Below are positions 1 to 64,000 of a DNA stretch of 64,000 bases, in pieces. Position numbers and translations under genes: made by a program. Source of the stretch: Macrostomum lignano (lineage: Eukaryota); the NCBI GenBank assembly GCA_002269645.1, contig NIVC01002246.1:186001-250000 (forward strand), read 5' to 3'. Each line of letters opens with the position of its first letter. Within the stretch, counting starts at the first letter, position 1. The notes under the pieces are model-generated. The model was not told the DNA's origin. It saw only the letters and a list, made by a program, of their open reading frames with translations, and did no database searches.

Positions 1-470
1 GTCTGCTATCTTCTAGAAGAAGAGCGACAATTGCAAGTCTCTTAAGACAAGAAATTCCATGTCGGTGCAGAGTAACCGGGGAAACCAAAGCATCGATTGA
101 TAATGGAGCAGGTAGTTTCAATGCTGCAACCAAAAACCCCAGTTTATTGTCCCTGCATTTTCCTTTTGTCTTTTTTACAGGATAAATTGGTGCATTGTTA
201 CTACTTAAGCTACTGATAAGCAAGTAGTAATTCTTTTTTTTGAAATTCTGACACTTAGTTAGAGTAGTAGTTAGAGATGACAACAATTGCGAGAATGATT
301 TGAGAAAAACAAATATTTAAAACAAAATAATGTTAAAGTTATCAGTAAAAGAGTTTCGACAAAATAAGAAAATTAAAAAATCACAATGTTAATTTTGTTT
401 AATTTTATCAATGAAGTGTCTTTTTAAGGAAAATGCTTTCTAAGAAAACGTGCGCTAAATTCAAATTCAG

Positions 471-699
471 GTCGGTGGAGGCGGCAGTCGACGCGGCAGC
501 TTTCGGGCGGTCCGACGCGCAGCGGCGGAGGCGGCGTGGCGCGGAGAAGCGCCTCCATCAACCAGAACCCGACGGTTCAACAGGCCGCAGGTGCACCATC
601 TTCGGCTGCTCCAGCTGTCCTGATGTCAACGAAGTTGTCACCAGGCTGCAGGCAGCCCCTGCAGCTGCTCAGAACCCTCAGCTGAGACGCCAGCAGCTT

Positions 700-760
<61 letters not shown>

Positions 761-3178
761 TGTCGCAGCCAGCTTATTCAACTGATAGAGTTGAATCGCT
801 GACACAAATTCTCAGCGGTGGCAGCGGCGGCGCCCCGGCTAGCGATCATTTCGATCAGTACAGGTGAGCGCTTTGTTTGAATGGTTCATTGATGTACTTC
901 CTAGAGATTTCTGATGGAATTCCTGGGATTTCCGATGGGACTTCCTGGGAATTTCCGATGGGATTTCCTGGAAGTTCCGATGGGATTTCCTGGGGATTTC
1001 CGATGAGATTTCCTGGGGATTTCCAATGGGATTTCATGGGAATTTCCGATGGATTTCCTGAGGATTTCCTGGGGATTTCCGATGGGATTTCCTGGAAAGT
1101 TCCGATGGGATTTCCTGGGATTTCCGATGGGATTTCCTGGGGATTTTCGATGGGATTTCATGGGAATTTCGATAGGATTTCCTGGGGATTTCCGATGAGA
1201 TTTCCTGGGAATTACCGATGGGTTCCGTAAATTTTTGATGCGATTTCCTGGAGATTTCTGGTGGGATTTCCCAGGGATTTCAGAGGGGATTTCTGAAAAT
1301 TTCCGATGGGATTTCCGATGATATTTTCGATGGGGTTTCCAATGGATTTCCGATGAGACTCCATGTGGGTTTTCGTTGGAATTCCCTGTGGGATTTCAAT
1401 TGAGATTCCCTGAAAACTACCGATGGGATTACCTGGAGATTCCCGACAGGATTTCCGACGTGATTTCGAAGGGATTTCCTGTTGATTTGCAACGGAGTTT
1501 TCTCAACATCCAAGAGGATTTCCGAATGATGTCTCAATAATATCAGCGCAGTTTTTGCTGGGTTCATCGCAATTCAACAATATGCAGATGTCTATCGTCT
1601 ACCATCCAGAACCCTCGGCCACAACGGCGGCACCCGTCGAAAGCGGACAGCGGCATCGGGCCGACTCCTCTTTCGAAGAATCTACGGCCTCGCCCAACAA
1701 TAGCGGCGGTGGAGGCGGCAACGCAAGCGGCAGAGGCGTGGCGCCGGGGGCGGCGGCAGAGGCGCCGCGAACGTCGGAGGAGCGGCCGGGCCTCGGCTGG
1801 CGACTCGGACAGCGGGCTGAGCGAAGTCAGCGGCTCCGGACAGCTGGGACGCGGCGGCCGACGCAGACGGACAATGCCCTCCTGCTGAGCACCCGCCAGT
1901 GCGACCGGCCACAGTGGCGCACTCGACGCTGGAGGAGATCGCGCACAGGTGAGACTGGCGTCCACCGACACATGTCGATGGTCGATTGTGGATTGTAGAT
2001 TGTGGATTGTGGATTGTGGATTGCCGATTGTCGATTGTGGATTGTGGATTGCCGATTGTCGATTGTGGATTGGGGATTGTGGATTGTGGATTGTAGATTG
2101 TGGATTGTGGATTGTGGATTGTGGATTGTGGATTGCCGATTGTCGATTGTGGATTGTGGATTGTGGATTGTAGATTGTAGATAGTAGATTGTGGATTGTG
2201 GATTGTGGATTGTGGATTGTGGATTGTGGATTGTGGATTGTGGATTGTGGATTGTGGATTGTAGATTGTAGATAGTAGATTGTGGATTGTGGATTGTGGA
2301 TTGTGGATTGTGGATTGTGGATTGTGGATTGTGGATGTGGATGTGATTGTGGATTGTGGATTGTGATTGTAGATTGTAGATAGTAGATTGTGGATTGTGG
2401 ATTGTGGATTGTGGATTGTGGATTGTGGATTGTGGATTGTGGATTGTAGATTGTGGATTGTGGATTGTGGATTGTGGATTGTGGATTGTAGATTGTAGAT
2501 TGTGGATTGTGGATTGTGGATTGTGGATTGTGGATTGTAGATTGTGGATTTTGCATTGTGGATTGCGGATATTATGGATTGTTGATTGTTTATTGTGGAT
2601 TTCTGCTTGAAGCTTTATATCGCAGAATTTTTGTCACTAATTATTTTTGCATGCTCAATAGTCAGTTTGTTGATGCTGATTTTTAAATGTTTATTTTTGA
2701 TTCTTGATTCTCAATGATGACTATTTTAATTGTTAAAAATTCTTAGTCTTGCAGCCGGAAACTTACTAAAGAGGTTCCGCACGCCCCTATAAATTGCAGC
2801 GCGGAGAACCTCAAGAACTCCACATTCATCATTGAGAACGGCATTCGCAAGCGAGTGCACGCTGAGTCGCGGCCCTGTCTGGTGACCGACCCGGCCTCCA
2901 AGCTGACGCGTGCCTGTGCGTCAACGACGCCCGCTGATCCTGAGCGCCTGGCGCCGCTGCCGAGGCACTACCGGATCGAGTCGCAGGCAAAGCTGGCAAA
3001 GGATCTCGGCGAAGGCAGCCTGCCAGACGTCAGCGTGTGCCGGCATATCCGACGCCATGGCGGAGTGATGTCGCGCGACGAGGTCGCCCGACTGAGCGAG
3101 GCTCGCCGACTCGAACTTCTGCGGTTGGAGGAGCGGCGCAGACAGGGCGAAATCGTCATCCGAATGGCCGATCTTAAG
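471..3178 (+). CDS. Unidentified host gene A, exons 471-863, 1588-1948, 2755-3178 (polyQ, low-complexity protein); 5' end lies upstream of 471
   Basis: GC-rich segments bounded by canonical splice sites (ttcag|471, 863|gtgagc, tgcag|1588, 1948|gtgaga, ttgcag|2755, 3178|gtcagc). Exon 3 reads open (SRKLTKEVPH...RRQGEIVIRMADLK). Exon 2 is 361 nt, one base off the phase required, implying an indel. No family recognised. Confidence 0.6.
700..759 (+). repeat. Pure (CAG)20 polyglutamine tract in gene A exon
   Basis: Uninterrupted cag run in frame with ORF 433-867. Confidence 0.9.
900..1500. repeat. Degenerate ~20-bp minisatellite (GGGATTTCC/GATTTCCGAT core), intronic
   Basis: Tandem gggatttcctggggatttccgat variants, decaying towards the right. 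Confidence 0.85.
1985..2600. repeat. (GATTGTG)n heptamer array, intronic
   Basis: Direct inspection. Confidence 0.95.
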
Positions 3179-3394
3179 GTCAGCAGACTGTTAGAGAGGG
3201 GCGTGAGCGGTTGATGCATTATTTGGAGGCTAAATAATGTACAATACAATCACTCACTAGAACCCCACTGCCCCATTCAAACCAATGTACTTTCGCCAGT
3301 AGAAAGGAGGCAAAGTTGCAGTGCCAAGCTGATACGAAATAAAAAGCGGGGTTAGAGAGGAGCGTGAGCTGGGTGCTTTCTGTAGGTTAGAATT

Positions 3395-4376
3395 TGTTTG
3401 GCGCAAATTACGCAGATGGAATGAGGTGGGTGCGCTTTCTAGGGGGAGAGAGTTAGATTGGCGCAAAGTACGCAGATGGAGTGAGGTGGGTGCGCTTTCT
3501 ATGGGAAAGAGTTAGTTTGGCGCAAAGTACGCAGATGAGTGAGGTGGGTGTGCTTTCTAGGGGAGAGAGTTAGTTTGGCGCAAAGTACGCAGATGGAGTG
3601 AGGTGGGTGTGCTTCCAAGGGGGAGAGTTATGTTTGGCGCAAAGTACGCAGATGGAGTGAGGTGGGTGTGCTTTCCAGGGGGAGAGAATTAGATTGGCGC
3701 AAAGTACGCAGATGGAGTGAGGTGGTGCGCTTTCTATGGGAAAGAGTTAGTTTGGCGGCAAAGTACGCAGATGAAGTGAGGTGGGTGTGCTTTCTAGGGG
3801 AGAGAATTAGATTGGCGCAAAGTACGCAGATGGAGTGAGGTGGGTGCGCTTCTATGGGAAAGAGTTAGTTGGCGCAAAAGTACGCAGATGGAGTGAGGTG
3901 GGTGTGCTTTCTAGGGGAGAGAGTTAGTTTGGCGCAAAGTACGCAGATGAGTGAGGTGGTGTGCTTTCCAAGGGGGAGAGTTAGTTTGGCGCAAAAGTAC
4001 CAGACAGTGGAGTGAGGTGGGTGTGCTTTCTAGGGGGAGAGAATTAGATTGGCGCAAAGTACGCAGATGGAGTGAGGTGGGTGCGCTTTCTATGGGAAAG
4101 AGTTAGTTTGGCGCAAAGTACGCAGATGAAGTGAGGTGGGTGTGCTTTCTAGGGGGAGAGAATTAGATTGGCGCAAAGTACGCAGATGGAGTGAGGTGGG
4201 TGCGACTTTCCTATGGGAAAGAGTTAGTTTGGCGCAAAGTACGCAGATGGAGTGAGGTGGGTGTGCTTTCTAGGGGAGAGAGTTAGTTTGGCGCAAAGTA
4301 CGCAGATGGAGTGAGGTGGGTGTGCTTTCCAAGGGGGGAGAGTTAGTTTGGCGCAAAGTACGCAGATGGAGTGAGT
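3395..4376. repeat. ~59-bp tandem repeat containing GGAGTGAGGTGGGTG
   Basis: Repeated gcgcaaagtacgcagatggagtgaggtgggtgtgctttc units. Confidence 0.95.
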
Positions 4377-4907
4377 TTTTAGCAAAATTTAAATGAGCAG
4401 TTAAATCTCCATGTACGCATGTTTACCGTATTTTCTTATCTTATGCAACTGAATTTGTCGTTAGAGCTAAACTTAATGGCTTGCATCAGGCACGAAAATA
4501 CCGTTTGAAGTGTTTGATTTGAGGACAGCATGACTCTGGTCTGCTTGCCGAATACATTTTATGAACCAGCTTAAATTAAATTTCCCCAACTTTTATTTCG
4601 GGAAAATTGGAATGCAGGAGTTCAAACGACTTCCTCTGACTGATCCGCATCACGGATTTGTCACCCGGTCCAACATGCGCCGGTGCCGTCACTGCGCCGG
4701 CATTTCGGTGGTCGATCTGGCAGAGTGGAGCCAGCCAAAGCTCGTCACCTGTGGATTGAAGCGATCAAACTGCTGGCTGCCGCCACACTGCGCACCTGTC
4801 GCATTGCAGCCGACTTTCTTAAATTGGAGGCGAAGGTTTGACCGAATTAATTTGCGGGTCTATTGAGTTTCAAAAGTTAGTCAATAAGGAAGTACAGCTA
4901 CATGTTA

Positions 4908-5409
4908 TGGTTACCTGTTAGACAGGATATAGTTACCTGTTAGACAGGATATGGTTACCTGTTAGACAGGATATGGTTGCCTGTTAGACAGGATATGGTT
5001 GCCTGTTAGATAGGATATGGTTACCTGTTAGACAGGATATGGTTGCCTGTTAGACAGGATATGGTTACCTGTTAGACAGGATATAGTTGCCTGTTAGACA
5101 GGATATGGTTACCTGTTAGACAGGATATGGTTGCCTGTTAGACAGGATATGGTTGCCTGTTAGATAGGATATGGTTACCTGTTAGACAGGATATGGTTAC
5201 CTGTTAGACAGGATATGGTTGCCTGTTGGACAGGATATGGTTGCCTGTTAGACAGGATATAGTTGCCTGTTAGACAGGATATGGTTACCTGTTAGACAGG
5301 ATATGGTTGCCTGTTAGACAGGATATGGTTACCTGTTAGACAGGATATGGTTGCCTGTTAGACAGGATATGGTTGCCTGTTAGACAGGATATGGTTGCCT
5401 GTTAGACAG
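4908..5409. repeat. 21-bp tandem repeat with internal hairpin CCTGT-TAG-ACAGG
   Basis: ggtt(a/g)cctgttagacaggatat units. Confidence 0.95.
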
Positions 5410-7711
5410 GGAATAATCGTAAAAAGTTTTCAGCTCAGTTATATTTTTGTCATTTTGTTATCTTGGCAAATCAGAACAATTTATTATAGCAAATTGGCAT
5501 AATTAATGAGTAAATTTTTTTTATAAGTTTGGCACGCCAAGTTCGTCCCCGTGCATGCGTTTATAATTACAGTTTGAAGTGTTTTTATTAATTTAGATTA
5601 AAATCGCGAGACGAGAATTAAAAAGACACTAATTGTTTTATAACAACCTCGCACCCCCCCCCCCCAACCATTGCAGGACTGGTGTCAGGAGCACCTGCTG
5701 CTAGTATTCGTGTTCGTCATCAATACTGGTTTAGCCATGCTGTTTTTTAGCTTATTGACAAGTGAAAAAACTGACACCTGATATCTAGGGGGCATCGCAG
5801 GCCCTCTGTACCCTCTCTCCCGTTAGTTCTTATTCGTGTAACAAGAGCTATACTCTGATGCCCAGTTGTTTTACATGTAGCTTGTACAGCTTAGCTATAC
5901 AAGTGTGTTTTGACAACCTACACAAGTACTTACGCGACAAAGACTTATTAAAACAGCCTTTGCTGCCCTATAAGAGGTCTAAAAATGCGTTAAAATTTAT
6001 AGTTCCAGGCGCAAGTCGTGAAGTTGACAATGCAATTTAAATTATCTGATTGAATTAATTACGCTTAATTTTCGTCTTGGACAAATTAGATATTGATTTT
6101 ATTTTAATATCAATGCTTTTAATTCTCTGTCAAGCTGATAATTATTTCGATGATAAATATTTAGCAGAAGATCTATTTTCGTCCTGGGGTACATTAAATA
6201 TTAAATATATTCGACATTGCTCTTTGCACAGTTATATATTAACGGTCCCTGCACAATGTTGTTTGGACCAAGTTGACGAAATCCATCACACCTTTCTATA
6301 ATTACTTTCTGAATTGGAGCCACGTAAAATTTTAAAAATTATTGGCTATCATTGAATGGTGGCAGCGTTCTCTAAAACGGTTTTGCAAAGATTCACTGTT
6401 TAGGCTTTTGGCCATAGACTACTTCTGGTGGAGAAAATGCTGCCAAGTATAGAAAAGTACATTACAGGGACAGGAACGGCTGAAGATTCGGCGGAACTTT
6501 ATTATTAGTGATCGAAATGTCACTTCACGGCAATGACCGCCTGTTTCAGCCATAGACATTTCAATCAATGCGGCTAATATGATATGACGACGCACACTCG
6601 TGACCTTGGCTAAAACTAGCTGAAATGCTCGCTTCATACTAGCCTTCCTTTTACTTGCCCCGTCTCCGCGGAAAGCATTTCATGAAAACCTCAGCTTGAA
6701 AAATGAATCGAATTCAGCTCGGACAAAACACAGACAGCAGCTAGCACGCCCTCGAAATTCCTGTTAAAGTGTACCTGAGAAATGCCTGTGGTTGATTTAG
6801 AGACTCATTTCGAGGTTTCTGAAAGACGTACATGTACAGTACCCAGTCAATGCTGAGAACGAGCACATCTTGTGCATACATGCACATGCCATCTTCAGCG
6901 AGTAATTTAAGGTTCCTAATAGCGTACATGTATTACAGTTGATAACAATTTCTCTTACACGTATGTAGATGTCCCTTTAAAGTCGTTTCCTCCCATGTTG
7001 CAGCAGCATATATAACTACATGTACACATACATGTCTACATGCAGTTCCAGATCATATTATCATCAGTACATAATTGAATATGAAACATATACATCGATT
7101 ACATCCAAAGGGAATTAATATAAGCGTCGCCTGAACGCCAACCAACGCCCTCTCATGACGGCCCGCGTTGGAGCGCCGCCCCTGATGAGCGCTACTCTAC
7201 GCCGGCGCCGTCGACCATGCAGATACAGCTGGGCCACTGCCTCCGATCCGAACCTCTTGGCTGTGCTGAATGCATGTGCATCGACTGAACTGCAGTGCCG
7301 TTGCCTAGGCTTGGCATTCTGACTGAGTGCTTCATTGCCGACTTGCTTGCAGCTAGGCGCTTCCGCTGGCCCCTTATAAATAAACTATTGTTCAAAAGCT
7401 TCTAAAAAGTATCATTAATTTACAAAATTGATATTTTACGTAAACTGTAAAAGCGACGGCTTCTGCCAGTCTCTCCTGCCTGTATAGATGTACGAGCGCG
7501 TACAGTGAGGGCTGAATAAGCGCGCACAGGCACAAGCGCGCATGTGTATTTTTTGGCAAGTGTGGAAATAAGCGCGCACAGGCAAAAGCGCGCAAAAACC
7601 ACAGTGGCTTTACCGCGGAGGCAATTTTTACGGCTGAGAGACATAAGCAATTTTTACAGCTATCCGGCACAAAGTCACGAAAGCTGATGGCAAGGACTAT
7701 ACTCAAGTAAC

Positions 7712-7985
7712 AAGTTGTCCTTGTCATTATTTTAAACATTTTTTTTCAAGTGACAGACCAATTTAACTTGAAAAATCGATGAATGCGTCGTTAGAGCAGC
7801 ATGTGAGGCACAAAATAGTGTGATTAGAACTTTCTCTGACACTGTTAAGAGACCCAATCACTGTTTTAGTGTTGAAAATCGTGAAATTTCCTATTTCCGT
7901 AGTGTATTTTTCCGGTGAAACCTGCCTTAAAAACTATTTCTGAACGAAAAGCTTTATGAATATCGATAGAGCAATAAGAAAGGCA
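7712..7985 (+). mobile_element. Left half of a dispersed repeat interrupted by the Polinton (right half 18683-18750)
   Basis: Matches reverse complement of 61662-61997 continuously across the Polinton insertion point. Confidence 0.85.
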
Positions 7986-8668
7986 ACTACGTATCGTGCA
8001 GATTGTTGTCGATTTTGGAGGTGAGGTGGGTGTCAGAGCCAATGGAAATTCAACGCCTATCTAAATACATTAGACCTCTTCTAATTGGTCCAGACCCTGT
8101 AAGTCATTATGTGAGACATTTATGCATGTAACTCTCGTGTAAATCTAATTATACATGTAATCAGTGTACACTGTGTCGTACAGAAGCGACGAGTACAATA
8201 TAGTACGCATAATTAGCGCTTCACCGTAGCAGTTGTTGTACGCAGAAGCGCGCGCGCCCCCATCCCCACACAATGCAGCATTGGTGTACGCAGAATTAAC
8301 TGTCCATATTAACTGTCCATATACCAAAAATTGGCAGAATTAACGTGCGCCGACCCACCCGATAACTGTCCATATTATTACTTGTCCATATTTACTGTCC
8401 ATCCCAAAATTGGTGTACGCACAGAATTGTCTGTGACCCCCACAAAATTGGCGGCCCCACGCGGAGGCACGATGAGTCAGCCGCTGTAAATCGCTGCTAT
8501 CCACCCCTCTGCTGCAGCCTGTTATTTCCACTCACACCATTCTCCATCCCTCTAGAATTCTGTCCTCCGTAGCCACTCCGGGGCAATTACGTCATACCCA
8601 ACCCCTCCCCCAGAGCCAAATAAGTTTTCAAAAGGTGTATATATATTTACACAAAAAGCCGGCCGAGC
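7986..8668 (+). repeat. Left terminal inverted repeat of the Polinton (683 bp)
   Basis: Reverse complement of 17788-18682 apart from a short central segment; about 6 transition mismatches by eye. Confidence 0.95.
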
Positions 8669-8934
8669 CACAATGCTAACTTTATAGTCAGACACGTCAT
8701 CAAGGTCTGAAAACACAAACTTCTATGCATGAAATATTCTCGTTTAACAAGATGCCAAACCAATTTTGTTCAGACAGCAAACTATAAATAAGAAAATTTG
8801 GATTCTCGGCCGTTTATCTAAATTCACCTAGTTCAATTAACACCCCAATCATGTGGAAAACGCAGTGTTTGACAAGCAATTTTTGGTTGCCAAAGCACAA
8901 GAGGACAGACCGCCAAAGCATGAACTGGCAACAA

Positions 8935-10354
8935 CTTGGAGCAAGGATTTCAGCACACCTCCAACGCCAGCACCGAAAATAGGTACAAAAGGCTCATTTT
9001 TTCTGGAATCCTCGATAACGACAACACCGTAAAAAGCTCGTTAACATGTAATTAAAACAAAAACTTATTGAGACTCTCGGGTATATAAGCACCAACCCGG
9101 GGCACCAAGCACCCGTACCTGCAAATTTTTCTCGGATTCTCGGCAGTTTTTCAAGCTCGAATAACATCCCCACCACTAGTGCGAACAACGCAGCAGTGCT
9201 TGACAAGAAATGAGCTGGATTTCCAGAGACTACCCCCTATTTTCGAACGAGGAAAAAGACGAATATGAGGCCTTGAAAAAATCTGCTGACTGGTTGTGCA
9301 TTTGCCACAGCAAACCGATTTCCGAGCGATTAGTCACCTTCAATGCCAAGGTCGAGGAAATTGATCAAGGCCCCTACGACAGCCAAGACTACGCAGCAGC
9401 CAGGATAAATGAGCAACTACGGGACAAAATGAGATTCAAAGCTGATTTAGCACGAATGGAGAGATTACTGGCTCCGATACTAAGTGAGGAGCATCGCCAA
9501 AAAATACGTTTTCGGAACCATCAAGATCTGTATGATCCGTCGTGGGAGGAGCAACAAAAGATTTGGAATTTTTGGCTGCCAAAGCACAAGAGGAACAGGC
9601 CGCCAAAGCTTGAACTACCAGCAACTTGGAGCAAGGATTTCAGCACACCTCCAACGCCAGCACCGAAAATAGGTACAAAAGGCTCATTTTTTCTGGAATC
9701 CTCGATAACGACAACACCGTAAAAAGCTCGTTAACATGTAATTAAAACAAAAACTTATTGAGACTCTCGGGTATATAAGCACCAACCCGGGGCACCAAGC
9801 ACCCGTACCTGCAAATTTTTCTCGGATTCTCGGCAGTTTTTCAAGCTCGAATAACATCCCCACCACTAGTGCGAACAACGCAGCAGTGCTTGACAAGAAA
9901 TGAGCTGGATTTCCAGAGACTACCCCCTATTTTCGAACGAGGAAAAAGACGAATATGAGGCCTTGAAAAAATCTGCTGACTGGTTGTGCATTTGCCACAG
10001 CAAACCGATTTCCGAGCGATTAGTCACCTTCAATGCCAAGGTCGAGGAAATTGATCAAGGCCCCTACGACAGCCAAGACTACGCAGCAGCCAGGATAAAT
10101 GAGCAACTACGGGACAAAATGAGATTCAAAGCTGATTTAGCACGAATGGAGAGATTACTGGCTCCGATACTAAGTGAGGAGCATCGCCAAAAAATACGTT
10201 TTCGGAACCATCAAGATCTGTATGATCCGTCGTGGGAGGAGCAACAAAAGATTTGGAATTTTTGGCTGCCAAAGCACAAGAGGAACAGGCCGCCAAAGCT
10301 TGAACTACCAGCAACTTGGAGCAAGGATTTCAGCACACCTCCAACGCCAGCACC
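8935..10354 (+). repeat. Near-perfect 690-bp tandem duplication inside the Polinton, plus an older deleted copy at ~8800-8935
   Basis: 9210-9899 and 9900 onward are identical until ~10354; acttggagcaaggatttcagcac recurs at ~8935, ~9625, ~10315. Confidence 0.9.
9210..9722 (+). CDS. Polinton hypothetical protein, 170 aa (copy 1)
   Basis: Intact ATG ORF preceded by GGGTATATAAGC at 9079-9090; no family recognised. Confidence 0.7.
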   Translation: MSWISRDYPLFSNEEKDEYEALKKSADWLCICHSKPISERLVTFNAKVEEIDQGPYDSQDYAAARINEQLRDKMRFKADLARMERLLAPILSEEHRQKIRFRNHQDLYDPSWEEQQKIWNFWLPKHKRNRPPKLELPATWSKDFSTPPTPAPKIGTKGSFFLESSITTTP

Positions 10355-10436
10355 CGAAAATAGGAACAAAAGGTTCATTTTTTCCGGAATCCCCGATAAC
10401 GACAACTCTGTAAAAAGCTCGTTATCGTGTAATTAA
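9900..10436 (+). CDS. Polinton hypothetical protein, 178 aa (copy 2, different C-terminus)
   Basis: Identical to copy 1 up to PTPAP, then a 1-nt shift gives a different tail. Confidence 0.7.
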   Translation: MSWISRDYPLFSNEEKDEYEALKKSADWLCICHSKPISERLVTFNAKVEEIDQGPYDSQDYAAARINEQLRDKMRFKADLARMERLLAPILSEEHRQKIRFRNHQDLYDPSWEEQQKIWNFWLPKHKRNRPPKLELPATWSKDFSTPPTPAPENRNKRFIFSGIPDNDNSVKSSLSCN

Positions 10437-10531
10437 AACAAAAACTTATTGAGACTCTCGGGTATATAAGCACCAGCCCGGAGCATCTGCAAGCACCCGT
10501 ACCTGCAAATTTTTCTAAACAGACAAGAGAC

Positions 10532-11284
10532 ATGGAGACAGTGCAAGACTTCAACTGCGTCAAGCGAGAGCTGCTGGCACTCAAACCGCGAGGTCCGAGC
10601 TTCAACGGGGTTGAAACGTTTGACATTGAATATGACGAACAGGGACCTCTCTACTTGGCCAATGCGGTCCCTGTTTTGATCGTCAAGGGCGTGCGTACTG
10701 ACAACGAAGGTCGCGAATTCATCATCATTGCACAAAAACACATTGAAAGCTGCATACCCTACACTTTCAACACTGTGGCGGAGCACCTTTCCAGCGAAAG
10801 TCTAGCTCTGCTGGGCTACAACCCAGCGTTTGGAGGTGACAGTGCAGCGTTTGGGCTGGCTCACGACTTTAAAATGTACGACCAAAACGGACTGCCTGTA
10901 GAGGATTACAAAAACAAGAGCGGCTACTACAGGATTCTGTTTACTCTCGACACGGCCGTGATTCGAGACGCTGTTTTGACCGCAATGCCAAAAATTCAAC
11001 AGCTACAGTTTGTCGAAGAAGCCAAACAGGCATTTGATCGTTGCTATTGGACGCCACCTCCAAAAATCAAGGTAGGCACCAAGAAAGTAAGCAAGAAAGC
11101 AAAGAAACCACCAAAGCTTGTCAAGGAGAAGCTGCCAAAGGTGCCTAAAAATCAGGCCAGAAAGCGACAGCATCAATCGAAACTAGTAGCAGCCAACGAA
11201 TCAAAGAAGCGGTCGAAAGCCCCCAAGAAGGATACGAAAGTAAAAACTGCCGAAAAATCTACTTGCAGAACGTCGAGTGTGTGA
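10532..11284 (+). CDS. Putative T7 gp2.5/DUF2738-like OB-fold ssDNA-binding protein with Lys-rich tail
   Basis: C-terminal pattern FKMYDQNGLPV...SGYYRILFTLDTAVI...KIQQLQF resembles the NCLDV/DUF2738 SSB motif (by-eye match only); TATATAA at 10463. Confidence 0.5.
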   Translation: METVQDFNCVKRELLALKPRGPSFNGVETFDIEYDEQGPLYLANAVPVLIVKGVRTDNEGREFIIIAQKHIESCIPYTFNTVAEHLSSESLALLGYNPAFGGDSAAFGLAHDFKMYDQNGLPVEDYKNKSGYYRILFTLDTAVIRDAVLTAMPKIQQLQFVEEAKQAFDRCYWTPPPKIKVGTKKVSKKAKKPPKLVKEKLPKVPKNQARKRQHQSKLVAANESKKRSKAPKKDTKVKTAEKSTCRTSSV

Positions 11285-11742
11285 ACCGAGTGTTTTGCGC
11301 GAAATGGAGCCGCATGCCTGACTTGGACTGGGCGAGCGCACGGACATTTCGCAGACCAAGAGCTCTTATCAATTTGCGAATAGGAAAATGTACAATCAAC
11401 TTTTTTCAGCGCTCTTTGTCTGCAATTGTATTCGGTTGTCGCTCAGTCAACCAAGTTTTGCGTCTTTTTCCTCAATGTAAACCAATTTCTGTTGTTGTTA
11501 CCACTAGTACTTACCGCGCTGAAGTAGACAGATGGCCAAACTTTTTCCAAATTGCATACTCCGGGTCCCGCTGGGTGAAGTGGGAGTGCGAAGTTTTCAA
11601 TGGAATAGTAATAAAGTCTCCATTTCGCAATGCTAAATGTTTATTATGCGGAAAGAATGGCCGCCTTGTTTTCCTTGGAATACGAAACTTTAAAGAGCTC
11701 TGTCAAATGTACGATCATGTGACTAGCGTTTTGCATGTCTAA
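11263..11742 (+). CDS. TATA-binding-protein-like protein (two TBP half-repeats); no in-frame ATG before the domain start
   Basis: [39 protein letters not shown] aligns with TBP [54 protein letters not shown] aligns with [33 protein letters not shown] aligns with MRIREPRTTALIF..VCTGAKS. Confidence 0.75.
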   Translation: [159 protein letters not shown]

Positions 11743-12029
11743 TCCATGTAGCTGTTGCGTAACTTTACTGCTTTACCACTGTACCGAATTTGTATGTACG
11801 TACAAGCTGCTATGAAATTGTCTATAATATCGATCTTTCTCCGAAACAGTATCTGCGATTAAAGCGATACAGAAGATCGTTGCGTGAATTGGCAGACACA
11901 AAATTATCTATAAATAGGAAGAAGAATATGCTTCTCTCGAATCCTCAAGTCGGTGGCTTTCTACCCATCCTTGCATCTGTTGCTGCACCGCTAATATCAA
12001 GCCTGTTTGGCGGACTACTTGGTCGCTAA
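11735..12029 (+). pseudogene. Polinton small basic core protein (PW / adenovirus pX-like), probable 4-bp duplication frameshift near 11790
   Basis: LSPKQYLRLKRYRRSLRELA...QVGGFLPILASVAAPLISSL matches the conserved Polinton small protein and the pX GG/FLP motif; ATG 11735 joins the frame if one TGTA copy is removed. Confidence 0.7.
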
Positions 12030-12030
12030 A

Positions 12031-12678
12031 ATGAATAAATACGTTGTTGTACCAGAAGAAGAATTTAATAGACTAAGTCAAGGCGCACCCCGAGAAATTG
12101 CATCCAAAACAGAATATGAAAAACTCATTGAATACAACACTCAACTCCAAAATAAACTAAGTCAGATCAAGCAAAAGAAGAGTAATCGTTTTCCTGAACG
12201 ACAACGTGTTTGGGACATGCTGACAGAAAGATACCCAAATTTGGAGTACAACAAGTCGTGGGAAATTGTATTTGATGGAAAAACCTGGCCAGGAAGCAAT
12301 ATTTTCGATCTACTGAAGGAGATTACATCGAATGAAAGGCGCGACCGCCCAAGCCCAAAATATAGTACCGCTTTTTGGGCCCTGGCCGAAGAGGCAGATA
12401 TTGCAAAAGCTCTACTAGGACGACGCCAACAAGAAGAAGTCAGTGTGAAAAAAGAAGTCGGCACGGATCCGGATCGAGACGATTTTTTAGTCGAGCAAGC
12501 AATTGGAACTAATGATTTCTACAACGACTTCCACAAAGACCAAGCCAGTGGCCTGAATGAAATTAAAAAATCTGGAGATCGTGGCAGCGATGCCTACAGG
12601 CATGCTTCATACCAACTTCGCGAACCAAAGAGGCGGCAGAAACCAGCAGTAAAATACGAGACGTTAAAAAAACTATAA
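12031..12678 (+). CDS. Conserved Polinton uncharacterised protein (PZ-like), 215 aa
   Basis: N-terminal KYVVVP and DGKTWPGSNIFDLL motifs and position between the GGFLP protein and integrase match Polinton gene order as I recall it. Confidence 0.6.
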   Translation: MNKYVVVPEEEFNRLSQGAPREIASKTEYEKLIEYNTQLQNKLSQIKQKKSNRFPERQRVWDMLTERYPNLEYNKSWEIVFDGKTWPGSNIFDLLKEITSNERRDRPSPKYSTAFWALAEEADIAKALLGRRQQEEVSVKKEVGTDPDRDDFLVEQAIGTNDFYNDFHKDQASGLNEIKKSGDRGSDAYRHASYQLREPKRRQKPAVKYETLKKL

Positions 12679-12815
12679 ATAGAAATCATTTTCATGATAT
12701 ATAATCTGTTTTTGGATCATGGGTGCTGCAGCTGTAACTTCAAAGCTTTGCTCAGACAAACCGTCTGTGGAGTTCAAGTGTAATTACTCATGCTGTGCAT
12801 CGACTCTAGTTGCGA

Positions 12816-13861
12816 ATGAGGGTGAAAACCGCTCTTCGGAGAGTGTACGAACGGGGGACGCCGCTTTTACAAATGCTGCCCGTGTATATCAGGAGGCCAA
12901 ACGGCTGGTCCCCTCCCTGACGAGACACCAAACCGACGAATGGCTGAAGACCCAATCGAGCTACACCCGGCACAAGAGGGTTAAAAGAAAATTCCGAACC
13001 GGAAAAGTAATGTCGGGAGGCTTCATGGAAACCGTGCAAGCGGATTTGATGGACATGTCGCGATACGAACAATGGAATGATGGTCATCGATATATTCTAG
13101 TTGCAATTGACGTGCTTAGCAAATTGGCTTTTTGCCAGCCAATAAAATTGAAAAGCGACACTCCAAAGGCTTTTGAAAGCATGATCAAAGACTTCCCCAT
13201 TAAGCCTTTATATCTACACGTTGATCGAGGTACAGAGTTTTATAACAATCGCATGCAGAACTTACTGAAAGCCCATAATATCAAAATGTACAGTACAAAC
13301 TCTGAAAGGCTGATTAGGACTCTCCGAAAACGTTTAGCTCGCTACTTTGAGCATAAAAACGCGTGGCGTTGGATCGACTATTTGCCAATATTGGTTAAAA
13401 GTTACAACAACACAGTACACTCTACTATTGATATGAAACCTTCGAGTGTCGGTCTGCACAATCAAAAAGAATTGTGGGAAAAACTCTACAAGGATCCTGA
13501 ATATGATGAACCAGTTTACCAAAAAGGGGACTTTGTCAGAATTTCAAAATCTCGTCGAGCCTTTGACAAGGAAGCATACGATATGTACAGCGAAGAAGTT
13601 TACGTTGTGTCTCAAGTATGCCCGGGACCGCCTCATTTTTATCGCATTTCCGACCTATCTGGAGAACAAATCGAGGGTCGATTCTACTATAATGAACTTT
13701 CAAAGACGGTTCGACCGGACCGCTTTGTTATAGACAAAATTCTGCGTCGCAATGTCGTCATCAATGGTGTTGCTCATCGTTTCGTTAGTTGGCGCGGCTA
13801 TCCCGAGTCGTTCAATGCATTTGTACCAGTTGAGGAAGTTATAAATATAAGACAAGGATGA
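12816..13861 (+). pseudogene. Retroviral-type (rve, DDE) c-integrase with C-terminal chromodomain; N-terminal frameshift and short deletion near the catalytic Glu
   Basis: QADLMDM, YILVAIDVLSK, VDRGTEFYN, ERLIRTLRKRL, WIDYLPILVKSYNNTVHSTI, FVSWRGYPESFN motifs. Confidence 0.92.
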
Positions 13862-13895
13862 ACACACATACACTCGAAACGTGTAGTATATTACA

Positions 13896-15050
13896 ATGCA
13901 TCTATTCCTACCTAGCAATGCGTGCGTTGAGCACTATCCTGAGAATAATTCGGCACATTATAGCATTAATTTGCCCGACACCCTCCACTTTCCGAATCAT
14001 GAAGTCTGCATCGAACGGATCTACTTTTGTAAAGAATTCAAAACCGTCCCCGATAATCGAATGGTTGATGTCCTGACCAACGCTCCCGAGGATGAAGTGA
14101 TTGACATTGAGGTGAGAGAAAAACCCGCCTCCACGTATAAACAGTTTGCGTCGGTTTCTCTCGCCGCGGGGCTATCAACAGCCAACGAAGTGGTTGATGC
14201 AATCATCGCCGCTCTAAAATATGAGCAAGACGATAATGCGATGATTTGCATTGAGCGTTCACAGGAAGGCCAAATTTCAATTGTGAACAAATCATGGTAT
14301 GGTGCGAACATTAGGCTGTCCAGTAATGTGCGTAGCATGTTTTAAAAAGTTGATGACGCTGGAAATAAATCAAATATCGAAGTAACGACTTTTTTATTAA
14401 ACCCAAGAAATTCGTTAGTATTCGCTATAGAATTGGAGTCCTCCTCCTCCATAGAGAGTCCGATGACTCTAACGTTTGAAAAGAGTGTCTGGCCTTCTAG
14501 AACGTCACTGCGGATTGCTAAAGGATTCTACCGCACGCCCGATGAGCTCTTAAATTATGTTAATGGAGCGCTTTGGGGCGTCGTTTCAAAGCTCCCAATA
14601 AGTCCAGCGACGAGAGTGGATGCATTCCGCTACAACCCTTTTCTGAACCGGTGTGAGTACAAACCAATTGAAAACATTTTATTCGACATTGGAGAGCTTG
14701 CTGCCATTCTCGGCTTTCGCGAAGATGTTTTCAATGAAACTCCAAAGACCGCTAAACGACCAATCGATTTAACAAATGGTGTACAAACTATGTACATCTA
14801 TTCAAATATTGTCGACTCTGCCATTGTTGGAGACGTCAAAGTCCCCCTGCTTGGGGCAATTCCTTTGAATGAAAAGGTATACGGCGAACGAGAGTACTAC
14901 GAGTTTGTCAATCCATCCTACTTACCGTTGGTGAAACACCCATTCAAAACCATTGAGGTGCAAATCTGTGACGATATGGGCAAGTTAATGGATCGGATTC
15001 TTCGAGGCAAAACTGTTTTATCGATCAACATTCGTGAAATTAAGCTATAA
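13896..15050 (+). pseudogene. Minor capsid protein (penton, single jelly-roll) split by one in-frame TAA at 14343-14345
   Basis: N-terminal LFLPSN..YPEN....Y...LP and C-terminal MYIYSNIV...IVGD...PLL...F..P.Y.P.....TIEVQI.D motifs; ORFs 13896-14345 and 14433-15050 share a frame with open codons between them. Confidence 0.88.
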
Positions 15051-15094
15051 ATAAAGAAGTTTTCACGAATAAAAGGTAGCAACTGATCGACAAT

Positions 15095-15436
15095 ATGCCT
15101 TCAATCTTGATCGGAGGAGCTTTACCGGTATTTTCCGGTGCACAGCGCGGCAACGGCCTGTTTGGCAGCATTGCCCGATTTGCCCTGCCAATTTTAAAGA
15201 GTTTTGGCAAAAATATTCTTCGCCACGGAACACGAACCCTAGCTACAACAGTTAGCGACACACTCGATCAAGGCGGGAACTTGAAAGAAGCGGCATTGCG
15301 TAACTCTGTCCAGGCAGCTAAAGATGCTTTCAAGGACACAGTCGCACAACGAGGTAGCGGCAGACAAAGACGAAGAAAGATGACTAACAAAAAACGAGAA
15401 AAAGACTGCAGCATTCTGATATTTTCGACTCTATAA
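15095..15436 (+). CDS. Basic virion core-like protein with QRGNG/QRGSG putative protease sites, 113 aa
   Basis: QRGNGLFGSIARFALPILK...QRGSGRQRRRK resembles the conserved Polinton core protein upstream of MCP. Confidence 0.75.
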   Translation: MPSILIGGALPVFSGAQRGNGLFGSIARFALPILKSFGKNILRHGTRTLATTVSDTLDQGGNLKEAALRNSVQAAKDAFKDTVAQRGSGRQRRRKMTNKKREKDCSILIFSTL

Positions 15437-15505
15437 ATAAAAAAACCCGTGCCAATAACTGATCTGTCTATTAGAGCACCACACTAAGCCGCTGTTGAAA
15501 GAAAA

Positions 15506-16783
15506 ATGACTGAGTGCCTGTGTACAAAGTCGGAATTCGAGCTATTTGCTCCTCGCGCACACCAAATTGCTGCAATTAGCGCCACCACTGAAGAAGTTCA
15601 CCCTGTTGCCAGTGTTGAAAATGCCAGCGTGGTCGAATTTAGGATTGTTGGTGGTGAGACGTTTATCGATCTTAACGACATTGACCTCGAGATTAAGGCC
15701 CGCGTTAGGCAATCTAATGGCACAAATCTTGCTGCTGATTCGAATGTTGCGCCGGTCAATTACGTCCTTGAAAGCATGTTTAAAAACGTCACGTTGACAA
15801 TCAACGGGACACACGTAGAGTCGAGCAATAACAACCACGCTTACAAGGCCTATATTCGCACGTGTTCGAATTACGGACACGATTCAAAAACGAACCAACT
15901 GAGAATGATGGGCTACGCAAAGGACGCTGGAGGTCAAATGGCTGTGGTTGGAAATCCTGGCTTTGTAGCCCGCAAGGCGATGGCGGCAAACTCACGCACC
16001 TTTCACCTTTATGGACCTCTTAGTTTAGACTTTTTTGTTACCAACGACCGAATGCTACTGCCATACACTGATATGGTAATTACGCTGACCATGCACAATT
16101 CCGGCTTCGTTCTGGAAAGCCACGCGGACGGGGTTGATGCGCGGCTGGTACTCGAGAGTGCCAAACTACATGTGCGCCGCGTCAAGGCAAACCCTCAACT
16201 GGCTTTGGAGATTGAAGAACAACTAGGCAAACAGAATGCAATCTATCCGATTGAGCGACTTGTTGTGTACAATACTTCAGTGGCTGGCGGTGTTCGGGAC
16301 ATGTCAATCAATAATATATTTCCTGAACAAAAGCCTAAACTAGTGGTTGTTGACATGGTGAACAGCGGCGCATACAACGGTGTGGCTACACATAACCCGT
16401 TTAATTTTGAACCGTTTGGGGCAGACAGTGTCGCTCTGTATAAGGACGGAGTCAGTCTGTGTGGACAACCGTTTACTCCTCGATTCGGTGTTCATAACTA
16501 TGCTCGCGAGTATGCCATGCTACTAAAAAGCCTAGGAAAGATGAATCGGGACCTGGATATTGACGTATCATATTCCGACTATGGAGCTGGCTACTGCTTC
16601 TTCGCCTGGAATCTCATGCCCGACATGGAGCTGGGCGGGCATAGCATGCCTCGCGAGCGAGGGAATCTGACGCTACAAATAAAGTTTTCTGCTGCCTTGG
16701 CCGCAGGAATCAACGTGTTGGTGTTTGGCTACTTTGACAATACTGTGCAAATCACTCGCGGTCGTCAGGTTATTCTAGACTAC
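15506..16783 (+). CDS. Major capsid protein (double jelly-roll, Polinton PY); stop missing, reads through into the protease
   Basis: CTKSEFELF, VEFRI.G...IDL, NPFNF, GYCFFAWNL.PD, GNL.L..KF...L...INV.VFGYFDN.VQI..GRQVILDY motifs. Confidence 0.92.
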
Positions 16784-16840
16784 GTGCAGAAACAAACATC
16801 TCTTTTTTTATTCCCGAATAACGGCCATATTCATGCCAAT

Positions 16841-17289
16841 ATGAATAGTCTAGATATATTAGAACGTCTACTACTACCTGTCCCTGTTCGATTAACACCA
16901 GTTGACAGGATTCCGCAGCCTGTTTATCCTGCTGCATACGTGATTAACTTTGACACTGGCAATCTACCAGGCACTCACTGGGCTTTAATTTGTCTTCATG
17001 CCGATGAGAGCGTGACATTTTTTGACCCCTTGTGTATCGATCCTGTGCCAGATTTATTAAAGTTGTGGATCGCAAAGTATGTCTCCGCGGAGGTGGCCAT
17101 GAACCGGCATCCTGTACAGCATCAGCTAAGTGTGACCTGCGGGCTCATGTAATATTTGTGGCTGAAAAACACTTTCTGGAGGGTCTGTCAATTGAAAAAA
17201 TATTGCGCGACTGTTATAGCACAAATCTTTATGAGAACGACTTGATGGTGCAGAATCACTGTCTACAAATAAAGCAGCATCATCCATAA
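16841..17289 (+). pseudogene. Adenain-like cysteine protease, frameshifted at ~17141 just after the catalytic Cys
   Basis: GTHW (His), FFDP (Asp), PVQ (Gln), TCG (Cys); C-terminus HVIFVAEKHFLEGLSIEKIL...END continues in the other frame if one G is restored. Confidence 0.88.
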
Positions 17290-17297
17290 ATATATGC

Positions 17298-17771
17298 ATG
17301 ATTGGGCAGCCTATCAAAATGTATCAAACAATAGACCCCGACTCTTTAAAATTTGCCCCCAAAACGTCGGCAATTTTTGCTGGGGTGGCTCAAAGCGGCA
17401 AGACCACACTTGTGAAAAACCTATTGAGACAAGAGTTTTTTCAAGATCCGAAGCCGATTCGCGTAGACTGGTTTGGCCACTATCCAGATCCTGAACTGTT
17501 TGAATTGCCGTACCCTGTAAATTTTCGTTCGTGTACATTTGATCCTGAACAATATGTCCCTGAACCAAATATTCTGCTTGTCGTCGATGACCAAATGCAT
17601 GCCATGGAAAAGAGTGGCGCTTTTACAACTTTTTTCACGCGCAAAGTCTCCCACGTGGGGTTCCGACTTTGGTATCTTGTGCAAAACCTGTTTGCAAAGG
17701 GTTTGCAAAATGCTCCTGCTCGCTATTATTCAATCGTTTTGGGTCGTCACCCAATTGTGTATGCTAAATAA
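17298..17771 (+). pseudogene. A32/FtsK-like packaging ATPase, C-terminally truncated
   Basis: Walker A GVAQSGKT, Walker B LLVVDD, FTRK.SH and QNLF motifs; similarity ends soon after QNLF. Confidence 0.85.
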
Positions 17772-17787
17772 ATATATACGTATCAAA

Positions 17788-18682
17788 GCTCGGCCGGCTT
17801 TTTGTGTAAATATATATACACCTTTTGAAAACTTATTTGGCTCTGAGGGAGGGGTTGGGTATGGCGTAATTGCCCCGGAGTGGCTACGGAGGACAGAATT
17901 CTAGAGGGATGGAGAATGGTGTGAGTGGAAATAACAGGCTGCAGCAGAGGGGTGGATAGCAGCGATTTACAGCGGCTGACTCATCATGCCTCCGCGTGGG
18001 GCCGCCAATTAATTGTGAGGGGCGACAGAATATTTTCTTGGATGGGTGGGCGCTACAATTCTGCGCGTACATCACTTTTGGGTATGATCGAACAGCTATG
18101 GGGTGGGCGGGCGCTACAATTCTGCGCGTACATCACTTTTGGGTATGATCGAACAGCTATGGGGTGGGCGGGCGCTACAATTCTGCGCGTACATCAATTT
18201 TGGGTATGATCGAACAGCTTTGGGGTGGGCGGGCGCTACAATTCTGCGCGTACACCAATTTTGGGATGGACAGTAAATATGGACAAGTAATAATATGGAC
18301 AGTTATCGGGTGGGTCGGCGCACGTTAATTCTGCCAATTTTTGGTATATGGACAGTTAATATGGACAGTTAATTCTGCGTACACCAATGCTGCATTGTGT
18401 GGGGATGGGGGCGCGCGCGCTTCTGCGTACAACAACTGCTACGGTGAAGCGCTAATTATGCGTACTATATTGTACTCGTCGCTTCTGTACGACACAGTGT
18501 ACACTGATTACATGTATAATTAGATTTACACGAGAGTTACGTGCATAAATGTCTCACATAATGACTTACAGGGTCTGGACCAATTAGAAGAGGTCTAATG
18601 TATTTAGATAGGCGTTGAATTTCCATTGGCTCTGACACCCACCTCACCTCCAAAATCAACAACAATCTGCACGATACGTAGT
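17788..18682 (-). repeat. Right terminal inverted repeat of the Polinton (895 bp) with an internal 61-bp tandem array at 18043-18262
   Basis: Reverse complement of 7986-8668; ctacaatt recurs at 18053, 18114, 18175, 18236. Confidence 0.95.
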
Positions 18683-19036
18683 AAGGCACAACATATCAAA
18701 AGATGAACACTGGATCTGCCTCCTTATCAAAATCAATAACAATATTTGTGCTGAAAAAATTAAAACCTCCTATCTCTGTAGTGTATTTTTCGGCGAAAAG
18801 TTGCCTTCAAAACATTTACCATAGATTTCGAGTGTAGCGTCCAATTCTACTACTTAAGTTGTCCTTGGCTGATGGTCCGGCACAAAGTCAGGAAGCTTTA
18901 TTTTCTCTATACGGCTTTGTCTCAGCCCTACTGTAACTCTAGTCTAAGGCACTGGCTGCAGCAGCTGATGGTCCGGCAGTGGCTGCTCTGAGGCCGGGCG
19001 AACAGTGTCCACACCACCTTCTAGGTAACCTTCTAG

Positions 19037-19556
19037 GTGTCAGAAACTCGACAGGGCTTGGATAAGGCGCAGCCGCAACTTTTCTTGTGCGTCGAACAGT
19101 CTCTTCGACTGCAGCAACGACTTGTGTTTAAGTCGCCGAACTTTGCGCACTCCCTCCGACCTTTAGCAAGTCTTGCCCGTGCAGTTTGTTTTAATTGCTT
19201 TCATGAGGCAGTCAAGGTAGACCCACAATTAAATTTGGGTGTGCGGTCTTTATCAGTCGTGACAGCTACATGTAGGCCCCGGTGGTTAAGGACTCAATAT
19301 CGCAGTTTGTGCGCCCGATGGACAGTAGTAAGTTATTAACGCGGGACAGAGCGGTGTGTACTTCTCCTGACAGGCCGACCGGCAACGATCCCAGAACATG
19401 GACAGCACTGGCGATCTCATCCCCGGGAACCAGCGGTACGGCCAGAAACTTCAGCAGCCACTGTCTTACTCTCTGCTGGTCCGAAGCACTGCGGCTGAAG
19501 AACGGCTGAAGACCACATATGTCTTAAACTTGCCGACGACAGCCTGGCAGAAGTGA
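19037..19556 (+). CDS. Candidate last exons of gene A (19037-19216 and 19374-19556)
   Basis: ttctag|GTG, AAG|gtagac, gacag|GCC and TGA at 19554; all phase 0, compatible with the exon ending at 3178. Confidence 0.45.
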
Positions 19557-20689
19557 AACCAGCATACAGCCTCGGACTGCAGCAGCCACACCCACTCTTT
19601 CCCTCAGTTGTTGTGTGTTATGTCTTTGTTTTGTGATCCTGTGCTTTATATTTGATTGCTATGTCGCGTAATCTTTCACTTTTTATACTAGCGCCGCAAT
19701 ACAAGTAGCTTCGTGCGGACGAGTCGCTCAGAGAGAGGAGACACGCTGGGGGAAGGCAATAACAAGGGTTCTAAGGTTGTAGCCATAGACATAAATGAAT
19801 GGGGCAATAACAGGGAAACGCTAATACCGGTAGGCATAGTACGAGTAAGAGCTAAAACTATTAAGTACATTTACAATGCACTTCATTGTGCATCTTCAAT
19901 GTACATGTAGTTCGCATTACATTGGATTGACTGCTTTATACCTAGCCTTCGTAACATAATATAAGCTAGCCTCATTGGCTAAGATTGCGGTTCCACCCCC
20001 ACCCAACCACACCCAGCGAGAACTGCACTGACTTTATGGGAGAGAATACGCCTGTGTCTTATTATGCTAACTGCAGCATGTAGCTGCAGCATTCAGATTG
20101 ATGCGTCTAGAATGTGCGCGTGCCAGTTCGCGCTGGTGTCACTGAGAGCAGTTAAAAATGCGCGTTTAATCATGCGTCCCTATATATACATGTATAGCAC
20201 TGACGCTGATCCTGTTGAGTGTATGTATATAGGGATATTAAGATTAAGATTAAGATTAGGCGTTGCTAAATACATATATATAAACGCTTCTAAGCCGGCA
20301 GAATTTTTAAATGGTAAAGCAAAACTGAATATACAACTTTAGACTGTGCACTTTTTTCTGCAAAAATACTTGAGAAAATAGTATTTAACTTTAATTTGCC
20401 TGTAAGTTGCGTATAAATTTCAATTTTAGGCCTCAGCGGCAATATATTTAAAGTGAAAAACCCATGTGACAGGTTTAGAAGTTAGAGCTCTCAACCAGCT
20501 ATAGCTGCCGAGCTTGCGGTACAGCGGGCTGATCAGCAGGCACTGGCGCGCATCCCTGAAAACGCAACGCAACGTGATTTGGGCTCTGTGCTGTGCTGTA
20601 CAGTACAGTTGTAGATTAGCATCACTCACTCGAGGCGATAAGACTGCAGACCATAGAAAACCATGCCTGACGCTGACACCCGATAGTAT

Positions 20690-23600
20690 TTTAGATAGTG
20701 TAAAGTATTTTTATGTATCAATTGAATCTCAGCACTTTTAGATAATAATGGTCCACTGGCATCTGATGATGATGGAACCTGCTGGCTTTGATAACTATTT
20801 GGTTTTTCTTTGTAGTACTAGTTGACCTTGTCTTTGGTTTGCTATTTGGAGCACATTTTGATTTTGCCAATTTGCCTGTAGGCACCACCTTATTTGGTGG
20901 CATTTTGTTGACAATCAAACAATGAATTACTAGAATTAGTTGATAATGATGATACCAATAGGTCCTGATAGGTCTGAAGAAGGCTCTTTTTTAATAGTCA
21001 ATAATATAATTCTTTGAAGTTTGAGTCAAAAAAGGTCTTATTTGTTGACATTAATTAAATCAACTATTGATAATCCTAGGGCTGAATTTTATTGAAACCT
21101 AGTCAAGCAAGAAAAAAAAAATTATAATAGCAAATTTGACATGATTTGACATTGAAAAATGTTAGGCCTATTGGAGTCTCAATAATAATACTAATAGGCA
21201 ATGACTACTAGGCAAAACCAACTAAATAAAAGACATGGTTAGGTCTTATACTATTAACTTTATTTGACAAGAAGTAATTTAATTTAAAAAATAGTAGCAA
21301 AATAAGTAGATAAATGGTATACTAATAGTATTTAGGTAACTAGGCCTAGATTTTAGCTTTAAATTTTTTTTTTCCTATATTTATATCTAAGTGTAGTCTA
21401 GATTAGAATATAAGAAAATTTTTTATTACTTTTCTAAACTTTCCCTAAGTATTTATAGACTAGGGATATATTTAGTTTATTAGATCCCATTGCCATAATT
21501 GAGATCATGCTAAGTGCATACTTAACAAAAAGTGAATAATTACAAATGCACACCAAAAAATTGCATGCATGTCTATTCTCAAAACTACATTGGTGTTGCA
21601 ACAATAAATGACCTTTTTACATTGCAACAAAAAATGATCTTTTTTGAATTGTGTAAAAAAACCTTTTTTGGCAGATAATTTGGTTGATTTTTTAGCAATA
21701 TTTTTTATAACAAAAAATTGATATGCATAAAATTATGTAAATGCCTTATTACAAGCTTTAAAAACCTAGAAAGCTTGAAATTTACGCTCAAATATGAACT
21801 TTTTTATCCTTTTTAAATTAACACTAGCTCTTCAATGTGATTCTATAAAGTGCATGCTAGATGTACATGCATGTTGCACACTTTTCTTAGGAATGATATA
21901 CACATGCTTTTTTGGTATGTATATGCAAAGCCAATTTTTTGGGCATATACTACATGATCCAGTGTGGTCACACTGTAAGCTACCAAGCTGTGCTATGGCC
22001 TTGTTTCTCTTTTTGAATCTGGCTAAACTACCATTAAAGTTGTCAAAAGGGCTATAGTTCTATTCTTAATGATAATCCTACTGATTTCACCAAAGTTACC
22101 CTAGTGCTAATTCCTATTCTATAAATTTACTATTTTAAAAAAAATCTTAGTACATATCTGAATATTTGTCTAATTATATGTCTAAGTATGTCTAAGTAGG
22201 CCTATATATCTAAGTATATGTCTTATTAATTATCTAATAAGACATAATTAGATAATTAGATAATTAGATAATTAGATAATTACATAATTAGAAGGTATAA
22301 AATATATATAGATGCCAGAGTTGTAGTTGTTGGGATTGCAGTTGTCATTGTCAAAATGAATACTTGTAAATAGTATTCATTTATTCTTGATTTTGGTAGC
22401 ATTCTTATTATTATTCTAGTAGCATTATAAACAAATCTGGGCTAAGCAATATAGTATTTATCTCTACTGATATTTCTATTGATATGTATTCTGTAAATAT
22501 TCTTAATTTTTGCTTTCTATATATATTTATAGATCTATTTTTTATTTTATTTTCCTTTTAATATTCTACCTCTCAATAGTATATACCATACATGATCCAT
22601 TTTACTTCACTATCAAAATGAATTAGATTGATGAAACACTTCCTTTATTCTAAAAACTTTTCAATTATTAACTTTCTTATATTTAGAACCCCAGTGGACA
22701 AGGTTGGTCTCCTCTCTGAAAAATATTAATTTATTTATACTAAACTTTAGTTGTGTAAAACAAAAATGAGTACAAAATATTTTAGAAAATATGTATTAAA
22801 ACAAAATGTTTTTCTTAGAAACCCAGATTTAAAATGGCATAGAAAGATAGAAAGATTTTTGTGTACAAATAAAGAATAAAAAAGGCCTTCTAACATTTGA
22901 AAATGATTGAAATTCATCAGTATAAGAAATGTTTACTTTCATGGTTTGCCAGAATCAAAAGGGGGATAGTAGTGATTAGTACAAATATAAGTAAAGCTTT
23001 TCTATGTTTAATCTGTGCCTTTAATATAGAAGTATATAACTTTCAGTTATTTTTTTATTTCTAATTCCCATTGCAAAGTTATGAACCTACATAGGCATAA
23101 AAGGTGAGCAAGGTGCACAAAAAAGGCACTTTAGTTGCTTATTTTGTGCATGTTTTAGAAATGCACCAGTATTTACCTATTTATGCCATGCATGTACACT
23201 TTATGCACCTCTAATTCATCTTTATGTGCTTTTTTGTGCCCCTTCAACACTTGTCATGCTCTTGCTATGCCTCACTTATGAGCCTACTATTCATCTTTTT
23301 GCACCTCCAATGCCCCTTATGTCCTTTATTGCTACTGCCACTCAATCAAAACCAAACCAATCAAAATAGACAATTCCCCTAATGCCTGACTACTTCATCA
23401 ATTGTAAACCTTTCATGCCTCTTTTCAAAAATATTGGCTACACTTTGGCATAAAAGGTGCACTTAGGGGCATTTCCAAAATGTGCATGAAATAGGCCACT
23501 AAAGTGCCTCTTTTGTGCACTTTGTTTGTTCACCTTCTATGCCTATGCAGGTGCTTAACTTTTCCAATGGGTTTATCAATTCCATGGCCTATCAAATGTG

Positions 23601-25210
23601 GGTCACAAATGTATGTAAAAAATGCAATTCACATGTAAATGTAATTAATTTAAATTGTATAAACGTTTTGTTAAATTATAAAGCATGAACAATGGTCATT
23701 TGACCTAATTAATATGCATGTGTATTGCTTATACAAGCCAGCCTTCATATTCAAAGTTTTTATAAAGTTGTTCCAAAAATTCTTGCCATGTTTCAGCATC
23801 ATTTATGCTAGTATCCTTGGTAGTAGCTAGTAAGCATTCTAGGTAGAACTTCAAGATAATGGTGCTATACATTTTTACTTGCTTGCAATCAGTAGTAACA
23901 CCTTGTTTAAGTAAAATTGACCACAATTTTTCAATGGCAAATGTGGCAAGTAAGTATATTTATGCTCCCTGCTATCAGGCTTAAACAGAATTCAATCTTT
24001 ATTCATTAGAATAAACATCTCAAAGTAAAGTAAAAAAAATCTCAATAAATTAATAGTAATAAATTAAATGCTTAAAAGTGCACAAATTTAAAAGTTAGAC
24101 AAAGCCAAAAGATTCAAAGATCTTAAAAGATTAAAAGTTAATGGTTTGATTTATATATTGTATATAATTAATGAAATAGGCTTTATTCTTTAGAATAGTT
24201 TTCCTAGAAAGTATTGCATTTGAAATTAGGCCACTTTGATTTAATGTGTATAATATTAGTAATATTGTGAAAAAATGAATATTATAAATTTTATTTGTTT
24301 TAAACCATACTGAAAAGGGGTATAAATATACAAGCTGCCAGCAAAAGAAAAGGCAACTTGCTATTTGCTTACAATTTGTTCCAGTATCTTAAATTGAAGC
24401 ATGAGCAATACTCACTAACTTACTTATTTAGAAGCATCAAAAGCCCCAAGATTGGGAGAATTCAATCCATTCTTAGAGAATGAGATATCCAGGTTTAGAA
24501 TCTGAGAAATCGCCTTTAGAAGGCAGTAATCCTACCACAGGGTAAAGTAATCCAGACTCAGAGTCTAAGAAACCTGCCTCAGGGCAGAATACCCAACAAG
24601 TAAGCTGTGACCCTCTGATCCTAGGAACACCAAGGACTGAGAGAATAAAAAAATCTTAGAATATAGGAATAGGTTAGACAGACATTAGACTGCTCAGGTG
24701 AAAAGTATGGTACATATACATATACTACCAGTAGATAAATACATGTGCTACCAGTGGATATATACACTATCAGAAGTACAACATCTGTAAAAGTACAAGT
24801 ATTATAAGAACTATTAGTAAAATCTTGGACACTTAACAGAGAGATTTTAATAGAGAGAAGTTAGCACTGTGACAACTTGGTGGCACTTTGTAAGATTATA
24901 TTAGGGACAGAAGTAACCCCTGCATCAACTTGGTGGCAGCTTTAGGAAATATGCAGAGTAGGAATTAAAAAAAGTAGCCCTACAACATTAATTTACACAA
25001 TTTTTTGTTATTTAGCAAGCATCCATACAGTCTTGAAATCCCAACAATTCTAGGATTTTAAAAAACAATATTTTGCTATAAATGAAATAAATAATTACAA
25101 AAAAGATTAAACTTCATAAAACTCAATCAAGTTAAAATCTATTTCAGCATAGTAAATTTTTTATGCCCTGATTTAAACAGACAATATAATAAAAGTCAAG
25201 CTTAGCAAAA
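20690..25210. other. AT-rich, CpG-depleted domain upstream of separase
   Basis: Only about three CG dinucleotides seen in ~4.5 kb (near 21785, 23664, 24512), with abrupt edges. Confidence 0.8.
23067..23571. mobile_element. Decayed MITE with ~100-bp inverted ends (CCC...GGG, piggyBac-like)
   Basis: cccattgcaaagttatgaacctacataggcataaaaggtga versus tcaccttctatgcctatgcaggtgcttaacttttccaatggg; TSD not clean. Confidence 0.5.
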
Positions 25211-25215
25211 CACCA

Positions 25216-28200
25216 ATGCCAGCGCCAGTTGAATTACCTGGGCAGGAAAGTCTGCAGATGTACTTCGATTGGGTGCAGCTCCATCGTCAGACAATGACAG
25301 CCGCTGTTGATAAGGAAGTCTCCGATTGGCGTTGCGGCAAAACGCCACAACCTGCGGCCGCTAACGCCTCTGTCAGCTCGTCAGCCAGCGCTACTAAGAA
25401 AACTTTGCCAAAGCAGTCGAAAGGGGAGAGTTCGTCAGATTCGGGTCTGACAGCTGGCGGGTGCGCGAAGCGCTCGCCTCCGAATAGCTACGACACATTG
25501 CCTACTCAGTTTGAGTGTCGGCAATTTCTGTGCCATCTGGAAGACTCCGCCAGCCAGTTGGAGGCTGCCATCGCAGCTCCCGGTGACTGCTCAGCTGGGG
25601 ACTTAAAGAAAAAGTAAAAGAGAATATGAGTGCATAAAGCATTGAGCCTTTAATATCTCTCAATAAACTTTTTTTAGAAAAATCGCCCATAGACACTGTG
25701 AGATTCTTCCATAGACACCGTGAAAATCGCCCATAGATACACCGTGAGAATCAATCATAGACAACCTGAGAATCGCCCAATAGCCATAGAGACTGTGAGA
25801 TTCGCCCATAGACACTGAGATTCGCCCATACTTACTTACTACTGACGGGGGGCGCAGGCGCCGCTAATAGGCCGTGAGGCCCCTATCGCAACCCCAAGGT
25901 AAAAGAGCACAAGGATTAACCCTGGGGGTGCGCCCAGTCCCCGCCAGTAGTCGGCAGGTTCGCAGTGGAGGCATCGGCGACCCTCATCTGGCCGGAGTCC
26001 CGGACGAAGGCGCGAAGGTCACAGATATTGTCCGGGGTGGTCAGCTCGTCCATCCGCTGGGGGTGGCCGAGGTATTTATGCCGCGCCTTGTTGAAGTAAG
26101 GGCAGAAGGTGACGTGATGCTCGTTGCCCAGGATGTTGCTGTGACCGGGTGTCCAGATAATTCTAATCCTGTTAAGGACTGAGAGAGATTGCACACTGCG
26201 GTGGCATTGAGATACTGTAGCAGCGGAGATATTCTCAGTGGTTAAGGGCTTAATAGCAAGCTTGGCTATCAGTGTTAAAGTTAATATTGAAGTTATTAAT
26301 ATTCGCCTGGAGCAGGTGCTGGGCGCACTGCTCAATGGCGCAAATTTCAGCTTGTAAAACCGAGATGTTCTCACCGAGGTGCAGACTTTCCTGGAAGAGC
26401 ATCTTACCCTCGTGGAAAATGACAATACCCGCTCCAGCGCGGCCGTTGAACAGCGAGCTGTCGGTGAAGCAGTGAATGCCCTGGCTGCGCCGGTTCACGC
26501 CGACATCCAGCGGAATGCTGTCTCGGCCAGGGATGGCGGCCTGGAAGCTCCTCCTGATGTTGAGAGCGGGGAGGCGACTATCCACATTGTCCAGGTCCAT
26601 GGGGATGTTGTTGAGGTCGCGGCGCACAAAATCCATATGCGGGATTAGGGTTTTCATTGGCACGAAGCCAGAGGGTGCGTTATTTAACGTTTTATCTCTG
26701 ATAAGTCGAGAGGCGGACTTCATGGCCTCCGCCCTAATAAATAGGTAAAGTTAGGACCATGCACATCTCCCTGAGGTCGGTTCTGTTAAGCGAAATCAGA
26801 TAAATCAGAGACTTTCCTGTTCAGGTTAGGCATGGCAGAGCGGGTTTGCCTGTACTCGGTGCAGCTGTTCCAGTGGAGCTGGTGCTGCTGATGGAGCCAC
26901 CTGTTGATATGGCGGGTGACTTGCGACCTGGGGGTGGGTAGCCTCATCAGACGGTGGTTGCCGTCTGGGTTGCTGCCCTCCTTGGCGAGAGAGTCCGCAA
27001 GCTCGTTGCCCAGGATGTTGCTGTGACCAGGTGTCCAGATAATTCTAATCCTGTTAAAGACTGAGAGGGATTGCACACTGTGGTGGCATTGAGATACTGT
27101 AGCAGTGGAGATAATCTCAGTGGTTAAGGCCTTAATAGCAGCTTGGCTATCAGTGTAAAAATGAATATTGAAGTTATTAATGTTCGCCTGGAGTAGGTGC
27201 TTGGCGCATTGCTCAATGGCGCGAATTTCAGCTTGGAAAACCGAGGTATTCTCACCGAGGTGCAGAATTTTGCCCATAGAGACTGCGAGATTCGCCCATA
27301 GACACTGTTAGAATCGCCCATAGTCTCACTGGGAGAATCGCCCATAGTCTCACTGGGAGAATCGCCCATAGTCGCACTGGGAGAATCGCCCATGGACACG
27401 TGAGAATCGCCCATAGACACTGTTAGAATCGCCCATAGTCGCACTGGGAGAATCGCCCATAGTCTCACTGGGAGAATCGCCCATATTCTCACTGGGAGAA
27501 TCGCCCATAGTCGCACTGGGAGAATCGCCCATGGACACGTGAGAATCGCCCATAGTCGCACTGGGAGAATCGCCCATGGACACGTGAGAATCGCCCATAG
27601 ACACTGTTAGAATCGCCCATAGTCGCACTGGGAGAATCGCCCATCGTCTCACTGGGAGAATCGCCCATCGTCGCACTGGGAGAATCGCCCATCGTCGCAC
27701 TGGGAGAATCGCCCATAGTCTCACTGGGAGAATCGCCCATAGTCTCACTGGGAGAATCGCCCATAGTCGCACTGGAAGAATCGCCCATAGTCTCACTGGG
27801 AGAATCGCCCATAGTCTCACTGGGAGAATCGCCCATAGTCGCACTGGGAGAATCGCCCATAGTCTCACTGGGAGAATCGCCCATAGTCGCACTGGGAGAA
27901 TCGCCCATAGTCTCACTGGGAGAATCGCCCATAGTCGCACTGGGAGAATCGCCCATAGTCGCACTGGGAGAATCGCCCATGGTCTCACTAGGAGAATCGC
28001 CCATAGTCGCACTGGGAGAATCGCCCATAGACACGTGAGAATCGCCCATAGACACGTGAGAATCGCCCATAGACATCCTAAGTTCTCCCATAGACACAGT
28101 GAGAGTCGCCCATAGACACCCTAAGATTCGCCCATAGACACATGAGAATCGCCCATAGACACGTGAGAATTGCCCATAGACACCCTAAGTTCTCCCATAG

Positions 28201-31200
28201 ACAGTGAAAATCGCCCATAGACACCCTGTGAGAATCGCTCGCAGTCTGCCATCCAAATCCTACTGCAGGCAGCAGTATCAGCAGGCTCAACCGCCACAGC
28301 TGCCACCGCCTCGAGCCGTTCTTGACCGTCTCAGTCTGCTAGAAGCTCTGGCCGAATTGCACGAAGCCGACGACTTGACCAGGCGACTGTACAGCCTGCA
28401 CGCCAGCTACGCTTGCAGAACCCGCCGCGGTCGAGACTTCTGGCTGGTGAACTGTCGGCACCTGTTGCACCTAGCTTGGCGCGGTCGTGTCGACGAATTA
28501 GCTACTCTGCGCGCCAGTTTAGAACCATTTCGTGCGCAATGTGCGCCAGGCGTTGGCGCCTACGAGCCGTCAACTCAAACCGACGATGCTGTTAGCGGTA
28601 AAACTTCGGCCTCGTCGAACACGTGGTACCCAGAGGAGCTGATATTGGCAGATCTAGCCGAAGCGATTTGCACCGCCAGCGTCGAGGGTGGAACGCCTAA
28701 ACGCTTTGCCGACGCCTGCGCTCGGCTGCGGCTGATTGTGCGCCGGCATCGAGACGATTTTGCTGGCAAAACTAGGGATCTCATGCTGGCCAGGGCCATG
28801 CTGCTGCTCTGGCAGGTAGGTGGAGTGGGGTGGGTGTCTAGGCGGAGTGGGGTGGGTGTCTAGGCGGAGTGGGGTGGGTGTCTAGGCGGAGTGGGGTGGG
28901 TGTCTAGGCGGAGTGGGGAGGGTGTCTAGGTGGAGTGGGGTGGGTGTCTAGGCGGAGTGGGGTGGGTGTTTATGAGGAGTGAGGTGGGTGTCTAGGCGGA
29001 GTGAGGGGGTATCTAGGCGGAGTGGGGTGGGTGTCTAGGCGGAGTGAGGGGGTATCTAGGCGGAGTGGGGTGGGTGTCTAGGCGGAGTGGGGTAGGTGTC
29101 TTGGCGGAGTGGGGTAGGTGTCTTGGCGGAGTGGGGTGGGTGTCTTGGCGGAGTGGGGTGGGTGTCTTATGGGAGTGGGGTGGGTGTCTATGCGGAGTGA
29201 GGTGGGTGTCTAGGCGGATTGGGGAGGGTGTCTATGCGGAGTGGGGTGGGTGTCTTGGCGGAGTGGGAGTGGGGTGGGTGTCTTGGCGGAGTGGGGACGT
29301 GGGGTGGGTGGCTAGTCAGAGATATTCAAAAGTGGGTTGCTTCCACCTCTACTAGGTTCGCTGCCGCCTTCTCGCCGGCCCCGAACTAGATGGCGACGAG
29401 GTCGCCGTGTGGGGCGAAGATCCCGCTGACACTGCTGTCGGCGACCCAGGCGGAGCCGACCCGATGGAGCAGCTGCTGTACTTGCGCAAGCTGACCGTCT
29501 CCCTGGTGCTGCACCATTTCCGCGAGAAGACGCCATGCCAGTTGCCGGTGAAGTCGGCCGATCCATTCGCTAGGGACGCCTGGCTCAGCGTGCACCTGCT
29601 GCTGCTGTGCCGCCACCAGCTGGCCTGGCTGTTCACCTACGCTGGCGCGGTGCGGGAGAGCTGCGCATACCTGCGCGAGTGCATGCTGGCGGCTCAGTCG
29701 CTGTGCCTGCCAAGCATGGTGGCTCGGTGTCTGCTGTTGTACGCTCACCTGGATGCCGAGTGCGACAATCAGCCTGGGGCTAGGGTTCGACTGATGCAGG
29801 TGAGGACTGGCTGAGTTCTGTTGAGTCCTGATTAAGCAATGTTTATTCTGTTGACTGTGTCAGCAACCTTTGACTCTTTCTAGGAATGTGTCAACAAGAT
29901 TTGACTCTTTATATGAATGTGTCAGCAAGATTTGACTCTTTTTAGGAATGTTTCAGCAAGAATTGGCTGTGTCTAAGAATGTCAGCAAGATTTGACTCTT
30001 TCTGGAAATGTGTCAGCAACCTTTGACTTTCTAGGAATGTGTCAGCAACCTTTGACTCTTTCTGGAAATGTGTCAGCAACCTTTGACTCTTTCTGGAAAT
30101 GTGTCAGCAACCTTTGACTCTCTGAGAACCTGTCAGCTACTCATCGACCGTTTGAATTTTCTTTGAATGTGTCGGACATCTTTCAAACGGTCTTCGTCTC
30201 CCCCAGGTGGAGTTCATTCGAAGTCACAGTCGAATTCGACAGCAATTCCAACGGCTAAACTCAAGGAGCCCTGGCAACCAGGCTACTGAGAACTGTGCTC
30301 AAACTCGTCAAACCGATGATGCAGATGATGATGTAGATGCTGATGCTGGATTCTTGGTTGCTGGGCGACTCTCTAGCGAAGACAAAGACAGCAGCGGCGG
30401 CGGCAGTGACCAAGATTTGGAGAGATCGCCGAGTGCTATGAAGCCTTCGACAGTGTCGGACAGTGATGCTGCTGGCTGGGATCTGCTTGGCGAAGCGGCC
30501 CGCGAGTTTGCCTGGCTCAGTTCCGCTATGGAGGCGAGTCGGGCAGGTCGGCGCCACGCTGAGCAGGAGAACTCAACTGTCAAAGGCGTTGAGACCGACG
30601 GGTTATTCGCCTCTCTGCTGCCGATTGCATTCAGCTCAGCAAGTAGCAGCAGTCTGGAAGTCGGCTTCGAAGGTCTAGATATTCAGCAGTCGGTTTGCGA
30701 CGAGTCCGCCGATCGTCGGTCACCGTCGGCCGCTGCGATGCCGCCGCCGCCAGCGCCGCCGAAGAAGCGCGGCGCCGCCGCTGACAGCACGTCGTTTTCC
30801 AAACCCGCCGCCGCTGTTGTCGACGAAGATCGCCGAGCTATCGGTCGGATTAACAAGATGTTCATGCTGCGGCAGAAGCGGATTAATCCGGCTGCCGCGT
30901 CGGCGGCACCAGCGGCTCCAGCGGCGCCTCCCAGGACGCGACGAGCCGCGGCTGCTGCCGCCTCCGCCACCGTCGCCGCTGTGTCGTCGTCAATCGAATC
31001 CGCTCCCCAAGCCGACTTTGTGCCCCAGAATATTCTGCGCCGCCTAGAGGACACTGCGGCAGCTGGGAAGCATCATCATCGGGTTCCGGATCCAAGCAGC
31101 TCCGGCGAAGCCGAGCCGGTGGACGAAGCTGCCGTAGCAGCCGCTATTGATCGCTTGGAGTCCGCCTACAAGCTGCTCAGGTGGCTGCCGCCGCCACGCC

Positions 31201-33256
31201 TGTTCCGTCCGCTGTGCCAGCAGCTTGCCGTGGCCAGCTTGCACTGCGGCAGGTTGTGGGAAGCCGCTCACTACCTGTGCCGGTGTCTGCACGTGTCTGC
31301 CGGGCATTTGGACAGGGCCAACCTGAGAATGCGCTCGGCAGATCAAATACTGCGCCGGGTGCTGGCTTGCGATAGCGGGCCTGCTGGCCTGCGGGCTGCT
31401 CTGGACTATCTGCCTGCTAGCTGGAGCGTGCTGCAGATCAGGTATGGAATTCTGCTCTGGTGTACCCGTCAATCCACCTTGATTTACCTGAGAATCTACC
31501 CTGATCTACCTGCGTATCTACCTTAATCTACCCCAGAATCTACCCTAATCTACCCGAGAATCTACCTTAATCTACTCGAGAATCTACCTTAATTTACCTG
31601 AGAATCTACCCTAATCTACCTGAAAATCTACCCTAATCTACCTGAGAATCTACTCTAATTTACCTCAGAATCTACTCTTATCTACCCAAGAATCTACCTT
31701 AATCTACCCGAAAATATACCCGAGAATCTACATTTAACTACCCAAGAATCAACCTCAATCTACCCGATAATCTACCCTAATCTACCCGAGAAGCTACCCA
31801 AATCTACCCGAGAATCTACCTTAACCTACTCGAGAACCTATCCGAGAATCTACCCTAATCTACCCGAGAATCTACCCTAATCTACCTGAGAATCTGCCAC
31901 GATCTCTCAAACAACTGCAGCTACGTGGACTCGGTGCCCGGCGTGGAGCCGTTCCTGCTGGTGCTCCGCCTGACTCCCGGCGCCGACCAGCCCGCCATCT
32001 GCAGCCTCCGCGGCCTTGGCTTGGACTTTCTCGACGAATGGCAGTCGCTGATGCGCCTGAACTCAGCTAGCATGCGGACTAGCGACCAGCCTCAGGCTTG
32101 GTGGCGCCGGCGCTACCGGCTGGACGAGAGCGCATCCGAGCTGGCGCGCAGTCTGCGATGCCGCTGGCTGTCCAGTCCGGCTGCCAAACTGCTGGACCTG
32201 GACTCGGCAGGCGAGGCTGTGCTGCTGCTGGACCGTCGGCTGCACGAGTTCCCCTGGGAGGCGGCGCTGTCGGGCACGCTGAGGTTCTCCCGCATGCCCA
32301 GCCTGTCTGCTCTGGTGGGCTCTGTGGCCCAGGTGAGCACTGCTCTGGCGCTGTTGATTTTCTTAGATCCCTCTCGGATCCACATTCACAGATCCTTTCC
32401 GGTTTTCCAGGTCCGTCACAGATCCCTAACTCCCAAGTTCCCCAACACGGATCCCCGGGTCCTTCCCAAATCTCCAGGTCCGTCACAGATCCCTAACTCC
32501 CAAGTTCCCCAACACGGATCCCCGGGTCCTTCCCAAATCTCCAGGTCCGTCACAGATCCCTAACTCCCAAGTTCCCCAACCCAGATCCTCAACTCCCCAG
32601 ATCCCCAACTCCCCTGATGCTTCACAGATCCCTCCAGATCCTCATCCCCAAGCCCAAACAAAGCCTATAGTCTGAAACAGTATAACAAGAACCCTACCTG
32701 TCAGGTGCGCAGCCAGCTCTCTCTGCAGCGCTCCTACTACGTGCTGAACCCGGACCGCAGCCTGCCAGCCACCGAGGCCACCTTCGCTCCAATCTTCGCC
32801 GACCTTGGCTGGGACGGCGTCGCCTCCCGGCCCCCGGAAGAGTCCGAGCTTCTGGCCGCTCTAAAACAGCGCGACCTGTACGTTTACTGCGGCCACGGCT
32901 CCGGGTCCAAGTACCTGTCCAACCAGTCTGTGCAGCAGTCCAGCGTCAGGGCCGCCGCGTTTCTGATTGGCTGCTCCTCGGGCCGGCTGCACCAGGAGGG
33001 CCGGTTCGAGCCGATCGGCACGGTGCACAGCTACATCATGGGCGGCTGCCCGGCCGTGCTGGCAGTGCTGTGGGACGTCACCGACAAGGATATTGACAGG
33101 TTCTTTAATCGGTTGCTGAGCGTCTGGCGCGGCGTTGAAGACGGCGGCAGCGAGCTGCCGAAGCTGATCAACGAGGCCAGAGCTGCCTGCAAGCTGCGCT
33201 GCCTCATCGGAGCGGCTCCGGTGCTGTTTGGCCTGCCCAGCTTCCCTGGCAACTAA
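25216..33256 (+). CDS. ESPL1: Separase; exons 25216-25613, 28245-28815, 29356-29799, 30207-31441, 31921-32332, 32705-33256
   Basis: Catalytic [10 protein letters not shown] (His) and FLIGCSSG (Cys), [23 protein letters not shown]; all exon phases join consistently; first exon is the least certain. Confidence 0.92.
25831..27270 (-). mobile_element. Two adjacent truncated fragments of an RNase H-bearing non-LTR retrotransposon, with a short tandem 3' tail
   Basis: RNase H motifs [28 protein letters not shown]; tail appears as cttacttactact at 25831-25843. Confidence 0.85.
27270..28235. repeat. 24-bp minisatellite (GAGAATCGCCCATAG core); related units also at 25680-25830
   Basis: actgggagaatcgcccatagtc(g/t)c units. 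Confidence 0.95.
28817..29310. repeat. 22-bp G-rich minisatellite (GGAGTGGGGTGGGTGTCTAGGC) filling a separase intron
   Basis: Begins at the donor site of exon 28245-28815. Confidence 0.95.
29855..30130. repeat. ~30-bp intronic tandem repeat
   Basis: gtcagcaa(cc/ga)tttgactct units. Confidence 0.85.
31480..31895. repeat. 11/22-bp intronic repeat (AATCTACC core)
   Basis: aatctaccctaatctacccgag units. Confidence 0.9.
32407..32590. repeat. 67-bp tandem repeat, ~2.6 copies
   Basis: ccaggtccgtcacag at 32407, 32474, 32541. Confidence 0.9.
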
Positions 33257-33349
33257 CTAATTACCTGTGTGAGGCGTTATTATCTGTTGGGGTTGCACGT
33301 TACCTGTTGCGGAAATATTTATTCAATTTTCAGAAGCAGAAATCCTTTG

Positions 33350-34050
33350 TTGCTGGGCCAGCCTCCCAGATCCTCAGTTGCTGGGCCAGCCTCCCAGATC
33401 CTTAGTTGCTGGGCCAGCCTCCCAAATCCTCAGTTGCTGGGCCAGCCTCCCAAATCCTCAGTTGCTGGGCCAGCCTCCCAAATCCTCAGTTGCAGGGCCA
33501 GCCTCCCAGGTCTTCAGTTGCTGGGCCAGCCTCCCAGATCCTCAGTTGCAGGGCCAGCCTCCCAGGTCTTCAGTTGCAGGGCCAGCCTCCCAGATCCTCA
33601 GTTGCTGGGCCAGCCTCCCAAATCCTCAGTTGCAGGGCCAGCCTCCCAGGTCTTCAGTTGCAGGGCCAGCCTCCCAGATCCTCAGTTGCTGGGCCAGCCT
33701 CCCAAATCCTCAGTTGCAGGGCCAGCCTCCCAGATCCTCAGTTGCTGGGCCAGCCTCCCAGATCCTCAGTTGCTGGGCCAGCCTCCCAGATCCTCAGTTG
33801 CTGGGCCAGCCTCCCAGGTCTTCAGTTGCAGGGCCAGCCTCCCAGATCCTCAGTTGCTGGGCCAGCCTCCCAGGTCTTCAGTTGCAGGGCCAGCCTCCCA
33901 GATCCTCAGTTGCTGGGCCAGCCTCCCAAATCCTCAGTTGCAGGGCCAGCCTCCCAGATCCTCAGTTGCTGGGCCAGCCTCCCAGATCCTCAGTTGCTGG
34001 GCCAGCCTCCCAGATCCTCAGTTGCTGGGCCAGCCTCCCAGGTCCTCAGT
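33350..34050. repeat. 28-bp minisatellite just downstream of the separase stop
   Basis: gttgctgggccagcctcccagatcctca units. Confidence 0.95.
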
Positions 34051-34559
34051 AGCTTCAATAATCTTACCTTTTCGATATATAACTAATGATGATTAGTAGA
34101 TAATTCGAGAATATCAGTTAGGGAAAGTTCTGCGGGTGACCTTGTTTGACCTTTGACCGGGCGATCATCAAAATAATATTACTTTTTAAAGGTGCTTAAT
34201 AAATGTATCGGTGAACAGCTACAAAGCATTTTTATTCCGCTTTTAAGTTCGACTCTGCAGCTTAAATTCAAGTTTTTCTCTTCTACTAAAGTATAAATTT
34301 AGTGCTATTCATTGAGCCAGTCTGGTGCTTAAGTCAGTCCTCTGTTAGCTTTTACAACCTAGGATTATTGGACTAATTTTGCCGAATTTTGTGTCTCTTA
34401 CATTATTATTAATATGCACTGACTACAAAGCATTTCTTCTAATGACAAGTAGTGACTTGCGAATATATGCTCACATTTTCGTTTCGTTTTCTGCAATTAT
34501 TCAAAGACTAACGCTTAAAATGTGCTGTAATTTCTGTCTTGTTCGTGATTTCCTTTGCG

Positions 34560-35880
34560 TAGGAATAAGGTATCCCATATAGGATTGGGGAATCCCATGT
34601 AGGAATGGGATATCCCATATAGGATTGGGGAATCCCATGTAGGAATGAGGTATCCCATATAGGAATGGAAAATCTCATGTAGGAATGGGGCATCCGATGT
34701 AGGATTGGGGAATCCCATGTAGGAATGGGATATCCCATATAGGATTGGGGAATCCCATGTAGGAATGAGGTATCCCATATAGGAATGGGGAACCCCATGT
34801 AGGAATGGGGTATCCCATATAGGATTGGGGAATCCCATGTAGGAATGGGGAATCCCATGTAGGAATGGGGTATCCCATGTAGGAATGGGGTATCCCATGT
34901 AGGAATGGGGTATCCCATATAGGATTAGGAATCCCATGTAGGAATTGGGAATCCCATGTAGGAATGGGGTATCCCATATAGGATTGGGGAATCCCATGTA
35001 GGAATGGGGTATCCCATATAGGATTGGGGAACCCCATGTAGGAATGGGGTATCCCATATAGGATTGGGGAATCCCATGTAGGAATGGGGAATCCCATGTA
35101 GGAATGGGGTATCCCATATAGGATTGGGGAATCCCATGTAGGAATGGGGAATCCCATGTAGGAATGGGGTATCCCATATAGGATTGGGGAATCCCATGTA
35201 GGAATGAGGTATCCCATATAGGAATGGGGAACCCCATGTAGGAATGGGGTATCCCATATAGGATTGGGGAATCCCATGTAGGAATGGGGAATCCCATGTA
35301 GGAATGGGGTATCCCATGTAGGAATGGGGTATCCCATATAGGATTAGGAATCCCATGTAGGAATTGGGAATCCCATGTAGGAATGGGGTATCCCATATAG
35401 GATTGGGGAATCCCATGTAGGAATGGGGTATCCCATATAGGATTGGGGAACCCCATGTAGGAATGGGGTATCCCATATAGGATTGGGGAATCCCATGTAG
35501 GAATGGGGAATCCCATGTAGGAATGGGGTATCCCATATAGGATTGGGGAATCCCATGTAGGAATGGGGAATCCCATGTAGGAATGGGGAATCCCATGTAG
35601 GAATGGGGTATCCCATGTAGGATTGGGGAATCCCATGTAGGAATGGGGAACACCATGTAGGATTCGGGAATCCCATGTAGGAATGGGGTATCCCATATGG
35701 AAATGGAAAATCTCATGTAGGAATAGGGCATCCAATGTAGGATCGGGGAATCCCATGTAGGAATGAGGAATCCCATATAGGAATGGGGAATCCCATGTAG
35801 GAATGCGGAACACCATGTAGGAATGGGGAACACCATGTAGGATTCGGGAATCCCATGTAGGATTCGGGAATCCCATGAAG
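34560..35880. repeat. 20-bp minisatellite with internal palindrome ATGGG-N4-CCCAT
   Basis: ggaatgggg(a/t)atcccat(g/a)ta units. Confidence 0.95.
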
Positions 35881-36986
35881 TAATGGGGAATGGGGACAGT
35901 TAGCAAGGAATGGGTAATCACAATTGTGCTTCCTCACAGAAAAAGAATGTAATTTTCTTACATAACTACTTTGTAAGTAGTTTCGAGAGAAGCAAACACA
36001 AGTGGTATTCGTGCTTCGTTTTGTATTTTTGTTTGCAAACTAAAAGCAAAAACGGGGGCTTACACGGGTGAAGAGAAACCGAAAAGTTGGTTGAAAACTG
36101 AAGCAGCATAAAGGGGTGTTTTTTTGCGACAAATAAATACTTGCTGGACTGTCACCTCTTGTTCCGCTAAACGCACTGCGAGCCTCCAAGGTTTTACCAA
36201 CGTAATAATTGCAACTTGTTGCCAGCAAAAATTAACAAAGCAAAATGGTTATGGAGTTACAGGTATGCATAAAGAAATTATGACGAGTGGCAGCTGCATG
36301 TTACAAAAGCGTGCGAGAAAGGGGAACTTTACAAATATTTATATTAGGTACAGCAGGTACTTTACACACGCACCAGTGAGCGGCACAGCTAGAGTTTTCA
36401 GGGGGCGGAGTAAACAGTTTGTTAATATTAAATTATTTTTTAAAAATATCCGTTGACCAATTATAATATCATTGAAGTTGGAACTCTGATTATTGACACA
36501 TTAAAAAAATTATTTTTGACGCATTTAGACTGAAATTTGTTGAGATTGGCAATTTGGATTTGGACAAAACATATCGGCTGCGTTCAAATATATTGTTGAT
36601 TTAATCATTTTAATCAGGCCAGAAAAATTTATTAATCGAACAAATATTACTGATTATTATATATGATGATTATTAATAACATTTAATTTTCTGTAGTTGC
36701 AGGGATCCAGGGACACGGTTGCGACAGCTGTGCTTATTAATATTAACAAGTTACCAGAGCGAGACCATTGGGCAGAGAGACACAGGTGCTTTTGTCATTG
36801 CTTTCGGTGCAAAGCAAATATTAAATTCTTGGTCTTATCCTATAAAATCCTCAGCAAACGTAAACGGAGATCGTACACAAGCGATGGTTTTTAACCAGAT
36901 TGAGCTCTTCTTGTGCCTCTGGTTTTGGGGAGTTGAGCGAGAGCGAGTGTGCAGTCAAGAGAAGTGAAAATAATGATGGGAGAATG

Positions 36987-39900
36987 TCAGGACACTGGGA
37001 GCAGTTCCAAGCGCACAGCCAGAGGTATGTGGTCCGACGGGATGTAGGGGTGCGGACAGCCGATGACGCTGCCAGACCGTAGCCAGTCCGTGACGCCTTC
37101 CAGACAGTCTAGCACCCGGAAATGACGCTTTGATGCGAATATGTAGTCAATGACTCCTTTGAATTCGTGACTGTTTGGTGGGGTAACCAATCGGTGTTTT
37201 TTGTTGTGAGTTTAGTTTTCGAGAGTTGCGCAAAGTTACGGGTGATTTTACCTCGAGTGTATGCGTAGTTTATCCTTTGAATAATGGAATGTTTATCCTT
37301 AACATCCTGTGTTAAGTGCGTGTGTACTTTATTATAAGGGTAAGAGGGGTGTTTATTTCTCTTAAGTACAATTGTGCTCTATTCTAGGAAAATAGGGGTG
37401 TCTATTTATCTCGCTCAAGTGCATATGTACTTTATTCTGAGAGTTAGTGAGGTGTTCACTCTGGAAGGCGTACCTGTATGTACACTTAAAACTATCCACC
37501 TAACCTGATTGGGGTGTCCACCAACCAAACAAAACCGCTCACGTGTAGTTAGTGTAGGTCATGTCCACCCCGCTGTAGCAGGAGGCCAGATCCAGCGAAT
37601 GCGAGAAATTGCTGCTACTAGAAGCAGCCGCAGTCGTGGCAGCCGCCGGATCCTCAGAACTGGCCGGATTGTCCGGCAGCTTCAGGCCGTCCAAGGACGG
37701 GTCCCGGCCGAGCCGGCGAAACTCTGGGTGGTCGCGCTCGACCGAACCGCGGTTGAGAAACTCAATTACACCTGAGGTTCGGTTGAACAGTTTTAATAGT
37801 TTTTAGAACTTGGCCGATATGTATCGAAAGAACACTTTGTAACGTATGTAACGCTAGTAACCATTGATATGTCAAGTTTCAACTAAAGCAATGAAAAAGT
37901 ACAACGTCTACTCATTATCAGTAGTTTGTCCGCACAGTGTCACTTAACTTTTATTTGTCAGCTAAAATTTCCTTTCTTCAGGGTTAGCGGCTTCAGGAGC
38001 AATTGGGGTTAAAAATTAACAACACAATTAACTCGATATAAACAAATTAATGAAGCACATACGAAACTCTGCCTAGGGCCGGCCCATTCTGGCTCAGCCA
38101 ATGAGAGAGCAGTAAGGAGAGAGGTCAAAGTCAGTCGGACGATACTCAGTCTAGGGGGCAGGCACAATCTGGCTCAGCCAATGAGAGAGCAGTAAGTAGA
38201 GAGGGCAAAGTCAGTCGGACGATACTCAGTCTAGGGGGCAGGCACAATCTGGCTCAGCCAATGAGAAAGCAGTAAGTAGAGAGGGCAAAGTCAAACAGAC
38301 GAAACTCAGCCTAGGGGGGAGGCACAATCTGGCTCAGCCAATGAGAGAGCAGACACAAGCGGACAAGAGGAAAGCCTAACTGTTTATCGGCCTGGGCTTG
38401 TGGCTGGGACGCCATCCCTTTTCTTCTCTTGCTCGCTATGCACAATGCACTGGATTTGGGTGCAGCTTCAAGCAGGGGCTTGAAATTGTTGAAGCTTGTA
38501 AAACTAACATCTTGTAAATTTTTCATTACTTTTTTATTCGACAAAAAACGCCAATTGTACTACTGAAAAGAGTTGCCTAAGCGCATAATTCGATTCTGAC
38601 CCCTAGATGTTATGAAAATGAACAGGCAAGATAATCACAGTCGCTAACAGACGCTCACCAGAGTCGGGCAACGAGTTGAAATCGCCGCACAGAACCAGGG
38701 GCAGCGAGGCGGCCCCAGTGTTGGCCCTGAACTGTTTGATCTTAGCCGCCAAAGCGCTGGTGAGCACCACAGTTTGAATGAGCTTCACGTCCGAGTGCTG
38801 CGGGTCCCAGTGCATGTGCGAGGTGCACACCATCAGGCAAGAGTTTGCCTGACCTTTGGCCACCGGCGCCAGCACCACCGACAGGGCGATGTTGTCCCGG
38901 ACTGTGACCCGGTTGAAGATCTCGCTAGACGCTTTGCCTCGGAGCTGGGGGCCGGGAGATGGCGGCTGCGATTCCTCTTGACTTGGCTGCTGCTGCTGGG
39001 TCCAGCAGTGCTCAAGGTAGTGCTGACTGAACTCAATCACGTGCTCTTCTACTAGGCGAAATCTGCCAGAGGAAGCGCAGATGAGGAACTTTAGGGAGTC
39101 TGCTGAGCTCTCCACGGCTGGGTTTGAGCTGATGGGTCCACTCTGAGCCTCAGAGTACTCTTGTGTACTCTGACCCACTCCTGTCTACTCTGACCCACTC
39201 CTGTCTACTCTGACCCACTCCTGTCTACTCTGACCCACTCCTGTCTACTCTGACCCACTCCTGTCTACTCTGACCCACTCCTGTCTACTCTGACCCACTC
39301 CTGTCTACTCTGACCCACTCCTGTCTACTCTGACCCACTCCTGTCTACTCTGACCCACTCCTGTCTACTCTGACCCACTCATGTGTACTCTGACCCACTC
39401 CTGTGTACTCTGACCCACTCATGTGTACTCTGACCCACTCCTGTCTACTCTGACCCACTCCTGTCTACTCTGACCCACTCCTGTCTACTCTGACCCACTC
39501 CTGTCTACTCTGACCCACTTTTGTCTACTCTGACCCACTCCTGCATACTCTGACCCACTCCTGTCTACTCTGACCCACCCCTGTCCACTCTGACCCACTC
39601 CTGTCTACTCTGACCCACTCCTGTCTACTCTGACCCACTCCTGTCTACTCTGACCCACTCCTGTCTACTCTGACCCACTCATGTGTACTCTGACCCACTT
39701 TTGTCTACTCTGATCCACTTTTGTCTACTCTGACCCACTCCTGTGTACTCTGACCCACTCCTGTGTACTCTGACCCACTCCTGTGTACTCTGACCCACTC
39801 CTGTCTACTCTGACCCACTCCTGTCTACTCTGACCCACTCCTGTCCACTCTGACCCACCGAGATCCACCAAAATACAGACTAAAGCGCCATTAGCTAGGT

Positions 39901-41160
39901 CAAATGTTGAAATCAAGAAGCAGTAGCTACTAACGACTCTTTTGAAACTTGAAGAGTCATATGGAAAGGGTAAAGCTGACTCATTCCCCCGGTTGACCCT
40001 CTTGACTTGAACGCAGAAATGAGTCACTAATAGCATATACTGTAAGTTACTGTTGGAGTTGCCAGAATTTTTTTCTATTTTTTCTATATCTCCCGTTTTT
40101 GGGAGAGACAAAATGCATGTTTAAACTCCCTTACTCGCTTCGTTTCCAAAAGATCGCACAGCCGTCCACTCGCTTTCTCAGCCGGTCGTCCATGGTCTTG
40201 GCCCGAGATTTCGGCGAAAAAATACCGTCATATCCACGCCGCGTCAGGTGAGGTAGAAAAAACGAATAATACTGCTCGGTTTCCACTTCCTGCGGAGCGA
40301 TCGAGTCACGTGATGCATTCGTCATGTCATGATTTCAATGCTAACGCTAGGCATATTTGATTCCAGTACAGCTCTAAGAGATTAGAGCATAGACCGCTAA
40401 AACTGGACGGTGCAATCAGCTAAGTAATTAAGCAAGTAGCTCATAACAAACCAAGCGGAGATTTTGATTTTAAGATATCACGTGATCGATAGGGCTGTAG
40501 ATAGTGGGGTCTTGGTTTTTAAAGTCAAGTGAATCATTTATCAGGCTACAGCCCTGCGGCAGGCGAGCGGAGTGAGGTGGGTGTTAAATAGTTAAAGTCA
40601 CGTGATTTATTTACTATCAAGCTACAGCCCTGCGGCAGGCGAGCGGAGTGAGGTGGGTGTTAAATAGTTAAAGTCACGTGATTTATTTACTATCAGGCTA
40701 CAGCCCTGCGGCAGGCGAGCGGAGTGAGGTGGGTGTTAAATAGTTAAAGTCACGTGATTTATTTCTAATCAGGCTACAGCCCTGCGGCAGGCGAGCGGAG
40801 TGAGGTGGGTGTTAAATAGTTAAAGTCACGTGGTTTATTTATTATCAGGCTACAGAGGAGCGGCTGGTGAGCGGAGTGAGGCGGGTGCTTGATCGTCAAA
40901 TTCACGCGATTATCATATCGTGAGCGCAATTTTCACCTGCAGGCAGACAACGGTGGGCAGCTGAGCGCTGATGTTCTCCAGAATACCTTGGCGCCTGAAA
41001 GACCAGGCCAGGGCCCAGGGCGGGCAGTACCAGTAGCTCTTGGACGAGGCGTACTGATCGCTGAGGATGTTGTAGCACATCAAGGTGAACAGAAGAACGC
41101 TGCTGGCGCTTTTGCTGGCCAGATGGCGCCATTTCGGACAGGGCGGCTTCATCTGGGCGA
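36987..41160 (-). CDS. CNOT6: CCR4/CNOT6-type EEP deadenylase domain; exons 41160-40937, 40289-40135, 39062-38659, 37771-37543, 37170-36987
   Basis: MCYNIL, YCPPWAL.W, CLQEVE, PKSRAKTM...VDGCAIFW, HWDP..SDVKLIQ, CGDFNSLPDSG, IDYIF, PSDH; phases join consistently. Confidence 0.92.
38085..38345. repeat. 80-bp tandem repeat containing CCAAT
   Basis: ctggctcagccaatgag recurs every 80 bp. Confidence 0.9.
39165..39858. repeat. 20-bp minisatellite
   Basis: actctgacccactcctgtct units. Confidence 0.95.
40540..40890. repeat. 76-bp tandem repeat with GGAGTGAGGTGGGTG and TCACGTGA
   Basis: gctacagccctgcggcaggcgagcggagtgaggtgggtgttaaatagttaaagtcacgtg units. Confidence 0.9.
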
Positions 41161-41614
41161 CTGAAACAGAGTTTCGTTCAGTGCAATTACCTTGTAGCAA
41201 CAAAATTTTCCCTGGCGCATAATATTAGTCTGACATCCAGAGTATCACCCCTCACACCCAAAGCCTATGGTTTTGTTTATTTGAATTGCGGCGCTCAGAT
41301 TCAGACCATGGTGCGGCGATCATTGTGCTCAATGAAAACACCAAACAGCAGAGCTACAAATCACCGAGTTCAGGTTGCTGTGTAGCGGCCTGGATTTGAA
41401 TTTAGCTGAGCTGAACTGGCGGCAGATTGCGTGTTTGGCGCGATTTAGTAAAAGTACACGAAATCGGATTAAACATACATAATAACAGGAAAATATCGGA
41501 TTAGACTGCTGCTGCATTGGAGAGTTTTGGAATCGTATAAATCTGCTTTTGTAGAAAGTTAGTCTGCTTTTAAGTCTATTCATAGCATAGAATTGAGGGC
41601 TGGTCACTGCCTGG

Positions 41615-42320
41615 TCATAGAGGGCTAGCTTCCGTTTGGTCATAAAGGGGTAGCTTCCATCTGGTCATAAAGGGGTGGCTTCCATCTGGTCATAGAGGGT
41701 TAGCTTCCATCTGGTCATAGAGGGGTAGCTTCCATCTGGTCATAGAGGGTTAGCTTCCATCTGGTCATAGAGGGGTAGCTTCCATCTGGTCATAGAGGGG
41801 TAGCTTCCATCTAGTCATAGAGGGGTAGCTTCCATCTGGTCATAGAGGCTTAGCTTCCATCTGGTTATAGAGGGGTAGCTTCCATCTAGTCATAGAGGGT
41901 TAGCTTCCATCTGGTTATAGAGGGTTGGCTTCCTTCTAGTCATAGAGGGTTACCTTCCATCTGGTTATAGAGGGTTAGCTTCCATCTAGTCATAGAGGGG
42001 TAGCTTCCATCTAGTCATAGAGGGTTGGCTTCCATCTAGTCATAGAGGGTTGGCTTCCTTCTAGTCATAGAGGGTTGGCTTCCATCTAGTCATAGAGGGT
42101 TACCTTCCATCTGGTTATAGAGGGTTAGCTTCCATCTAGTCATAGAGGGGTAGCTTCCATCTGGTCATAGAGGGTTGGCTTCCATCTAGTCATAGAGGGT
42201 TGGCTTCCATCTAGTCATAGAGGGGTAGCTTCCATCTAGTCATAGAGGGGTAGCTTCCATCTGGTCATAGAGGGTTAGCTTTCATCTGGTCATAGAGGGG
42301 TAGCTTTCATCTGGTTATCG
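41615..42320. repeat. 25-bp minisatellite
   Basis: tagcttccatct(g/a)gtcatagaggg units. Confidence 0.95.
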
Positions 42321-42879
42321 AGGATTTAATCTGGTCATAGTGGTTGACTCTGCAAACTGGTCATAGAGGTCTGGCTTCAATTTAGTCATAAATCGAAACG
42401 ATAAATTTGTCCCTACTGTGGCCAACATTGAATTCGGAGTCAATGTTTCAAGAAAGTAGTTACTACAAACTGATTTACTAGCAAACAGCAAGCTCTGAGG
42501 AAATATGCGTGCTGTCACGGAAAAGCGCCTCCCCCCCCCCAGAGCAGAGCAGTTCGAGGGCAATTTTTTACGGTTTAAACATAGCGCGGTGCATACAGCT
42601 TGAGAAAAAGTAGCGTTGCAACTCAAATTCCTTATCAGACTTGACTTTTATGGGCCACTGCGCCAACTTGCCGTTTTGAGAACCGCGCATGGGACTCCAA
42701 AGCTTGGGAGGGGCGCGGGTGCTGCAGAACGGCATGAGATAAGACAAATGGCTACTCACTGAGCTTCTGGGCCTACTCTGCAGTGTGCTCAACCCAGGGA
42801 ACTATAATTCTATAAGCTGGCATGTGTGTCTCTTACTCTCCTTCCACTCCATCTAATATCTGCTTTTCTCTCTAGGTCT

Positions 42880-43330
42880 CCAGTTCCCACATCTAATCTC
42901 TCCCCTCTGTCTCCAGTTCCCACAACCAATCTCTCACATCTAACCTCTCCCCTCTATCTCTAATCACATCTCTAACCTCTCCCCTCTGTCTCCACTCCAA
43001 TCTCTAACCTCTCCCCTCTGTCTCTACATGCCACATCTAATCTCTCCCCTGTCTCTACCTGCCGCATCTAATCTCTCCCCTGTCTCTACCTGCCATATCT
43101 AATCTCTCCCCTGTCTCTACCTGCCGCATCTAATCTCTCCCCTGTCTCTACATGCCGCATCTAATCTCTCCCCTGTCTCTACCTGCCACATCTACTCTCT
43201 CCCCTGTCTCTACCTGCCGCATCTAATCTCTCCCCTGTCTCTACCTGCCGCATCTAATCTCTCCCCTGTCTCTACCTGCCGCATCTAATCTCTCCCCTGT
43301 CTCTACCTGCCGCATCTAATCTCTCCCTAG
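42880..43330. repeat. 31-bp pyrimidine-rich minisatellite
   Basis: catctaatctctcccctgtctctacctgccg units. Confidence 0.9.
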
Positions 43331-43908
43331 CACAGGCACTCGAGATTAAGTGAGAGATCACAAGCACAACAACCAGAAAGCCGCAATGCCACCAGACAAC
43401 ACGTGACGGACTGCCGCACTGACCCCAGCCTGCCGGGAGCCTCATGGGAGTCGCGGGTGCAGTTTCATTGTGCCAGCAATCCAGGGCACTCCAGACCAGT
43501 CCATTGAAATGCGATTTATGGATTGAAAATGAAGAATCCAAAACTGGCGAAGTCTTTCAGATAGTCGAGCTGAAGCAGAGGGGTTGTCTCTTGAGTAGTC
43601 AAGTAAAGAAAATAGAAATAAAAGCTCTTCCACAACCCCTACTAAAAGCAATAGTGTTGCAGAAAGAATTTCAAGCATTTCGTCTCCCCTCCGCTACCCC
43701 AGGGCAACCTGGCCAAGACTCTTGGAAAGCAACAAAAAGCCAAACAAGTCTCAATTCCTGTTGTTTCAAACTAAGCCATTGCGCTGCCCTAAACTTACTA
43801 TATAGTGTAGGAAATGCTTCCGCGCGCTGCTTTCGAGGAGTTACACAGGAAAGAGTTGAAAAATTGTCACGTGGTTTTATAAGCTGCAGCAAGAGTCGGA
43901 CAGAGGCA

Positions 43909-43911
<3 letters not shown>

Positions 43912-43989
<78 letters not shown>
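43912..43989. repeat. (GA)n microsatellite
   Basis: Direct inspection. Confidence 0.95.
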
Positions 43990-43991
<2 letters not shown>

Positions 43992-44129
43992 AGCTTAGCG
44001 TCCGCCCCTGGCTAGGGAGCAGTCATCAAAAGCCTAAAAATAATAAGCATGCCCGGCATGCCATGGCCGAAAATTTATTGTTTTGTTATAGTATAAGAGC
44101 GTTCATATAGTGTGACAAATTGAATGCTA

Positions 44130-44455
44130 AACAGGGTGACAAATAGAGTGAAAGACAGAGTGACAAATGGAGTGCTAAACAGAGTGCTAAAAATAGCATG
44201 CTAAACAGAGTGACTACTGGATGACAAATAGTGATTCATAGAGTGATAATAGGGTGATGAGCAGAGTGAAAATTAAGAGTGCTAAACAGAGTGACTACTG
44301 GATGACAAATAGAGTGATTCATAGAGTGATAATAGGGTGATGAGCAGAGTGAAAAGTAAGAGTGCTAAACAGAGTGACTACTGGATGACAAATAGAGTGA
44401 TTCATAGAGTGATAATAGGGTGATGAGCAGAGTTAAAAGTAAGAGTGCTAAACAG
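44130..44455. repeat. ~82-bp tandem repeat
   Basis: gctaaacagagtgactact at 44200, 44281, 44364. Confidence 0.85.
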
Positions 44456-44825
44456 AGTCCTACCCAGGTTGATGGGGCAGCTATGCAGAATGCCAGGAGC
44501 ATTAGTAAATATAAGCTTTCCCATAACGACACGCTTGTTTGTCGAAAAAAAAACTACTCAGACCGCCAGCAGCATCAAGCAGAAGTCCCATCATTTCAAT
44601 GCCCCATCAAAGCAGATTACTTTTCAGGGATCTTTCACGTCTCTAATTTCCCTAATCTCTTTTACTCAGATGGACAACATATATACTTATCAAGCACGTG
44701 TGTTCAATACACAAACAGACTCGAATCGAAATGAAATCTGATACTCAAAAAGTTTTTTCCGCCCTACTTTTTACATTTTGCCACCTCTATTTGACCCATT
44801 TGAATAAGGATATGTATCAAGCTCC

Positions 44826-45450
44826 ACTGTCCTTCCAATCCAAGGACTGTCCTTCCAATCCATGGACTGTCCTTCAAAACCATGGACTGTCCTTCCAATC
44901 CAAGGACTGTCCTTCCAATCCATGGACTGTCCTTCAAAACCATGGACTATCCTTCCAATCCAAGGACTGTCCTTCCAATCCAAGGACTGTCCTTCCAATC
45001 CATGGACTGTCCTTCAAAACCATGGACTGTCCTTCCAATCCAAGGACTGTCCTTCCAATCCAAGGACTGTCCTTCCAATCCATGGACTGTCCTTCAAAAC
45101 CATGGACTGTCCTTCAAAACCATGGACTGTCCTTCCAATCCAAGGACTGTCCTTCCAATCCATGGACTGTCCTTCCAATCCAAGGACTTTCCTTCTAAAC
45201 CATGGACTGTCCTTCCAATCCAAGGACTGTCCTTCCAATCCAAGGACTGTCCTTCCAATCCAAGGACTGTCCTTCCAATCCATGGACTGTCCTTCCAATC
45301 CATGGACTGTCCTTCCAATCCAAGGACTGTCCTTCCAATCCAAGGACTGTCCTTCCAATCCAAGGACTGTCCTTCCAATCCATGGACTGTCCTTCCAATC
45401 CAAGGACTGTCCTTCTAAATCATGGACTGTCTTTCCAGCCCAAAGACTGT
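44826..45450 (+). repeat. 20-bp minisatellite GGACTGTCCTTCCAATCCA(T/A)
   Basis: Homogeneous units. Confidence 0.95.
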
Positions 45451-45794
45451 TAGTCCAATACAAGGACCCCTGCCCACGCTGTGTACCCGGTGAGGACAAA
45501 GCGATAAACATTTGGCAAATCGCACAGATCGTGGGACCGCCGTTCTCTCGTACAGTATAGAAGTGCACACGTTCGATTTGATCAATTAACAGTTTACTGC
45601 CAGCCCTGAGTGGGGTATTGTGGCAGGAATCGGTTCCACTTCCTGTTGTGACCGCGCGCTTCCCTGTTGCAGTCTTAACCCAGATCGCTGGCGGTCCAGT
45701 TCTAGAAAATATTTTTCTCGCTTCTTATTTTCATAACCGCATTGTTGTTTCCTCAAGAACTTCTGCTTCTTTCTTGGTTCTCTTGACTCCCTTC

Positions 45795-46570
45795 TCTGTT
45801 CTATCTTGTCTCTGTTCTATCTTGTCTCTGTTCTATCTTGTCTCTGTTCTATCTTGTCTCTGTTCTATCTTGTCTCTGTTCTATCTTGTCTCTGTTCTAT
45901 CTTGTCTCTGTTCTATCTCTTCTCTGTTCTATCTTGTCTCTGTTCTATCTCTTCTCTGTTCTATCTTGTCTCTGTTCTATCTTGTCTCTGTTCTATCTTG
46001 TCTCTGTTCTATCTCTTCTCTGTTCTATCTTGTCTCTGTTCTATCTTGTCTCTGTTCTATCTCTTCTCTGTTCTATCTTGTCTCTGTTCTATCTTGTCTC
46101 TGTTCTATCTTGTCTCTGTTCTATCTCTTCTCTGTTCTATCTTGTCTCTGTTCTATCTCTTCTCTGTTCTATCTTGTCTCTGTTCTATCTCTTCTCTGTT
46201 CTATCTTGTCTCTGTTCTATCTCTTCTCTGTTCTATCTTGTCTCTGTTCTATCTCTTCTCTGTTCTATCTTGTCTCTGTTCTATCTCTTCTCTGTTCTAT
46301 CTTGTCTCTGTTCTATCTCTTCTCTGTTCTATCTTGTCTCTGTTCTATCTCTTCTCTGTTCTATCTTGTCTCTGTTCTATCTTGTCTCTGTTCTATCTCT
46401 TCTCTGTTCTATCTTGTCTCTGTTCTATCTCTTCTCTGTTCTATCTTGTCTCTGTTCTACCTCTTCTCTGTTCTATCTCTTCTCCGTTCTATCTCTTCTG
46501 TTATATCTCTTCTGTTATATCTCTTCTCCGTTCTATCTCTTCTCTGTTCTATCTCTTCTGTTATATCTCT
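45795..46570. repeat. 16-bp pyrimidine-rich minisatellite, two variants
   Basis: tctgttctatcttgtc and tctgttctatctcttc units. Confidence 0.95.
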
Positions 46571-46699
46571 CTATCTCCATTCTTTCTCGTATCCATTTGT
46601 AGCGCTCTTAGTTTATCTCTTTTCCTGCTATCACTCTCGCAGTCTTTATGTCGCACAAGAGAGTGAATAAATAAAAAATGTAAATCTCCAGAAACTCAC

Positions 46700-47729
46700 A
46701 CTGCTCGAGATCAACAATGGGCACCATGCAGGTCCGCCAGGACGCCAGATAGTCCGAGTGTCTTGGAACGCACAGCGGGTTCTGAACCTGCACAAATGGC
46801 TGCTGCTGCTGCAGTTGCTGCTTCACACTCTGCTGATAGCGAGCCAGGTGTGCAGCCGTGGCGGCAGCCGCGGCAGCAGCAGCCGAGGTTGCCGGCTCGT
46901 TCGACCCAGTAAAGGCCACCTCAGCCCGGACGCCTTTGTCCATGGCCGACTGGCTGAGGTCCAGGCTGACGGGGTTGCTCAGCAGATGGTAGGCCGAGCC
47001 GCTGGTCCTGGAGATGTACGCCATCGCGTGAGGCCGGTGCTGCAGCTGGGCTGGCAGAGCGTGAAATCCGCGGCACGTTGAGCATCCGGCTTGATGGTGG
47101 CGCCGAAGGTGCTGGGCCACTGTGGAGGCTGTGGTGGCAGCAACCGACGGTGCTGTGGTCACGGCAGAAGCAAGCACAATGGGAGTGCCGCTAACGAAGT
47201 GCACCTGCTGCTGCTGCTGCTGCTGGTGACTGCAGCTGGTGGCGGACAAGTTGTTGCGGATAATTCTAACCGCGGCCACACCAGCTGGCAGGTTGCTGGC
47301 CTGCTGCATGCTGGCAGTCACCCAGGCCGTCTGGTTGTTCAGGCGCTGAGCTGCGGTCGACGTTACAGTCGTCGCCGGACTCTGGCTCGCGATGACGTCA
47401 GCGCAGTTGAAGTCTGACGATGACCTTCTGACATTGGACTTCGGGTCGGATTGGCTGAACGTCTTCAGGCTGCTCAACAGCACCTCCGCCTTGCGGCGCT
47501 TCCGGACAGAGGGCAGGTCCACCGCTCTGCCGCTGCTGCCGCCGTCACCCTCCCCGACAACCGTTTCCGCTGGTGCCGACGACGCGACGGTCGTTGGATC
47601 GACATTCTCCACGGCCGAGATCGACAGTCGCTGATTGCTGCTCCATAGCAACTGGACGCATTCGTCATCTTCCGTAGCTGCTTCCTGCTGTTGCTGGGCC
47701 TGCAGCAGCATGCAGTGGCTGTCTTGCAT
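46700..47729 (-). CDS. Large Q/A/S/T-rich first coding exon (~343 aa, NLS-like RKRRK), possibly the N-terminus of the CCR4-like gene
   Basis: Open frame from ATG 47729 to a strong gtgagt donor after 46700 (phase 1); promoter-like motifs just upstream. Confidence 0.65.
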
Positions 47730-47859
47730 TACAATTAGCTCAGTGTTTAGCGAGATTTTAGTTGCAAGGAAACTGTTGCCAATTTCTAATACGGCCGTCC
47801 GGCGATACAGTCGCAAATGCTTAAATACGCGGGCCGAAACAAACACATTCGAGAGCTCA

Positions 47860-47945
47860 CCTGACGCAGTATTGGCTGCCTCATGCTTGAGTCACTGCAC
47901 CGGTACTCTGCGCTGCTATTGGCTGAGACCCGATCCAATAGCTAA
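47860..47945 (-). promoter_or_regulatory. Candidate promoter: CCAAT boxes, TGAGTCA and TGACGCA elements
   Basis: attgg twice, ccaat, tgagtca and tgacgca clustered ~130-210 bp upstream of ATG 47729. Confidence 0.45.
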
Positions 47946-48384
47946 TTCTCTTGATCCGCAACTCGATCTCTCCTATCGAATCGAGCAGCACGTAAATTGC
48001 TATCGTCGAGTTTTGCAGCAATTGTCTCTTTTGTCTGTCTGTCTCCGTCTCGTTTTAGGTCTCTGTCTCCAGGGGATCGAGTTATTCGAGGCACACTTAG
48101 TAGAGCGATGAGGGCTTCAAACAAACCATTTTAACTCTGCTTTCGGGACAATATAGGTTCCATCAGCTGCAGAACGCAGTGTCTATGGGTTCAACTGAAC
48201 TGCCAATTTGCTGTGAAAAATCTTAATTTGAGAACAGCTAATTGAAAACATTGTTTGATACATGTACTTGGAACTGCTAATTCCAATTCCATGGATTGAG
48301 CATTCGACTGGATTGGACAGACAGTTCTTGCGACGGTCCTAGGATTAGACTACCCGTTCAAGGATAGAACTAACAGTCCATGGC

Positions 48385-49030
48385 TTGGAAGGACAGCCCA
48401 TGGATTGGAAAGACAGCCCATGGATTGGAAAGATAGTCCTTGGATCGAAAGACAGTCCATAGGTTAGAAAGACAGTCTATGTATTGGAAAGAATCCACAC
48501 AGATCGGAAATAGTCCATGGATTATAAGGAGTCTATGGATAGGAAAGATAGTCCTTGGATCGGACATACAGTCCATTTATTAGAAAAAGAGCCATATAAT
48601 TGGAAAGGTAGTCCATGTATTAGAAAAATTCCTTAGATTGGAAAGAGTCCTTGGATCGGAAGGACAGTCTATGGGTTAGAAATACAGTCTATGTATTGGA
48701 ACGTGCCCTTGAGTTGGAAAGAGTCCGCACATAGATCGGAAATAGTCCATGGATTAAAAGGACAGTCCATAAATTGGAAAGATAGTGCTTGGATCGGAAG
48801 GACAGTCCATCTATTAGAAAGAGCCATATGATTAGAAAGGTGGTCCATGTATTAGAAAGTGCTTGGATCGGAAACACAGTCCATAGGTTAGAAAGACAGT
48901 CGATGTATTGGAAAGAGCCCTTGGATTGGAAAGGTAGTCCATGTTTTCAAGGAAGAAAAATTCCTTGGATTGGAGGGACAGTCCATGCATTGGAAAGAGC
49001 TGTTGGATTGGAAGGCCAGTCCTTGGATTT
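48385..49030 (-). repeat. Decayed inverted copy of the 44826-45450 20-bp satellite
   Basis: ggattggaa(a/g)gacagtccat-type units, reverse complement of the 45-kb unit. Confidence 0.8.
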
Positions 49031-49782
49031 GGGTGGGCGGTTCAATCCCAGCGCGATTATGCAGGCCGTGCAGGTGCCTCCAGCTGCCATCTCTCTGTAA
49101 GCGAATAGCTTTGCCTACCTCAAAGACGCAATGCTGCAATTCAGGCGCCACAGACAAAAGACCAGAAAATAAGAAGTCAGAAATTTAGGATTGCGCAATT
49201 TTGCCTCAATATTCGTTTTTTTTTTCACGGCAAGGCCATCTGGGAAGGGGGAGGCCCAGATGCCAAAGCAGCTGCAGCTGCAACACGGAGATAGTCAAAT
49301 TACTCTCTCGCAATCTGTTGTATTTGCTTTCTGGCTTCATCTTTTAGACAAAAAAACGGCCAACATCAAGACGCCACCTGCCAGGCCGCTTGGCTTTGAC
49401 CACTTATGGCGCGAGCAGAAGATTTCTTGCTTTTCCTTTCCTACGACAAACAGAGTTGACGCAAGCAGCAGGGAGCTGGACAAATGACGATTAACTTTTT
49501 TAAAAATATAACAAACCAGTAACGGAGCGGTAACGCGCGCGCGCAAAAAGTTGTTGATTCTTTATTTTAATAATAAAAATGCAGCGACAGCGAGGACCGA
49601 GAGAGGGGCAGAAGAGAACGAGGCAATGGAGAAAAATGTTTAGCAACAATAACCGGAGACGCGTAAATGTCGGATGGGGTTGGTTTAGGAAAAATAAATG
49701 TTTATTAGTAGAAAAAGAAACACGTGCTCGGGCTTGTCAAGCGAAGCGCAATCGATGTTACTGGCCAAAAGGTCAGCAATAA

Positions 49783-58018
<8,236 letters not shown>

Positions 58019-58469
58019 TCAGGACTGCAATATTGTCAATAAATATTATATACTCATAGTGCTTTATGCTTTAAGTTTTATATTAATTAATAAATATTAT
58101 AAATTATAAGTCTGATACTAATATTATAATTATAAATTAATTTATAGACTATGATGAGGGTGACAATATTCTAAGGGAATATGATGAGGGTGACAATATT
58201 CTACTATTTAAACAAACTACAGCTATATATAGTTGTAGCTTAATTGCAACTGATATAATCTAAATATACTAAATCTCTAATATTTGTTTGTATGTTTGAA
58301 TGTCCATAACGCTCTAGAGACTGCAATTCTTCACCAATTTTGATCACATTTTTGCCAAAATAAAGTTTCTAAAATTAGAAGTTTAAAACAAAGCTCTGAA
58401 GAAAATAAAATACCTATCAACCCCTTTTGAAGAGCTGAACACTATCCTTAATTTGCCTTTGCTTCACCA

Positions 58470-58900
58470 TTTATGAGAGCAAAGGCTATGAAGTCTGCCT
58501 CCCAACTTATCATGGAGATAAAATGTTAAACAATGCACCCTCTGGCTTTATGCCAATGAAAACCTTAATCCCACATATGGACTTTGTCTGCCATGACCTC
58601 ATCAACATCCACATGGACCTGGACAATGTGGATAGCTACCTCCCCACTCTCAACATCAGGAGGGGCTTCTAGGCTGCCATCCCTGGCCAAGATAGCATTT
58701 TGTTAGATGTTGATATGAACTGGCACAACCAAGGCATTCACTGCTTCACTAACAGCTTGCTGTTCAATGACCATGCTGGAGTAGGTATTACCATCTTCCA
58801 TGAGGGTAAGATGCTCTTTTTAGAAAGTCTACACCTTGGTGAAAACACCTCAGTTTTCTAAGCTAAAATTTGTGCCATCAAGCACCCAGCACCTACTCCA
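58470..58900 (+). mobile_element. CpG-free, stop-riddled copy of the RNase H retrotransposon fragment at 26330-26740
   Basis: Colinear with the reverse complement of 26337-26723; differences are almost all C>T or G>A. Confidence 0.9.
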
Positions 58901-59425
58901 GGTCTACATTCAGGAAGGTTACATGTAAGCCACAATTTTCTGGCATATCATTGAAAAGTTTGGCTATTTTGGCATACCACTTTGGCGTACCACTTTGAAC
59001 TTGAGAAATTTTTGGCATACCAATTTTGGTGAATAAATTCATGTCGTGTATAAAAATTGTAATATAAATTAACCCTTTTTAGTTTTTACAAAAAATAAAA
59101 GAAAATTAGTATAGTCTAGAAAATAAGTGATAAACTTTTAGCTTATTTTAAATTAACAATGAATAAAACTTGTGTAAATTATTGCTAAGAATGTAAATTT
59201 TGCATTTTTTTCTCTAGGTTTAATTTAAGTTTGTTTAAAATGAAAATATTTATAATTATTTGAAAGAATTTTCATACGAAAGCCTTTCTTAGAAAACTCT
59301 ACTTGTGAAAACCGAATGACCTTTTTTAGGAGGAATTTTTGGCATACATTTTAGGGATTTTTTTTGTTTTTGGCGTACACTGACATACATTTAGCTGAGA
59401 TAGGATTCTTGTTCCGGCATACACT

Positions 59426-59723
59426 CATACATGCGCAACCTCTGAAATTCGGTCGGCCATGCGACTTAGTTTTAACAAAAATGCGACGTAGTTTTTGGCC
59501 AAAAATGCGACTTACATGTAAAAAAACCCTAAAGCAAAATTAACGCAACTTTGGGTAAACGGCAGGAGTAACTATGACTGTCTTATTAAGCCAAAATGCC
59601 TCGTCAGCTACTTAGTACTACTACTTGATTATTTTTTCGGGTGGGCATTTTTGCGACTTCCTTGGTTGGCCGCCAAATCGGTCGGCCGGATCGGCCGACT
59701 CGGCCGACTGTTGCGCATGTATG
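59426..59723. mobile_element. 298-bp hAT-type MITE, 14-bp TIR CATACATGCGCAAC, 8-bp TSD CATACACT
   Basis: Perfect TIRs at 59426-59439 and 59710-59723; TSD at 59418-59425 and 59724-59731. Confidence 0.88.
59553..59616 (+). pseudogene. Degenerate 64-bp fragment of 28S rRNA (R2/I-PpoI target region) inside the MITE
   Basis: gggtaaacggcaggagtaactatgactgtcttattaagccaaaatgcctcgtcagctacttagt versus 28S GGGTAAACGGCGGGAGTAACTATGACTCTCTTAAGGTAGCCAAATGCCTCGTCATCTAATTAGT. Confidence 0.85.
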
Positions 59724-61661
59724 CATACACTACTACACAATCCGAACCGTGGCTCTAGGTGAACATTAATAACTTCAACATTCTTTTGAAGGGGTCATTT
59801 ATACACCAGAATTTTCTGGCATATATACTAATGTAGGGCCTATAACCTTCCAAAGTCTGGGTTAAGGAAACCCTTTAAAAAAACCTATCATAATTTTTAA
59901 TTGTAATAAACAAAATTGCACTAACACAATCACACAATTGTTGTAGCAACAATTTAAATAATATTTTACTAGACATTAAAATAAAATTTAGCATTGAAAA
60001 AAGAAAATAAAGATATATCTATATGGTAGGCCTATAGCAATATCTCTAAATTACAAAATCACCATTTTGGCCAAAATGCCTAGGGCCTATAGCCAAACTG
60101 GTTAATGGGTGAAATGGACTATGGGCAAAATCGTCTGGGGCAAAATTTCTATGGCCGAAACGGTTTGGGGGCGAAACAGCTGGTCCTGGAATTCTATCAA
60201 AAAAGCTTTGCCCTTGATTGGTGACCCAATTCCTAACAAAGTGGCTAGATCTTAGCATAGTCGTCTAAACTAGCCTAAGTTGGCTACGTGCAGATAAACT
60301 TTACCAATAATGCAACAAATGTTAAAAATATTGAGGAATAGAGGTTGTTGCAGTAGGGGCCTATATAAAAATCAACCCGACAATACAATATTCAATAATA
60401 GGCATAGGGGGCCTAATAATATTATTAATAGTGAAGTGAAACAGCAACAGTTTAGATAAAGTATCTCTACATTTTAGGGCTGATTCGATTCTCATAGAGC
60501 AATGCAGGAATGCAGTCAAGCAGTTACCAACTTCAAGAAATGGTGTGGAGTGGAACTCAAGTACCAGTTAGTAAAGTATCTAAACTGCGCGTCGCGCCAA
60601 TTCGCTGTGCACTCCGTTTAAATATTTACACCATTGTTAACAAAGTAAATTTTTAAGCTCGTAGTTACTTGATTTTTTGATTATCGCTACAGGTTCTAAA
60701 ATTATAATACTACTTTTTGGTAAATAATTAGTTTTACTTCAGATCTTTTAAGTACATCACGTAATTTTCTAAAACAAACTTTTCTTTTTAAGCAAACGGA
60801 AGGGTTAATAAAGAAAAAATTTAAACGAAAGAAAAAGGTAGAAAAGGTTGGCCTTAAGTGAAATAGGAAAGCTAGCTGAGGGCTAACCACAAAAGTCACA
60901 AAAAACAATAAACAACCGTTTATTAAGAAAAGCTTGAAAAATCCATGAGGTTAGAGAGAAGTCGCCTCTCTCGGTAGGGGCGGTTTTGACTGTTGCTGAG
61001 TGTACATGTAAGATCTTTGATGCAGCCTTGCTTATTGGGGTGACTTCGCGGTTGATTTGGCTAGAGATCTGCTTGGCAGATGACTTTGGTGGGCCATGCA
61101 CTTAAAGTCCAATGAAGAATTCCACTTGGCAAATCATAAGTTTGCTCTTCCCTCTCGCTGTGAGAAGAACAGCATGGATCAGTGTTCTGACAGTGTGCAA
61201 CGTGATTTAGTTTGCATAATGACTCATTGAATAGTTTTGCTCTGACATCTATTTTTGATAAGTGATTGCACAATCAGTGTTCAGTTTAACGTGCCAATTA
61301 ATGTTAAGCTAACGATTGAGTAATGTACACCGTGCATTGCTTTGACTATGAATATATTGAGCGAGACTAAAGTGTCTCCAACTGACTGAATTCAATTCAA
61401 TTAACTAAAAACACAACAATCAGGCCTTGGAGTCCAAATTCCCATTCCAAAGACCACTGTAGTCTATAGTCCTTGACTAATTCCTCTGGACTCCTGGAAG
61501 ACGCGTTTCACTTTTATTGTTGTTTTCTATTCTGCTGCCAAGTACCCTTTACGGGCCATGCAGCCCTCTTATCTCTTGCATGCCAAGGACGACTTACATG
61601 TAAGTAAAAGGACGGGAAACCTCGTTTCTTAGAAAATTTTAAAAGACAGAATTTTCCAAAG

Positions 61662-61997
61662 GCACAAAAATTGTTATTGCTTTGATAAGGAGGCAGATCG
61701 ACACGTTCATCTTTTGATATTTTGTGCCTTTCTTATTGCTCTATCGATATTTATAAAGCTTTTCGTTCAAAAATAGTTTTAAAGGCACGTTTCACCGGAA
61801 AACACACTACGGAAATAGGGAATTTCACGATTTTCAACACTTAAACAGTGATTGGGTCTCCTAACAGTGTCAGAGAAAGTTCTAATCACACTATTTTGTG
61901 CCTCACATGCTGCTCTAACGACACATTAATCGATTTTTCATGTTAAATTGGTCTGTCACTTGAAAAAAACGTTTTAAATAATGACAAGACCAACTTA
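61662..61997 (-). mobile_element. Uninterrupted copy of the repeat hosting the Polinton (empty site, single AAGGCA at 61725-61730)
   Basis: Reverse complement reads ...gatagagcaataaga AAGGCA caaaatatcaaaagatgaac..., joining both Polinton flanks. Confidence 0.9.
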
Positions 61998-63155
61998 ACA
62001 TTAAAAAGCGATTAATGCGTGATCTCTCTGTCTGCATTAACAACTATCGAACGATTGGCAACTTCAGCCATAGACAACTTTGTTGGAACCCAATTCCTTT
62101 ACCGGCTTGCTTTGGCAGCTTTTGATTTGCAGCCAAAGCTTTGTGGGTGGGAGAAAAAGACTATAGTCTATGGCCCAAGGTTAGCCTACCAGTGCCAGCC
62201 CAGATCTTCAAGGCATTCGCGCTTTACGAAAGAATAGCCAAAAAGAGTAGAATGCGAGCTTCAACTAAAATAATTATATAGTGTAGTTTAATTTTGCGGG
62301 CCTGTGGGCCGTGTCAACCACATGCATACAAAGAACAAGGTAAGAGCTGCGACTACTTCTGTATTTGCCAATTTTAATGACTATATTTATACAGCTCTTT
62401 TCAATTTCTACTCGTATTGCATGTCTAGCAAGAATTAAACTCAACAGAAACTTTCTGACTTTCTCGCAAAGTCAGTTGGATTTAGCTAGCTGTAAATATA
62501 AAAGAGTATATAGACTAACATAGGATCTGTGGTTTTAAGACGGCATTTTGGTATTTCAAAACCAAAACTGAGCTACTTGGCTCTTGCTTAGCGCTTGCTT
62601 TATTTTTCCTAAAGTGGGCTCAAAGCATGGATGAATAAAACCATGGATTGCTCGTCTGCCTTAAATTTAGGGGTGCGATTTTGCCCCGCGAAGCCCCCGT
62701 TCGCACCGATTGGCTACTGAAGATTTCTTAGTTGTCTATGGTAAAAACGTTGTAAGCTGCAGTGCTCAGAGTGTGTAGTTATAATCACAGTCAGGTGCTA
62801 AGTTTTTACGAGGGGCACCCAAAAAGTTTTTGCAACTGGTCAACTATTGGTTTTTGCGAGCTATCTCAGCCAAGGAGCAAGCAAACTCATCCATCCCATA
62901 GATTTCAATACGACGAAGGAGGTGGTTTGAACCATAGACTGTCACGTTTTTTTCAACCAAACTCATCCAACAGGCGAGCAATCTCAGCCATAGCTTGTCT
63001 ATTAAGCGAAAAATTTAATTGGTTCGTATATAAGAGACTTTATGATAGAGCAGCACATCAGAACACAGGAAATCGACTAACGGAACAAACAAATGACTCA
63101 CTAAATAAGCACTGGTTGCATCTGATGCACGGTGTCAATTTGTCAGCTAGTCTCA

Positions 63156-64000
63156 TTAGACAAAGGGCTGCTGCTGGATGCACTGAGCATAATTTCTGCC
63201 GCAATGAATTTCCCAGCGAGCCACCTTCAGTGGTGTCACCGTGTCCAAGGCAATGCGGCCAAGTCGCTCCAACAGAATACAGCGCCACTCGGTACGGTTC
63301 ATTCCATCCGGAATTCCACCAGCTTCCTCTTCCACCAGGGCAGGATTGACCAGCTGCCATCTGATGTCAGCCTTCACCGCGCTATGCGCCATTTCTCATG
63401 GGTTTAGGAACGGCGAATAGGCAGGAAGCAGCTGCAGTGAAATCCTCGGCTGATGATTCTGTGGCACGATGACTCCACGGTGGAAGGTCGGCCCGTCACA
63501 GACAATTACAATTCTCGCATTGTTAACCTGGCCTTGGACTTGCTCCACTAGCTCGTTTACAAACTGTTGAAACCGCGGCCGCGTTTGGCCTCCTCGGAAG
63601 ATCTCACTCTTGACCAAACCCAGCGCAGAGGAGACGGCAAGGCAAATGGTCAAATTCGGTCCTCTCTGAGTGGTGCAGATGCGACGCACAGGCTGACCTC
63701 TGATTGCTCGGCCTTGTGACCTCCGGCTCCACAAGTTATATCCAGTCTCATCGATGTACACCACCACGGCATCGTGTGGCAGCGTCGTCATCATCTGGGC
63801 ATAGTCGCGTCGTCGGGCAAGCACTTCATCCGAGTTGGCTTGCAGGCGAATGTCCGCGTCCTTAGTCGCAATTTTGAATGTGTACTGAGAGCCCTGCAGT
63901 GCTCTGTGCACAGTCGTGGTCGACACCACGGGTTTGTTTGGCAGTCTTTCGTGCAGCTGCTGACACATGGTCTCGAGTGTTGCAAACGGATTGGCATCCA
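63156..64000 (-). mobile_element. Tc1/IS630-type DD34E transposase, in-frame stop at 63396-63398, 5' part beyond the window
   Basis: YIDETG, VCDGPTFH, LPAYSPFLNP*E with 34-residue D-E spacing; the frame continues to 63156. Confidence 0.9.

Follow-up and report, generated by a model that had tools for sequence, protein, structure and literature searches.

The element and its genes

How can a Polinton inserted between perfect target-site duplications, and carrying a full set of virion genes, do without a DNA polymerase? The question is raised by an element at positions 7986 to 18682 of the window, the 64,000-nucleotide stretch of Macrostomum lignano contig NIVC01002246.1 analysed here. Its features are the following; A1, the class of the element, its sister class A2 and classes B and C are described below, and C522 is a separately assembled copy from the same site.

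7980..7985, no strand: left target-site duplication (TSD), AAGGCA
7986..8668, +: left terminal inverted repeat (TIR), 683 bp
7986..8016, +: terminal 31 nt, common to class B1 (pPolB-bearing) and non-coding class C
8932..10354, +: 690-bp tandem duplication holding ORF170, missing from C522
9210..9722, +: ORF170 copy 1; omega of 0.11 in comparison with A2, hence purifying selection
9900..10436, +: ORF170 copy 2
10532..11284, +: T7 gp2.5-like OB-fold single-strand binding protein (SSB) with basic tail, from predicted structure
11239..11742, +: TBP-like protein, overlapping the SSB 3' end; conserved start without ATG
11763..12029, +: presumably a PW-like gene; 5' part missing (210-bp deletion) here and in C522
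12031..12678, +: ORF215, with a small homologous ORF in one-piece Polintons of this genome (phmmer E 2e-6)
12698..13861, +: retroviral-type integrase (Pfam rve, 33.8 bits)
13896..15050, +: gene taken to be the penton (minor capsid); tblastn to one-piece Polinton ORFs, E ~1e-7
15095..15436, +: gene assumed to be PZ-like; matches the ORF that precedes the major capsid gene in one-piece Polintons (phmmer E 2.5e-4)
15506..16790, +: major capsid protein; homologs include F54H12.2-like Polinton capsids (30-35%)
16841..17289, +: adenain-type cysteine protease; A2 ortholog matches Peptidase_C48 at E 0.06
17319..17771, +: A32-type packaging ATPase with recognizable Walker A and B motifs
17788..18682, -: right TIR with extra 61-bp repeats
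18683..18688, no strand: right TSD, AAGGCA

Long TIRs and a TSD within the 5-8 bp range are Polinton features, and so is the integrase, which exceeds the Pfam cut-off; major and minor capsid, ATPase and protease are assigned by homology to database Polintons and to one-piece families of this genome. Over 667 ungapped positions the TIR arms differ by 6 transitions, of which 4 fall at CpG/TpG/CpA, and the right arm is longer by about 210 bases of 61-bp repeat. An earlier note on this DNA had counted the same transitions and a perfect TSD, and both observations hold. Its conclusion of a recent integration stands only in a relative sense: divergence is 0.9% between the TIRs and 0.44% from the same-site copy. 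The element ends in 5'-ACTACG..CGTAGT-3', unlike the usual AGTAGT..ACTACT.

The product of 10532..11284 is, with moderate confidence, an SSB: its model (pLDDT 55.6) has as top VIA matches gp2.5 (Z 6.4), DUF2815 (6.0), ASFV CP312R (5.6) and Enc34 SSB (5.6). The TBP-like ORF has by itself no Pfam or PDB match, and its single-sequence model (pLDDT 41) is too poor for use; its A2 ortholog, 76% identical, scores 23.0 bits against the Pfam TBP cut-off of 22.9, and matches TBP in the PDB at E 0.0027. ESM Atlas gave no usable match for either protein. ORF170 has neither a Pfam match above cut-off nor a match in phages.

The lesions listed earlier, which affect PW, integrase, penton, protease and ATPase, were all found again. 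A sixth was added: the capsid ORF does not stop at its usual end and continues into the protease (548 aa instead of 427). The run-on is present in C522 as well, together with the PW deletion, a 7-codon deletion in the integrase near 13,300, a premature stop in the penton (14343-14345, a codon that is no stop in 8 of the 10 copies compared) and a 177-bp 3' deletion in the ATPase; being common to two separately assembled copies, these lesions are real. Single-base frame breaks in the integrase near 12,850 and in the protease near 17,140 are private to the window copy, all 12 of the other copies lacking them, and could have arisen in assembly. Damage is not shared by the family, since for each gene between 4 and 11 of the 16 copies have a full-length frame. 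Overall, most lesions of the window copy are real, but they are copy-specific.

The polymerase is missing from the whole family

No trace of pPolB was detected. Eight pPolB queries gave no tblastn match at E<=1e-3 in the whole window, and phmmer --max of eight pPolBs against the six frames of 7986-18682 reached a best domain score of -1.0 bits, in agreement with the earlier claim that neither ORF nor remnant is visible. The absence is common to all copies examined: 0 of 16 A1 and 0 of 7 A2 copies host pPolB within the element. Absence of pPolB is thus a family trait of class A, and no lesion. Pfam searches found no replicase, helicase, primase or polymerase domain in class A ORFs, the substitute replication proteins of Tlr1 elements and Polinton-like viruses (helicase, primase, PolA) included.

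Two classes with complementary genes

The 16 A1 copies (13 sites, 11 with TSD) all carry capsid, penton, protease, ATPase, integrase, SSB-like and TBP-like genes. Class B1, known from 7 copies at 6 sites, carries pPolB, often PC4 and dUTPase, no capsid and no integrase; none of the 7 contains any A gene. The class B pPolB matches Pfam PF03175 at 98.7 bits. The terminal ~31 nt of B1 are those of A1, and the end of the window element is identical in B1 copies C1486 and C221 (20 of 34 kb covered in the latter). Perfect 6-bp TSDs flank 7 of 7 B1 and 6 of 8 B2 copies despite the lack of an integrase, and an empty site was seen at C566. An integrase match beside B2 copy C1412 was rejected as part of B, since it falls outside the TSD. 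Elements with two ends in the same direction (C471, C1849), and B2 copies with ends not resolved (C157, C1131), were excluded before counting.

The same layouts recur in a second pair, A2 and B2, which has its own shared end, different from that of A1/B1; C181 and C211 agree in all 31 nt of it. In sum, A and B gene sets are mutually exclusive, complementary and non-overlapping as in multipartite viruses; each class, about 10 kb for A and 9-10 kb for B, inserts alone with a 6-bp TSD, and partners share their ends. Matching termini on two segments are also typical of Bidnaviridae.

Both lineages are under purifying selection (omega 0.03-0.25 in A genes, with capsid at 0.03, protease and ATPase included; 0.09-0.22 in B genes) and saturated at synonymous sites (pS 0.66-0.91 and 0.70-0.74, respectively), which indicates that the split is old. 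Introns of the B1 pPolB are spliced in public runs, four GT-AG-type joints occurring in X9, X13 and X17 and being absent from X1, and B2 pPolB has introns at the same motif positions. In trees, from which one-piece capsids cut by locus borders were excluded, A1 and A2 form one long-stemmed clade and B1 and B2 another, both apart from the one-piece families; since long branches meet, no donor is claimed.

The terminal 31 nt, presumably replication origin and integrase end, consist of shuffled blocks common to A1, B1 and C. Inward of ~31 nt A1 and B1 TIRs are mostly unrelated, a point against a bipartite system, and the left TIR of the window element is ~90% like some class C TIRs. Class C elements are non-coding and share their ends with A1 and B1, and hence shared ends alone do not prove that one partner needs the other. 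Palindromic derivatives are found for A1 (C1313) and B1 (C2274), and C843 is a mosaic with both A2 and B2 pieces.

No joined copy was found among at least 62 capsid and at least 105 polymerase places, the searches of this one host genome having scored 99 of 517 capsid and 140 of 1593 integrase candidates; more than 46 kb separates every capsid place from any B polymerase, and the nearest pair is 47 kb apart. Other Polinton loci served as a control: in 7 of 8, pPolB has virion or integrase genes as neighbours. These other families are one-piece, with TBP genes alongside pPolB. The A interior is present in 20 public runs from 8 studies, no RNA run being on record among the runs listed. Capsids 80% identical reside elsewhere on contigs <4 kb, for which no genomic context was found, and no locus emerged from the metagenome and viral contigs scanned that hold an 81%-identical capsid. 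Integrase families at 39-42% exist.

A probable bipartite Polinton and its alternatives

The window element is probably segment A of a bipartite Polinton, with pPolB located on a separate segment B with matching ends; that the two complement each other is suggested by their gene contents and termini. The non-autonomous derivative mobilised in trans, one of two options in the earlier note, is probably right as to dependence on a partner. No full-length helper with matching TIRs was found in the genome searches described above, and the partner would instead be a pPolB element with the same ends, devoid of capsid and integrase. According to this model, A would supply integrase, virion module, SSB and TBP-like protein, and B the protein-primed polymerase with its terminal-protein region, often along with PC4 and dUTPase. 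In a nucleus hosting both, B pPolB would prime at the shared ends and copy both linear DNAs by strand displacement, aided by the A-encoded SSB; A integrase would insert both segments, and A ATPase would package the segments into capsids, probably with a single DNA in every particle. Template switching may generate palindromic derivatives and exchange end blocks, and the non-coding palindromic C elements would be satellites parasitising the pair and dependent on both segments.

A and B could alternatively be deletion derivatives of a full-length Polinton missing from the assembly, or existing only as an exogenous virus. Deletion derivatives are common in this genome (C424, C1438, C2132), and a parent could be missed by lower-bound searches of a 5269-contig assembly. 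We regard this origin as unlikely, because it requires one set of breakpoints, gene orders and layouts to have arisen twice, in families with saturated synonymous sites; moreover, 0 of the 62 or more capsid places is near a B polymerase, one-piece Polintons assemble well here, and the inner TIRs of A and B differ. Nor is much weight given to one-way parasitism, in which A would rely for its replication on host enzymes or on a one-piece Polinton pPolB, and B would be a capsid-less polymerase element borrowing A integrase and mimicking its ends. A does encode an SSB, pPolB-bearing one-piece families abound, and class C shows that A functions are open to parasitism. Yet the one-piece family with resolved ends begins AGTAGTAG (C4619), B has retained a spliced, selected pPolB and followed the ends of its partner in two families, and the palindromic derivatives of A resemble those of B.

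The second option of the earlier note, an autonomous lineage in which SSB-like, TBP-like and ORF170 functions replaced pPolB, is very improbable. The three genes are conserved and under selection, and Tlr1 elements and Polinton-like viruses did replace or modify pPolB, as reported in PMC11161782. However, class A encodes no recognizable helicase, primase or polymerase, TBP genes adjoin pPolB in one-piece families, and class B would be left without explanation. Collapsed or misjoined interiors have hardly any likelihood: the assembly does contain haplotig pairs, and flanks are inverted in some cases (C996, C356), but the same architecture is found at 13 A1 and 6 B1 sites with separate TSDs, and the A interior is in the public runs mentioned above. 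An artefact is largely excluded.

Relationship to known systems

Class A resembles Polinton/Maverick elements (Orthopolintovirales, adintoviruses) in TIRs, 6-bp TSD, RVE integrase, capsid, penton, protease, ATPase, PW and PZ, and class B in a pPolB of the VSR-bearing kind, the motif being read by eye (VSR pPolB2 is described in PMC10748475). In contrast to Polintons, for which PMC10748475 gives a range of 13-25 kb, genes are here split over two separately integrating DNAs of ~10 kb. The ends, ACTACG or ACTACT, lack the 5'-AG..CT-3' motif and differ from the (AGT)2//(ACT)2, (AG)3 or (AC)3A termini given in PMC8097293, where intact vertebrate Mavericks are described as intronless; B pPolB has introns. 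Bidnaviruses share a Polinton-derived pPolB and, in BmBDV, two linear segments with matching termini, separately packaged (PMC4061559, PMC8502044). They differ in having ssDNA, a parvovirus-type capsid, an S3 helicase and no integrase, with pPolB and major capsid on one segment; a Polinton-type capsid and an integrase are present here. Tlr1 elements and Polinton-like viruses have a virion module without canonical pPolB, and Tlr1 retains an RVE integrase (PMC11161782), but they encode a substitute replication protein in cis, whereas class A has a partner. The segmented densovirus of Acheta domesticus also has its replication and structural cassettes divided between two segments (10.1101/2022.10.20.513106), but is a small, unrelated, non-integrating ssDNA parvovirus. 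Yeast killer plasmid pairs (pGKL1/2) are two linear protein-primed DNAs, one aiding the other (PMC13348850), though cytoplasmic and devoid of virions or integration.

Implications

On balance, the data favour a naturally segmented dsDNA virus of the PRD1-adenovirus lineage, in which replication and virion/integration modules would reside on two linear DNAs packaged, transmitted and integrated separately. The split would be older than both cognate pairs. Recombination would keep an end "barcode" matched within each pair, and either pair would support non-coding palindromic satellites of its own. Polintons are single molecules in the literature surveyed, and no bipartite case was found in a search of freely available papers. 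Published screens, as described in PMC10748475, require core genes together, as five proteins in a 20-kb span or as an integrase linked to pPolB. Screens based on co-occurrence would drop split families as debris, and many "incomplete" Polintons may thus be segments. The A/B system points to the short cis signal (~31 nt) that would suffice for replication and integration, and perhaps for packaging as well. In an animal kept in the laboratory, it would also provide a dated record of a DNA virus becoming multipartite, with segment ratios readable from insertions.

Structure of the element

The element, flanked on both sides by AAGGCA, carries all its genes on one strand. Relevant positions in the window are:

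7986-18682, + strand (all genes): the element
7986-8016: terminal end, hypervariable blocks at positions 9-27
8013-8035: subterminal motif GGAGGTGAGGTGGGTGTCA
11239-11742: TBP-like frame overlapping the 3' end of the SSB gene
7731-7910 and 18680-18779: host repeat, the place of insertion
61799-61978: the same host repeat, inverted (also found in L068, a fetched locus)
880-5500 and 27000-56000: dense in many different minisatellite arrays (14-34-bp units)

The TIRs are 683 bp long, the right one carrying ~210 additional repeat bases, and differ by 6 transitions over 667 ungapped positions, 4 of them at CpG-type sites; the near-identical TIRs and perfect TSD of the earlier note are thereby reproduced. 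Eight genes have a TATA box 45-128 bases upstream of the next ATG. The labels PW, PZ, penton, adenain and VSR follow general usage or were assigned by eye, and are not library results. As previously noticed, pPolB is missing: no remnant was found in the element by tblastn or by phmmer --max (8 queries each; best phmmer domain -1.0 bits).

Class A1 and its lesions

The first 215 bases of the element gave 40 scored genome matches, many paired ~10 kb apart, and a 16-base end pattern 143, vs 0 for the reversed control. Among the matches listed (100 of 143 for the end pattern), 40 elements have these family-1 ends. Sixteen copies at 13 sites, among the matches listed, form class A1, with the gene order of the window element; pPolB is absent from all 16, so that its loss is shared, and the TSD is perfect at 11 of the 13 sites. 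Eleven copies diverge by 1.0-3.3% from the window copy (12,000-17,200).

Lesions are, in contrast, copy-specific and not common to the family, since full-length frames occur in 6 (integrase), 4 (penton), 5 (capsid), 8 (protease) and 11 (ATPase) of the 16 copies. The lesions in PW, integrase, penton, ATPase and capsid end recur in C522, the same insertion site assembled separately, and are therefore real. The earlier note's lesions in PW, integrase, penton and ATPase hence stand, but the window copy alone has two single-base breaks. That the whole finding is an artefact is hardly credible.

The pPolB-bearing partner

The genome holds 119 pPolB matches, part of which lie between ends of family 1. 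Class B1 (pPolB, Pfam 98.7 bits) consists of seven of these copies, located at six sites and all with perfect TSDs; some also carry PC4 and dUTPase. No class A gene was found in the seven with A1, A2 and one-piece Polinton queries (C221 covered in part). The class B polymerase has exonuclease and polymerase motifs, and its frame is broken by GT-AG introns, one within motif A, at identical motif positions in B1 and in B2, its counterpart in family 2. Four matching B1 splice joints occur in the public sequencing runs X9, X13 and X17, and are absent from X1; three are clean GT-AG, and in one 9 other letters intervene. Run types are guessed, but splicing demonstrates RNA. X9 and X1 also contain the site of the C566 insertion in its empty state. 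The proteins closest to the partner's polymerase (87-98%) are labelled Macrostomum lignano in UniRef, so that this flatworm is the probable host.

A1 and B1 have only the terminal ~31 bases in common. Their make-up is mosaic: 3 of 5 block 1 variants and 4 of 8 block 2 variants are found in A1, B1 and the non-coding class C alike. The window element and B1 at C1486/C221 have the same 31-base end. In family-1 and family-2 ends alike, the hypervariable blocks are mostly identical at both ends of a copy, and shuffled across copies and classes. The A1 subterminal motif recurs in the ends of B2 and of the family-2 satellites, not of B1, a likeness running crosswise between the families.

A second pair

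Capsid matches at 78-88% define class A2 (7 fetched copies, 4 TSDs resolved), with the A1 gene order and no pPolB. Both copies checked have a Fic gene (L071:1412-2188, Pfam E 6.6e-14), missing in A1. Polymerase matches at 60-70% define class B2 (8 fetched): the PC4/pPolB layout is the same in 7/8, a TIR pair and TSD occur in 6/8, and no capsid was found inside the eight. A2 and B2 both start with ACTACTA, and C181 (A2) and C211 (B2) have 31 identical end bases. Between families, pS is 0.66-0.91 and omega 0.03-0.25 for 11 A genes, 0.70-0.74 and 0.09-0.22 for four B parts; each half therefore stayed functional since a divergence old enough for silent-site saturation.

Putative satellites, and recombinants

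Class C comprises, among the matches listed, 13 family-1 elements, 11 with TSDs, lacking long ORFs except inserted retroelements; the majority of those tested are largely palindromic. A putative family-2 satellite, C2128, is an 8.8-kb palindrome with a TSD. C1313 is a palindrome of A1 ends and C2274 one of B1 ends; C1438 combines a B-type TIR with an A-type TIR, and C843 mixes A2 and B2 pieces. Strand-displacement replication is expected to yield such elements when templates are switched between co-present DNAs. Inverted pairs of integrase or PC4 matches, 6-12 kb apart, in C2301, C3189, C664 and C1090 of the genome (G000) suggest palindromic derivatives in further families too. In C996 and C356/C1588 the flanks are mutually reverse-complementary in place of a TSD, reflecting either inversion or assembly fold-back.

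Accessory genes

The SSB-like model (pLDDT 55.6) best matches T7 gp2.5 (Z 6.4, rmsd 6.0, 120 aligned), followed by DUF2815, ASFV CP312R and Enc34 SSB; as Z < 8 is not decisive, support for this predicted identity is moderate. The window gene appears TBP-like by its A2 ortholog. Its conserved frame lacks both an ATG at the conserved start position and a separate TATA box, and the protein may be produced via splicing or frameshifting. One-piece Polintons, which have pPolB, also encode TBP, and a legend in a paper on adintoviruses mentions TBP-like genes (PMC8502044). The TBP-like gene is therefore not a pPolB replacement, contrary to an alternative in the earlier note, and replacement of pPolB in the class A lineage is very improbable.

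A probable bipartite Polinton

Class B is devoid of the integrase it needs, yet is inserted with TSDs, and would receive integrase from class A; class A lacks the protein-primed polymerase it needs, yet has multiplied with intact ends, and would receive polymerase from class B. Mutual complementation via the common ends is the simplest reading, and we hold it to be likely; the window element is probably segment A of a bipartite Polinton. Taken strictly, the definition of a Polinton excludes class A on its own, which has no pPolB in cis; A and B jointly contain the full gene set. Selection on virion genes suggests that the DNAs may be packaged in particles.

The non-autonomous derivative with a helper, as formerly suggested, is right about dependence on a partner, but the partner is probably the capsid-less pPolB class with common ends. 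A full-length helper that escaped detection is unlikely. In other Polinton families of this genome pPolB adjoins virion or integrase genes in 7/8 control loci, the eighth, C424, resembling by eye a deletion with the pPolB 5' end retained. No joined A and B was found among at least 62 A capsid and at least 105 B polymerase places, which include three same-contig pairs 47, 103 and 167 kb apart, and A integrase matches drop, among those listed, from ≥77% directly to 42%. The sole one-piece family with resolved ends begins AGTAGTAG. In trees, A1+A2 and B1+B2 each sit on a long stem, separate from other Polinton families. One-way parasitism is improbable as well.

Several one-piece families coexist in the genome (C2529, C3758, C4619, C84, C424, C114, C506, C2466; L105-L120), and carry dUTPase, TBP, deoxynucleoside kinase and phospholipase A2-like genes. 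In L122 (C234), an inverted repeat of 719 bp adjoins a degraded pPolB with 31% likeness to class B; the 26 kb covered there hold no capsid match.

We found no bipartite Polinton in the open-access papers covered. Orthopolintovirales insertions in flatworms are noted in 10.1101/2025.04.19.649669, in the accessible parts of which the word "segment" is absent. Related background is found in parts of PMC10748475, PMC11161782, PMC11131425, PMC6431247, PMC4061559, PMC8097293, 10.64898/2026.06.19.733378, PMC13348850 and 10.1101/2022.10.20.513106. Short contigs from ENA, Logan and JGI (P0001-P0003, P0055-P0057) carry such capsids (80-81%) and SSB-like proteins (41-60%), and the lineage is therefore present outside the host genome. 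The finding is real, and larger than the earlier note's reading: what was taken for a Polinton without polymerase is one segment of a probably bipartite Polinton.
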